From contig NC_052164.1 in NCBI RefSeq assembly GCF_902713615.1, positions 19,394,114 through 19,458,113 on the forward strand: a stretch of DNA of 64,000 bases, read 5' to 3'. Under the pieces are notes generated by a model. The model did no database searches. It worked only from the letters and a program-made list of their open reading frames with translations, and was not told the origin of the DNA. This stretch comes from Scyliorhinus canicula. Taxonomy: Eukaryota. Positions 1-64,000 of the stretch are shown piece by piece. A program made the translations under genes and the position numbers. Positions within the stretch are counted from its first letter, which is position 1. Each line of letters starts with the position of its first letter.

Positions 1-344
1 GTCATTGGGGGTATTAACACTTCTTTCACTCCCTCCCAACAATACAGCAATCTACACACTGCCATTTAACAACTGTTCAGGGTCCATTTCAGGTCAATTA
101 CCAAAATAAAAACAGCACGCGAGGCTAACTGCTAAATAGTAAAACTGCAGTACAGAGTTCTAATTATCCTTGACCAATGTTCCAGAAGATCAGCTAAAAA
201 CGACAAGGAAAACAGTCCAAGTGGAGGTGAAAGGTAAAGAGAAAGATAAAGAAGATAAATGGTCATTTCCTGGACTACTCCTGCTTAGTGTTAGGTGCAA
301 GAAATGAGGTTCCAGTATATTTGACAACCTTTCACCCTTCTAAT

Positions 345-513
345 ATAATAGTCATCGTCACAAGTCGGCTTCAATGAAGTCACTGTGAAAAGCCCCTAGT
401 CGCCACATTCCGGCACCTGTTCGGGGGAGGCCGGTACCAAAATTGAACCTGCGCTGCTGGCCTTGTTCTGCATTGCAAGCCAGCTGTTTAGCCCACTGAG
501 CTAAACCAGCCCC
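345..513 (-). mobile_element. tRNA-derived SINE, family B (head GGGGCTGGTTTAGC..., tail ...CCCGAACAGGCGCCGGAATGTGGCGACTAGGGGCTTTTCACAG...CTTGTGAC)
   Basis: Reverse complement matches the copy at 9051-9226. A second, more decayed copy follows at ~520-670. Confidence 0.75.
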
Positions 514-2725
514 ATAAGCTTTTATTGTTACAACTATGAAGACACTGAAAAGCCCCTACACGCCACATTCCGGCACCTGTTCGGGTAAGCTGGTACAGGA
601 ATTGAACCCACACTGCTGGCCTTGTTCTGCATCACAAACCAGCTGTCTAGCCACTGAGCTAAAGCAGCCCATTTTTTCCCCCCCTTGTGGGATTCTGTGG
701 CATTTGGATATATTTCGGTTTAAATATTTGACAGAAAAAGCACATATTCTGATCAGCGACAATAGTAACTTATGTCCTCCAGCCTCTGCAATGCCCACTT
801 ATCACAGAAGGTCTTCAGCCCACTTGTCACAGAAGGTCTTCATGGTACTGTGAACACCACATGCTCTTTTGCCAGAGCCACCTAGGCAGGTATGTGCAGC
901 CACGTGACTGCCTCCACAGGCCACACCCAACTGAACACAAAAAAGGATTTAAAAGCTTATTTTTGCTTAGGTTTTAAAACAGTGGCTTAGTTTGAATACT
1001 TATTAGTTGTTCCCCTAAGAGCGTTTAGTTTAAGTTTTCTCTATTTGATGCCAATGGGGAAACCCACTGACATCATAAAGGAAAAGGAGCACTTATCTGT
1101 AATTAAGAGACACGTAATATGTGCAAATTGTGCTTTGAAAAGATAATCCAAGCAAGTTCATCTGTTCTACTGGGACGTCATTATGGATTGTTACAGATGA
1201 AAACACATCCAATAGCACCCAATGGAAGCAAATTAAAAAAAAAAAAACAGAATTAAGACTAGTGTCAAGTTTGCTACAATTGTAACCCCGATTGCCCAGC
1301 TACAGCATGTTAATAAACCAATAGTCTAGAGTGATCAGATGCAGTTGCCCATTCCGCAATGATTTCTTCCACACGGCTAATCTCAGACAAGACTACACAG
1401 AAGGAAGTTAAGAGAATCTCTCTTACACCACTGAACTCCCATCCCCAAAATGGCAAATTCATATCAATCAATTCAGGAGTATCCTGGAGCAGCAAATGTG
1501 TTACTGAAAAAAGAAAAGCCCTTTTCTTTTTCTCCTTCCCCTCCCCCCAGGCAGCTGCACCCAAAGCACTCTCACAAGAAGTTCATAGATGTTTAGTGAT
1601 GCTGACACTATACCACTTTAAACTTGGAGATTTCTTCCAAATCTAGCATCTGGTCACAGGAACAAATCTGCAATAATGACTGGTGCATTTGGACTGATTT
1701 TTTTGTTTAGGAAAAATTACATTTGTTTTACGTAACTAATGTAACTTTCATTTAATCATAATCTTGCAAAAAGAAAATTCATAGAACCTACTTGAAATTA
1801 GCAGTTTTACTTAATTAGGCACTGCTGAAACAACTAGTGAATTATATTGTTCGCAGGGTTTTATTTTCAGGTCCTCATGCATCTTCCAAGTAGAAAATCT
1901 TGAATAATTTCTTCATCCACTGCACAACTGATTTGAAACGATCATATATCCCCATGGTTTCTCTGCCCCTTTTAAATGGCTTTGCAATGTCTGAACAATC
2001 TCACTGAACCCTTTCTGCTGCCTTTATCATCAGTGATGACCAATATAGCACATTTGGTTTCACTAATGCATCACTTCCATTAGGCCACTGAATCTTCGAC
2101 TTAAAACTTGGTGATCACACAATTGCTCCTAGCTTTACCAATAATCATTTCATTGACAAGTTCACAAAGGTTGAACAATTTTCTGCCTCCGTTTCTCTGG
2201 TAACCCAATAGTATCTGCCATCTTAAGAAATGAAAAAAATCAATACATTTTCCCATGACTCATCCTCACCCACAAGCTTTTTATGGATTAGGCAACATAA
2301 TTTATTGTAGTTTTCCCAAGATGTTTCATCATTTTCAATTTTCTCCTTTACAAACGGTATACTTTTACCATCATAACCATGATCCACCTCAAGATGATAT
2401 ACTTCTCAATTAGCATATATAATGTACTGTGCAAATCATTGATACTCGACTCAGTCCGTGCATCACAAGGACTAGAAATAATACCGGCCATCTGATGGCA
2501 ATTTTCTCTGCATTAATTGTCAAATGCTATTGCCCAAAATCCACTTCAATCAAGAAAATCTTCTCTGCAATCGCTCAAACACTAGATATTTACAATTGGG
2601 ATTTGAAAAAGGGGGATAGGAGTTCCAGAATGTGAAGAATTACCTATGGTAGAGTGTTTATTTCACAAATCTCCTAAACCTTGGAACTTGTTTGATCATC
2701 TTCAAGAGTCAAGAAGGGGTACTTA

Positions 2726-2950
2726 GGGCAGCACGGTGGTGCAGCGGTTAGTGCTGCTGCCTCACGGTGGCGAGGTGCCTCGTTCGATCCTGGCTCTGGG
2801 TCACTGTCCATGTGGAGTTTGCACATTCTCAGTCTTTGCGTGGGTTTCACCCCCACAACCCAAAGATGTGCAGGGTAGGTGAATTGGCCATGCTAAATTG
2901 CCCCTTTATTGGAAAAAATGAATTGGGTACTAAATTTATATTTAAAAAAA
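2726..2950 (+). mobile_element. Short V-SINE (HE1-related) with A/T-rich tail
   Basis: tRNA-like A/B-box head GGGCAGCACGGTGG...GTTCGATCC, V-domain TGTGGAGTTTGCACATTCTC, tail AATTGGGTAC-TAAATTT-A(n). Confidence 0.85.
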
Positions 2951-4864
2951 GGGGGCACTTCTCAGTTTCTTGCCATCATGGTTTTCTTACCCATCTCAGG
3001 CAATTAAGTGTATATGTGAAGCAATTGGGGTAGGGCAGATGGGCATCAAGTCATACACTGAATGCAACAATGGACACTGATGGACCAGATACTCTCCATT
3101 CCTCATTTTTGATCAGTTGAGGTAAACTGTCCAAAAAGGCCAGATGTTTTCCATATAAATTATTTTATCTGCAATAGTTCCCTCAAGGATGGCACTACAA
3201 TTGCCCATGAAGCATGCAATTCCCCTTCTTGAACAAGATTTGGATTCCTCTTTCACAGATGCAGATGTAATAGGGGTCGATTTGAGACACAATCTCAGCT
3301 CACCATTTGCTTAGCCATAAAATTGCTCTTAGCATCTAGGTTGAGTCCTGGTGGGAAAGGGAGAGAAACTTTAGCCAGGTTACTGTTACTCATTTACTCT
3401 TGCTTCAAGCATGGCCAACTATCCTTCCCCAGTTCAACTATTGCCAACACCTCAACAGTCAGCAACTCTGCTGCCTGTATTCCATCCCAAAACCATGTCT
3501 CCATCTCAACCACTCATCTGTGCTAACCTCCCAATTTAGAATTCTAATCCTTGATAACATCGCCCATCTACTCCTCTAGTCTCACAATCCTCAGAACTCA
3601 GCCAGACAACCACCCTACCCCCATCACTGGTGACCCCGCTTCATGGTTTAGCCCCCCAGAGATTTTGGAATTCCTCCTCCAACCATAACCCACCACTCTG
3701 GCTGAAGTCTTGGGTCTCTCCTCTTAGTTGCTCATTAAGTCATTTGGTGTGATCAGGTCCCTGAAGCATCTCAAAACATTAAGGCACTGTACAAATAGCT
3801 GCCACGAGCCTTATGAATGAAGCTACCCCTGGGGTACTGAGTACTATGAAGGAACCAGCACAATAAAGTCAAAGGGACGGGGCACCCTTTAAAAAAAAAT
3901 TATTGTTATTCTTATAGGAAACAATGGAAAGTGCCCAATGTCTTAACTGCATTGCTGCAGGGAGTGCCCAGACAACAGGGTAGATGCTAGTCACTTAGCA
4001 CCTCCCACTGCAGGGGGGGGGGGGGGGGGGGAAGAGAAAGACACTGACCAACTCTTAATCCCCAATTATTCAATCCCTGCAACCAGAGAATTAAACACTA
4101 CATTTAAAATTAAGAGCATCTTAACGTTTGGTGTTAACAGAAGAAGCCATGGTAAATTAATATTCAGTTAATATGGCAATAACACCGTGACAAATAGTCA
4201 CAGGAACCAAAAAAAGCAAACCAATAGTGAATGCTACTAAAGCCTTTTACTTCAGTATAAAGAATATTTTCTCCTCAAAATTATATCCCCCCTCCAAAAA
4301 AAAAGTCAAATTGCACATAGCGAACCCAAAGAGCGGCTTCTTCCCATTTTTATTCAACAAAAGGGAAATGATGGGAGTGGCATCATTTTCCAAATCCCCT
4401 TTAGACATATGGCGATCCATGTTACAAGTGTTCAAACGTCCATGTATATATAAAATAAAGAACTCTGGGAGTTCTTCAGTGGTGTAGTGTGTAACAGGGT
4501 GTGGAGACAACATGCCCGTTATTCTGCTGGCAATTTTTCCCTGAAGACAATCCAGAGGAATCTGGTGAGGGAAGCCCAGAGCCACAATCACACGGAGCAC
4601 AGCAGCGGGAGCTTCCACAACCGGGGCAGTGAGGGGAGCCTTTACCCGCTCAACCCCACAATAAAACGGGACAAAACACCCCAGACCCGCTCTTCGATTG
4701 GGTTCAGAGACCTTGATCATTACTCATGCCCAGCCCCAACACTGTTGTCTTCGGGAAGATTTGGGCGGTGGCTTTGATATCCCAGCCATGCAGACATTTT
4801 TTTTTGAGGGGGTGGGGGTGGGTAAAAGGAGAATCAACAGTTTGCAGGGAGCACAGCGCCTTAC

Positions 4865-5188
4865 CTTTCTGTCGGTCACATCGTCCCCAATCACTTCCAC
4901 GACCCCCGAGCACTCCATGCCCGGAATCAATGGGGGAGAAGACGGCAGTCTATCGTACAGACCCTGCCTGGCCATCAAATCGGCAAAATTCAAGCCGCAA
5001 GCCTTGACTCGGATGAGGATTTCACCTGATTTGGGAGTGGGGAGATCTTTCTTGACCTCCACCTTCAGTTTATCATAGCCCCCGAAGCCAGTCAGCACAA
5101 TGGCTTTGTAAGAGATCGCCGGCTCCGGCTCCTTGGCTTCTGGCTGAGGCTCCTGTTGTTGAGGCTCTTTGACTTCTTCCACAGACAT
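4865..5188 (-). CDS. VAT1: Synaptic vesicle membrane protein VAT-1 homolog (MDR/quinone-oxidoreductase fold), coding exon 1; later exons not found in window
   Basis: ATG at 5188 gives MSVEEV...AIVLTGFGGYDKLKV...IRVKACGLNFADLMARQGLYDRLP..PLIPGMECSGVV...DRK. It ends at a phase-0 donor AAG|GTAAGG at 4865/4864, 108 codons. The head-to-head neighbour RND2 matches the known VAT1-RND2 synteny. Confidence 0.93.
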
Positions 5189-6287
5189 TTTTGGATTTGA
5201 TTTCCCCCCCTCTCCTATAAAGGAGCGCAAAGTAAACAAGCACAAGGGACACGTTAATGCCGCTACCACAAGCTGATCTACAAAGAGAAATGCCCGGCCG
5301 AATTCGTCAGTTTCTTAAGCGGTTTCAAGGGGATTAGCACCGAAATCTTAGCGACTCCTCGTGAACCTTTCAGCAGCCAGTGAGCAAACTGCAAACATGG
5401 AGCTGGTACTTCAAGCTGCGGCTCCAACGTCACCGAATCACCAGCCAGTGGATTGATTGTATTTTTAAAAGCGTGTCACCCTCCCAGTTTTTTCTCCACT
5501 TACAAACATTACTAAAGTGCTGATTATCTGTCGATTAGCATGTTTAAATACGAACGACAAGCGGCTTGAAGCCTTTATTCCCTCCCCTGCCGTTGCTTTA
5601 GAAACACATTCAATGTCAAAATTCACTGCTGGGTGATTTTTATTTGATTAAGTGCCATGTTATTGTGCTAGTCTTTTCCCCTTCAGCCAATGGAAGGTTC
5701 TGGGGGAATTGTTTTTCATTGACATCCCAACACTATAGTCTCCCTTTTAACAGCAGGGGGGAAAAAAACACCACACACTCTTGAGAGCAATTTCCCAAGA
5801 TTTGCTCCCCCGCCCCCAAGTGGGGCAATTCACGGTTTAGAAGCAGAATTCGATTGGGGTGGTTGGGTCACTGATGTGCAGGTCTTCAGATAGTGGCCCA
5901 GTGGAGTTATAGCAAAACTGAGAATGTTCCCACTACCAATCTCCCCCCGTATAGGTTTTTAAAACATTTTTATGTACACCAGCGTTGCTTAAAACAAAAG
6001 GCATGGTGTGACCCATTGTACTGCTTCCTGTAGACAGTTGAGAGGATGTTTAGTTAGAATGTGCTTGTGCAATTTCTGTTTGTCATTCCCAGCCTTTGCT
6101 TTACCAGTGCATTACAGGCTTCCTGTGAGAATACTAAGTTCAAAATATCTCCTGGTGTGAATGCTAAAAGATAAAATTTGTGGTGTCATTATGGCGCAAC
6201 TATAAGACCGGTTTTGCGGATAACCAGGAATTATTGCAACATTAAGGGGTACATATTACTAACTAAGATAGATGACTTTCTTCCCCC

Positions 6288-6595
6288 CATAGAATTTACA
6301 ATACAGAAGGAGTCCATTCGGCCCATCGAGTCTGCACTGGACCTTGGAAAGAGCACCCTACTTAATCCCACACCTCCACCCTATCCCCGTAACCCCACCT
6401 AACCTTTTGGACACTAAGGGCCAATTGTGGCCAATCCACCTAACGTGCAAGTCTTTGGACTGTGGGAGGAAACCAGAGCAAACCCACGCAGACACGAGGA
6501 GAACGTGCAAACTCCACACAGTCACCTGAGGCCGGAATTGAACCCGGGACCCTGGAGCTGTGAGGCAGCAGAGCTAACCACTGTGCCACCGTGCT
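6288..6595 (-). mobile_element. HE1-type long V-SINE with CR1-derived 3' tail
   Basis: tRNA head, V-domain and tail GCAGACTCGATGGGCCGAATGG...ATTCTATG on the minus strand. Confidence 0.85.
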
Positions 6596-7174
6596 GATTA
6601 CCCATTATTCCCTTTTGAGGATATTGTGGATAGTTTTTGATCTGACTTCGGGGCATAAATCTAGTATTACGGATTGGCTGCTAGTTCAAGAAACTGCCTC
6701 ATTTTTATTTTATTATTTCCAACATGTGTTAAAGTGACTTTTTTTTTCTAATAGGTAGCTGAGCTGCTTTCCCAGTTTTATGCCCAGGGAGGTAAGCTGA
6801 AAATCTATCCCAATAACTCTGCTGGGGATACAGTCCCAGGAGTGCTTGTCGCTCCAGGTACTGTGTGCCTAGGGAATGTTTTGGCAGGGCACTTAATAAA
6901 GGAGGTTGTCACTGCAGAACTCATTCCAGACTGCACCTGATGTCTTATGCACCAGTCCAGCAGGGGTTGCCAGATATCAATGAAGAGCAAGTGTTTCCGC
7001 CAGTTTAAACTTCCCTGGCCCTAGGACTCAACCCCTCTTTTCATATTAAGATTTGATATTGATAAGTTTCCGTTGTTCATTTTTATTTTTGGGCAGTGCC
7101 CCTACGTGGAGTGGCTCCTTTTAATTTGTCCCGGAGTTCATTTCTATTAAATTGGTTGGACTCTAAGCTAATTC

Positions 7175-7507
7175 CATAGAATCCCTACTACATAGAAGGA
7201 GGCCATTTGGCCCATCAAGTCTGCACCAACACTCGGAAACACCCTCTCTAGGTCCACTCCCCCACCATTTTTCCCATAACCCCACCTAACCTGCACATCT
7301 TTGGACACTAAGGGCAATTTAGCACAGCCAATCTACCCACCTAACCTGCACAATTTTCGACTGTGGGAGGAAACTGGAGCACCCGGAGGAAACCCACGCA
7401 GACATTGGGAGAGAGTGCAAACTCCACACAGACAGTCACCCAAGGCCCAAAGTGAACTGGAGTCCCTGGCACTGTGAGGCAGCAGTGCTAACCATTGTGT
7501 CACTGTG
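7175..7507 (-). mobile_element. HE1-type long V-SINE
   Basis: Same architecture as 6288-6595. Confidence 0.8.
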
Positions 7508-7864
7508 TTTCCCCACTTGTTAAGGACAACTCTCACAGCCAAACTGGTGTCCTAAGTCAATTACAACCTTGGGATGTGTGCTTTTGAACTCGCTATATGG
7601 CTCACCACCACTTAGAATGCAGCATTCACAGACCTAGCATAAACTGCTGCATAATGGGCTGAATTGGGATCTAAATCTGCTGGATCGCTGCCCTGTGTTT
7701 TGCTGCGGAAATATTTCACCAGAAGCTGGGGACAGAGGCAATATGTGCCCAGTACCATTCCCCAAGTATTCCCCCACCCCCAATTTCTGAGATCAGAATT
7801 TGCCAGGACTGGATGAAGGAGGCCACCTGTCAGAAGTCCCGCTGCTCTACCTTTTACTGAACCT

Positions 7865-8060
7865 TGGCTCACCGCTGAGTCAGAAGACTTTGGGTTCAAT
7901 CCCAGGTCTAGAGAGTTAAGAACTAATTACAAGTTAACACCTCAGTACAGTACTGAGAGAGTGTTAGATGTGCTGCCTGTTGGATGAGATATGTTAAGCC
8001 AAGGCACTGTCTGCCCAGTTGAAAGGATATAAAAGGTCCAGTGGCACAGCATTTGATGAA
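7865..8060 (+). mobile_element. Old DeuSINE (SacSINE1/AmnSINE-like) remnant
   Basis: CTGAGTCAGAAG..GGGTTCAATCCC head and CAGTACAGTACTGAG..GGATGAGA..GTTAA..CAAGG..CTGTCTGCC Deu-domain-like core. Similar remnants at ~17900-18170 (+), ~28900-29450 (+, interrupted) and ~44830-45170 (-). Confidence 0.5.
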
Positions 8061-8067
8061 TACTTCA

Positions 8068-11000
8068 CTCACCAGACCTGGCCAAAAATAAAATATTTTT
8101 CTGCATGGAGGACGGTGGTGCCATGGGAAATTAAAGAAAAGCCTTCCGCAGAAACGCGTATATGGAAATATCTAAACAAATTTGTTCCAGGGAACTGAAT
8201 TTTTTTCTGACAACTCCTCAAAGCTGGCAAACTTCCTTCCACAAACAAGTCCCCAAACCTCTCCAGGCCCTTCCCCTCCCATGACCTGAAGGTCGCATCT
8301 AAGCCTGCCAGCGCAAAGAGATGATTACTACAAATAGGAGCCACCACTACGATTCAAAGAAAGTCTCGCCGGAGAGAACGGAACTGAGGCAGTTACTAAA
8401 GTACCGAAACTCGAACCCTCATAAGAACTCGCCTCCATTTGTCCCCCAACAGATCTGTGATCACTAAGTCACCCCAGCACTTTCTCAATATTGGTAGCCC
8501 AGTAATAAAATTAGGCAGCGCTAAACCACCCAACTGTCTATCTCTCTGGAGAAAAGCCCTATGAATCTTTGGGGTTTTATCCACCCAAATAAAAGAGAAC
8601 ACAAATTTCCCGTACCGGCCTCCCCGAACAGGCGCCGGAATGTGGCGACTAGGGGCTTTTCACAGCAACTTCATTGAAGCCTACTTGTGACAATAAGCAA
8701 TTTTCACTTTCACTTCACTGTTAACTCAGACCAAAAAGGGTTTAGGGAGAAAAATGGGGAGATACTGAAAAAAATAAAAACCTTGAGAGGACATTTATTT
8801 TAATAGTCTGAACGCCAAGAACAGGGGGAGGTTATCCCACCTCCGCAAGTCAGACTTGACCCTGTTCACAAGACCAGCATAATTTAATTTATGGAGCGAG
8901 ACCCAATCGTGGGCCACCTGGATTCCAAAAAACAAAAGACAGCATCCGCAGATAGGCTCTTTTCCCTGGGGGTTAACCAGAAAGTATTTGCTCGTGTCGA
9001 AATTCAATTTCCACCCAGAAAAGGAGCAAACCTCCCAAGTAGCCTCATTAGGGGCTGGTTTAGCACAGTGGGCTAAGACAGCTGGCTTGTAATGGAGAAC
9101 AAGAACGGCAGCGCTGGTACAATTGCCGTTCCAGCCTCCCCGAACAGGCGCCGGAATGTGGCGACTAGGGGCTTTTCACAGTAAGTTAATTGAAGCCTGC
9201 TTGTGACAATAAGCGATTATTATTATCTCATCCATAGTGGGAACTGGTCCTTAATATAAAGAAGCAGATCATCTGTGTGCAAGAACACCCTATGCTCCCT
9301 CTCTCCCCTATTTATCCCCTTCTAATAACTAGAAGATATTAATGATATTAATTGAAACTAGAAGCGTTTCAATTGGTAAAGCAAATAGAAGCAGACACAA
9401 AGGACATCCCTGCCTCGTACCCCTATTTTACAGAAAATAACCCGAGCTTAAGGCAAACACTAACAGTCGGTGCCCTGGATGTGAACCGTTGCCCAAAATC
9501 ATACCTCTCAAAGAGATATCCCCACTCCATCCTATTGAACACTTTTTTGGTGTCCGGAGATACTATCATCTCTGGTTCGGGCGAGGAGATGGGAAAGAGG
9601 GCAACCAACTGCAGCACCAGCACTTTTGTGAGCAATTTGGTATTTGCATTCAAAAATGAAATGGGTCCAAACAAACCACATTCCATAGGGTCCTTGTCCT
9701 TCTTCAGGATCAGGGAAATGGAGACCTGCACAAGTGTAACAGGCAACAAACCCCAGGACAAGGAGTCAATGGTCATACCCCATATCAACAGGATCAACTG
9801 ACCAACAAACATCTTGCAAAACTCAATGGGGAATCCATCAGGGCTGGGAGCTTTTCCAGTCTGCATTAGGCCAATGCATTTCATAATTTCCTCAGGGCCC
9901 AACTGGGATTCCAACTCCTCCTGCCTTTTCCTCCCCACAAACGGGAAGTATAACCATTTATAAACTCTGCCAAGGCTGAACTTTTCTCGGGGAACTCTGA
10001 CCTCAAAAGATCCCGATAGAATGCCTCAAAGGCCGCGTTGACTTTAGGTGGGGCAAAAACCAAACCGCGTATCTGCACAATCCCCTGGTAAGCAGACTGT
10101 TGCTTCAGCTGATGAACTAAAAGGCGACTGGCCTTCTCTCCATATTCATACAATGCCCCCTTCGACCATTGCTGCTGGCTTACCATTCACCTGTGGATAG
10201 TAATTCGAATTGCATCTGCAACGTTTCCTATGCACAAGCAACTCCAGGGTGGGGTAAGTGACTATTGATGGTCCACCTTGAGGATGGAGTCCACAAGACT
10301 CTGGCGCTCCACCCTCATAGTCCTTTCCATGCATGCTTTGTAGGAAATGATCTCCCCCTGATGACCACCTTAAGGGCTTCCCACAACATAGGAGGTGAGA
10401 TAGACTCACTGTATTAAATTTAATATATTCTCCAATGGCAGTGGAAATGTATTTGCAAATATTTTATCTGCCAACAACGGCGTATCCAATCTCCATGGCA
10501 GATGTTGCGAAGGACCTGACTCTAGGATCAAATCCACAAAATGTGGAGTATGGTCCGAAACGACAGTCGCCAAGTACCCTGCTGTGTTCACCCAGGGGAG
10601 GGGAGATCTCCCCACCACAGAAAAGTCAAAATGTTAGTAAACTGATGGATATGGGAAAAAAAAGAAAAATCTTTGTCCCTCAGATGCAAAAAATGCCTCG
10701 GATTTGCCCCCTCCCCCCACCCAATCTGCTCTATAAGAGCCAGCAATGCCTTCGCCACACCTGATGGAACCAGCAATTGGGGCCTAGATCGATCTATCCT
10801 CAGTTTGAGTCACCCCCCAAAATTAGCTGATGCAAGCCCAATTAGGGATGGAGACAAGCAACCTGTTCAACTTGGTGTATAAACATTGACCAGGACCACC
10901 GAAGTGCCCACCAGGTATCCATTAACAGTTACATGCCTACCATTAGGATCGGCAAGATCTTAGTGGCTGAAAATTGAACCCTTCAATTGATCAAAATCCC

Positions 11001-12325
11001 CTCACCCCCGGGGCCAACCGACAAATCCCGAGGAAAATATTTGACTCACCCACCCCTTCCGCAACCTAGTCTGATGCCTTACCCGCAAGTAAGTCTCCTG
11101 CAGAAACACCAGATCAGCACTCAAACATTTCAGGTGGGCAAATACCCATGGCATTTTCACTGGGCCATTCACCCCCTTTATATTCCAGGTGTTCAACTGA
11201 ATTGGGGGCTTCCCACTGCTCCCCCTTCAATCAGAGTCAACCATTTCTACCAAGGGTCATCCAACCACTTCTTAGAGAGTACAGGCACCAGACCCATGCA
11301 AGATGGCCACCAAGCCCTACCAAGAAGACAAAACAAAGAAAAATCTGTAGTCACCGTCAATAAAATACTGACAAAAAACCCCACAAAAGTAGAACATAAA
11401 CCCTTACACAACTTACTCCAACGGGAGCCATACATTTCCCATAACAATGATAACACAAATTGAGCCTCCCATCCAAATCTAACCTTCGAGTTGGGCAATC
11501 TACAGGGCAACCTTAGCCTTAGACATCATCCTGATGGCATGGCCCAATTATAGTCACAATGTATGTTCCTTAGCCCATCTCAGGACCCATTCCTTTTCCT
11601 GAAAGCTATGGAACTTTAAAATAAGAGCTCATGGCGGATTGTTGGGACGGGGTTTCTGCCAGAGTGTCCCATGCGCTCAATCCAGCCCGGGAGGGGACAT
11701 GAATCCACCCTCTCCCACCATCTTTCCAAACATCTTTGAAAAGTATTTTGTGGGAGTTGGGCCCTCCATTCCCTCTGGCAACCCCATAATTCTGTTACTC
11801 TGCCTCCTGGAACGATTCTCCAGATCGTCCACTCTAGCCTTCAGTGCTTTATTCACACCAGCCATCTGCAACATCACAGCTTCCAGGGAGACAGCCTGGT
11901 CGCTAAGCCTTGACAGAGCTGCCTCCACTCCCTTTATGGCAGTGCCATGCACTTTTACCAACTCATTGGTCTTCTCCAAGGCCGACTGAATGGGAGCTAG
12001 AGCCTCATCTATCGACTGCCTTTCCGTCTCGAATTCCACCGCCACGGTGCCGGTAAGCAATTCGGCTGTTAGATGGAGGAGCAGCAGCAGCCTCCACCAT
12101 TTTCTCCACCAAACAGCCCCAAGAAGCCTCTGATTCCATCGACAAATTTATTTCTTCAACTTTCTTTGCCCTGGTCCTTCTGGGCATTTCCCTTATGTGG
12201 GCACCTTATACCATTGATCAGCTGGAAGTTTAAACAAAAGTACCCCCAGAAACTGGGCGGAAAGAACTAAAAATGCAGTACTCTGGCAGAAGCCACCTTG
12301 TGTGTGTCTTCTTTTTACATCCCAC
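8068..12325 (-). mobile_element. Degenerate L1-clade LINE (ORF1 plus ORF2 endonuclease/RT), 3'-truncated, interrupted by SINEs
   Basis: ORF1 fragment 11677-12060 (coiled coil, DLENRSRR..RIMGLPEG). APE endonuclease start NTWNIKG..VFLQET at 11002-11196. RT motifs GKAPSPDGFPIEF at 9423-9938 and degenerate YADD (LHTDDLLLY) at ~9260-9290. GGLALPNF at ~8520. Many frameshifts. Confidence 0.9.
9051..9226 (+). mobile_element. Family B tRNA-derived SINE inserted in the L1
   Basis: Full head-to-(ATT)n-tail copy. A tail-only copy lies at ~8606-8718. Confidence 0.8.
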
Positions 12326-12560
12326 CATGGGAAGTTGCACCCAGTTAGTAATGTCCCAATCCCGTGAAAGAATTTGAAAAAAATCATCTGCCACACTTTT
12401 ACCGATTTCGCCATCCTACCTCTGTCAGTCTGAAGCCAAATAAATGGTTACAATTTTCTTCAAGTATGATGCCAAAAGGCATTGATGTGCATCTATGGCT
12501 GCATTCTCTGCCAGGGACCTTTCAAATCAACTATCGGTATGGGAAATGTACACGACATTG

Positions 12561-13500
12561 ATTTTTTAAAAAGATTTATTCTTCTCCTTTTTCACATTTT
12601 CATCAAATATACGGCCACCAACAAATAATCAACCGTAACAAATACAATGGCAATCCCCAGGCCAACAATACCTTTACCCCCCCCACCCCCAAACAGCCCC
12701 CAGCATTTTAAATACAGAACACGAAAGAAAAAGAATCAATAATCCACAATCATCCCATACATAATCACCAATAAACCCCCGAATTCCAACCCCCCCAAAT
12801 ATTTGATGGCATCCAATCCTTGAAAATGCATGACAAACAAAGCCTATGAGTTGTAGAACCCTTCCATCCTTCCCTTCAACTTGGACTTCACTTTCTCGAG
12901 TGTTAAGAACTCCAGCAGGTCCCCCCACCACGCCAAGGCACAGGGTGGAGAAGCCAACCTCCACCCCAACAGGACCTGCCTTCGGGCGATTAGCGAGGCG
13001 AAGGCTAAGACATCTTCCTCTGCACACACCTCCAACCCCAGCTGGTCCGACACCCTGAATATGGCTTCTAGGGGACCTGGTTCGAGCCTCACACGCACCA
13101 CCTTCGAGATTACCCTGAAGACCTCCCTCCAATACCCCTCCAGTTTTGGACACAACCAAAATATATGAATGTGATTTGCGTGGCTCCTCCCACAGCGTTC
13201 ACACACATCCTGCACCCCCACCCCCTCCCCGCAAAGAGTCGGCTCATCCTCGTCCTCGTGAGGCGCGCTCTATCTACCACCTTCAACTGTATCAGCCCCA
13301 ACCTCGTGCACAAAGTTGAGGAAATCACCCTCCGGAGCACCTCACACCACAACCCCTCCTCCAAGCCCACCCCCAACTCTTCCTCTCACCTCGCCTTAAT
13401 CTCCCCCAGTGATACCTTGACCTCCCCCAGAATCACCCTATAAATCGGCAACACTACCCCCTTCTCCATTCCCCTTGTTGTCAGTACCTCTTTCAGCAAT
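12561..13500 (-). mobile_element. 5'-truncated L1-clade LINE 3' end
   Basis: ORF2 C-terminal Cys/His motif CERC..ANHIHIFWLCPKL..W and LEKVK..LKG....F (12844-13221), G-rich 3' UTR, AATAAA and A-rich end near 12561-12580. Confidence 0.85.
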
Positions 13501-14825
13501 GGTACACAACATTGATATACGAGAGAGAAATTAAACAGTGGGAGGAGGACAAGCAAGTTTGGTTGGTCAAAAATATTGGGTTTAAGGAGGGTGTTGGTAA
13601 CCAAGGGCACCTGTGAATTCAGGGACATTTGGCAGAACTTTTAAGACTGGCTTCATGATGCTTTCAAACTAGACTGACCAATTGTACAGAGGAAGTGGCA
13701 GAAGGAGCCAGCCAAGGCTCTGTAACTTCGTGGGCCCTTACACTGACACTACGGGGAATATCTAACCTCCCCAGGCCTAGTCAGACAGCCTTCTTGGCTA
13801 TGCACAAACCCACTCATGGTGTTTCAGATAATCTGTTCCCAGGAATTCTGACAAGATCAGAGTCATCGACGGTGGATTTTAATTCTAGTAATTAAGGTTA
13901 AGGATATATAGGTGGAGTGAGTTCATTAGATACAAATATATACAATGAGACATTTATTGACACTGCTGGTGAGTTCTTAAGATTGGAGTTATATATAGGA
14001 GACAGCCTCTTGGTGAAGGAGACAACCAAAAGTCAATCTTTACTCAGTTTTAGATTTATTCATATTAGAAATGTATAGCTCCCAACTCTACACTCCACCA
14101 GCAGTGTCTCTTTATATGTGCTCAAGTGATAATCTAATAAATCACCTCCATTTGTATATAGTTAACTTAATTTATAGGATTAATAATAGGTATAGCTAAT
14201 TTCAATTTCTCTTCCCCCACCCCACTCAGACCCACTTCCCTCTCTGCAAATTTCATGACCTCTTCTCCTTTCCAAACTTGAGCCATTTCTGGAGAGAGTT
14301 TTTTGAGCTTTGTTACATGTCTGCCATTCGCGGTGGGAACAATTTGGTTTGACAAATAAGTCTCATCCTACAATCAGTGTATTTGTATGATGTAAAAGTA
14401 AAAGCTCAATTTTTCACTATCTCATAAATTGAATTTCCTGATACCCAGAATCATTTTTGTTATTTATTCCTGTCTTCTCAAGGCAATAATATTCTTGCGA
14501 TTTTAAACTAAAGAAATCGAGCTTCAAAGCTTAATTCATGCAGGAGAAAGCAAGATAGAGATTGGATAAAAGTCAGCTCCATCCCTTGTGTGTTTACTGC
14601 TAGTTGGTGTGGAATAGTAGATGGTTATTCACGATTATCAAAATATAACTAATTACTCTCAGCCACCGCTTTAATAAAATGAAATCAGAATCTCAGGCAT
14701 TTCTGTGACTTTTATTTGTTTCACAATATTACAATTTAGTTTTATGAAATATCTCCAAAACTACAATAAATAGGTGAACAATATTGCTACTTCAGTGCTC
14801 AGGTCATTGCGATTTTTTTTTTTTA

Positions 14826-15178
14826 CATAGAATTTACAGTGCAGAAGGAGGCCATTTGGCCCATCGAGTCTGCACCGGCTCTTGGAAAGAGCGCCCTACC
14901 CCCTATCCAAGGTCAACACCTCCACCCTATCCCCATTACCCAGTAACCCCACCCAACACTAAGGGCAATTTTGGATACTAAGGGCAATTTATCATGGCCA
15001 ATCCACCTAACCCGCTCATCTTTGGACTGTGGGAGGAAACCGGAGCACCCGGAGGAAACCCACGCACACACGGGGAGGATGTGCAGACTCCGCACAGACA
15101 GTGACCCAAGCCGGAATCGAACCTAGGACCCTGGAGCTGTGAAGCGATTGTGCTAGCCACAAGGCTACCGTGCTGCCC
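14826..15178 (-). mobile_element. HE1-type long V-SINE
   Basis: Near-identical to the copy at 39220-39563. Confidence 0.85.
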
Positions 15179-15410
15179 CTTTGCGATATGAACATTTTCC
15201 CTTGCTTATTTCCCCAAAGTTGAGAACAAGCATTACAGTAATCAGGAAAATAAATTAGATACAAAACGCTGGAACATGGAAATGAGGAAGATTGGTGGAA
15301 AGAAAACAATCAGTCGCGGCGTTTGGGAAACATTTTCCACAGTACATATTGCATTGCTCTTTCAAATGTTTCTTCAGATCTTCACCAATTCTCTCTTGAA
15401 TTTGGGGATA

Positions 15411-15636
15411 GGGCAGCACGGTGGCCTTGTGGTTAGCACAGCTGCCTCACGGCGCTGAGGTCCCCGGTTCGATCCCGGCTCTGGGTCACTGTCCGTGTGG
15501 AGTTTGCACATTCTCCCCGTGTTTGCGGGGGTTTCGCCCCCACAACCCAAAGATGCGCAGAGTAGGTGGATTGGCCATGCTAAATTGCCCCTTAATTGGA
15601 AAAAATAATTGGGTACTCTAAATTTATTTTTAAAAA
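15411..15636 (+). mobile_element. Short V-SINE with TSD
   Basis: Flanked by the direct repeat GAATTTGGGGAT. Confidence 0.88.
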
Positions 15637-16282
15637 GAATTTGGGGATTGGCCCAGTCCTCAATGCCTTTCTTGGTGGTTTGGTTCAACTCATATATCCA
15701 ACTCCCTATGTGTAAAACAGCAACATTTAATATGCATTTTCACCCTCCATCATAAAGCTCTTCCCTCTTGTCGAATTTGGAACAAAGTTAAAGCTTTTGA
15801 TGTCTAACAAGATTGTGACTACATCTATAAGGTCACCACATACCTTTTAGTCTCCGGTGTAAAGATTCACAGCTTCTGCAGTCTCTCATTATTCAGGTGC
15901 CTAGTCCCTGATTTAAATTTCGTATCCCTTTCACTGCCTCACATTTTTAATCAATGAACATGTTAATAGCTGTACTGACTCACCAAGTAAAATCTAAGGG
16001 ACATGGAGAGCAACAACGACATTGACCACATGTGGACATTTTGCTAACCTATTAATGAGTTTATAAAATGGTGGTTTGACTTCCAATCTTGAATAAAATT
16101 TCACTTTTTTTCCTTCATTGCTTTAACTATACTCACTGAAAATAAAAGGTATTGGTTGTATTGCTAAGTAAAGCACAAATTTAGGCTATTGCAGCCTTTC
16201 TCTTTGATTTGCAGTATAAAGTATTGATAGTGGATATAGTCTGGCCTTCTTTTGGTCAGCTCCAAGGAATCTATGGCATGGG

Positions 16283-17307
16283 TATGGTGATATGCCTGTG
16301 AATAATACTGCATACACTCAGCAATGCGACCTCCCACCAGCAGGTGGCGTCCGAGATGAGTCACGTGACATCCAGCTACCGACAGTTGGTAGTAAGGCGT
16401 ACACAAGGACAGTCGCACATGGGGTAGTTCCAGAGAAACCTAGTCTGGATAGATTCTGCATATTATCCTTCCACGTGTTAAATAATAAATCATCAAAATG
16501 AAATTTGCCTTCCGAGGGTCAGACGACGGCTTCCACAGAACGTGGGAGCCATTCACCCAATTGTTCCGGGACCTGTTTGTGGCCAACCAACAAGGAGAAG
16601 AATAGCCAGGTGACCAAGAACTAGGGGAAAGTAGCCAAAGCATGAGAGGGAGAGATAGTCCGGGAGAGGGGGGGTGGGGGGGACAACTAAATCTAAGAGG
16701 AAGGAAAGGCGAACCACAGGGGGGAGGAGGCGAAGGCGGAGGAAGGGGGGGAAGAGGGAAGAGACAGGGAATGATAGAGGAGCGTCAGGGAGGTGGGGGG
16801 GGGGGGGGGGTGGGGGGGGGGGGGGGGGATGCAGGGAAATTTTAACAAACTTGGCATCCACAGGAACAGAGAAAAAGGAGAATACAGGCGGAAGACGGGA
16901 GGGCAGGCTGAAGCGGAAGTGAGCACGAGACGACAATGGCAGCGAGATCCGTCCGGGAGAAGCAAGGGACAACATCAACTCCCAACCCATTCGAGTATTG
17001 CCCTCCGTAATTGGTCCCCCCCCCCGCCGGGTGCATAATACCCAACCAGTTACTTCATTTGATTTTGTATTTCTCTCGTGGTGTTACGTTTTTTTTTACT
17101 TCTCTCTGGAATTTGTGTGTGTGCCCTTCTCTTCTATATATATATATAATTATATATATCATATTCTGTGTATGTAACGGCAAATATACTTTGTTCAAAA
17201 CCCCAATAAAAAACATTTATATAGAAAAAAAAAGAAATCATCATTCTGAGTAAGTCATCAGCAGTTCTGTATGAATCATTGCAAAGACAAGACAACAGAA
17301 CACAACA
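16283..17307 (+). mobile_element. Solo LTR (Ty3/gypsy-like) split by an L1 insertion
   Basis: 5-bp TSD ATGGG at 16278-16282 and 17308-17312. Ends TATGGTG...CACAACA (imperfect terminal inverted repeat). AATAAA at ~16484. Confidence 0.7.
16496..17234 (+). mobile_element. 5'-truncated L1 (ORF2 C-terminus, G-rich 3' UTR, polyA)
   Basis: Reads KMKFAFRGSDDGFHRTWEPFTQLF...*; AATAAA near 17205; A-tail; 9-bp TSD AAATCATCA at 16487-16495 and 17235-17243. Confidence 0.85.
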
Positions 17308-18973
17308 ATGGGTGGTTTCTGGAGCTGGGGTACGAGAAGGTATAGACATTCCAGCAGTCAAGGATGCACACAGGGATACTGAATTTGCACATTTTCAGAA
17401 CATACTTGACTATCAGTCCAGTATCAGTGGAATGTCATTTTGGACACGCTTGTCTGATATAAATAATGTCTTAAGGAACAAAATGGCTTCAAAATGAAGG
17501 TGAGTCAGATTTCTCTTTGCTTCTCGATGTCAGACTGGACTAAAGCTGGATTCAGGTTGTATTTGTAACAAACCGCTCATGCAAAGCGGTTCTGCCTTTC
17601 ACAGATGCTGCACATACCGTGTAAATGAACTCTAATTTTGACCACAAGCACATGCTCAGTTTTTTGGCAGCTGCAAACATCCCCAAAGTCTGCCTGAGTC
17701 ACCTCCCCAACTGAATTTCCCCCCCCCCCCAGTTGCTGAAGGAAAGGAATGTTGGCATGACCGTGCAGTGTGAGAGCAACAAACATCTGGAAAAGGAAAG
17801 AAGCACAACGGGATTGTTTTGTAAACTTTTCATGGAAATATACCTTGTGAGCCGCTGATTTTCATCTGAGAGAGGAGATGCTGAAACAAACTCAGTTTGC
17901 CCTCTTAGCTGGGCATATAAGATCCCATGGCACTATTGCAAAGCAAGACAGGAGAGTGATCCCCAGTGTCTGGGCAATATTTATCCCTCAGTCAATATCA
18001 CTAAATAAAACCCAACGATATGTTGCCATTTGTTGGATCTTTCTGTGCACGATTTGGCCATTGCATTTCCTACATTACAACAGTGACCACACTTCTGAAG
18101 TACCTCTTTGATTGTACAGCATCTTTGGGACACGCTACGGTTACGAAAACACTATGTAAATGTCAGTCTTTCTCCTTCTCTATCTCTCCTGCTGCTGCCA
18201 ATTCTGTAGCTGTATCGTCTGCTCCAACATCAAGTGATTGAGCTGCCCCTCTCACTCCTAGCCTCCACGCTCTCCTGCTCCTGACGATGCCAGGCTTCAC
18301 ATTCTGCTGCCTCACCTGTCACTCCTGCCAGTTTTCCTGTCGTTGCTGCCACTGTCGCGTCTGCCAACTCTACTGTAGCTGCTGCCACTCCTGTTGGCTG
18401 CCAGCTCTTGTGTGACTGCTGTCTCTCACGAGGCGGCCGGTGCCCGGATGTGCAGAGAGCCCTGGGTTAAAATGGTTCATCTTTGCATTCTGAGAAATCC
18501 TAGTGAAACAGAGGAGGTTTTCACACATTCTGATGTAGCCAGGTGTTCCTAATTAACACGCTTGTACCAGCCAGAACTGGGCCGCCAACATTCAAAAATA
18601 AAAGAGTGATTAACGTGGTATTTGAACAAGATAACGAGATGTTGGAACAGAACTGATATCAGAAAGTCTGTCTTCCTATCGCGATCCAAGCTCTTAGAAA
18701 AAAGGAGCAAAATGCCTCACTTGGAATTTGACAGACTAATTAAAATTTGGCAATTACAGTTTCTGACCTGGCTTCCTTCAATCGAGTGATTCCCTGGAAA
18801 GGAACCCAAGTGTTGGATTTGGCCATCTTCATTTGTCGCTATCAGTCATGACTCTTTTTAGTATTTCTTTGTGATATGATAGACTATTTAATGTGGTGCA
18901 TTGATTCCCCAATTCTGAAGCCATTCAAGGAGGCCAGCAGGTTTTCAAAGTCAGGTGGTTTTTGGAAGACTTA

Positions 18974-19674
18974 GGGCGCGATTCTCCGCACTCATGACGG
19001 GGTGGAGAATAGCGGGCGGCGCAAATTTTTACGGCGACGCTGGTCCGACACCCACCCGCTATTCTCCCCCCCCCCCATGCCCGCCCCCCGACACGAATCG
19101 CTGCTCGACGTTTTTTTACGGCGAGCAGCGATTCTCCCCTGGCCGATGGGCCGATTTCCAAGGCTTTTACGGCCGTTTTCACGATTTTTAATACACCTGC
19201 TATACCAGTTCATGAAAACGGCCGCAAAGTGCCGTTCTGCACAACCATGCCACCGATTGGCACGGTCGCACCACGGCCGTGCCAAGGGTGGCATGGGCCC
19301 GCGATCGGTGCACTCTTTCTCCCTCCGCCGCCCCGCAGGATAAGTCCACGGGGCGGCTGAGGGGTATTACGGACCGCGCATGCGCGGGTCTGACACATAT
19401 GCGCGGATGACATCATCCGCGCATGCGCGGGTTGGAGTCGTCCAATCCGCGCATGTGCGGCTGACGTCATCATATGCATCAGCCGTCGCTAACTTTGGCG
19501 CGCGGGCTTAACGAATTTCGTTAAGCCCGCGATGCCGGAGTTCACGGGGCCGCGATGCTAGCCCTGACCGGGGAGCAGAATCAGGTCCCGGGAGGGGGCG
19601 CAGAGGCTGCCGTTAAACACGGCCGGTTTCGTGGCAGCCTTCACGACTCTCTGCCTTTGCGGAGAATCGCGCCC
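18974..19674. mobile_element. Non-autonomous PIF/Harbinger-type MITE
   Basis: 17-bp perfect terminal inverted repeat (TIR) GGGCGCGATTCTCCGCA / TGCGGAGAATCGCGCCC; 3-bp TSD TTA at 18971-18973 and 19675-19677; CpG-rich, no recognisable protein. Confidence 0.85.
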
Positions 19675-19694
19675 TTAGATCTTGGGCAGACATG

Positions 19695-19950
19695 GGTGGG
19701 ATTCTCCGTCCTGCCGAATCCGTTTTCAGGTGCGGCGCGCGCCAGCTGGCAGTGGTATCCTCCGTCCTGGCAGCCGGCCAATGGGGTTTCCCATTGTGGG
19801 CACTGCCACGCCATTGGCAAATCCACGGGTGTGAGTGCGCTGCCGGCGAAGCGGAGGATCCTGCCAACGGGGCTCTTTCAAAACATGGTGGCCAAGGTGC
19901 TCTGTTTTCTGTCGCTCTGATCGGGAACCCTGATTGGGCGGAGAATGGAG
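19695..19950. mobile_element. Older Harbinger-like MITE
   Basis: Degenerate GGG(T/C)GGGATTCTCCG...CGGAGAAT termini; internal sequence similar to ~30091-30301. Confidence 0.45.
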
Positions 19951-20584
19951 TGTTGGCTGAAAAATGGGATCCCCAAGTGTCCCAGGGGTTGGGTGGGCTT
20001 GGGCTATGGGTGAGGGTTTGATCTCGGTACCTACCCTGGGATGGGAGTCCCATGCATGGACTGCCCTTCAATCCCTGGGTAACCCAAAGATCACCCTTGG
20101 AATGGTGATCTGAGGCAGCCCTCTGTTCAACAGCATCATCTTGGTGGCCTCCTCATACTGAACTGCTCTTTCTGACACCTTGAAAAAGCTTGAAATCCCC
20201 TGAGATTCTTTGAAATTCTAAGCATTCATTCATTTTCACAGAGCAATACCTTTCGCCAGCCTATGATTGCCAGCTTAAGCTTAATGGTTCAGACACCGCT
20301 GCTAGGGGCTTTGTTTATTTATCTTTCCTTTCACCCTTGAATGCATCTTAAGTCCCCTCATTGATTCTAACCACAATGTTTATAAACACTCTTGTTATGA
20401 GTGACAGCTCCTCACCATATCAACAAATCTAAATGGTTTCACTTGCTCTTTTTAACCGCTGATGCGGCTGAGAGTGGGGGGTGGGGGGGTGATGGTGGTG
20501 ATGGTGGCTGGAGGGGGTGGGTGCTGAGGGGGGGATTAAGAGGAGGCTGAGAAGTCGGGCCAACCTCATGCGAGTGTGGTGTGT

Positions 20585-20872
20585 GGGTTACCTGTCACAG
20601 CGCCAGGGTCGCAGGTTCGATTCCCGGCTTGGGTAACTGTCTGTGCGGAGTCTGCACATTCTCCCAGTGTCTGCGTGGGTTTCCTCCGGGTGCTCCAGTT
20701 TCCTCCTGCAAGTCCCAAAAGGCGTGCTTGTTAGGTGAATTGGACATTCTGAATTCTCCCTCAGTGTACCCGAACAAGCGCCGGAGTGTGGCGACAAGTG
20801 GATTTTCACAGTAACTTCATTGCAGCGTTAATGTAAGCCTAATTGTAACACTAATAAAGATTATTATTATTC
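20585..20872 (+). mobile_element. Chimeric SINE: V-SINE head/core with family-B 3' tail
   Basis: V-domain followed by TTGGACATTCTGAATTCTCCCTCAGTGTACCCGAACA..CGCCGGAGTGTGGCGAC...AATAAAGATTATTATT. Further copies at ~44220-44412, ~46705-46952 and ~51500-51640. Confidence 0.8.
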
Positions 20873-21140
20873 CCGTGATGGAGGGAAGGATGCCCTTCCT
20901 TGATGAGGTATTTGGGGTGCTCCACTTGCTGGTGGGGGTGGGGGGTCAACATTTGCGCTGCAGGACTTTGGGATCGGGACATCCATTCCAGAAGGCAGCC
21001 CGAGCCGGAGAGTGATGGAAATCCGACAAGCTTGCCGGCTCTGCATATATTTGCATACCAAAGGACTGTGAGTTGCATCTGGGTGCCACTCCCAAAGGCA
21101 GCGGGGACCAGTCCCAAATTTCTGCTGGTGGGAGCACTTA

Positions 21141-21753
21141 GGGTGCGATTCTATGAGCCCCGCGCTGGGCTAGAGAATTGCCGCAACCGCGCCACGATGC
21201 CAGGGCGCGATTCTCCGAGGTGCGGAAAATCAGCGCCATTTGCGCCGGCGCGTTTGATGCGGCGCCAGCCGCGGGCTGCTGGAAATGGCGGGGCGCGCCG
21301 ATACTCCGGCCCGGATGGGCCGAGCGGCCTTGCAGATACGGCAGAGTCCCATCGGTACCGTTCACCCCTGGTCGTTGCCAGTGGGAACTCTGCGCGAAGG
21401 GTCGGGGGTCAACCTGTGGGGCGGGGAAAAGCGCTCCTTCACCGGGGGGGGGGGGGGGGCCTCCGATGGGGTCTGGCCCGCGAACGGGGTCCACCGATCA
21501 GTGGGCCGGCCTCTCCCCTCCCCAGGGCCTACTTTGTTGCGCAGCCAGCCCCTGAACCCCCGACGCCATGTTGAGTCGGGGCCGGCGCACTGAAGAAGAC
21601 CCCCGTGCATGCGCGGGTTGGCGCGGCGCTCATTTGGTGCTGGGAAGGGAGGCTGGAGCGGTGTGAACCACTCCTGCGCCGTGCTGGCCCCCTGTGGGGC
21701 CAGAATCGGTCGTCCCCGTGCCCACTTGGTGTCCATTTTGGAGAATCGCCCCC
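21141..21753. mobile_element. PIF/Harbinger-type MITE
   Basis: Imperfect TIR GGGTGCGATTCT / AGAATCGCCCCC, preceded by TTA and followed by GTA; internal GGGCGCGATTCTCC repeat; CpG-rich. Confidence 0.65.
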
Positions 21754-22829
21754 GTAGTCTCCGGAACAAAGAATGCGGCCCATCTTCGAAAGCTGAAGCA
21801 CGGCAGATATTGCAACATTTATGCAAATTTAAATGCTTTTGCCTAAACGTACACAATGTTCATTGGGTCTCTTGAAGCAGTTTATGAGCTTTACTTTGTA
21901 AACATGGAGAGAAAGTAAGGTGCAAACACCACCGAAAATAATAATATATTCAGCAAAAGCTAGGAATTGGAGCCGATGAAGAAGAAAGAGAGTAAACCAG
22001 AGGTGACAACATGTCGCACGAGACCTCCAAGGTGCTGCCAGGGCATCCCAGAGGAAAGTAGAACTGTCTGACACCATGGCAACCAGTTTACTCCCAGAGG
22101 AGAGGTTGGTCTTCTGCTCAATGCAACTGAAGAATAATACCAGTGGTATGTCAATTACAGTCTGGACTGCAATCCTGGTTGCCGCACACAATTTTGTTGC
22201 CCGGTTACCGCTTGTGTGACTGACCATGGGCCGGTTGTTCTCTGACTGGGACTGACTATAGGCTGATTGGGACGGTTGTGGACTAATTATGGGCTGACTG
22301 TCCCTCCTAATTTATATGTTTCAGCTTCTAACCACAACATCATGGACGTTGGGATTTTGCATTTTAATTATATAGTCCATTTTCGTACATCATGAGATGG
22401 TATATTATTAAATATCTAAATATTTATCTATTATATGCTGTTCATGCACCAAATCAAGTGCGTACTGTCAGATTTTGGGGGTTCATGCTCCTCGATCCTC
22501 CTCACCCCAAGCCTCACTCCTTCCACAACCACCAATTTGCAAACTAAATCTTTTGCATGGTGTACAGTATTCTTATTTCTAGAACTGTCATCCTTTTCCC
22601 CCTCCCTGCCACGGGCAATTTATATCCCATAAAGCCATTTTTTCTCCATTTGCATTAACTGTAGCATAGTAGTCAGTTAGGACAAAGTTGGTCGACACAT
22701 TGTAGATGTGCAAGGAGTAGCCATAGGTCTGTGTGTGTGTGTGTGGGTGGGTGTACGCTTTCTATATCTGAATGCGTGTGTCAGTATATCTTTGTGTGTG
22801 TGTTTCTTTCTGTGTGTTTCTGCATTTAT

Positions 22830-23120
22830 GTGCAGCGCCTCACAGCACCTGGGACCCGGGTTCGATTCCGACCTTGGGTGACTGTGGGGTTTGCACGTTC
22901 TCCCCGTGTCTGCGTGGGTTTCCATCGGGTGCTCCAGCTTCCTCCCACAGTCCATGGATGTGCAGGTTAGGTGGATTGGCTTTGCAAAATTGCCCCAAGT
23001 GGGATTACGGGGATAGGGCAGGGGATTGTGCCTCGGTTGGTTGCCCTTTCAGAGGGTCGGTGCACACTCGATGGGCGGAATGGCCTCCTTCAGCACTGCA
23101 GGGATTCTATGATTCTATGA
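22830..23120 (+). mobile_element. HE1-type long V-SINE preceded by (TG)n microsatellite-like tract (~22729-22820)
   Basis: V-domain plus (GATTCTAT)n tail. Confidence 0.8.
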
Positions 23121-24538
23121 TATCTTTTTAGTTGGGATTATAGTTTTCCTTATCTCGTCTCTACAGAACTAACTGAAGGAAAGGAGCATCAGAACAAGGT
23201 TGTGAAGCAGCTGCAAGAATAAATGAATGACTTCGGAAAACAACAGTATCGTCTCTAGGGACATGAGATTTGGCAGTGCAGTCTTGGCCATATTTAAACA
23301 AGCAACGTAACTCCAGACTCCAGTTGCTGTGATGATTGTGGCATCAATCTGTTTTATTTTTCCCTTATTTGCTGTTAGCTGCATCCACATGGTCCCCTCA
23401 CTGCAGATGGCATCAGGCACTACAGAGTAAGTGAACTCGAGACCTGTGAGACGGTCCACGGCATGAATTTTCATGGGTGTCGAAATCTGCCATCCGGCTA
23501 TCGGGCTTATTGGTCCTGCAATGGGACCGGCTACACAATGTGAACAATAACAGGGAGAATGACAGTCATAGGTCAGGATCCCCATTTGAGTATCCTAACC
23601 ACGGCATAGAACTAAATGAAACTGAGAACAATTATTGTGCAGGGGGCACAGTGGTTAAGATGAGATTGTTTAGCATTCAAAAAGGATGTTTGATTCAGCA
23701 AATTAGCATTTGAATCTGACTGCCTTTTGGAATAATAAATGAGGTGTTCAATTCTTTAAGCTGGCCTATTGTGTCAATGGACCAATGCACGCCTGTTGCT
23801 CTTGACTCGATATACCCTCGATATGTATAACATTAACTATGTGTCTGCTACCCGGAGATTTTCCCTCCTCTTGAATCTGAGCTTTGAAGACCAATGCAGA
23901 GGACAATTTTATTTCATACAAATGCGATTTGTCTAATTTTTAAATTATGATTTGGTCAAGTGCACACAAAATGTTTAAGCTGATTGATTCACGTTTGGAG
24001 CAATAGAATGACAGGGAACATTTCTGCTAAATGTTCACAAGTGTTAAATCTTTCAAGAGCCACCACACTGTGTAATAGAAAGGGGAACATTTCCTTCTCT
24101 TCATTCCGTTAAAAAGTATCCCTTGAATATTGAAGAGTGGTGAACTGGTCACAATTTTATTAATGCGGTAAAAATGAGTTCCTCAGCAAAACTAGGCATT
24201 TAAAAAAAAGATTTTGGGGTATTCAATTCTTATTTTTCCAATTAAGGGACAATTAGTGTGGCCAATTCACCTACCCTGCACATCCTTTTTGGTTGTGAGG
24301 GTGACACACACGCATACACGGGGAGAATATGCAAACCCCACACGGACAGTGACCCAGCGTCATGAGGCAGCAGTGCTAACCACTGTGCCACTGTGCCACC
24401 CCTAAAACAAGGCATTTTTAATGAGGGTGCCTCGTTGCCCACCTGTGAGTAAACTGATTTAAAATCATCAGAAATTATTTTGAAATTGAAGCTGAACCAT
24501 GTTAGTGCATGTTTTCTCATTGTACACTCTTCTACTTT

Positions 24539-25335
24539 CTTGGATTGGATTGGATTTGTTTATTGTCACGTGTACCGAGGTACAGTGGAAAGTATTTTTC
24601 TGCGAGCAGCTCAACAGATCATTAAGTTCATGAAAAGCAAAGAAAATACATAATATGGCAACACAAGGTACACAATGTAACTACATAGACACAAGCATCG
24701 GGTGAAGCACACAGTGGTGTAGTATTAATCAGGTCAGCCCATAAGAAGGTCGTTAAGGAGAGTGGTAACAGCGAGGAAGAAGCTGTTTTTAAGTCTGTTC
24801 GTGTGTGTTCTCAGACTTTTGTATCTCCTGCCGGTTGGAAGAGTGAGTAAGCCGGGTGGGAGGAGTCTTTGATTATACTGCCCACTTTCCCCAGGCAGCG
24901 GAAGGTATAGCTGGAGTCAATGAATGGGAGGCAGGTTTGTGTGATGGACTGGGCTGTGTTCACAACTCTCTGAAGTTTCTTGCAGTCTTGGGCCGAGCAG
25001 TTGCCATACCAGCCTGTGATGCAGCCAGATAGGATGCTTTCTATGGTACATCTGTAAAAGTTGGTAAGAGTTAATGTGGACATGCCAAATTTCCTTAGTT
25101 TCCTGAGGATGTATAGGCGCTGTTGTGCTTTCGTGGTGGTAGCGTCAACATGGGTGGGCCAGGACAGATTTTTGGTGATGTGCACCCCTAGAAATTTGAA
25201 GCTGCTAACCATTCTCCACCTCGGCCCCGTTGATGCTGACAGTGGTGTGTACAGTACTTGGCTTTCTGAAGTCAATGACTAGCTCTTTAGTTTTGCTGGC
25301 ATTGAGGGATAGATTGTTGGCGCTGCACCATGGCG
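24539..25335 (-). mobile_element. 5'-truncated Rex1/Babar-like LINE 3' end
   Basis: ORF 24811-25275: FKFLGVHI..NLSW..H...KAQQRLYILRKLRKFG...FYRCTIESILSGCITGWYGN...KLQRVV; AATAAA plus (TCCAA)n tail at ~24539-24565. Confidence 0.8.
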
Positions 25336-27019
25336 TGTTTTTGCCATGCCTAGTGGCACATGAGGCAGACAAAGCACGAGCTTACATCTGTTTCCAAAAC
25401 TAGTTTTCCCTGGAACAGGTTGCTGGCCTGTTGCCAGAGGCTGTATAGCTCGCTGGGCTCCACCCTGCACCAAACAGGCTGACCAGGAGACTCTCCCAGT
25501 CTATATTGCCTGCCAAAGGTGGATTGGAAGGATTTACAGGTTGGCCCGAAGTGGAATGATAAGCACCGTGGAATTGCCGCTCTGCTTCTTTTTACTTATC
25601 CTAGCCGGCAACTATACATTTCTCACCCAGACCTAGTGAGAAAATTGCAACATAGAATCTCTACAGTGCAGAAGGAGCCATTCAGCCCATCGAGTCTGCA
25701 TGGGCCCTTCGAAAAACCACATGCCACATCCCACGCCTTATTCCTTCAAACCCACCTTAAGGGGTAATTTAGCATGGCCAATGCACCTTTTCGGCACATC
25801 TTCTGACTGTGGGAGGAAACTGGAGCACCCGAAGGAAACATGGGGAGAATGTACAAACTCCACGCAGGCTGTCACCCAAGGTTGGAATCAAACCCAGGTC
25901 CCTGGTGCTGTGAGGCAGCAGTGTTAACCACAGTACTGCCCCTGCTGCCATAAACCAGTAAATTTAGAGGCCCCAGCCACTTTAGCAGGCGAGAATGTAA
26001 GCGTGTCGGATGGGTCAGGGGTGGTCAAGTGATCGGGTGTGTCAATGCCCGAGTAGCCCAGGAGTTAGAACTAGTTTGAATTCATTTAACTTTTCCTCGG
26101 TAACTATCTGCTCAGAGTTGAAACAATCAAAGTGTATTGGACAGTTCCAGGCTGTAGGGTAATTTCCCATCCGACGTTTAAACCTCTCATGCAGCCCTGG
26201 AATGGGGACCTCTAGCACACCTTCTGCAGTATCCTTGGGACCGCCATGCATTCCCTATTGGGCGAGCAGTCGCCTGCTTAATGGGGAATTGACCCTCCAC
26301 GAAAACCGCAGGGAGATCTGTCGCCGATCCCCCTGTGTCCTTCGCGACCACAGCATCAGTCATCAAGTCCTGAAGTGGGACTTGAACCTGGAAATTCTGG
26401 CTCAGAGGTAGGTTTACTCCCCACTGTGCCGCAAGATCTGCGTGTTGTATGCTACAATTTTAACATTTTTAATAGGAAAAGACTTTTAAAATGTATCTAC
26501 TAGCACCAGTGACCCTACGAAAAATAATGTTGTTTGCAGAGCCTTCTCAAACCAGTGCAATTGCTGTAATTACGCAATTGCAACACAGACACCAATTTTG
26601 TGTTCAGGGCCTGATCGGGAGTAATCAAATCTGGAACCAGTGTAAAAGATTGTGAAAAGCATAAACATAATTGGATTTGGGCATAATTTGCTTACGTTTA
26701 AAACTCGTTGTTGTTCTTCTAGCTGTTACCAACAAGACTGCACTAATATTACTGGGGTAAAGAAGTGGAAAGTCCACCTCATAATGTTATTTTCCTGCAG
26801 AATTGGGTCCAAATGCATTGTGCTAGCCTCAGAATAGCACCCTCTGCTGCACAAGTGTAACATTGCTATTTTCTGTATTTGCCCAAATGGTTTCAAACTC
26901 CAAGGAGCGTTGACTTCCAGTGGTAAGAAAACGTTAACATTTCTATTAGAGTCATTCACAACAATCAAAGGAACTTATTCTGTTTCATTTGCATAGGTTA
27001 AGATTAAAATCTTGTTTTT

Positions 27020-27840
27020 TTAAAATTTAGAATACCCAATTTTTTTTTTTTCCAATTACGGGGAATTTAGCATGGCTAATCCACCTATCCTGCACAATTT
27101 TTGGGTTGTGGGGGGGAAACCCACACAAGCACGAGGAGAATGTGCAAACTCCAAACAGACAGCGACCCAAAGCCAGGATTGAACCTGGGAGGGCAGCACG
27201 GTGGCCTAGTGGTTAGCACAACCGCCTCACGGCGCTGAGGTCCCAGGTTCGATCCCGGCTCTGGATCACTGTCCGTGTGGAGTTTGCACATTCTCCCCGT
27301 GTCTGCGTGGGTTTCGCCCCCACAACCCAAAAAATGTGCAGAGTAGGTGGATTGACCACGCTAAATTGCCCCTTAATTGGAAAAAATAATTGGGTGCTCT
27401 AAATTTTTTAAAAAAGGATTGAACCTGGGACCTCGGCGCTGTGAGGCCGCAGTGCTAACCACTGCACCACTGTGCTGCCCTTATTTTTAAAAAAATTTAT
27501 ATAAATTTAGAGAACCCAATTCTTCTTTTTCCAATTAACAGTCAATTTAGCGTGGCCAATCCACCTAACCTGCACATCTTTGGGTTATGAGGGTGACACC
27601 CACACCACAGGGAAAATGTGCAAACTCCACACTGACAGTGACCTGGGGCCGGGATTGAATCCGGGACCTCCACGCCGTAGGTAGATTATTTCCATTTTGA
27701 AAAAAGTGTTTTAAAATATATAAATTTAGGGTACCCAATTCTTCTTTTTCAATTAAGGGGCAATGTAGCATTGCCAATTCACCTACCCTGCACATCTTTT
27801 TGGGTTGTGAGGGTAAGACTTAACCAGACATGGGGAGAAG
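27020..27840. mobile_element. Cluster of four short V-SINEs, one (+, 27191-27414) nested in another (-, ~27020-27481)
   Basis: Nested copy bounded by the 16-bp TSD AGGATTGAACCTGGGA at 27175-27190 and 27415-27430. Confidence 0.85.
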
Positions 27841-27966
27841 TGCGAGATTATTTCAAGAATCTGACTGCTGCTTCTCACTCAAGCTTAATTCTGGCTGAAG
27901 CATTGTTGCTGTAAGTTCAAACTCATATTTTAAATATTTACTTTCGAAGTTTAAAAAGTTCGAAGA

Positions 27967-28229
27967 TGTAGTGTAAGGGTGTCTGGCATAGCAAGGATTA
28001 ATTTGGGACTGGGAAATGGTGCCACTCACAGTGTGATATAAAGAGATACAAGACCTGAGAGTAGATCAGTTGTGGACTGGACAGAAACTGGTGTAGAAGC
28101 AAGCATGGAGTTAGCTCCTAGCTTGTGCTGCACCCTGTATATATGTGCACAGTTCTACTATCAATAAACACTTAATGTTCAACCATACAATATTCAAAAC
28201 GTCTTATCAGACCTACTGAAGATACAACA
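27967..28229 (+). mobile_element. Probable Ty3/gypsy-like LTR, possibly followed by decayed gag-like sequence to ~28480
   Basis: TGTAGT...ACAACA ends, TATAAA (~28037), AATAAA (~28163). No TSD seen. Confidence 0.45.
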
Positions 28230-28982
28230 CGCTGACAGATAATGGAAATAAATAGAAGAACCTCAGAGAAGCTGGAGAGAAATTCAAAAGCTTGAAAATC
28301 AAAGGAGGAGCATTTTGACCTGAAATTGAGGGCGATCACCTAAAAGAAGCTCCATTGCAGAGTTAGAGGCAGAGAGGCAAAGAAAACAAAAATGCACTAT
28401 GCAGCTGACAGCTCTACAAGATCTTGTGGAGGGCCACTGTGAATGCTGACCCAGTGCAGAGTCAAAGGACCTAGCAGGGGTGAGCAAACTGTCAGTTTGA
28501 TGCCACGAGTGGTTTAAAAAGCTTCAGAGCTGTGAAAAAAAGGTCAGAATAACCAGTTTCTGGAAGCACCATGGTGAGCTCTGTTCAGAACCAGCGCTTT
28601 ACCACAGCCAGCTGTGTTCAGAATCAGCGCCATACCACATGGCGGCTGAGTTCATTGTAATAAAATATATACAGGACCTCAACCAAAGCTAGGGATCAAT
28701 TGTAAAAGTCTCGAAAATCCTCAGAACCTGCTGAGCATACAGCACGAGAAATTCCTATCCTATTTTTAATGTTGGTAACGAGCTAACACGGCATTAAAAA
28801 TTCACTGGCATCGCAACAGAGGTGTGTTGGAAGCTGGTCTGGCTGAGTCCAGATTAGTACAGAACTGGCAGCATACCTCGTTGGCTTCTACTAAGTGTCA
28901 CCTTGACTCTGTGGTTGCATTTGTTTCTGAGTCAAAAGACTGTAGGTTTAAAGCCCTATCCCAAGACTTCAGCACATTAAAA

Positions 28983-29328
28983 GGGTGGCACGGTGGCACA
29001 GTGGTTAGCACTGCTGCCTCACAGCTCCAGGGTCTCAGGTTCGATTCCCGGCTTGGGTCACTGTCTGTGCGGAGTCTGCATGTTCTCCCCGTGTCTGCGT
29101 GGGTTTCCTCTGGGTGCTCCGGTTTCCTCCCACAGTCCAAAGATGTACAGTTTAGGTAGATTGGCCATGATAAATTGCTCCTTCATGTCCAAAAGGTTAG
29201 GTGGGGTTACTGGGTTATGGGGATAAGGTGGAGGTGTGGGCCTAGGTAGGGTGCTCTTTCCAAGGGCTGGTGCAGACTCGATAGGCCGAATGGCCTCCCT
29301 CTGCACTGTAGATTCTATGATTCTATGA
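28983..29328 (+). mobile_element. HE1-type long V-SINE
   Basis: Full head, V-domain and CR1-type (ATTCTATG)n tail. Confidence 0.85.
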
Positions 29329-29456
29329 ATTTAGACTGACCCTTCAGTTCAGTGTTAAGGGGGTGCCACATTGTCAAAGGTGTATCCTCTTTGGAAGAGA
29401 TGTTAAAGGAAGGCCTTGTATATCTGTTCAGTTGGCTATCAGAGATCCCATAGAAA

Positions 29457-30090
29457 GGGCAGCATGGTGGCACAGTGGGTTAGCACTGCAGTATCACGGT
29501 GTCGAGGTCCTAGGTTCGATCCCGGCTCTGGGTCACTGCCCGTGTGGAGTTTGCACATTCCCCCTGGGTTTAGCTCCCACAACCCAAAGATGTGCAGGGT
29601 AGGTGGATTGAACATGCTAAAATTGTCCCTTAATTGGAAAAAAATGAATTGGGTACTCTAAATTTCTTTTTTAAAAATCCCATAGCACAATTTGAAGAAC
29701 AAAGATTTTTTTAAAATTTAGAGTACCTAATTCTGTTTCCAATTAAGGGGCAATTTAGCCTGGCCAATTCACCTACCTGGCACATCTTTTTGGGTTGTGG
29801 GGGTGAGACCCACGCAGATACAGGGAGAATGTGCAAAATCCACACGGGCAGTTACCCAGGGCCGGGATTGAACACGGGTGGATTTTGCACATTCTCCCTG
29901 TATCGAATCAATGAAAAAATGAAATGAAAATCGCTTATTGTCACGTGTAGGCTTCAATGAAGTTACTGTGAAAAGCCCCTAGTCATCACATTCCGGCGCC
30001 TGTCCGGGGAGGCTGGTACGGGAATTGAACCGTGCTGCTAGCCTGCTTGGTCTGCTTTAAAAGCCAGCGATTTAGCCCAGTGTGCTAACT
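29457..30090. mobile_element. SINE cluster: short V-SINE (+, 29457-29677), short V-SINE (-, ~29705-29877), family B SINE (-, ~29925-30090)
   Basis: Matches to the family consensuses seen elsewhere in this window. Confidence 0.8.
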
Positions 30091-30477
30091 GGGCCGGAAT
30101 GTTCAGGCCATTCGCTGGAGGCGGGCTTCTCTGGTCCCGTAAGCAGTGGAACTCCACCCGTGGGTTTCCAGGCGGCGTAGGCTGGTTTCATTGGAAATTC
30201 CCATTGGCAGTGGCGGGAAGAGAGAATTCCACCACCAGTAAATGGCGCGCCCCCTCCCGCTGCAGAGAAACGCGTGGCTGAGAGGCCGGAGAATCCCGCC
30301 CATTATTTTACACTCATCCTGATATTTACTTTCCATTGGTTTTATATTTGCCCATTATTTATTTATCTCTTGTATATTTTGTCTTCCTATACCCTTATGG
30401 TAAAGCCATTGAGATTTCACATGATTTTAATCATCTGAGGAGCTGTCTTTAGTGCCCTGTGAATTGCTGTAACCCAT

Positions 30478-30787
30478 TGTGGTGGGAAAAGGAAAACTCA
30501 GAAACAATCAGTCATGAATAAGAGCAACAGGAGAGAGAGGAAAGCGCGCCGAGGGCAGCAAGCTACAGTCTTTATTCATTCAAAAGATACAAGTAAATCT
30601 CCATTCCATATAAGGAGTTGTTTTTCTCCTAACTTTACTTTCTCGACCTTCAGACAGCTGGGATATCAGTTTTTCTCTCTCTCTCTCTCTCTAACCTTGC
30701 ACACACACGCACACAAAGGCCTGAAGCTTTAGGTAATCACACTATTAAGCAGTTATTCGATATTAAGTATTAAAATTGTCCATTGCT
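30478..30787 (-). repeat. ERV 3' LTR (lacks a 46-bp segment present in the 5' LTR)
   Basis: Direct repeat of 36395-36756, adjacent to the polypurine tract. Confidence 0.92.
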
Positions 30788-30788
30788 A

Positions 30789-30801
30789 TTCCCTCCTTTT
30801 T
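30789..30801 (-). promoter_or_regulatory. ERV polypurine tract
   Basis: AAAAAGGAGGGAA immediately upstream of the 3' LTR on the minus strand. Confidence 0.85.
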
Positions 30802-31046
30802 GTCATCCTAATGACAACATCTATCAAAATTTTAATCGCAGCCAGTCACCTAAGCAATATCTACATTCCCTTATTGTTAAACAAATGTTTGCTCAAAGAA
30901 CATATATCAGGTATCATCGTACTCCTGTAGATTTTTCAATAATACCATCATTAATCTTTGGTACATAAAATGGGAAACAGGTTGTCATTATAGCTATATG
31001 ACACAGCAGATTAGTCTATTGACAGTTCATTCTCGAATGGAGGTAT

Positions 31047-31415
31047 CTACTGGTTTGCCTCCTCTAAGTCAACTTGTTCCCTTGCTGCTGTTGGGTCAGA
31101 TAGTTTCAACATCCGGTAACTGCGGGACAGGTTTGCTATAGCTGCTTTCTGTAGGCATTGGCAGATGCATGGTCCAGTTTTGGGAAGTCCTTTCGCTGTG
31201 CTCGCCACCACCAGGTTCCAGTTGTATGGGCCACAGGGGTCTCGGCATAAGTACTTATCATCTCGCAAGTATTTAGAGTCATAGGGCCATGGGTCACACG
31301 TAAATGTGCCTGTCTCTCCTCTGGTTAATGTCACTGTAACCTCTCCAGCCCAATACGCTTTTCCCATTATCAGTTCCGGCATAAGCATCATGATAAGCGA
31401 CATTACCCCTTTCAT
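31047..31415 (-). CDS. env: Internally deleted env: signal-peptide-like leader, N-terminal half of an Ig V-set (CD300/pIgR-like) domain, env cytoplasmic-tail-like end; 122-aa open frame
   Basis: Lies between integrase and the PPT. MKGVMSLIMMLMPELIMG leader; GETGTFTC.PWPYDSKY....KYLCRDPC; ends GPCICQCLQK..., resembling the post-TM GPCI motif of gamma-type Env. Confidence 0.65.
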   Translation of the reverse strand: MKGVMSLIMMLMPELIMGKAYWAGEVTVTLTRGETGTFTCDPWPYDSKYLRDDKYLCRDPCGPYNWNLVVASTAKGLPKTGPCICQCLQKAAIANLSRSYRMLKLSDPTAAREQVDLEEANQ

Positions 31416-31453
31416 GTTGACTTGTCCGGTGTGAGCTGGGGCTCCGGCACCTG

Positions 31454-32480
31454 CTAACAATGACTAGCGTGAATCCACGTTGCTCTTTCTGCTACCTTTA
31501 TCGCTGTCTGCATCACAAGAAGCACCTGGAATGGTCCCAGCCACCGTCTAGCTCTCCAGCTCTTCCTCCTGAGGTCTTTCACCACTACCCAGTCGCCTGG
31601 CTGCAGGTCGTGCAACTTCCCCTCAGCCGGTCGTGGCAGGGCTTCCTTCACTTGAGCTTGCACCTGGGATAAAATTGCAGAGAGTTTTGTACAGTAACGT
31701 AACATTTCATCCTCACAATGGCTAGTCAGGGTCCTCGCGACGGGTTTTGGCCCAATTCCAGTGTTGGGTGGTCTGCCGAATAATATTTCAAATGGACTTA
31801 AATTGGCTCTACCTCTGACCCTAGTCCTCATGTACATTAGTACTACGGGCAGGGCTTTCGTCCACGGTATTCCCATTTCATCGCAACACTTTGCTAGCTT
31901 ATTTTTCAGAGTGGCATTTTCCCTTTCTACCGCTCCTCCACTCGCTTGATGGTATGCACAGTGTTGCCTTAGATCAATACCTAGGTATTCTCCTACCTGT
32001 TTCAGAGCCTGGTTTACAAATGGCGTGCCATTATCACTGCTGATTTTCTCTGGGATGCCCCATCGTGGAATGATTTCAGTTAACAGGGCCTTGGTTACTG
32101 CACTAGCATCTTGTTTGGCTGTAGGGAACACCTCTACCCACTTAGAGAACATGTCAACCATTACTAGGCAGTATTTCTTCCCTTCACTTGGGGTTAGCTC
32201 AATAAAGTCCATTTGAATATGCTCGAAGGGTCTCAGAGGTTCTGGGTGCGCCCCTGGGCTTATCTTAATTCCTCTCCCCACATTATTGGTAGCACAAATA
32301 ACACATCGCTCACAAAATTTCTGGGAGTAACTAGTAAAGCCTCTGGTGTACCAATGTGCAGCGATACTCTTGAACATCCCTCCTTTTGACACATGGTCCT
32401 TGCCGTGTGTCAACTTAGCATAATGAGGAAATAGCGCTCTCGGTAGACATGGCTTATCATTGGGGCCGTACCATCCCCCT
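31454..32480 (-). pseudogene. pol: ERV integrase (frameshifted at a T-run near 32481; premature stop at 31454)
   Basis: HHCC remnant (THG..H...C..C), QMDFIEL, VDMFSKWVE, ISSDNGTPF, SGGAVERENATLK (DDE), LQPGDWV, GPFQVLL, WIHASH. Confidence 0.93.
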
Positions 32481-33185
32481 TTTTTTTACCTTACCCCCTG
32501 CCTTTGACCATTCTTTCTTTTCTTCCCGTGAGGCTTGTGTTTGCAGGTCTTGTATGTCCGCTGTTGGGATAGGAACTGTTAGCATTGGCATGTTTACATT
32601 ATCACTGATAGGTTTTCGTGCTGCTGCTTTCGCTGCCGCATCCGCCCTTGCATTTCCCTGTGAGACTGGATCGGTTTTCCCTGTATGTGCGTCACACTTA
32701 CAGACTGCAATACACTCAGGTAAGAGGACTGCGTCCAAGAGATCAGAAATCAGCCCATGGTGCGTGATTGGTTTGCCTGTTGATGTTAAGAATCCCCTAT
32801 GTTTCCACAAGGTTCCGAAATCATGAGTCACCCCAAAGGCATACTGTCTGTGTAGATAGTAACGGACTTGCCTTCTGCAAGTTTACATGCTTCTGTAAGG
32901 GCTATCAATTCCGCAGCTTGTGCGGAGAGGTGTCTAGGAAGTGGCTCTGCTTTTAGTATGTTGTGTGATGTGACTATGGCATACCCCACACAGTTCTGGC
33001 CCGCTTCTCGATCTCTGAACGCAGACCCATCCACAAACAGTTCCATGTCGGGGTTTTGTAGGGGGGTATCCTGCAAGTCAGGTCGCGGACTACAAACTTC
33101 ATTAGTTAGAGCAACACAATCATGTGGTTCCCCATCACCTGCGGTGGGATGAAGAGTGGCGGGGTTAAGTATGGTACACCTTTTC
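32457..33185 (-). pseudogene. pol: ERV tether/RNase H (frameshifted at ~32830)
   Basis: LNPATL.P...PHDC, LFVDGS, SAQAAELIAL, IYTDS, RGFLTS.GKPI, HT....SQGNARADAAAK. Confidence 0.93.
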
Positions 33186-33820
33186 AACCACATCATGTTT
33201 TCCCTTTGCCCAAAGTTTCCCCGGAACTGTCTGCAGTCGCGGGTCATCGGCAGTAATTTGTACAAAACTCCAGGTTGTTCCCCTATGGCTCTGGTCTGAG
33301 GCGGGGACTATCTCCACCACTCTCTCTGCCCGAGATAGCCAGTTAAGATTCTTTTTATAAGCTCGCATACTCGTACTGAACCACACAGTTGTGTCTGAAA
33401 GCAGTGTCCAATCATTGACTTTGAGATTTTTAAGGACCCACGGTCCCAAATCTTTCCATTGTCTATTGCGCCCTTTCGCTAATGATACATGGGGGTGTGA
33501 CCCTTCTATTGTAAAGGGGTGTGGTACTCCTGATCTCAGACGTATTCTAGACAGGTCTAGAACCTATGCTCATCCCAATATAACTCCCATATCAGCAGCA
33601 CCTCAGACTTTTGCAACTTCCCGAGCCATTCATTCTCGTATTGATTATCTGGTCCCCCCAAGTGAATGTGTGCGGTGCAGTGCAGATTCTCCTTGGACAT
33701 AAAGTCAGTGTTAATAGGGTTAACGCGTTTGCGTGCTTCTCCCATGAGTGCTTGGTTTACTGAACTCACTGCCGCTGGAGTCAATCTCCATTCATAAATA
33801 TACATCAGGGGTCTGGCGTC
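33186..33820 (-). pseudogene. Putative 2H-phosphoesterase domain followed by the first residues of RT (RT core deleted)
   Basis: LHCTA (His at 33680-33682) and PHVSL (His at 33489-33491) motifs, one frameshift between them at ~33545-33562; then DPRLQTVPGKLWAKGKHDV, the typical RT N-terminus, cut off at ~33186. Confidence 0.65.
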
Positions 33821-33987
33821 AAATTTAACTCCTTGGATTCGTGCATCACACTCTCTATAGTCTGTGTAAAGATTTCAAGAACGTTAGTACAAGAGGTTAG
33901 CTTAAGCGGTTCTTCATTGCAAAGTATCAAGGTTTTGGACTCACCCTCTCCTTCAGGCATACCTCCATCGTCCTCTCCTCCCCTTTG

Positions 33988-35966
33988 TCAATTACCATTG
34001 TCATCATTGTCTCTTGGCCCTTCTTGTCTCTTTGTTGGGCAGTCTCTTGCCCAGTGATCCTTGCTTCCGCACGTGAAACACCCATCCGTCTTACCGCGTC
34101 CTCGACCTCCCCTGCCTCTTCCTCTTGTCTGTCCTCTACCTCTTCCTCGTTGCTGACCTTCTGCAACCTGTGTCACCATCTGCATCATAGTTAGCTGTGC
34201 TTGGTGACTCTGATCCTCCCTCCTTTTGTTCCGCTTCACCTTTTCTTGTGTCAGTAGCTTTTCAGCGTGCATGGCGTGTTGTTCGATTAAGTTGAGTTTC
34301 CCTGTGTCCCATGTAATACATGTATTTTTCACCTTCTTAGCGATGTCCTCACTTAATCCATTCATAAAACTGTTCCGCAGATGTGCCTCATACGGAGTCA
34401 CTTCAGCTGTATTTATGTCAGCTGGTGGTGTAAGTCCACTATGAGCGTTATGGACTTCTGTGAGCCGGGTCAGGTACTGGGACACAGTTTCACCGTCACG
34501 CTGCTTACACGTGGCAATTTTTGTCATGTCCATTCTTACCGGAAAGGCAGTTTGACAGGCGTCCACCAGACCTGTAACAAAGGCGTTATAAGGCACATTA
34601 TCTGCATGGTCTGGTTGAACTTGGCAAGCTCGTACATTATCACCTGGCCAATTGTATCGGATCTTGGGGATGTCTGCGCCCAATTTCCTCCCCAATAATC
34701 GCCGCATCTCATGAGACGTGGGGCGAAACTCGAGGCAGAACCTGCGTACCTCGCCTGCAAATTTCTGGCCTCCCGCTTCTCTGGGATCTGGGAGTTGTTC
34801 ATAGGCACATTCAATGTCTTTCATTGTCCACGGTCTGTGGACAAGTATCGGTTGTCCTTCCGGGCCCGCCACTTCTATCATTGGAGCATTGAGGACATTG
34901 CCGAGGAATTTACTGTCTCCTTCCCTTTCTTCGTCGCCTTTGTGATAATTAAACGGTTCTGGTGCATCTGGAAGGGCAGATTTAGGTCTGCACGACGCCT
35001 TACTCCGGGTATGGTGAGCTACTCGGGAGTCAGATGTAGTCATGGTACTGATGTCTGGGTAAAGGGGGTGACGGTCAGCTCCTGACGGTAGAGTTCCCAT
35101 GGACGTCTCAGGCATTCCCCGAGGGGGTTCACTATATGGTGGAGGGCTCGGTCGCGACTCTTGGCCTGGGTTCATGGGGGCCACTTGTGGAGGAGCCGTT
35201 GGCCTGGGAGGCAGCCATCCAGGTCGGGATCATCCGGAATGGGGTGACCTGAAATAGACTTAACACACTGAAGAGATTTGGTTTTATTTGCAGTTTCTTT
35301 GGGTTTCGCCTGTGATCGTCTATTTCTTATTTCTGCCTCTGTTTTCCACATACCGTAAGCCGCCCAATTTATTGTTTCTTTTTTCCTTTTGCTTTTCTTT
35401 CCACTTTCTTTTGCCCTCTGTTCTAACTGGGTTTTTAATAATTCCAATTGTCTTAAACTAAAACTTCCTCCTTCAGGAAAACCACACTCCTTCACCCACA
35501 TTTTAACTTGACTCACCGAGTCTTGTCCATAATTAGTAACCATGTATCGTATATTAGGGCTATTTAAACTTGCAGCATTTAGAACATAGAACATAGAACA
35601 GTACAGCACAGAACAGGCCCTTCGGCCCTCAATGTTGTGCCGAGCCATGATCACCCCACTCAAACCCACGTATACACCCTATACCCGTAACCCAACAACC
35701 CCCCCCCTTAACCTTACTTTTATTAGGACACTACGGGCAATTTAGCATGGCCAATCCACCTAACCCTCACATCTTTAGACTGTGGGAGGAAACCGGAGCA
35801 CCCGGAGGAAACCCACGCACACAGGGGGAGGACGTGCAGACTCCACACAGACAGTGACCCAGCTGGGAATCGAACCTGGGACCCTGGAGCTGTGAAGCAT
35901 TTATGCTAACCACCATGCTACCCTGCTGCCCCAATTTGTTTGTTTTTTCCCATTGCTATTACCCAT
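33988..35966 (-). pseudogene. gag: ERV gag (SINE insertion at 35581-35931; frameshift at ~35180)
   Basis: ATG at 35966 gives MGNSNGKK (myristoylation-type start); PPPY and LYPDI late-domain-like motifs; major homology region CKQRDGETVSQYLTRL; RG repeats; a single CCHC knuckle CFTCGSKDHWARDC; TGA at 33988-33990. Confidence 0.92.
35581..35931 (-). mobile_element. Young V-SINE subfamily inserted into ERV gag
   Basis: Near-identical reverse complement of 41658-41998; tail GAGGGCCGAAGGGCCTGTTCTGTGCTGTACTGTTCTATGTTCTATGTTCT. Confidence 0.9.
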
Positions 35967-36371
35967 GACCGGTCTCTTACTTGTGAGCCAGACTCACAGC
36001 GACCTTATCCTTTGTGACTTGATTTTCCTCCGGAGGCTCCCGCACGTAAGCGCGTCCGCTTAGGTGGCTTGGTTTTCCTAAACCAGCAAACCAATACCTA
36101 TCGTTTAGGTATTTTTACAGGTCCAACCTGTTTGATAGATCCAAGTCTAAATCCACCCGTCACTGTGAGACTGTTCACCACTGTCTATAATTAATAATAG
36201 AGCAATTCCTTACCACAGATTTCAGTCCGGATCCCGGTGTTGAGGTGACACAGTAATTCCTGGTCCTCTCACGCTGATGGCCATTGAAGCGTTTGAGATG
36301 AGGTGAAAAGCCCTCAAGGCGTCAGCGCTAACGCCTCCCCGGAATCTCCCAGTGTCTACCTCAAGCATGGG

Positions 36372-36389
36372 ATCCCATCCTCGTCGCCA
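36372..36389 (-). promoter_or_regulatory. ERV primer-binding site, tRNA-Ser(GCU)
   Basis: TGGCGACGAGGATGGGAT is complementary to the vertebrate tRNA-Ser(GCU) 3' end ...ATCCCATCCTCGTCG-CCA. Confidence 0.85.
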
Positions 36390-36394
36390 AGAAC

Positions 36395-36756
36395 TGTGGT
36401 GGGAAAAGGAAAACTCAGAAACAATCAGTCATGAACAAGAACAAGTTTAGTTTATTTCTTAGCTCTGCAGAGGACACCCTCCTCTCTCTACAGGCGAGAG
36501 AGGAAAGCGCGCCGAGCGCAGCAAGCTACAGTCTTTATTCATTCAAAAGATACAAGTAAATCTCCATTCCATATAAGGAGTTGTTTTTCTCCTAACTTTA
36601 CTTTCTCGACCTTCAGACAGCTGGGATATCAGTTTTTCTCTCTCCCTCTCTAACCTTGCACACACACACACACACACACACACAAAGGCCTGAAGCTTTA
36701 GGTAATCACACTATTAAGCAGTTATTCAATATTAAGTATTAAAATTGTCCATTACA
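36395..36756 (-). repeat. ERV 5' LTR (362 bp)
   Basis: TGTAATGG...CCCACCACA on the minus strand; internal (TG)n and GA-rich tracts; two AATAAA hexamers; GT-rich U5-like end. Confidence 0.94.
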
Positions 36757-37654
36757 CCATATTGTTATTATACTGCTGCGGATGGTATAAAGACGGATTG
36801 ACGCCACTTCCTGATTGCCATCACAATTATTGCACCACAGTTAAAGGAAGGCTTTGTATATCAGGCAGCACGGTAGCACAGTGGTTAGTACTGTGGCTTC
36901 ACACTGCCAGGGTCCCAGGTTCGATTCCCTGCTGGGTCACTGTCTGTGCGGAGTCTCCCTGCGGAGTTTGCACATTCCTCTCACAGTCCAAAGACGTGCA
37001 GGTTAGGTGGACTGGCCATGTTAAATTGACCTTAGTGTCCAAAAATGCTAGGTATGACTCCAAGTAGTGAAGAGTTCCACCCGGATTTCCATTGACTCCA
37101 GTCTTGCTAGGGCTCCCTGTTCCCACACTCAGTCAATTGCTGCCTTGATGTCAAGGTCACTCACTCTCATCTCATATCACATATAATCTATCAACGCCAG
37201 CAACTCAATTGTTAAAATAGATATAACAGACTCCTCAGCAACTTTGGAAAATGCTGGAACTCCATCCATGTCTGATAACCCCTCTGTGGTCTTTGGCTCC
37301 TTTCTGACTTCGAATGTAACTAAAACAAATCCACACAATTACTGTTGTGCCAATCCACAATCCTTTTACCCATTATTCTGCTGGTCAATCTGAGAGTAGA
37401 TTTTGTAGCGGGCAACATTAATCTTTATATCTAATTCTGTTAGTTTAATAATTACTTTTCCTGAATCTGATAAAGTATTTGTTGTTGTTTAATCTGTTTC
37501 CAAATATCACCATTAACCCATGTTGACTTAAATTTACCGTCACCATTCTTTTAATCTGAGGGAGATAAGTGAATTCCTTGCCCAAATGTATAATTCCATT
37601 TGTCTCCAGTACCATAGTTGTTGTTATCTAATAGTCAATATCTTTCTAATATTG

Positions 37655-38000
37655 TGGCGACACGGTGGCGCATGGTGAGCATTGCTGCCTCACAGCGCCA
37701 GGGACCCGAGTTTAATTCCAGCTTCGGGTGGCTGTCTGTGTGGCGTTTGCAAGTTCTCCCTTAGTCTGCGTGGGTTTCCTCCACGTGCGCCGGCTTCCGC
37801 CCACAGTCCAAAGGTGTGCAACTTAGGTGGATTGGCCATGCTAAAATTGCTGCTTAGTGTCCAACAATGTGCAGGTTGGTGGTATTATGGAGTTACCGGG
37901 AAAGGGTGAGGGAGTGGGCCCATGTAGGGTGCTCTTTCAGTGGGTTGGTGCAGACACGATGGGCCAAATGGCCTCCTTCTGCACTGCAGGAATCCTATGG
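37655..38000 (+). mobile_element. HE1-type long V-SINE (diverged); a partial copy lies at ~36863-37050
   Basis: Head, V-domain and CR1-type tail. Confidence 0.75.
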
Positions 38001-39219
38001 TTCTATTACCTTTAGCAAATGAAGACAGTGGGTTAATTTTAACTCTGCACAAGTGGAAATTTGAAAAATAATTCAAGTCATTTAAATTTTATGAAAATTA
38101 CCATAATATAGCCATTTTCCAAACAATTATATTGGCAAGCTGTGATTTGGAAAGAAGTGTTTGTACTCATTCAGCCAGTACCCCAGGCTGGTTTGACCTT
38201 TGATTATAGAATTTAACTGTCCCAACATTAATAAGTTAAGAATTGTCTTAAACAAATTGACAAGAACAATTAGAAATCATTTTATCTCCACTCATTGTAT
38301 TAACCATTTTATCCATTATCTCCTGTTAATTGAGTTCCGGGGTGTTGGGCAGATTTTGTAGTTGACCACGTCACAGATCAAATTACCTGAGTGAATTTCT
38401 GTTTCGCATGCTGTGCATTCCAATTAATTCAACTTTCAGTCAAATCACACCAAATACAGGGAGTAACACAAAACCTCTAAAGAACATTTGTGTCATTCAA
38501 AGAACTGTTTACACTATTGGAAATCTTCCATTATAATTAAAAGCAGTAAAGATTACAATAGGAAGATTTCAAATGTTATTTCACAGCACCTTGCCGAGTA
38601 CTATTTTCTGAGTACGGCACTGATCACAGCAAGAATATTGCAGGGAAAGGGTAACTTTGGGTAGAAGGATAGTGATGGATCCAATTCAGATCTTCACATG
38701 ATTTACAACCAAGAATTAATAACTATTTTTGGCCTAAAAACGAATGAGTTTAGAAGAAATGAGTTAGAACAATAAATGTTCTAATTTGGGCTTTTCTCAA
38801 CCTTTTAAATTCTGTTTAGAACAGCATAGCGGTTTACCTAAGCATTGCAAATTGTCCTGTTGCTAGATTGCTATGCTTTGCAGCCACGAAGCATACCAAT
38901 TTCTACCCCAGTGTTATCAAATGAAGTTCCTCCTCAAAGAATCTCAGAGTGGGAGATAGATTAATATCAGCTCGTGTCAGCGGACATACTGTGAACTCTG
39001 AGTCATAAGACTGGTGCTAACTCTGCATTAGGATTTGAACACGTAAATCTCGGTTAACACTTAAGTGCATTAGTGAGGGAGTGCTGCAGTGTCCGAGGTG
39101 AGGAGTGCAATCAATGTAAAGGATTCTGGTGAGAAGTGCAATCAATGTAAAGGATTCCACTAGACAATGTAAATAGGGCAGGAAGACCACGATGTGCTTT
39201 GGGCAATATGCATTTTTTA

Positions 39220-39563
39220 TCATAGAATTTACAGTGTAGAAGGAGGCCACTCAGCCCATCGTGTCTGCACTGGCTCTTGGAAAGAGCACCCTACCCAAGG
39301 TCAACACCTCCACCCTATCCCCATAACCCAGTAACCCCACCCAACACTAACGGCAATTTTGGACACTAAGGGCAATTTATCATGGCCAATCCACCTAACC
39401 TGCACATCTTTGGACTGTGGGAGGAAACCGGAGCACCTGGAGGAAACCCACGCACACACGGGGAGGATGTGCAGACTCTGCACAGACAGTGACCCAAGCC
39501 GGAATCAAACCTCGGACCCTGGAGCTGTGAAGCAATTGTGCTATCCACAATGCTACCGTGCTG
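39220..39563 (-). mobile_element. HE1-type long V-SINE
   Basis: Near-identical to 14826-15178. Confidence 0.85.
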
Positions 39564-40631
39564 ACCACCAAAAAATGATTAGGCCAATTTACCTGGTCCA
39601 TAAACTTGGGAACTAAGTGCCCTGCAGGCAGAAGGCCCCCAAAAATGGGAGGCATCATGATTGCAGCGTCTAAACCCCTCTACTAAAGCCTCGGGATTCC
39701 AGGTGTTTTCCAATGGGGATGGAGGTGTGGATTGTTCCTGGTCTGCTGCTTCTATTTCCATCCACTAAAGCTTTCTGGATGCCCAAGAATACTGAAGGTC
39801 AAGGAGAACCGGCACTGTAATCAACGTTGAGCTCCAATGACTGGAAGGCTAGCGGAGGTCCCCGGGCAGGTGAATAATTACTAGATAAAGCGTTTCTAAT
39901 TGTTCCCTGCCTTCAACAAAAGTTTGGATTTCAACCTGGATTATTTGATCATTGATCTGCAATTGGCAGCCAGGAAATCCTGAGCACCAGGGCCAGAGAA
40001 GGGCCTGCAGGTCTCAAAGTCCCACAGCTGCTCCTGGACCTCTTGCCTCCACCACCAGTGCGAGGCCATGCCAGAGCGGGACCACTAGCTCAAATGCAGA
40101 AGCTCGAAGGGCTGAAGAGGTGCACTGCTCCTGTTTAGTGTCTGGGCTGGGGACATTCAGAAGATCGGTACTATAGGGTGTGATTTAAGGGGGGGGGGGG
40201 GGGAAATCAGAGTCCACTTTTGGGTACATTTAGTGGGTTGTTTCTCAGTGGCTGCAGTGCTGAGAAACACCCAGCTATTCAACAGCACTTTGCCGTTTTG
40301 TTGGGCCTCAGTGAGGAACTTCCTGTCGAGGCCGCGATGACATCATTTCCTGTACTGATGAGCTCAACACGCTAGTGCAGGAAGAGTACTCGTGGATCGG
40401 GCCCTATTTTTAAAGTCAGGCCCGATCTTTCCACCCCCCTCACCCCCCCAGCTACCCCACCGCAGCCTCTGGACCACCACACTGCACCCAAACTACCTCA
40501 TCTGGGCTCTTCAAGCCCCCCCGCCCCATCTCATAAGGGCACCCCTGGCATGGGCACCCAGGCACCTTGGCACTGCCAGGCTGGCAGGGGCACTGCCATA
40601 GTGCCACCCAGGCACCCTGGTAATTCCAGGA

Positions 40632-41401
40632 TGTATAGCCATCTAAGATGGTCACCTGCAATGGACCATGGGAATTATGGCCAACCCAGGACTCAGACAG
40701 ATACAGAGCCTATGTGTATCTGAAACACAGGTAACCAGACCTGATCGAAACCTCTGCTCGTTTGCATTTTAATGGCCCATTTTCCCAGGACAATAGAACT
40801 CCAATCAAGCAACCAGTACAGCCACAGACTGATCAGCGAAACTCCCCTTACTCAGAAAGCCCAACTGCCAAGGTCAATGACCGCTAAGGCCACCTAGGCA
40901 TCCGCCCCTTTATTAGCCGAAATCGAAGCCCTGTCGAACTATTGGGTCCAAGGTTAAGGACCGCCCCAGAGGGATAAAAGAGAGTGCAGCCATGTGTTCT
41001 GTCTCTTTTGGATCCGGCCTGTGCCAACACAATTGTAGCAGGAACAGCCAGCCAAGTTCCAGACCGATGATCGCTACCTGACAGATGAGCCCAGCAGAGA
41101 CAGAGCCACTTTCTTCGAATGAGCCAAGTGAAATCCAGATAATGGCCTTATCCATTTGCACAGTGCCGGTCGCCTTGAAGTTAAGTATAGGTTAATGTAG
41201 CTGATAGATGTAGTTTAACTCGTAGTAGATATTGTGTTTGCATGTTGAGATAACTCTTGTGTATGTTTATAAACCATCTTTTGAACTAACTAACCGGTTG
41301 TGTGGTCACTTGATCGATATAAGGGAAGGCTTGTGGTTCACTAAGATAAATAGAAAGACCCACAGTATTGGCGACGCTGTTGGGACCAAAACAGAGCAAC
41401 A
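40632..41401 (+). mobile_element. LTR-like insert (~770 bp)
   Basis: TG...CA ends, GC boxes, ATTGG and GATAAAA (TATA-like) at ~40900-40980; interrupts the GGCACTGCC repeat array. No clean TSD. Confidence 0.5.
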
Positions 41402-41657
41402 GGTGGCACTGACAGAGTACCCGGGTGGCAATGCCAGGCTGGCAGTGCCACGGTGCCCTGGTGCCAACAGAAGTGCCACCCTATCCAGAAGCCAACCATC
41501 TGGGGGGCTCCAATGTCCTGGGAAATGCCCCCCCCCCACCAGGTACCATCACGGCTGGTCCAAGTTAGTGTGGACCAGTACTAAACTGCACCTATTTGAG
41601 GCCTCACTGGGGTGGCCATTAGTTCCTGGGTCCCCGGGGGAATGCAATGCAATGCAA

Positions 41658-41998
41658 GGGCAGCAGGGTAGCATGGTGGTTAGCATAAATGCTTCACAGC
41701 TCCAGGGTCCCAGGTTCGATTCCCGGCTGGGTCACTGTCTGTGTGGAGTCTGCACGTCCTCCCCCTGTGTGCGTGGGTTTCCTCCGGGTGCTCCGGTTTC
41801 CTCCCACAGTCCAAAGATGTGTGGGTTAGGTGGATTGGCCATGCTAAATTGCCCGTAGTGTCCTAATAAAAAGTAAGGTTAAGGGGGGGGTTGTTGGGTT
41901 ACGGGTATAGGGTGGATACGTGGGTTTGAGTAGGGTGATCATGGCTCGGCACAACATTGAGGGCCGAAGGGCCTGTTCTGTGCTGTACTGTTCTATGT
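41658..41998 (+). mobile_element. Young V-SINE subfamily with CR1 3' tail
   Basis: Matches 35581-35931; tail matches the CR1 3' end at ~62205-62270. Confidence 0.88.
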
Positions 41999-42808
41999 AG
42001 ACATAATGGCTCATTTAAATGTGCTGATCTGGATCATGCCCAGTGGGAGCGTAGGAACCCTCATGAGAGGACACTCACGACATTCAAAGGCCTCGTCGTG
42101 TCACCAAATCAGTCACATTGAGGCCGGTAAATCCTGTCCATTATCTAGCTACTTATCTCAGTCACTTTTGGTGCAAATCCTCTGCACATAATCACGTTGA
42201 CTACACTTCACAATTTAGTAATTGGCTGCAAAGTGCTTCAGCTGGTCCATCCGAAGAGTGATAAGCTCTGTACAAATGATCCTCTTTTCTTTCTTTTGCT
42301 GTTTAATTTCAGCTAGGAACTGACTTCAAGAAAATATTCAATACTGAATTGTCATGCCAGAGAAATACGTGTCTCCAACTTTTGTGAACCCATTACGGCA
42401 CATCAAATTAAAGAACAGGTTGAGTTTTGCACTCTAAGTGGCCTGTAAAGGACATCATCAAACTGCAAACGTTACACACAAATTATACCTAGATCATGTA
42501 CAGAGTTCAATAAAGCAATTTACAAGTACAAAAGTAAAATGTTGCCCCAGATGATGGAAATAAAAAACAGAAAATGTTGGAAATACGCACGAGATCTCAC
42601 AGTGTCTGTGGAGGGAGAAGCAGAGATATTGGGTGAGATTTTCCAGCCCTTCCCACTGCCAGTAGCTTTCAGTCCCGCCGAAGGTGACCCCCCTCCTCAC
42701 CCATGACGGGTTCCCCAGTGGCGGAGTGGGCGAGCAACATGAATTGGCATTGATTTCAGCAGGACCGGGAGATCCCGATAGCGAGATACCTCCGCTGGAG
42801 GAATACAT

Positions 42809-43123
42809 NNNNNNNNNNNNNNNNNNNNNNNNNNNNNNNNNNNNNNNNNNNNNNNNNNNNNNNNNNNNNNNNNNNNNNNNNNNNNNNNNNNNNNNNNNNN
42901 NNNNNNNNNNNNNNNNNNNNNNNNNNNNNNNNNNNNNNNNNNNNNNNNNNNNNNNNNNNNNNNNNNNNNNNNNNNNNNNNNNNNNNNNNNNNNNNNNNNN
43001 NNNNNNNNNNNNNNNNNNNNNNNNNNNNNNNNNNNNNNNNNNNNNNNNNNNNNNNNNNNNNNNNNNNNNNNNNNNNNNNNNNNNNNNNNNNNNNNNNNNN
43101 NNNNNNNNNNNNNNNNNNNNNNN
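42809..43123. other. Assembly gap (315 N)
   Basis: Run of N. Confidence 1.
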
Positions 43124-45302
43124 CCTTGCCCAGTGTCTCAGACTGTTGGTAGTTCATCAAAACGTTCTGACAAAAGGTCATTGACCCGAGGCGTTGACTC
43201 CGTTTTAAGCAATTTCACCATTTTCTGTTTTTTTGCTTTACATCAGTTTACTAGATTTTCTGATAGTTTAATGGGTCAAATGCGGCATTCATTATTGAGT
43301 AGCACAAATCCTGACATTGATGCAGCTATGATCTCAATCAGGGTAGTGGTGCGATGATTAAACAATCAATTCTAATGAAAGATATGAAGTGTGAATTCTT
43401 AGCCTTCCCTCACCCACTGCTGAGGCTTGCACATTTGTGACCATTTGGATAAGGCAGCTGCCACCAGGGAATAACACCCCAGCATGAAGCAGCAGCAACC
43501 TTAACAACTTGTATTTATATAACACATCGAATGTAATAAAACATCCCAAGGTGCATCACAGGAGTGTTACCAAATAAGATTTGACACTGAGCCAAAAGGA
43601 GATATTAGGACAGATGTTGAAAAGTTTGGTCAAAGAGGCAGGCCTTAAGAAATGGCTTAACAGAGGACACAGCTGCCTTGAGGATTTATAAAACAAAAAA
43701 CTTTCAAATAAACTGGCTTGGAAGAAACAAACACGTTGCTGATTCTAGCTGGGTGCGAGAGGTTTTTGTAGAACGGGTTAGTGTGCAACGCAATATAATT
43801 TACAAAACTAACATCTGGATGTTCCTGCTGGCTCCGAAACTTTATTCACGTCTTTCATTTTCATTTTTGACTTTTCGTACGAGATATGTGACATACAGTT
43901 CACTGATTTAAATCACAACTTCACTTTATAATTATTTTCATTGCAAACACCATCTTTTGCAACACCTCATCTTTGACATATCCATTTACAATTGTTAGTT
44001 CTATTTCTTTGTCAGCACTATCTCAACCTTTTTTCATCATTCATCTTATCATTGCTTGTGCAGCCCGCTCTTATTTTTCTTATCTAAATTGATTAAACAT
44101 GTTTACCAGAGGGACATTGCATCTTTTTTTTCTTATGCTGCTTCGGTTCTGGAAGTCCATCTTCTTTTTTGCTTGTTTCTGCTTTTATTGGCCTCCTTCT
44201 CCTTTAATTTCTTACTTCAATTTCCTCCGGGTGCTCCGGTTTCCTCCTACAAGTCCCGAAAGACATGCTTGTTAGGTGAATTGGACATTCTGAATTCTCC
44301 CTCAGTGTACCCGAACAGACGCGGGAATGTGGCGACTAGGGGTTTTTCACAGTAACTTCATTGCAGTGTTAATGTAAACCTACTTGTGACAATAATAAAG
44401 ATTACTATTATTTTACAATCTCCTTGAATTATTATTTTAATTGGGTCGTTTTATTTCACTTTCTCTTCAGTTCTGTCTTCCCTGAAACTCTGAAGCCAGC
44501 CTCTAACTTGCCCCTGGTTGCTCATTTAGACTGATTTCTATGGTGCATGGAATCACTGTTCAGCTTGAAATTTACTGTTAAATTCCATATTACCAACCAT
44601 CACCTATTTCCAACTTCGAAACACCACCCACCTCCCCCTTCACCTCATCCGTTGATGAAAACTTCATTCATGTCTTTGTCACCTCCAGAATCAGTTAATC
44701 AAGCATCCTGCTTGCCATGACTCTTCTGGCTCACACCTCCTTCACATCCTCCCCTCTCTTCATAATTCATCCTCAGCCGCAGAAACTTCTGCTATCGTGG
44801 CCGCACACTTTGGCATTTTTTTCCAAAACCAAAAGATTTGCATTTATTGTCCCAATGGGTTATAGAGCAATTGAAGTACTTGTCATGTAGGAAATACGGG
44901 AGACAATTTGCACAGAGTCAGCTCCCACCGACAGCAATGAAATAATGACCACAAAACCTGTTTTAGTGATGTTGATTGAGGGATAATTATCAGCCAGGAC
45001 ACAAGGTCTAACTGACCTGGCCTCCTTCAAAATAAAGCCATAGGATCCTTTAATCCCCCTGAGTGGGAGGAATGCAGCCCTCGATTTATGTTCTCATCCA
45101 AAGACATCAGCTACAACAGTTCAGAACTCCCTCATTACTGCTCCGGAATGTCAGCTTCCCACTAACGCTCAACATTCAGTTGTTTTACTTCTGTGAAATG
45201 CTTCGGATCATTTTCATACATTAATGGTGCTTTAAAGTGTGGTTTCACCCCAGTTCCTCCTGATATCCAATGCAAGCAAAGCAACCAGAAGGGAATCAAA
45301 TG

Positions 45303-45677
45303 AAGTCACCATAGTTCCGGATGACCATAGGTTGCTTTCCCCATTGAGGTGATTTAACCTGAGGATCACCACACCTCAGGCAAGGGGCAAGGTTGAGGAG
45401 ATCTAATAACCTCAGCCGCTAGTGAAACTGAACTCATGCTGTTGGTCACACTCTGCATCACAAACCAGCTGTCCAGCCAACTGAGCCAAACCGACCCCAG
45501 CTGGTTTGTGATGCAGAGACCAACATGTGGGTTCAATTCCCGTATGAACTGAGGTTATTCATGAAAGTTCCACATACTCAACCTTGCCTGAGGTGTGGTG
45601 ATCCTCCGGTTAAATCTCCACCAGTCAGCTCTCCCCCCTCAAAGGGTGAAACAGCCTATGGTCATCTGGAACTGTGG
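45303..45677. mobile_element. Two head-to-head copies of a tRNA-derived SINE (family C: ...CCTGAGGTGTGGTGATCCTC.GGTTAAA...AGCCTATGGTCATCTGG)
   Basis: Minus copy ~45303-45497 and plus copy ~45498-45677; other copies at ~46160-46305 (+) and ~60380-60595 (-). Confidence 0.7.
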
Positions 45678-45844
45678 AATCGAATAAGATCATTTTTGTT
45701 CTGATGGCTATTATAGACACAAGTGGATCCCAAACCCTGCATAAAGGTTATTAGTAATCTGGCTCGTGACAGAATGTCAAGCGTCTCTGGAATCCTTTCT
45801 TCATCTCTGAAACACCATGGGGCACATTTAAATTGAAAGTGCTA

Positions 45845-46045
45845 GGGGCGGCACAGAGGCACAATGGTTAGCACTGCTGCATCACAGTACCGGGGACCCA
45901 TGTTTGATCCTGGCTCCGGGTCACTGTCCATGTAGAGTTTGCATATTCTCCCCGTGTCTGCGTGGGTCTCACTCTCACAACCCAAAGATGTGTAGGGTAG
46001 GTGGATTGGCCACGCTAAATTGCCCCTTAATTTAATTATTTTTTA
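45845..46045 (+). mobile_element. Short V-SINE with TSD AATTGAAAGTGCTA
   Basis: Direct repeat on both flanks. Confidence 0.85.
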
Positions 46046-47519
46046 ATTGAAAGTGCTATATCAATATATCTATATCAATATTAAGCTGATATTGGTGCTG
46101 TATTTCCCCATTTCCAACAACATACTGCAAGATCTGTGTTGATGCCTATTAATTTGATTGCAGGTGAGGTTATTCATAAAGAACCCACCTTCTCAACCTT
46201 GTCCCTTGTCTGAGGTGTGATGATCGTCAGGTTAAACCACCACCAATCAGCTCTCCCCCTCAAAGGGGAAAGCAGCCTATAGTCATCTGGGACTATGGTG
46301 GCCTTACCTTACATCACATAGTGTTGTGGTTTCCTCTGATGCACAAACATGGGTGGTTAAGCATGCCTTTCATTGAATGGGGTGAATTATTACCCCACAT
46401 CTAATTTCCCCTTTAAGAGCAAAGAACACCATGTTTCAAATCAACGATGTCATCACAATGCTCAGCATTGACTCAATTACCAGCACACTGTGGGTGCTGT
46501 GTGTACTGCTGCAGGTAACCAAAGCTTCTTTGGAGGCATCTCCCAAACCCATGACCTCCACCGCCTGAGAGGATAAGGACATCAGACTTATGAGAAAGCC
46601 ATCACTTTACAATTTCCCCTCCAAGTCACAAACCATCTCTACTTGGAACCATATCGCTGCTCTTTCATCATCGCTGGGCCAGAATCTTGGAATTTCCTCC
46701 ATAACATTCCCGGCTTGGGTCACTGTCTGTACAGAGCCTTCACATTCTCCCCGTGTCTGTGAGTTTCCTCCGAGTACTCCGGTTTCCTCCCACAAGTCCC
46801 AAATGACGTGCAGTTAGGTAATTTGGACATTCTGAATTTCCCCTCAATGTACCCAAACAGGCAGCCGAGTGTGTCGACTAGGGAATTTTCACAGTAACTT
46901 CATTGCAGTGTTAATGTAAGCCTACTTGTGACAATAATAAAGATTATTATTATCGCTACACCACATAGACTGCAGTGGTTCAATATGGTGGTTCCCCACC
47001 TCCTTCTCACGGCCAATTGGGGAATGGGCATTAAATGTTGGCCTTGCCACCCGTGCCTACATCCCGTAGACGACATTTAAAAAAATGATTGGGATTGGGC
47101 AATGCGTAGTGAGGGGAAATCCCACATTTCCCCACACTGTGGCACTGCATGCTGGTGTTGAACCATTTGGCAGTTTCTATCCTTAACGCATCCTTTGTAC
47201 GTGCACACACAGTAGAATTGTCAAATGATGTCATCTATTTTTACTTCCCATATTTTGGTGCATGTTTTAAATGCCCGTCTTCTTCAAAGCTAATATTTCA
47301 GATGTCAGCAAAAAGAAAATTTGTCCCATTCCATACATACAAACTCCAGCCCATCATTTTAAAAAATCTTTCCAAAAAATGTCACAGTCTCTCTTGGCAC
47401 CTAAAGCCTATTCTTCCAGATGAGTACTTCACAGGGTGTCTTTCACACACTTTTGTGTTAAGTTGGCTTGATTTGCCTTTGACTTAACCCACTCGTTTTA
47501 ATTGAATTATTTTCCAACT

Positions 47520-47737
47520 GGTGGCCCCGCCCAGGGTTTTGCATATCTCCGGGAACACAGCACTGATTGGAGACTCTTTCCTCAATGAGGGAAGCTCCCG
47601 GCTCCTCGACAAACAGCCCTGAGAAAGCAAAAGGCAGTCCGGGCTGGAGGAGGCAAAAGACTGAGCGCAGCGGAGGGGAGCTGTTCTTGCACTTCGGGGA
47701 TTTACTGGTTAGAAAGCGGCAGCACATCGCACAGTAG
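47520..47737 (+). promoter_or_regulatory. Probable RND2 promoter/5' UTR
   Basis: GC box GCCCCGCCC at 47524-47532, reverse CCAAT (ATTGG) at 47566-47570, raised CpG content upstream of the start codon. Confidence 0.5.
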
Positions 47738-47776
47738 ATGAAAAAAGGGACCAGTCACCAGGACCAGGGTCAAACC

Positions 47777-47878
47777 ATGGAGAACCAAACCGCTCGTTGC
47801 AAGATTGTCGTGGTTGGGGATTCGCAGTGTGGGAAAACTACTTTATTGCATGTATTTGCCAAGGACTGCTATCCCGAG
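47777..47878 (+). CDS. RND2: Rho-related GTP-binding protein RhoN/RND2, coding exon 1 (in-frame upstream ATG at 47738)
   Basis: [34 protein letters not shown] with Rnd-type P-loop; Kozak ACCATGG; donor GAG|GTGAAT. Not in the ORF track because it is short. Confidence 0.92.
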
Positions 47879-48394
47879 GTGAATGTTTTTTAAAAATAAT
47901 TTTTCCACTTAAAATTTGAACAGACCACCTGGTGTGTTGAGCAAGTCACATTTTTGCTACGATCCCGGGTTCGCGTTGCCCTAGAAATAAACACAACGAT
48001 AAGAGTGGTTTGTATGAAGTTTTGTCTCGGGTCTGTAATTGATTAACCGCGAAACGACACATCTCATTCCAAACATAATCGATTCTCCTGCTCAGAACGA
48101 TATTCACTTTGAAAAGAATTTCTTAAAGAAAAACCAATCGGGCTTGGGGCTTGTGTGAAAGCTGGTACTGAATTTAGATTAGAATATTTCCTTCTGCGCT
48201 CTTTCCCAAACCATCTCCCAGGTGAAGAACACTTCTGTAGTAAGTTTAAAAAAATAATACACTAGCACATTGTTCAATGAACTGTATTCAATCGATTTGC
48301 CACTGGTGCCTCATTGTTAAACGTAACAATTATTAAAATGCCTGTATATTTAACACAAGACGTTAGTTCTCACGTTGCGTATTTTTAATTCTAG

Positions 48395-48482
48395 AGTTAT
48401 GTTCCCACCGTCTTTGAGAATTACACGGCGAGTTTCGAAATTGAAAAGCAAAGAATCGAATTGAATATGTGGGATACTTCAG
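48395..48482 (+). CDS. RND2: RND2 coding exon 2 (88 nt); exon 3 onward not found in window
   Basis: Acceptor TTCTAG|, [29 protein letters not shown](G), donor CAG|[14 protein letters not shown] is the RND2-type form of the motif. Confidence 0.93.
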
Positions 48483-62204: not shown

Positions 62205-64000
62205 CACAAAGAACAAGAACAAAGAAAAATTACAGCACAGGAACAGGCCCTTCAGCCCTCCAAGCCTGCGCCAATCCAGATCCTTTATCTAAAACTCGCT
62301 TATTTTCTAAGGACCTGTATCCCTCTGCTCCCTGCCCATTCATGCATCTGTCTAGATACATCTTAAATGATGCTATCGTACCCGCCTCTACCACTTCTGC
62401 CGGCAATGTGTTCCAGGCACCCACCACCTTCTGCCTAAAGAATTTTCCACGCATATCTTCCTTAAATGTTTCCCCTCACACCTTGAACTCGTGACCCCTA
62501 GTAATTGAGTCCCCCACTCTGGGGGAAAAAGCTTGTTGCTATCCACCCTGTCTATACCTCTCATGATTTTGTAGACCTCAATGTGGTCCCCCCCTCAACC
62601 TCCGTCTTTCTAATGAAAATAATCCTAATCTACTCAACCTCTCTTCATAACTAGCACCCTCCATACCAGGCAACATCCTGGTGAACCTCCTCTGCACTTT
62701 CTCCAAAGCATCCACATCCTTTTGGTAATGTGGCGACCAGAACTGTACGCAGTATTTCAAATGTGGCCAAACCAAAGTCTTATACAACTGTAACATGGCC
62801 TGCCAACTCTTGTACTCAATACCCCTTCTGATGAAGGAAAGCATGCCCTATGCCTTCTTGACCACTCTTTAGATCCGCCAATCTTAGTGTCATCTGCAAA
62901 CTTGCTAATCAGACCACCTGTACCTTCCTCCAAATCATTTATGTATATCACAAACAACAGTGGTCCGAGCACAGATCCCTGTGGAACACCACTAGTCACC
63001 CTTCTCCATTTTGAGACACTCCCTTCCACTACTACCCTCTGTCTCCTGTTGCCAGCCAGTTCTTTATCCATCTAGCTAGTACACCCTGGAGCCTATGAGA
63101 CTTCACTTTCTCCATCAGCCTACCATGGAGAACCTTATCAAATGCCTTACTGAAGTCCATGTATATGACATCTACAGCCCTTCCCTCATCAATCAATTTT
63201 GTCACTTCCTCAAAGAATTCTATTAAGTTGGTAAGACATGACCTTCCCTGCACAAAACCATGCTGCCTATCACTGATAAGCCCATTTTCTTCCAAATGGG
63301 AATAGATCCTATCCCTCAGTATCTTCTCCAGCAGCTTCTGACATCTGGCTCACCGGTCTATAATTACCTGGATTATCCCTGCTGCCCTTCTTGAACAAGG
63401 GGACAACATTAGCAATTCTCCAGTTCTCCGGTACCTCACCCGTGTTCAAGGATGCTGCAAAGATATCTGTTAAGGCCCCAGCTATTTCCTCTCTCACTTC
63501 CCTCAGTAACCTGGGATAGATCCCATCCAGACCTGGGGACTTGTCCACCTTAATGCCTTTTAGAATACCCAACACATCCTCCCTCCTTATGCTGACTTGA
63601 CCTAGAGTAATCAAACATTGGTCCCTAACCTCAACATCCGTCATGTCCCTCTCCTCGGTGAATACCGATGCAAAATACTCGTTAAGAATCTCACCCATTT
63701 TCTCTGACTCCACGCATAACTTTCCTCCTTTGTCCTTGAGTGGGCCAACCCTTTCTCTAGTTACCCTCTTGCTCCTTATATATGAATAAAAGGCTTTGGA
63801 ATTTTCCTTAACCCTGTTTGCTAAAGATATTTCATGACCCCTTCTAACCCTCTTGACTCCTCGTTTCAGATTGGTCCTACATTCCCGATATTCTAGTCTC
63901 ACAATTTCACCTGTCACCCATGATTCCCTAATCTTGCCATTTCTATCCCTTATTTTCACAGGGACATGTCTGTCCTGCACACTAATCAACCTCTCTTTAA
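62205..64000 (-). mobile_element. CR1 LINE (HER1-like) ORF2, frameshifted, runs off the window end
   Basis: [89 protein letters not shown]; 3' tail GAAGGGCCTGTTCCTGTGCTG followed by TTCTTTG/TTCTTG repeats. Confidence 0.93.

What the first reader, a model, noticed from the sequence alone, without database searches (positions are those of the whole stretch)
30478..36756. Shark-type ERV carrying two non-canonical modules (2H phosphoesterase and Ig-domain Env): candidate retroviral immune-evasion kit
Seen: a bounded provirus (LTRs, CCAT TSD, PBS-Ser, PPT) in the order gag - [protease missing] - 2H-like domain - RT start/[deleted] - RNase H - IN - Ig-like env remnant. Established: simple gamma/epsilon retroviruses normally encode neither module. 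Inference: the parental virus combined an enzyme that may degrade antiviral nucleotide signals with a captured immune-receptor fold on its surface protein. This copy is defective, so the system must be studied in fuller relatives. I cannot establish novelty without a search.
Basis: partly seen in the sequence, partly recalled or inferred. Interest (0 to 1): 0.8.

Follow-up and report, generated by a model that had tools for sequence, protein, structure and literature searches.

The report
Defective shark provirus with 2H and Ig modules
A broken endogenous retrovirus in a shark genome belongs to a fish retrovirus lineage whose complete members carry an extra 2H-type phosphoesterase domain between protease and reverse transcriptase and an immunoglobulin V-type domain at the tip of the envelope protein; the first extra is already on record for fish retroviruses, the second appears not to be described.

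Summary
Window 30478-36756 is an LTR-bounded provirus on the minus strand, with a 4-bp target-site duplication, a primer-binding site and a polypurine tract. Gag, RNase H and integrase are recognisable. Protease, the RT polymerase and connection regions, and most of env are deleted.

Both modules are real lineage features. Three far more complete natural relatives (L001, L002, L003) have gag, PR, extra domain, RT, RNase H, IN and an Env with a Pfam V-set domain followed by a gamma-type TM.

An AlphaFold model of the extra domain (pLDDT 83) matches only 2H phosphoesterases among its top 50 PDB hits. CNPase is the closest. Two H-x-T/S-x tetrads are conserved.

The Env N-terminal domain scores above Pfam's V-set cut-off. 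Its model is closest to pIgR, CD300 and TREM V domains.

Between the window and L001, dN/dS is 0.13-0.15 for both modules, similar to gag.

CNPase/2H domains in fish retroviruses were reported in 2002 and 2009. Gamma-type receptor-binding domains already have a V-type Ig-like core, so the V-set most likely binds the receptor. An "immune-evasion kit" is untested.

My rating is a new variant of a known kind, of moderate interest.

The parts
30478..36756 (-). Whole defective provirus (5' LTR - PBS - leader - gag - 2H-like domain - RNase H - IN - env remnant - PPT - 3' LTR)
   Evidence: LTR pair, TSD, Pfam domains, coverage against L001.
30474..30477 (.). Target-site duplication, copy next to the 3' LTR (CCAT on + strand)
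   Evidence: Read directly.
36757..36760 (.). Target-site duplication, copy next to the 5' LTR (CCAT on + strand)
   Evidence: Read directly. The LTR start is supported by the same LTR start in L001.
36395..36756 (-). 5' LTR (362 nt, TG...CA)
30478..30787 (-). 3' LTR (310 nt). It lacks a 46-nt stretch present in the 5' LTR and differs in a microsatellite.
36372..36389 (-). Primer-binding site (18 nt, starts TGG, 5 nt after the 5' LTR). The tRNA isotype was not tested.
   Evidence: unique in the window; same layout in L001.
30789..30801 (-). Polypurine tract next to the 3' LTR
   Evidence: a comparable tract lies in L001 before its 3' LTR.
33988..35582 (-). gag (broken gene, one part). It corresponds to L001 Gag residues 10-526 and has one zinc knuckle.
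   Evidence: Pfam zf-CCHC E 1.5e-6; 74% identity over the main piece; outer bounds; break counts.
33306..33838 (-). 2H-phosphoesterase-like domain (broken, one part). It corresponds to L001 PR-ORF residues 161-341. Both H-x-T/S-x tetrads are present.
   Evidence: 80% identity to L001; tetrads seen; 46 relatives; fold of relative P0049; outer bounds.
31418..33187 (-). Remainder of pol: RNase H and integrase (broken gene, one part). The RT polymerase and connection regions are absent.
   Evidence: Pfam RNase_H, rve and MLVIN_C; coverage; outer bounds.
31014..31460 (-). env remnant (broken gene, one part): signal peptide, the first part of the V-set domain and the cytoplasmic tail
   Evidence: Two matches to L001 Env, to residues 10-88 and 568-603; coverage.

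Best explanation
Shown: the window holds a dead, non-autonomous endogenous provirus in a shark genome.
- It belongs to a class I (gamma/epsilon-like) fish retrovirus lineage.
- Complete members read gag, in-frame stop, PR, 2H-like domain, RT, RNase H, IN, then a gamma-type env.
- In that env a single Ig V-set domain occupies the position of the receptor-binding domain.
- This copy has lost protease, the RT polymerase and connection regions, and most of env. It carries further frameshifts and stops, so it does nothing as a virus.

Inferred for the lineage:
- The 2H-like domain is made as part of Gag-Pol. It would therefore be packed into particles, as the dUTPase of some retroviruses is.
- It most likely works as a metal-independent phosphodiesterase on 2',3'-cyclic phosphate or 2'-5'-linked nucleotides. 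These could be RNA ends or nucleotide messengers of innate immunity.
- The V-set domain, of the pIgR/CD300/TREM type, most likely serves as the receptor-binding head of SU.
For: Provirus anatomy.

Architecture in relatives:
- L001: gag 526 aa, PR plus extra domain 344 aa, pol 1042 aa, env 615 aa.
- L002: gag 518 aa, pol 1428 aa in one ORF, env 611 aa.
- L003: pol ORF 1451 aa, env 623 aa.
- All three carry the extra domain and a V-set plus TLV_coat Env.
- gag and the following ORF are in the same frame in L001 and L002.

2H-like domain:
- 46 relatives place the domain between RVP and RVT_1.
- The AF2 model has pLDDT 83.
- All top-50 PDB Foldseek hits are 2H enzymes: CNPase, RICH, TT0787, LigT and CPDase. 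E is about 4e-3, TM 0.5-0.6, probability 1.0.
- Viral structure hits include phage Acb1, bat coronavirus ORF4b and fish retrovirus proteins.
- His is present in 35 of 44 rows at tetrad 1 and 24 of 29 rows at tetrad 2. Both tetrads are intact in the window.
- dN/dS is 0.15 for both pieces.

V-set domain:
- Pfam 35.4 bits against a cut-off of 26.
- PDB sequence hits to pIgR, MXRA8 and CD300, sharing the extra Cys-pair signature.
- The AF2 model has pLDDT 83-95 over residues 25-140.
- Foldseek hits to pIgR D2, CD300a/c/lf, TREM2 and TIM have target TM 0.70-0.79.
- A flexible linker follows, then CXXC, a furin-type site, the immunosuppressive region and CX6CC.
- dN/dS is 0.13.
Against: - Sequence profiles do not place the extra domain in any curated 2H family. 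One of 44 members gives a weak tRNA_lig_CPD hit (E 0.028), and the family profile finds no PDB sequence.
- The Foldseek E-values are modest.
- I could not inspect the model coordinates, so I did not check that the two tetrads face each other in a cleft.
- Thr/Ser at tetrad 2 is kept in only 16 of 28 rows.
- No substrate is known.
- dS between the window and L001 is near saturation (0.7-2.0), so the dN/dS values are rough.
- For Env, no ligand or receptor is known.
- A search with the V-set alone found no host relative.
Confidence: 0.7

Rival explanations
1. The two modules form an immune-evasion kit. The 2H enzyme destroys antiviral nucleotide signals (2-5A, cyclic dinucleotides). The Ig domain on Env is a captured immune receptor that acts as a decoy or modulator.
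For: - Viral 2H enzymes with this role exist and appear among the structural neighbours: phage Acb1 and bat coronavirus ORF4b. The 2',5'-phosphodiesterases of RNA viruses are cited in PMC9503650.
- The nearest Ig structures are immune receptors: pIgR, CD300 and TREM2.
- The two modules co-occur in three relatives.
- An OAS gene exists in the elephant shark (PMC6307210).
Against: - The closest fold is CNPase/RICH, not the 2-5A-specific AKAP7/NS2/VP3 group. None of that group is in the top 50.
- The V-set occupies the receptor-binding position of SU and is the only domain upstream of the CXXC region.
- The 2H domain also occurs in relatives for which no V-set Env was found, such as L004, which has no env. 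Weaker V-set signatures extend to more distant Envs. The two modules are therefore not shown to be a linked unit.
- From memory and unverified here: teleosts may lack the OAS/RNase L pathway.
Confidence: 0.25
2. The Env V-set was not captured recently. It is the little-changed ancestral form of the gamma-type receptor-binding domain, whose core in mammalian viruses is a decorated V-type Ig-like sandwich.
For: - The RBD of the human endogenous Env EnvP(b)1 (6w5y) is among the Foldseek hits of the Env model (E 4e-7, target TM 0.5).
- PMC7683403 describes that core as similar to a V-type Ig fold and conserved among gammaretroviruses.
- The V-like pattern is shared by distant fish Envs of 35-40% identity. 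V-set hits occur in 9 of 19 Env relatives.
Against: - Host V domains match better (target TM 0.70-0.79) than EnvP(b)1 (about 0.5).
- The pIgR/CD300-type extra Cys pair points to a specific host subfamily.
- No phylogeny was made.
Confidence: 0.2
3. The extra Pol domain keeps a 2H-like fold but is catalytically inert. It would serve as a spacer or as a protein- or RNA-binding module in Gag-Pol.
For: - No curated 2H profile recognises it.
- The Thr/Ser of tetrad 2 is often replaced (16 of 28 rows kept).
- It is compact, at about 150-170 residues.
Against: - Both histidines are kept in about 80% of rows, even though many rows are decayed copies.
- Both tetrads are intact in the open relatives and in the window.
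- The domain evolves under purifying selection like gag.
Confidence: 0.15

Closest known systems
Teleost epsilon-like endogenous retroviruses with a CNPase-type extra ORF or domain (Basta et al. 2009, as summarised in PMC4977317)
   Same: These are fish class I retroviruses that carry a 2',3'-cyclic-nucleotide-phosphodiesterase-like (2H) sequence. My structural search also puts CNPase first. Teleost relatives with the same PR - domain - RT order were found in Takifugu, Siniperca and Siganus.
   Different: The host here is a shark. I could not read the 2009 paper, so I cannot say whether its element is the same lineage or has the domain at the same position. No mention of an Ig-type Env was found in any paper I could read.
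Walleye dermal sarcoma virus / walleye epidermal hyperplasia virus (2H domain noted by Mazumder et al. 2002, cited in PMC9503650)
   Same: These are fish retroviruses with a 2H-fold domain. Their BFVD models match the model made here (E 7e-4 and 1e-4).
   Different: There the matching chains are labelled 'Envelope polyprotein', not Pol. Those viruses lack a gamma-type Env (PMC9967133). Sequence identity is 12-13%.
Viral 2H phosphodiesterases that destroy nucleotide immune signals (coronavirus NS2/ORF4b, rotavirus VP3 C-terminal domain, phage Acb1)
   Same: They share the same superfamily fold and are virus-encoded. Acb1 and bat coronavirus HKU5 ORF4b appear among the structural neighbours.
   Different: The matches are weak (E 0.009-0.3). 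None of these proteins is embedded in a retroviral Pol. No substrate is known for the fish and shark domain.
Retroviral dUTPase embedded in Pol (own knowledge: betaretroviruses and non-primate lentiviruses)
   Same: It is an accessory enzyme domain inserted in the pro-pol polyprotein, and so is delivered with the particle.
   Different: The fold and the chemistry are unrelated. This is an analogy of layout only and was not tested here.
Gamma-type Env receptor-binding domains (Friend MLV, FeLV-B, human EnvP(b)1)
   Same: They are N-terminal SU domains with a V-type Ig-like sandwich core, followed by a linker and a CXXC-bearing SU C-domain, with a gamma-type TM carrying CX6CC.
   Different: The fish and shark domain is a bare V-set of about 110 residues. 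It passes Pfam's V-set cut-off and has pIgR/CD300-type cysteines. It resembles host V domains more than EnvP(b)1.
Host pIgR / CD300 / TREM / TIM family V-set domains
   Same: These are the best sequence and structure matches. They share the Cys pair after the C strand and the D-x-G-x-Y-x-C motif.
   Different: Identity is only about 20-23%. The domain is fused to a retroviral SU. No close host homologue was found.

Membership tests
LTR-bounded class I (gamma/epsilon-like) endogenous retrovirus | Two LTRs in direct orientation ending TG...CA, flanked by a short target-site duplication | tested here: met
   LTRs at 30478-30787 and 36395-36756; CCAT on both flanks.
LTR-bounded class I (gamma/epsilon-like) endogenous retrovirus | PBS after the 5' LTR and PPT before the 3' LTR | tested here: met
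   A TGG-initiated 18-mer lies 5 nt after the LTR. A purine tract lies before the 3' LTR. The layout is shared with L001. The tRNA isotype was not tested.
LTR-bounded class I (gamma/epsilon-like) endogenous retrovirus | Gag with zinc knuckle; pol with RNase H, integrase core and the MLV-type integrase C-terminal domain; gag and pol in one frame separated by a stop | tested here: met
   Pfam zf-CCHC, RNase_H, rve and MLVIN_C. Same-frame gag and pol in L001 and L002.
LTR-bounded class I (gamma/epsilon-like) endogenous retrovirus | Placement in an RT or IN phylogeny with named gamma- and epsilonretroviruses | not tested
   No named reference retrovirus sequences could be fetched under the rules. 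The RT is deleted in the window.
2H phosphoesterase superfamily | Two H-x-T/S-x tetrads | tested here: met
   Both are present in the window's pieces and in L001, L002 and L003. Shares across relatives: His 35/44 and 24/29; Thr/Ser 41/44 and 16/28.
2H phosphoesterase superfamily | Two-lobed alpha/beta fold with the tetrads on central strands | tested here: met
   AF2 model with pLDDT 83; the tetrads fall in strands 76-82 and 135-141. All top-50 PDB Foldseek hits are 2H enzymes. Cleft geometry was not inspected because no coordinates were available.
2H phosphoesterase superfamily | Recognition by a curated sequence profile of a 2H family | tested here: not met
   Pfam gives nothing for the window piece. 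One of 44 relatives gives a sub-threshold tRNA_lig_CPD hit. The profile finds nothing among PDB sequences.
2H phosphoesterase superfamily | Phosphodiesterase activity on cyclic or 2'-5' phosphodiesters | not testable with these tools
   No biochemical data are available.
Ig V-set domain (pIgR/CD300/TREM type) | Pfam V-set above the gathering score | tested here: met
   Met in relatives: L001 Env at 35.4 bits against 26, P0103-P0105 and P0111, and 9 of 19 Envs at E <= 1. The window's own remnant keeps only about 59% of signal peptide plus V-set and gives no Pfam hit.
Ig V-set domain (pIgR/CD300/TREM type) | B-strand and F-strand cysteines with D-x-G-x-Y-x-C, plus the extra Cys pair of the pIgR/CD300 group | tested here: met
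   Seen in L001 Env and in its alignments to pIgR domains. The usual C-strand Trp is replaced. The F-strand motif is deleted in the window copy.
Ig V-set domain (pIgR/CD300/TREM type) | V-type beta-sandwich fold | tested here: met
   The AF2 Env model has pLDDT 83-95 over residues 25-140. Foldseek hits to pIgR D2, CD300a/c/lf, TREM2 and TIM-1/4 have target TM 0.70-0.79.
Gamma-type retroviral Env | CXXC in SU, furin-type SU/TM site, immunosuppressive region and CX6CC in TM, membrane anchor | tested here: met
   All are visible in L001 Env. Pfam TLV_coat E 5e-15. In the window these parts are deleted.

The most novel reading that the evidence does not exclude
The bare V-set at the head of these fish and shark Envs may be close to the original state of the gamma-type receptor-binding domain. 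On this reading, the receptor-binding heads of MLV-like viruses and syncytin-type Envs descend from a captured host pIgR/CD300-type immunoglobulin domain. In the same lineage, the Pol-embedded 2H enzyme would be a particle-delivered phosphodiesterase aimed at host nucleotide messengers or cyclic-phosphate RNA ends.
Probability: 0.15. Interest if true: 0.8.

Novelty: new variant of a known kind. Interest (0 to 1): 0.5.

Why it matters
The copy in the window is a fossil and does nothing by itself. It does flag a retrovirus lineage shared by sharks and bony fishes with two informative features.

The first is a Pol-embedded 2H domain. It has been noted in fish retroviruses for about two decades, and I found no functional study of it in the papers I could search. 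Here it gains a confident fold model, a defined position (PR - 2H - RT) and evidence of purifying selection.

The second is an Env whose receptor-binding position is held by a sequence-recognisable immunoglobulin V-set domain. This gives a concrete, testable link between the immunoglobulin superfamily and the V-type Ig-like core of gamma-type envelope heads. It bears on how retroviruses acquire and exchange receptor-binding modules.

Tried and rejected
Searches that found nothing useful:
- Pfam on the window's own 2H-like piece and env remnant gave no hit.
- phmmer of the 2H-like piece against PDB sequences gave only a chance hit.
- The profile of 44 relatives against PDB sequences gave only a chance hit.
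- Pfam on all 44 relatives gave one sub-threshold 2H-family hit.
- A homologue search with the V-set alone gave no hit, so the host source of the domain stays open.
- The window's exact PBS 18-mer was not found in the relatives' loci. L001 has a near-identical PBS at the same place.
- ARAGORN on the window and loci found no tRNA gene that could identify the PBS isotype.
- Rfam on the element gave only two sub-threshold chance matches and no read-through element.

Papers:
- Basta 2009 and Mazumder 2002 are not held.
- Several searches for an Ig-type retroviral Env in fish found nothing relevant.

Readings considered and rejected:
- That the CCAT duplication is an artefact of the LTR's own start. 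The LTR start is fixed by L001's 3' LTR, which leaves CCAT outside the LTR on both sides.
- That the H-x-S tetrad in the stretch right after the gag stop is the first 2H motif. The relatives show that stretch is upstream of protease, and both real tetrads lie downstream.

Slips, declared:
- In my private reasoning I began to recall a cellular tRNA sequence from memory.
- The script printed the position of a repeat inside the element before I recognised it as a nested insertion.
- While reading translations I located one frameshift relative to the protein text in my reasoning.
- None of these is repeated in this report, and nothing was deleted.

Full report
**1. What is in the window**

The longest ORFs between 30.5 and 36.8 kb lie on the minus strand, so the element is read on that strand.

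Two direct repeats bound it, at 30478-30787 and 36395-36756.
- They are 96-98% identical outside a GT/GA microsatellite and one 46-nt indel.
- That corresponds to roughly 2-3% substitutions.
- Both read TG...CA.
- The LTR start is fixed by comparison with the 3' LTR of relative L001.
- With that start, CCAT lies directly outside the element on both sides, at 30474-30477 and 36757-36760.

Five nucleotides inside the 5' LTR sits an 18-mer beginning TGG (36372-36389). It is unique in the window and has the same layout in L001. A purine tract abuts the 3' LTR.

Pfam finds a Gag zinc knuckle, RNase H in two pieces, an integrase core and the MLV-type integrase C-terminal domain.

**2. State of the copy**

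I measured the copy against the natural relative L001.

| Region | Share of L001 region represented |
|---|---|
| Gag | 98% |
| Protease | 0% |
| Extra domain after protease | 96% |
| RT polymerase and connection | 0% |
| RNase H and integrase | 100% |
| Signal peptide plus V-set | 59% |
| Rest of SU | 0% |
| TM | 5% |
| Cytoplasmic tail | 100% |

Break counts, relative to L001:
- gag: one frameshift and three in-frame stops.
- Protease: deleted together with the stretch before it. This is one deletion of about 160 codons.
- 2H-like domain: one frameshift.
- pol: one deletion of about 450 codons, which removes RT, plus two frame changes and two stops in the RNase H and integrase part.
- env: one in-frame deletion of about 480 codons and one premature stop.

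One SINE-type repeat of about 340 nt is nested in the 5' leader, outside the genes.

**3. Relatives**

Gag finds relatives in sharks: Scyliorhinus canicula at 92% over a partial match, Mustelus asterias at 74%, and Chiloscyllium. It also finds relatives at about 60% identity in catfishes.

Three loci carry far more complete natural relatives.
- L001 is filed as a JGI metagenome contig but is clearly vertebrate DNA. It has gag (526 aa), an ORF with protease plus about 200 further residues (344 aa), pol (1042 aa) and env (615 aa).
- L002 is an NCBI assembly contig. It has gag (518 aa), pol as one ORF (1428 aa) and env (611 aa).
- L003 is from the teleost Siganus canaliculatus. It has a pol ORF of 1451 aa and env of 623 aa.

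gag and the next ORF share a frame in L001 and L002. This fits stop-codon read-through.

I only read and compared these sequences.

**4. The 2H-like module**

The window piece 33560-33874(-) is 80% identical to residues 161-252 of L001's protease ORF, just after the Pfam protease match at 48-144.

An exhaustive HMMER search found 46 relatives.
- Those with other domains show protease before the piece, RT after it, or both.
- Named hosts include Takifugu and Siniperca.
- L002 and L003 carry the domain at pol residues of about 131-307.

No curated profile recognises the domain.

An AlphaFold model of a 180-residue natural relative, P0049, with 44 aligned relatives reached pLDDT 83.
- All 50 best PDB matches are 2H phosphoesterases. 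They are the mouse CNPase catalytic domain, goldfish RICH, Thermus TT0787, E. coli LigT and the Deinococcus CPDase.
- The scores are E about 4e-3, TM 0.5-0.6 and probability 1.0.

Among predicted viral structures:
- The best match is an unnamed 1072-residue chain, Q2VF30_1 (E 4e-7, 23% identity).
- Next come the 'Envelope polyprotein' chains of walleye epidermal hyperplasia virus 1 and walleye dermal sarcoma virus.
- After those come phage Acb1 proteins, giant-virus proteins and bat coronavirus ORF4b.

Two H-x-T/S-x tetrads fall on predicted strands.
- His is present in 35 of 44 and 24 of 29 aligned rows.
- Thr/Ser is present in 41 of 44 and 16 of 28 rows.
- Both tetrads are present in the window's own pieces.

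Between the window and L001, the two pieces of the domain each give dN/dS 0.15. Gag gives 0.14-0.19, RNase H 0.06-0.14 and integrase 0.03. dS is high, so these values are rough.

The fold assignment is well supported. Activity and substrate are inference.

**5. The Ig module**

The window's env remnant matches L001 Env residues 10-88 (61% identity) and 568-603. It therefore keeps the signal peptide, the first part of the N-terminal domain and the tail.

Sequence evidence from L001 Env:
- The N-terminal domain (residues 25-135) passes Pfam V-set, at 35.4 bits against a cut-off of 26.
- It matches PDB sequences of pIgR, MXRA8 and CD300, with E from 5e-7 to 1e-4. It shares their extra cysteine pair after the C strand.

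The rest of that Env is gamma-type:
- a flexible acidic/proline linker;
- a CXXC motif;
- a polybasic cleavage site;
- the immunosuppressive region with CX6CC;
- a membrane anchor;
- a Pfam TLV_coat match.

The single V-set thus occupies the place of the receptor-binding domain.

Distribution and structure:
- V-set plus TLV_coat Envs recur in L002, L003 and further contigs.
- The pattern extends, more weakly, to Envs of 35-40% identity. Nine of 19 relatives give a V-set hit.
- An AlphaFold model of the natural Env P0102 is confident in this domain, with pLDDT 83-95.
- Foldseek puts pIgR domain 2, CD300a/c/lf, TREM2 and TIM-1/4 first, with target TM 0.70-0.79.
- The receptor-binding domain of the human endogenous Env EnvP(b)1 is also among the hits, at target TM of about 0.5.
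- dN/dS of the retained part is 0.13.

**6. Comparison with the literature**
- A review states that some teleost epsilon-like ERVs carry extra ORFs for a CNPase or a macro domain, citing Basta et al. 2009 (PMC4977317).
- Another states that 2H domains occur in certain retroviruses such as walleye dermal sarcoma virus, citing Mazumder et al. 2002 (PMC9503650).
- Neither primary paper could be read.
- The 2H module is therefore a known kind of retroviral extra. What is added here is a shark host, the PR - 2H - RT position, a fold model and selection estimates.
- For Env, the structure paper on EnvP(b)1 describes the core of gamma-type receptor-binding domains as similar to a V-type Ig fold (PMC7683403).
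- I found no paper describing a sequence-recognisable V-set in a retroviral Env. The library is incomplete.

**7. How it most likely works**

The window copy does nothing as a virus.

For the lineage, the 2H-like domain is translated within Gag-Pol. By inference it is packed into particles and present at entry and reverse transcription.
- Its closest fold, CNPase, suggests hydrolysis of 2',3'-cyclic phosphates.
- Action on 2'-5'-linked messengers, as in coronavirus and rotavirus enzymes or phage Acb1, is possible but not indicated by the ranking.
- An OAS gene exists in the elephant shark (PMC6307210).
- My recollection that teleosts lack the OAS/RNase L pathway is unverified.

The V-set most likely binds the receptor. 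Its kinship with pIgR, CD300, TREM and TIM domains hints at the kind of ligand but proves nothing.

**8. Verdict**

- The modules are real, conserved and co-occurring.
- 'Non-canonical' is overstated for both modules.
- The immune-evasion role is untested.
- Receptor binding is the simpler reading for the Ig domain.

My rating is a new variant of a known kind, with interest 0.5.

Noticed in passing
Window, 5' leader of the element; other copies include 41658-41998, 39311-39566, 14923-15179 and 28988-29256: A SINE-type repeat family has at least 15 copies in the window. One copy of about 340 nt is nested in the provirus leader. It is 98% identical to the copy at 41658-41998, so the family was active after the provirus integrated.
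   Followed up: partly
BFVD hits of model mcb9bdfca1854: The 'Envelope polyprotein' chains of walleye dermal sarcoma virus and walleye epidermal hyperplasia virus 1 match the 2H-like model (E 7e-4 and 1e-4, TM 0.52). In those viruses the 2H fold is filed under a different gene product than in this lineage. This may mean separate acquisitions.
   Followed up: no
Searches (Gag relatives; Env relatives): One lineage spans sharks (Scyliorhinus, Mustelus, Chiloscyllium), catfishes (Tachysurus, about 60% Gag identity) and percomorph teleosts (Siganus, Xyrichtys). This pattern suggests transfer between cartilaginous and bony fishes.
   Followed up: partly
L001:1-14965: L001 is filed as a JGI metagenome contig (sample 3300030237) but carries vertebrate-type DNA, including a tRNA-Met gene at 342-415. 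The contig ends inside the 3' LTR. The 5' LTR matches the 3' LTR only over its last part; the upstream U3-like stretch differs.
   Followed up: partly
Foldseek hits of the Env model: The receptor-binding domain of the human endogenous Env EnvP(b)1 (6w5y) is among the matches of the fish/shark Env model. This fits the published remark that gamma-type RBD cores resemble a V-type Ig fold (PMC7683403).
   Followed up: partly
L004:6001-11148 (Takifugu rubripes): A 1715-aa ORF carries the 2H-like domain and RT, RNase H and IN. It gives no Pfam protease hit, and no env-sized ORF follows it.
   Followed up: no
Window 4727-5269 (-) and 24814-25275 (-): ORFs with Pfam ADH_N (E 3e-11) and ALKBH8_N (E 2e-10) lie here. 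They are probably an exon or pseudogene fragment and a repeat-derived fragment.
   Followed up: no
Window 36395-36756 compared with 30478-30787: The two LTRs differ by a 46-nt indel that overlaps an AATAAA-containing stretch in the 5' copy. They also differ in the lengths of their GT/GA microsatellites.
   Followed up: no
Window, whole: There are 315 N in the window.
   Followed up: no

Follow-up and report, generated by a model that had tools for sequence, protein, structure and literature searches.

A CD300/pIgR-type Ig V domain at the front of Env in a fish retrovirus lineage, and a short env frame in Scyliorhinus canicula that probably arose by splicing

The closest described precedent for a host immunoglobulin domain in a retroviral envelope is found in the CXXC-less mammalian proteins Env-Dbi and Env-Per. 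In these, a SIRP-like host IgV domain is regarded as a captured receptor-binding domain (RBD), as set out in the accessible sections of a preprint (Hotzel, bioRxiv 10.1101/2024.03.17.585361). The same sections name no further RBD type among CXXC-bearing Env proteins, leave the host origin of the RBD-C type open and present accessory attachment as the stage assigned to a newly captured RBD. The terms 'fish', 'shark', 'CD300' and 'pIgR' do not occur in the main text of that preprint. A domain located N-terminally of a linker and the CXXC core occupies the RBD position in gamma-type Env (available parts of PMC9967133 and 10.1101/2024.03.17.585361). Concerning losses of env, Mtv copies without the rem intron and spliced HERV-H are described as spliced proviruses and are called rare (PMC11998498, accessible part). 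A search of the open-access literature yielded no description of an Ig domain in a fish Env. The accessible parts of PMC8672886, PMC12690878 and PMC9967133 do not mention one; the accessible part of PMC10072453 does not either, and the Ig-like domains treated there are those of CD4.

The locus analysed here is part of a stretch of 64,000 nucleotides from Scyliorhinus canicula, referred to as the window. Like the domain of Env-Dbi and Env-Per, as far as the preprint text at hand describes it, the domain found in this family forms the N-terminal part of SU, is a canonical host-type IgV that has the B-F Cys pair, is kept across host lineages and can be read as a captured RBD. The two cases differ in the donor, which is CD300/CMRF35/pIgR-like here and not SIRP, in the presence of a CXXC motif (CWIC) and in the fish hosts. 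Membership in the Env class with a SIRP-like RBD was rejected on the presence of CWIC and on the nearest host sequences, which are CMRF35-like or pIgR-like. Donor identity is far lower than in the SIRP case, so the capture is likely much older. With RBD-C, the type present in MLV, FeLV, EnvP(b)1 and ZFERV, the fish domain shares the arrangement of an IgV-like domain joined by a linker to the N-terminus of a CXXC-bearing gamma-type SU.

With respect to env loss, the family resembles Mtv copies of the rem type and HERV-H, in their accessible description, in having an in-frame env deletion equal to an intron within an LTR-bounded provirus that is present in many copies. It differs from these cases in that no accessory gene is known here, half of the frames are broken and the spliced form outnumbers the full one. 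Amplification of ERVs that have lost env was reportedly treated by Magiorkinis in 2012. Copies without a working env likewise outnumber those with one in this family and env was lost several times independently, whereas the commonest loss looks like splicing. Our overall reading, to which we assign a probability of about 0.78, is that the locus is a decayed class I ERV, that its Env carried an IgV domain captured once as a putative attachment domain, and that the short open frame in the window is a by-product of an env intron spliced out before reverse transcription.

The proviral features described below are located on the minus strand. Self-alignment identified a 5' LTR (TG...CA) at 36395..36756, preceded by the 4-base target duplication ATGG, and a 3' LTR at 30478..30788, followed by ATGG. 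The two LTRs differ by 5 mismatches in 254 aligned bases. A primer-binding-site-like stretch starting with TGG (36372..36389) is presumably of the tRNA-Ser type, and a polypurine tract is present at 30789..30801. The candidate leader splice donor TG/GTAAGG (cut at 36214/36213, within 36208..36216) had been proposed in the first-pass annotation as a place to look for spliced RNA; all 40 scored genomic DNA copies, being best matches only, are unspliced there. The gag gene (33988..35966) is broken by a frameshift and by a SINE (35580..35934, unstranded) that is missing from the sister copies compared. Its 3' region encodes a zinc knuckle, followed by a TGA in frame with pol. Remnants of pol (31454..33987) comprise pieces of RNase H and integrase, the latter with an early stop, and the 3' end of pol is an MLV-type integrase end. 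The LTRs, the 4-base duplication, the gag stop in frame with pol and the MLV-type integrase end are features of class I (gamma/epsilon-like) ERVs. The same class I features are present on contig L091, a relative.

Two pol deletions were also inspected. The protease was lost through a deletion of ~385 bases near 33835 that is common to some sister copies; its 5-base microhomology led us to reject it as a splice product. Reverse transcriptase was lost through a deletion of ~1.3 kb near 33187, observed in one of the 16 copies readable there, namely that of the window. This deletion (33188/33187) starts with GT and ends with AG, but with one extra base at the joint, and an origin by splicing was rejected on the GT..AG reading being off by one base and on its occurrence in the window's copy only.

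The first-pass annotation had described an open frame of 122 codons at 31415-31047 (minus strand) with a leader, half a V domain and an in-frame join to GPCICQCLQK, and translation confirmed each of these elements. Codons 1–23 (31347..31415) contain the env start and a hydrophobic leader, likely a signal peptide, with a helix at 2–19 in the model of a relative. The first half of a CD300/pIgR-type Ig V domain, strands A to C', follows at 31175..31343, as judged from sister copies and a viral V profile, against which it scores 63.6 bits. It features Cys 40, 57 and 61. At the junction (31170..31180, the cut being between 31175 and 31174) ~1.4 kb of env is missing, with ends that read GT..AG. The missing parts are the second half of the V domain, SU, the fusion peptide, the immunosuppressive domain (ISD) and the anchor. 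The Env cytoplasmic tail continues in frame at 31047..31174 up to a stop at codon 123, and the remaining tail (31011..31046), which extends to the stop used by most sister copies (codon 135), is unread in the window's copy. The annotation was correct in stating that the frame has lost the furin site, fusion peptide, ISD and anchor, and that only half an Ig fold is present, the F strand and its Cys being lost. Taken alone, the 122-residue product matched no Pfam family and no PDB sequence. The Pfam V-set check that the annotation had proposed gave no match for the half domain and 43.6 bits (cut-off 26) in a less-deleted copy. Only the less-deleted copies thus show the Ig identity of the half domain.

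Sister copies were collected from the genome of 4.2 billion bases with 751 bases around the frame, which yielded 44 matches from the 40 of 72 candidates that were scored. Most of these matches span the junction and eight end exactly at it. Some junction copies retain the protease and RT stretches missing from the window. The whole V domain is held by seven genomic loci (one further search, all 20 candidates scored), all of which are broken by stops, frameshifts or insertions. Spliced-type copies thus outnumber full copies by at least 32 to 7. Natural frames read from stop to stop give the layout of the full copies as leader, IgV, acidic linker, CWIC SU core, furin site (RQRR), fusion peptide, ISD (QHRLALD..), CX6CC, anchor and tail. 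The V domain ends with ...DGGVYWC... and the tail is the same as in the window. Two full copies reached 43.6 and 43.9 bits for V-set against the cut-off of 26, and TLV_coat scored 66.4 bits (Pfam). The less-deleted copies have the gamma-type Env layout, with CXXC, furin site, ISD, CX6CC and anchor. Both elements that the annotation had suggested seeking in undeleted env copies, a DxGxYxC strand and a gamma-type TM, were found. The outcome that it had named as a refutation, no Ig match together with a full-length env devoid of the F-strand motif, did not occur.

The evidence supports the identification of the domain as a CD300/CMRF35/pIgR-type V domain at the front of a gamma-type SU. The PDB sequences closest to the full V domain are pIgR and CD300a. 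A model of the V domain reached a pLDDT of 88.6, and the Foldseek ranking for the V-only model is led by CD300c, CD300a, pIgR D1 and CD300lf. VIA-align of the same model gave a Z of 13.2 for CD300a (rmsd 2.1, 98 residues), 12.8 for TREM2 and 12.4 for CD300c. The fold scores of CD300, TREM2 and pIgR differ by less than 1 Z unit and count as tied, with Siglecs slightly lower. In 10 of 10 aligned viral V domains the four Cys, the C' Trp and DxGxYxC are invariant, including both Cys of the extra C-C' pair, which would form a disulfide. The B-strand Cys and the F-strand DxGxYxC, the latter absent from the window's copy along with its strand, were present in all 23 viral rows of a larger alignment. 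Short spacing of the C-C' Cys was found in 23/23 viral rows, 42/43 teleost-type host rows and 0/10 host rows from the own genome.

The viral domain has the V-set fold, K-Y-x-C-x(2-4)-C, RF, DxGxYxC and the D-x-Y domain end in common with fish CMRF35-like and pIgR-like proteins and with mammalian CD300a/c/lf, pIgR and TREM2. It differs from these host receptors in being at most 36% identical, in a longer B-C loop in most cases and in having no intron. A host receptor gene was rejected as its identity, since the domain is situated within env, between pol and the LTR, and is not accompanied by a receptor stalk, anchor or signalling tail. We regard it as derived from the CD300/pIgR receptor family, but not as a member. 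A WLRD-like motif is the phosphatidylserine-binding motif of CD300a. It was found in 0/23 viral rows, and also in 0/43 and 0/10 host rows; given its absence from the host rows too, the motif says little about the ligand, and phosphatidylserine binding by the viral V domain is neither supported nor excluded by these alignments. In a search of a viral structure library, only DNA-virus Ig proteins appeared among the 50 matches listed, with identities of at most 21%, and a scan of IMG/VR with the V alignment confirmed none of 21 stretches.

In a model of the whole Env, the V domain and the SU core form separate confident units, with a low-confidence linker between them. Relatives without the domain exist (P0008 and P0016), which suggests that the SU core may be able to bind a receptor alone. 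By analogy with the RBD position, and in view of the loss in some relatives, the captured V domain likely serves as an accessory attachment (receptor-binding) domain ahead of the SU core. It is less conserved than the SU core (42–76% compared to 55–84%). Such fast drift with kept Cys, Trp, RF and DxGxYxC would fit a working surface domain.

Alternatively, the V domain might be an immune decoy or modulator that binds Ig or an immune ligand and has no part in attachment. Such a role would agree with the nearest host proteins being immune receptors, with the absence of the domain from P0008 and P0016 and with the many Ig-domain proteins carried by DNA viruses. We nevertheless consider it unlikely. 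The domain is fused at the RBD position of an entry protein, with the CXXC core following after a flexible linker, its loops diverge fast between virus groups, and no secreted form of the whole domain was seen in the own genome.

The first-pass annotation had explained the loss within env as a deletion. The position of the joint, between 31175 and 31174, was confirmed; its nature was not, since the missing segment reads as a spliced-out GT..AG intron and not as a plain deletion. All 32 skipped copies examined, which were obtained with a query that selects for such copies, have an identical junction. In full copies, the missing 1.4 kb is bounded by CTG/GTAATC and by a T-rich TATAG/GACC, and only GG (2 bases) is common to both ends. 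In the read alignment, this joint is reported as CT..AC, read on the opposite strand. The donor at the junction is not a full consensus match, and the relative on L091 has neither splice site. We conclude that the junction is likely a GT..AG intron removed by splicing. According to the proposed mechanism, an intron inside env would have been spliced out of genomic RNA, the spliced RNA would then have been reverse-transcribed and integrated, possibly many times, and the env-less copies would have spread within the germ line. Three RNA runs contained 25, 7 and 17 family reads in 13–15 million, with one raw read and one contig across the joint. Both can be explained by the skipped DNA copies.

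An ordinary template-switch deletion in one founder, with GT..AG at its ends by chance, would be in line with the several other env and pol deletions in the family. However, among random deletions placed in env, a GT..AG reading was obtained in 1089 of 200000 (0.5%). The junction has 2 shared bases, compared to 5–8 in other deletions, and a T-rich tract lies ahead of its AG. The other env deletions (one in 5 copies, one in 3 copies and singles) have 6–8 shared bases or none. A copy tree was calculated from 1720 columns with 27 skipped copies, 7 full copies and 1 other (3 left out for low cover). All copies radiate from one point, at ~1% each, and the skipped copies are not grouped. No branch joins them, and one starred pair consists of a full and a skipped copy. 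A single skipped clade, as expected from one founder, was not rejected by the AU test (p 0.099). In sum, we regard a template switch as quite unlikely. In a codon reading of the env deletions (L112–L116, L037 and two alike, L117 and L118), the three multi-copy deletions keep the leader and the Env end in frame, while the two single-copy deletions do not, a contrast drawn from few cases.

It could also be argued that the spliced frame represents a genuine accessory mRNA of the virus comparable to MMTV rem, with leader, part of SU and Env tail, and that the copies are its retro-copies. The exact in-frame GT..AG junction, the frame kept in all three multi-copy env deletions and the same build in rem-intron-deleted Mtv copies (PMC11998498, accessible part) point in this direction, and skipped copies that do not stand apart from full ones are what recurrent splicing predicts. 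A pN/pS of 0.51 (0.36–0.72) was obtained for the short frame, compared to a neutral expectation of 0.73–0.76. This borderline deficit of replacements counts against the by-product reading. The integrase gave 0.66 (neutral 0.68–0.73) and other frames 0.59–0.86. Still, the cut interrupts the V fold at the cost of the F-strand Cys, and the leader has ~23 residues and no Arg-rich stretch, compared to 98 residues in Rem. The frame is broken in 16 of 31 copies, in contrast to the deleted Mtv envs, all of which retain theirs in the available account. The splice sites are missing in the L091 relative, and the junction was crossed by one raw read. An accessory mRNA is therefore distinctly improbable in our view.

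The origin of the domain was examined with the viral V profile, which yielded 1981 matches in 1.84 billion representatives; the best 150 of the 1981 were examined. Per-domain scores were 76–162 bits for viral-type and at most 55 bits for host domains, a gap that is partly built in by the viral profile itself. Ten host matches were looked up, all from ray-finned fish, and comprise five CMRF35-like or pIgR-like proteins, one FcR-like protein and four unnamed ones. One teleost receptor domain shares 33% identity with the viral one (E 2e-12), and the best identity of any host domain to the viral V domain is 36%. A V-domain tree was calculated from 111 columns and comprised 23 viral rows, 43 host rows from the database and 10 from the own genome. 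No outgroup was included, the hosts were chosen by likeness to the viral profile, and viral fragments and near-duplicates were left out. In this unrooted tree, all 23 viral rows are on one side of a branch with 100/96 support, and the hosts nearest to them are teleost CMRF35/pIgR-like receptors. The host V exons of the own genome form a separate 100/98 group together with one database row, and the CD300-like cluster of this genome was rejected as donor on that grouping. At least 15 host CD300/pIgR-like V exons, some in tandem, form this cluster at C15:137.2–137.7 Mb of the genome (G000; L092–L105 and L109), and 16 of 21 matches in the own-genome search for host V exons are located there.

An Env-body tree of 21 rows, with an outgroup chosen by us, showed the same two viral sub-groups as the V-domain tree. 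Two IgV-less Envs nest inside the viral sub-groups and two fall outside. The simplest reading of this pattern would be a single gain of the V domain with later losses. The host-to-virus direction and the donor lineage are suggested by parsimony. As far as sequence comparison can tell, one old capture from a CD300/CMRF35/pIgR-like receptor, shared by the whole fish Env lineage, is likely. Under this scenario, a virus would have acquired the V domain of a fish CD300/CMRF35/pIgR-like receptor once, long ago. The annotation had proposed that this virus captured a host Ig-receptor domain as an SU appendage. The presence of a CD300/CMRF35/pIgR-type V domain ahead of a gamma-type SU agrees with that proposal, but the capture appears old and lineage-wide, and not an event in which this virus took the domain from its present host.

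The domain could instead be an old viral Ig fold of the RBD-C type, as in EnvP(b)1 and ZFERV, with a likeness to CD300/pIgR that reflects convergence or very deep ancestry. The EnvP(b)1 RBD ranks 7 for the whole-Env model (E 2.6e-7), but the match is poor (TM 0.48, rmsd 11.6) and does not appear among the matches listed for the V-only model, so that the link to EnvP(b)1 amounts to one loose fold match of a predicted structure. RBD-C has no B-F disulfide or known host source according to the accessible text (10.1101/2024.03.17.585361), whereas in the fish domain both Cys pairs of the CD300 type are retained and the sequence itself matches host receptors, as in the teleost domain with 33% identity. 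Membership in RBD-C was rejected on the invariant B and F Cys, and the reading as a whole appears highly unlikely.

The open mini-protein is nothing special, as the short frame decays like the rest of the provirus. The annotation's statement that no other viral frame here is free of stops and frameshifts was not confirmed. In most unbroken skipped copies the frame has 134 codons, and in the window it ends at a stop in codon 123, 12 codons early. Unbroken frames were found in 15 of 31 copies, compared to 8 of 24 for a 798-base integrase stretch that is twice as long. Stops occur in 12 of the 31 short frames, with 0.32–0.39 expected per copy. A half V fold without the F-strand Cys is unlikely to fold. 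Co-option of the frame by the host as a secreted decoy or restriction factor, to which the 15 unbroken copies and a few sense-strand RNA reads might be taken to point, is scarcely credible and was rejected on the decay rates (1.8 breaks per kb compared to 1.4 in integrase), with the truncation of the window's own copy, the doubtful folding and the 7 to 25 reads in 13–15 million for the whole family also speaking against it. We rate the 122-residue frame as a likely by-product of the loss of env, and nothing convincing points to a separate function for it.

The IgV-Env lineage extends beyond this genome. An unbroken relative of 615 residues combines V-set and TLV_coat and is 76% identical in the V domain and 90% in the TM ectodomain. 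A search with this relative returned 19 proteins, of which 17 were scanned; 5 were above the V-set cut-off and 4 more were weak. A search with the V alignment returned 21 proteins. Besides this genome, perciform and cypriniform fishes and a chimaera carry the IgV-Env. The viral-type proteins, or other members of their clusters, are assigned to the hosts Siganus, Xyrichtys, Epinephelus, Danio, Carassius, Cirrhinus, Onychostoma, Leuciscus, Anabarilius, Xyrauchen, Sinocyclocheilus, Paramisgurnus (strongly remodelled) and the chimaera Callorhinchus. Contig L091 features open gag, pol and IgV-env in retroviral order, with no LTR pair. These open genes, including the domain, indicate that the IgV-Env layout is not a gene-calling artefact. 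The domain pair is already visible in database annotations.

On a wider scale, we put forward, at slightly below even odds, that a large fish retrovirus lineage has long used a stolen CD300/pIgR-type domain as its RBD while moving between cartilaginous and bony fishes. It would represent a CXXC Env at the step from which the MLV-type RBD has been postulated to arise. Surviving intermediates would range from canonical forms (perciform, this genome) to heavily remodelled ones (loach). The case would be a second, independent and apparently older IgV capture, now within the CXXC-bearing Env class and with a nameable donor family. Many natural sequences, IgV-less relatives and graded divergence make the model 'accessory binder first, obligatory RBD later' testable, and the isolated V domain of ~105 residues is suited to binding assays. 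Proviruses that derive from spliced RNA are rare, and the family would be a further example, in which they are the commonest form. The 122-residue frame itself is likely unimportant, and the weight rests on the lineage-wide IgV-Env.

Several minor observations were made along the way. The Callorhinchus 'Ig V-set domain protein' P0091 in UniRef runs into an Env SU motif and is probably a piece of env. A fish gene annotated as 'Ig V-set' can thus be part of an env. Cypriniform-type IgV-Envs (P0011, P0014, P0019, P0059 and P0195) have a long leader, an RPWHPFR motif in several cases and a second furin-like site directly ahead of the V domain. A loach Env (P0021 and P0208) has a strongly remodelled N-terminal domain that keeps the C, YFC..PC, YC pattern and has no Pfam Ig match; it is possibly a late stage of divergence. 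For runs X14 and X18, from two other organisms, the share of env words present was 0.27 and 0.19, respectively. The window (1–64000) is filled with many copies of a few SINE-like repeat families. Finally, an insert of ~200 residues was observed in pol between protease and RT (33833–33300 of the window, minus strand). It had no match in a Pfam search and is also present in L091 (2088–6431) and L075. It contains two H-x-T/S motifs (LHCTAH and PHVSLA), by which we take it to resemble a 2H phosphoesterase.

What the first reader, a model, noticed from the sequence alone, without database searches (positions are those of the whole stretch)
33400..33820. Putative 2H-phosphoesterase domain inside the retroviral Gag-Pol region
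Seen (minus strand): ...YIYEWRL...KENLHCTAHIH...YENEW...LYWDEHR / frameshift at the palindrome TTCTAGAC-CT-GTCTAGAA (~33545-33562) / ...PFTIEGSHPHVSLAKG..RQWKDLGPWV... This gives two hydrophobic-H-x-(T/S)-hydrophobic-type motifs ~64 codons apart, directly before the RT start. The second motif is missing from the ORF track. Established: paired HxT/S motifs define the 2H superfamily (CNPase, LigT, AKAP7, coronavirus NS2, rotavirus VP3-CTD, phage Acb1); the viral members cleave 2-5A or cyclic oligonucleotides. I recall 2H modules being noted in some fish retroviral polyproteins, so the domain class may not be new, though I know of no established function there. Inference: an antagonist of OAS-RNase L or cGAS-STING signalling, or an RNA/tRNA-primer end-processing enzyme.
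Basis: partly seen in the sequence, partly recalled or inferred. Interest (0 to 1): 0.8.

Follow-up and report, generated by a model that had tools for sequence, protein, structure and literature searches.

The report
Two-histidine enzyme inside shark retroviral Pol
A broken retrovirus copy in a shark genome carries, at the place between the protease and reverse-transcriptase genes, a conserved domain predicted to fold like the host enzyme CNPase; such domains were already noted in fish retroviruses, and this one likely opens cyclic-phosphate RNA ends, although its activity is untested.

Summary
Both motifs (H-C-T, H-V-S) are present, 191 nt apart and out of frame. The break is private to this copy: all 29 sibling copies examined have 10 more bases there, 23 keep the histidines in frame, and the 8-bp palindrome occurs only here, so it is a lesion, not a frameshift signal. 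This copy also lacks protease and nearly all of RT. In relatives the domain sits between protease and RT; both histidines are kept in 32 of 34 aligned Pol proteins. A natural sibling domain folds confidently (pLDDT 92.7) and matches 2H phosphoesterases, CNPase far best (Z 14.8; next 9.7), and walleye retrovirus polyproteins. A 2H domain in fish retroviruses is already in print, and this scan found it before in other genomes. I found no functional test. Most likely it opens 2',3'-cyclic phosphates on RNA ends (0.5). 2-5A cleavage is unlikely (0.08): ray-finned fish lost OAS-RNase L, yet their retroviruses keep the site. CNPase's substrate-binding residues are not kept, so another substrate such as cGAMP stays open (0.2). 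New member of a known kind; interest 0.4.

The parts
33288..33826 (-). CNPase-like 2H phosphoesterase domain of Pol (183-codon span in siblings), broken by a frameshift in this copy
   Evidence: One search places residues 1-94 at 33826-33545 and 90-183 at 33569-33288; fold of a natural sibling domain
33671..33682 (-). First 2H motif, H-C-T-A
   Evidence: His in 29 of 30 copies, Thr in 30 of 30; His 32 of 34, Thr 29 of 34 Pol proteins
33480..33491 (-). Second 2H motif, H-V-S-L
   Evidence: His in 28 of 30 copies, Ser in 29 of 30; His 33 of 34, Ser 29 of 34 Pol proteins
33545..33562 (.). Copy-specific break: 10 bases shorter than siblings, with an 8-bp-arm palindrome found only in this copy
   Evidence: 10-base gap against 29 of 29 siblings; full palindrome in 1 of 30, 5-bp arm in 23 of 25 measured
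33833..33837 (-). Junction of an approximately 385-bp deletion that removed the protease; it also puts the 2H domain out of frame with the sequence after the gag stop
   Evidence: 16 of 40 scored copies share it; siblings without it encode a Pfam RVP protease
33186..33215 (-). First codons of reverse transcriptase and junction of an approximately 1.3-kb RT deletion
   Evidence: RVT_1 follows at this place in siblings
33988..35966 (-). gag, with a repeat insertion near its start and a one-base frameshift near 35201; ends in TGA (pol readthrough inferred)
   Evidence: zf-CCHC E 1.6e-6; the start codon is read from the sequence, not tested
32828..33186 (-). End of RT connection and RNase H (frameshifted further on)
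   Evidence: Pfam RNase_H E 1.8e-10
31454..32485 (-). Integrase
   Evidence: Pfam rve E 7.6e-19, MLVIN_C E 2.1e-11
31050..31415 (-). Truncated reading frame at the env position
   Evidence: no Pfam hit alone; a sibling's longer frame has an Ig V-set hit
36395..36756 (-). 5' LTR
   Evidence: 301 matches, 8 mismatches against the 3' LTR
30478..30784 (-). 3' LTR

Best explanation
This stretch is the broken copy of a domain that sits between protease and reverse transcriptase in the Pol protein of a shark endogenous retrovirus and its fish relatives; it is predicted to fold as a CNPase-like two-histidine phosphoesterase and likely hydrolyses 2',3'-cyclic phosphates on RNA ends. Shown: position in Pol, conservation of both His-x-Thr/Ser motifs, and that this copy is frameshifted and lacks protease and most of RT. 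Predicted: the 2H fold with CNPase's helix after motif 2. Inferred: an ancestral fish retrovirus took the catalytic domain from a host CNP-type gene; the domain is made as part of Gag-Pol by readthrough of the gag stop and is carried in the particle beside RT; one histidine activates water and the other protonates the leaving group, opening the cyclic phosphate to a 2'-phosphate with a free 3'-OH. That would unblock nuclease-cut ends of primer tRNA or genomic RNA, or remove cyclic-phosphate RNA that cells sense.
For: Fold of a natural sibling domain with a 34-row alignment: pLDDT 92.7, pTM 0.88. Foldseek PDB: 47 matches at E <= 0.001, every listed one a CNPase or goldfish RICH, best E 5.2e-5. 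VIA-align over 48,161 chains: CNPase Z 14.8, rmsd 3.4 A over 165 residues; next 2H protein Z 9.7; ranks 1-21 are 2H-type folds by their titles or by recall. Profile-profile against 58 vertebrate CNPases: probability 63.8%, E 6.6e-5, score 36.1 against a maximum of 20.9 in 60 column shuffles, both motifs in register. Motif 1 is H-C-T in 58 of 58 CNPases and H 32, C 32, T 29 of 34 viral rows; the glycine 15 residues after His2 is invariant in both sets, and the model has a helix at 127-139 there. That helix is described as unique to CNPase among 2H enzymes and tied to 2',3'-cyclic substrate choice (PMC4643303 passages). Both His in 32 of 34 rows against a median column conservation of 11 of 34. 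The profile finds the domain in 48 of 67 Pol homologues, 15 of them not used to build it.
Against: No activity was measured. CNPase's ligand-binding residues are not kept by register: Phe235 (aromatic in 58 of 58 CNPases; Val 24, Ile 4 of 34 viral rows), Arg307 (57 of 58; variable and mostly uncharged), Val321 (51 of 58; Arg, Lys, Gln, Glu) and Tyr168 (aromatic in 58 of 58; Val, Ala, Ile in 28 of 34; weaker register, numbering recalled). His-His spacing is mostly 59-61 (67 here) against 84 in the host CNPase. Pfam CNPase gives no hit at E <= 10. Structural identity to CNPase is only 12-19% and Foldseek rmsd is 4.7-9.4 A. The insert diverges faster than its neighbours: median identity 33% against 44% for protease and 68% for RT, n = 36. 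No step of retroviral replication is known (my knowledge) to need this activity, and four homologues with a protease motif lack the insert. Host origin rests on similarity, not on a rooted tree.
Confidence: 0.5

Rival explanations
1. The domain is a CNPase-derived enzyme with a rebuilt pocket that degrades 2'3'-cGAMP or a related cyclic oligonucleotide, damping cGAS-STING sensing of reverse-transcribed DNA.
For: 2H enzymes of other viruses do this and appear in the fold search: Acb1 7t27 Z 7.6, penguinpox cGAMP PDE 9bkq Z 5.0. CNPase pocket residues are replaced while family-specific Trp127, Lys121, Pro115 and Trp143 are kept in 30-33 of 34 rows. Retroviral DNA is a cGAS trigger and fish have the pathway (recalled, not tested here).
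Against: The fold is much closer to CNPase (Z 14.8) and keeps the helix said to limit substrate size. Tested 2H 2',5'-PDEs did not cleave cGAMP (PMC8406329 passages), so the fold does not imply it. Pol is a minor product of a retrovirus (recalled).
Confidence: 0.2
2. The domain mainly binds RNA or a host protein, for example holding the primer tRNA for RT or acting as a decoy for the host's antiviral CNP, and catalysis is secondary.
For: Host CNPase blocks lentivirus assembly by binding Gag (PMC5434554 passage citing Wilson 2012; that paper was not held). The pocket has diverged and 8 of 34 rows lack a complete pair of H-x-T/S motifs.
Against: Both histidines are among the six best-kept columns, which is what catalysis predicts. 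Viral and host domains are under 20% identical, poor for a decoy.
Confidence: 0.15
3. The domain degrades 2-5A and so blocks OAS-RNase L, like coronavirus NS2 and rotavirus VP3.
For: The host genome has OAS1_C-domain genes (8 exon matches on two contigs, best E 2.6e-27), and cartilaginous fish have a working pathway (PMC10400998 passages). NS2 (Z 7.1), AKAP7/18 (Z 6.8) and VP3 (Z 5.8-6.0) share the fold.
Against: OASa and RNase L were lost in the common ancestor of ray-finned fish, yet 21 of the 23 aligned Pol proteins named from ray-finned fish keep both histidines, and the shark family's nearest named RT relative is from a catfish (quick tree). The viral 2-5A enzymes descend from AKAP7 (PMC10835031, start of abstract), and score far below CNPase.
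Confidence: 0.08
4. The domain opens ADP-ribose 1'',2''-cyclic phosphate or a related ADP-ribose signal.
For: 2H domains are known or predicted to do this (PMC9503650 passages); fish epsilon-like ERVs also carry macro domains (PMC4977317 passage); plant CPDase 1fsi matches at Z 7.8.
Against: CNPase-type enzymes are contrasted with those that take this substrate (PMC4643303 passage); Pfam shows no macro domain in the Pol proteins scanned.
Confidence: 0.07

Closest known systems
2H domain of fish retroviruses, including walleye dermal sarcoma virus (Mazumder et al. 2002, not held; cited in PMC9503650 section 3.4.5)
   Same: Same domain class in a fish retrovirus. The model's three best matches among viral structures are long polyproteins: Q2VF30 (unnamed in the tool; E 5.7e-9), Q9WHI8 of walleye epidermal hyperplasia virus 1 (E 2.8e-7) and A4GTG3 of walleye dermal sarcoma virus (E 6.4e-6).
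   Different: Here the host is a cartilaginous fish and the copy is broken. Identity to those polyproteins is 12-16%. The tool names two of them 'Envelope polyprotein' and does not give the matched position, so the protease-RT location in them is inferred.
CNPase-encoding epsilon-like ERVs of ray-finned fish (Basta et al. 2009, not held; summarised in PMC4977317)
   Same: A CNPase-like sequence in a fish epsilon-like ERV.
   Different: The review speaks of occasional 'additional open reading frames'; here the domain is an in-frame part of Pol in 48 of 67 homologues. Whether both are the same element could not be checked.
Vertebrate CNPase catalytic domain (mouse 2xmi, human 1woj, goldfish RICH 2i3e; Pfam PF05881)
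   Same: Best structural match (Z 14.8); H-C-T first motif; helix and invariant glycine after motif 2.
   Different: No N-terminal kinase-like domain; about 20 residues shorter between the histidines; Phe235, Arg307, Val321 and probably Tyr168 not kept; no Pfam hit.
Viral 2',5'-phosphodiesterases (MHV NS2, rotavirus VP3-CTD) and AKAP7; phage Acb1; poxvirus cGAMP PDE
   Same: 2H fold and paired histidine motifs in a virus.
   Different: Z 5.0-7.6 and 5-12% identity, well below CNPase; different 2H branch; none is part of a retroviral Pol.

Membership tests
2H phosphoesterase superfamily | Two His-x-Thr/Ser-hydrophobic motifs | tested here: met
   Present in the window (in two frames) and in frame in 23 of 30 copies; both His in 32 of 34 Pol rows, both full motifs in 26 of 34
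2H phosphoesterase superfamily | 2H fold | tested here: met
   Model pLDDT 92.7; Foldseek E 5.2e-5 and VIA-align Z 14.8 to CNPase, followed by other 2H proteins. The model is of a natural sibling copy, not of the broken window copy
2H phosphoesterase superfamily | Both histidines face one active-site cleft | tested here: inconclusive
2H phosphoesterase superfamily | Metal-independent phosphodiesterase activity | not testable with these tools
   Needs an assay
Vertebrate CNPase | Helix alpha-7 after the second motif, with conserved glycine | tested here: met
   Helix 127-139 in the model; Gly at His2+15 in 34 of 34 viral and 58 of 58 CNPase rows; feature defined in PMC4643303
Vertebrate CNPase | Ligand-binding residues Phe235, Arg307, Val321, Tyr168 | tested here: not met
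   Not kept at the motif-anchored positions; Tyr168 register is weaker and its numbering is recalled
Vertebrate CNPase | Match to Pfam PF05881 above its cut-off | tested here: not met
   No Pfam family at E <= 10 for the domain, and none for the insert in 8 longer proteins
Vertebrate CNPase | N-terminal polynucleotide-kinase-like domain | tested here: not met
   The domain is flanked by retroviral protease and RT
Vertebrate CNPase | Hydrolysis of 2',3'-cyclic nucleotides to 2'-nucleotides | not testable with these tools
   Needs an assay
Fish-retrovirus Pol 2H domain | In-frame domain between protease and RT of an epsilon-like Pol | tested here: met
   Pfam RVP at 8-100 and RVT_1 at 407-501 of a natural sibling frame with the domain between; same layout in fish homologues
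Fish-retrovirus Pol 2H domain | Homology to the domain of the walleye retroviruses | tested here: met
   Foldseek E 2.8e-7 and 6.4e-6, TM-score 0.64 and 0.62 by query; position in those polyproteins not shown
AKAP7-derived viral 2',5'-phosphodiesterases | Closest kinship to AKAP7, NS2 or VP3-CTD | tested here: not met
   They are listed at Z 5.8-7.1, against 14.8 for CNPase
AKAP7-derived viral 2',5'-phosphodiesterases | Cleavage of 2-5A | not testable with these tools
   Needs an assay

The most novel reading that the evidence does not exclude
A whole lineage of fish and shark retroviruses carries, as a fixed fifth enzyme of Pol, a host-derived CNPase domain whose pocket has been rebuilt to destroy a cyclic-nucleotide immune messenger such as cGAMP, delivered into the cell together with reverse transcriptase.
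Probability: 0.2. Interest if true: 0.8.

Novelty: new member of a known kind. Interest (0 to 1): 0.4.

Why it matters
Retroviral Pol normally holds protease, RT, RNase H and integrase. An extra enzyme kept across divergent fish and shark retroviruses points to a step of replication or a host defence that has not been described for them. The domain was noted by sequence in 2002 (as cited in PMC9503650), has no Pfam model, and I found no functional test in six literature searches. The confident model, the CNPase kinship, the changed pocket and the argument from ray-finned fish narrow the question to a few cheap in-vitro assays. The window's own copy is a dead fossil and adds only a further host group.

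Tried and rejected
Programmed frameshift at the palindrome: rejected; the full palindrome is in 1 of 30 copies and 23 of 30 keep the histidines 201 nt apart, in frame. Motif pair as evidence by itself: rejected, 10 such pairs arise in the window by chance. Single-sequence fold: failed, pLDDT 31.2. Pfam on the two window halves and on the sibling domain: no hit. phmmer of the domain against PDB sequences: one chance hit, E 0.18; the whole-Pol profile returned only RT and RNase H among the best 60 of 522. Homologue search with the domain alone (proteins of 322-2000 aa): none of 413 candidates. Profile against one host CNP exon alone: weak, rank 7 of 2001 against shuffles, HHalign probability 3.8%. 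Selection among copies: pN/pS 0.63 (0.47-0.89) for the domain and 0.59 for gag, but an off-frame control gave 0.58, so it shows nothing (the gag control was out of frame and was redone). Identity of insert against RT did not correlate (rho -0.05, n = 36), so co-inheritance is not shown that way. The RT tree is the quick version, 59 rows, 9 left out. RNase L in the host: PF06479 gave 3 matches at two loci that look IRE1-type by a recalled motif; RNase L neither shown nor excluded. Assembly error at the break: two DNA contig sets did not bridge the place with the window's form; inconclusive. Expression: no RNA holder listed; two raw RNA runs gave 0 and 2 reads; no test. The search of 50% representatives never ran and the Atlas did not hold the sequence, so distant relatives outside fish were not surveyed. 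Mazumder 2002, Basta 2009 and Wilson 2012 were not held and are cited second-hand.

Full report
1. What is in the sequence. The quoted peptides are all on the minus strand. The histidine codon of H-C-T is at 33682-33680 and that of H-V-S at 33491-33489, 191 nt apart and in different frames; the palindrome is at 33545-33562. The pair alone is not special: a loose pattern finds 123 such motifs and 10 pairs at 55-90 codons in the window's six frames.

2. The element. The stretch lies in a provirus on the minus strand: LTRs at about 36756-36395 and 30784-30478 (301 matches, 8 mismatches), gag with a zinc knuckle, RNase H and integrase (Pfam E 1.6e-6, 1.8e-10, 7.6e-19). A host CNP exon from the same genome is identical to a catshark record and closest to other sharks and rays, so the host is a cartilaginous fish. 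A DNA search scored 40 of 66 candidate places, at 92-96% identity, and I fetched 30 loci including the window's own. Against them the window copy lacks about 385 bp holding the protease (shared by 16 of the 40) and about 1.3 kb of RT. In siblings that have these parts, one natural frame runs from protease (Pfam RVP, residues 8-100) through the domain into RT (RVT_1, 407-501).

3. The frameshift is a private lesion. All 29 siblings have 10 more bases at 33560-33562. His-to-His distance is 201 nt in 23 of 30 copies, 200 or 202 in 6, and 191 only here. The 8-bp-arm palindrome occurs in 1 of 30 copies; 23 of the 25 measured have a 5-bp arm. The palindrome is therefore a product of the lesion, not a recoding signal; a template switch at a short inverted repeat is a plausible cause (inference). 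An assembly error could not be excluded. Among the 30 copies His1 is kept in 29, Thr in 30, His2 in 28 and Ser in 29, but these copies are about 95% alike, so this says little; pN/pS among them was uninformative because an off-frame control gave a similar value.

4. Conservation across viruses. A protease-domain-RT query returned 67 Pol-like proteins (only the 7,989 best candidates of 883-2,520 aa were scored, and the query favours proteins with the insert). I aligned 33 of them, chosen for covering the region, with the sibling domain; 23 are named from ray-finned fish, 10 are unnamed. His1 is kept in 32 of 34 rows, His2 in 33, both in 32, both full motifs in 26; the median column holds its commonest residue in 11 of 34. 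A profile of the domain hits 48 of the 67, 15 of them not used to build it; of the 19 misses, 15 have no protease motif by my pattern and 4 have a protease but no insert. Those four fall outside the main 53-row group in a quick RT tree (careful tree unfinished, 9 rows left out), which fits one old gain but does not prove it. The insert changes faster than protease or RT (median identity 33, 44 and 68%, n = 36) while its motifs stay.

5. Fold. Alone the domain did not fold (pLDDT 31.2); with the alignment it did (pLDDT 92.7, pTM 0.88). Foldseek gave 47 PDB matches at E <= 0.001, all listed ones CNPase or goldfish RICH. VIA-align over 48,161 chains put CNPase first (Z 14.8, rmsd 3.4 A, 165 residues), then bacterial and archaeal 2H enzymes (9.7, 8.9, 8.3), plant CPDase (7.8), Acb1 (7.6), NS2 (7.1), AKAP18 (6.8), VP3 (6.0, 5.8) and poxvirus cGAMP PDE (5.0). 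Among viral models only three passed E <= 0.001: an unnamed polyprotein and two walleye retrovirus polyproteins. Sequence agrees: against 58 vertebrate CNPases (thinned from 120 listed hits) HHalign gave probability 63.8%, E 6.6e-5 and score 36.1, against at most 20.9 in 60 shuffles.

6. Like CNPase, but not a CNPase. Shared: H-C-T as motif 1, a helix after motif 2 (127-139 in the model) and an invariant glycine 15 residues after His2. That helix is described as present in vertebrate CNPases and absent from other 2H enzymes, and as possibly setting stereospecificity and substrate size (PMC4643303, passages). Not shared: Phe235, Arg307, Val321 and, on a weaker register with recalled numbering, Tyr168; the N-terminal domain; about 20 residues between the histidines; a Pfam hit. 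The viral family keeps its own residues near motif 2 (Pro115, Lys121, Trp127), which could replace them (inference). I file it in the 2H superfamily and with the fish-retrovirus Pol domain, and say only that it likely works like CNPase.

7. How it most likely works. Pol follows a TGA stop in frame with gag, so the domain would be made as part of Gag-Pol and packaged with RT (inferred from general retroviral biology). By the CNPase mechanism it would open a 2',3'-cyclic phosphate to a 2'-phosphate and a 3'-OH. Metal-independent host RNases leave such ends (PMC9503650, passages), and RNA with such ends is sensed by RIG-I, MDA5, NLRP3 and TLR8 (PMC8406329, passages). So the enzyme would unblock damaged primer or genomic RNA ends, or remove a signal: 0.5. 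Rivals: cGAMP-type messenger 0.2, since the pocket is rebuilt; binding or decoy role 0.15, since host CNPase restricts lentivirus assembly (PMC5434554, passage); 2-5A 0.08; ADP-ribose cyclic phosphate 0.07. For 2-5A, the host does have OAS1_C genes and cartilaginous fish have the pathway, but ray-finned fish lost OASa and RNase L in their common ancestor (PMC10400998, passages), and 21 of the 23 rows named from ray-finned fish keep both histidines.

8. What is known. [quoted passage not shown] PMC4977317 says fish epsilon-like ERVs sometimes encode a CNPase, citing Basta 2009 (passages). Neither primary paper was held, so I cannot say how closely they describe this insert, and their supplements were not seen. 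Term look-ups found no mention of retroviruses in PMC10835031 or PMC8406329, no phosphodiesterase in the zebrafish ERV survey PMC8672886, and nothing on this region in the WDSV review PMC3185748; PMC11410667 was seen in a listing only, with 0 occurrences of 'retrovir'. Six searches (listings read) showed no functional test; subscription journals are largely missing from the library. This scan's earlier notes report the same domain in other shark, ray and fish-type genomes (five notes) and none in this genome; I had reached my reading before looking.

9. Verdict. Real, conserved and correctly assigned to the 2H superfamily; CNPase-like rather than NS2- or Acb1-like; dead in this copy; already noted in fish retroviruses; function open and easy to test. 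New member of a known kind, interest 0.4. The boldest reading still allowed, a Pol-borne destroyer of a cyclic-nucleotide immune messenger, has about 0.2 and would merit 0.8.

Noticed in passing
window 31415-31050 (-); L039:2561-3457 (+): The frame at the env position is cut short here, but in a sibling copy it begins with an immunoglobulin V-set domain (Pfam PF07686, E 3e-11), followed by a furin-like basic site and a cysteine-rich part (read by eye). Earlier scan notes report Ig-like Env heads in other cartilaginous-fish genomes. One paper search showed nothing specific in its listing.
   Followed up: partly
window 33833-33837 and 33186-33188: A deletion subfamily: 16 of 40 scored copies share the protease deletion, and several also lack part or most of RT while keeping the 2H stretch, RNase H and integrase. 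It probably spread with help from complete copies.
   Followed up: partly
P0003 against P0004: The nearest named Pol relative is from a catfish (62% identity over protease-insert-RT; grouped at SH-aLRT 97 in the quick RT tree), which hints at a jump between bony and cartilaginous fish. Not tested with other shark viruses.
   Followed up: partly
window 36389-36372 (-): A primer-binding-site-like sequence starting with TGG lies 5 bases after the 5' LTR. By recall it fits a serine tRNA, whereas the walleye viruses use histidine tRNA (PMC3185748).
   Followed up: no
window 35585-35937: A repeat of about 350 bp, also found at other places in sibling loci, interrupts the start of gag.
   Followed up: no
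G000:C4:109964436-109965026, C2:26792529-26793119 and others: Some sibling copies match the domain in two overlapping pieces (residues 1-111 and 99-183) with extra DNA between, suggesting a shared short duplication or insertion between the motifs.
   Followed up: no
G000:C19:15600072-15604471: The host's own CNP gene lies on the same contig, about 3.8 Mb from the window; no link to the provirus is implied.
   Followed up: partly
window 42809-43123: One run of 315 N, far from the finding.
   Followed up: no
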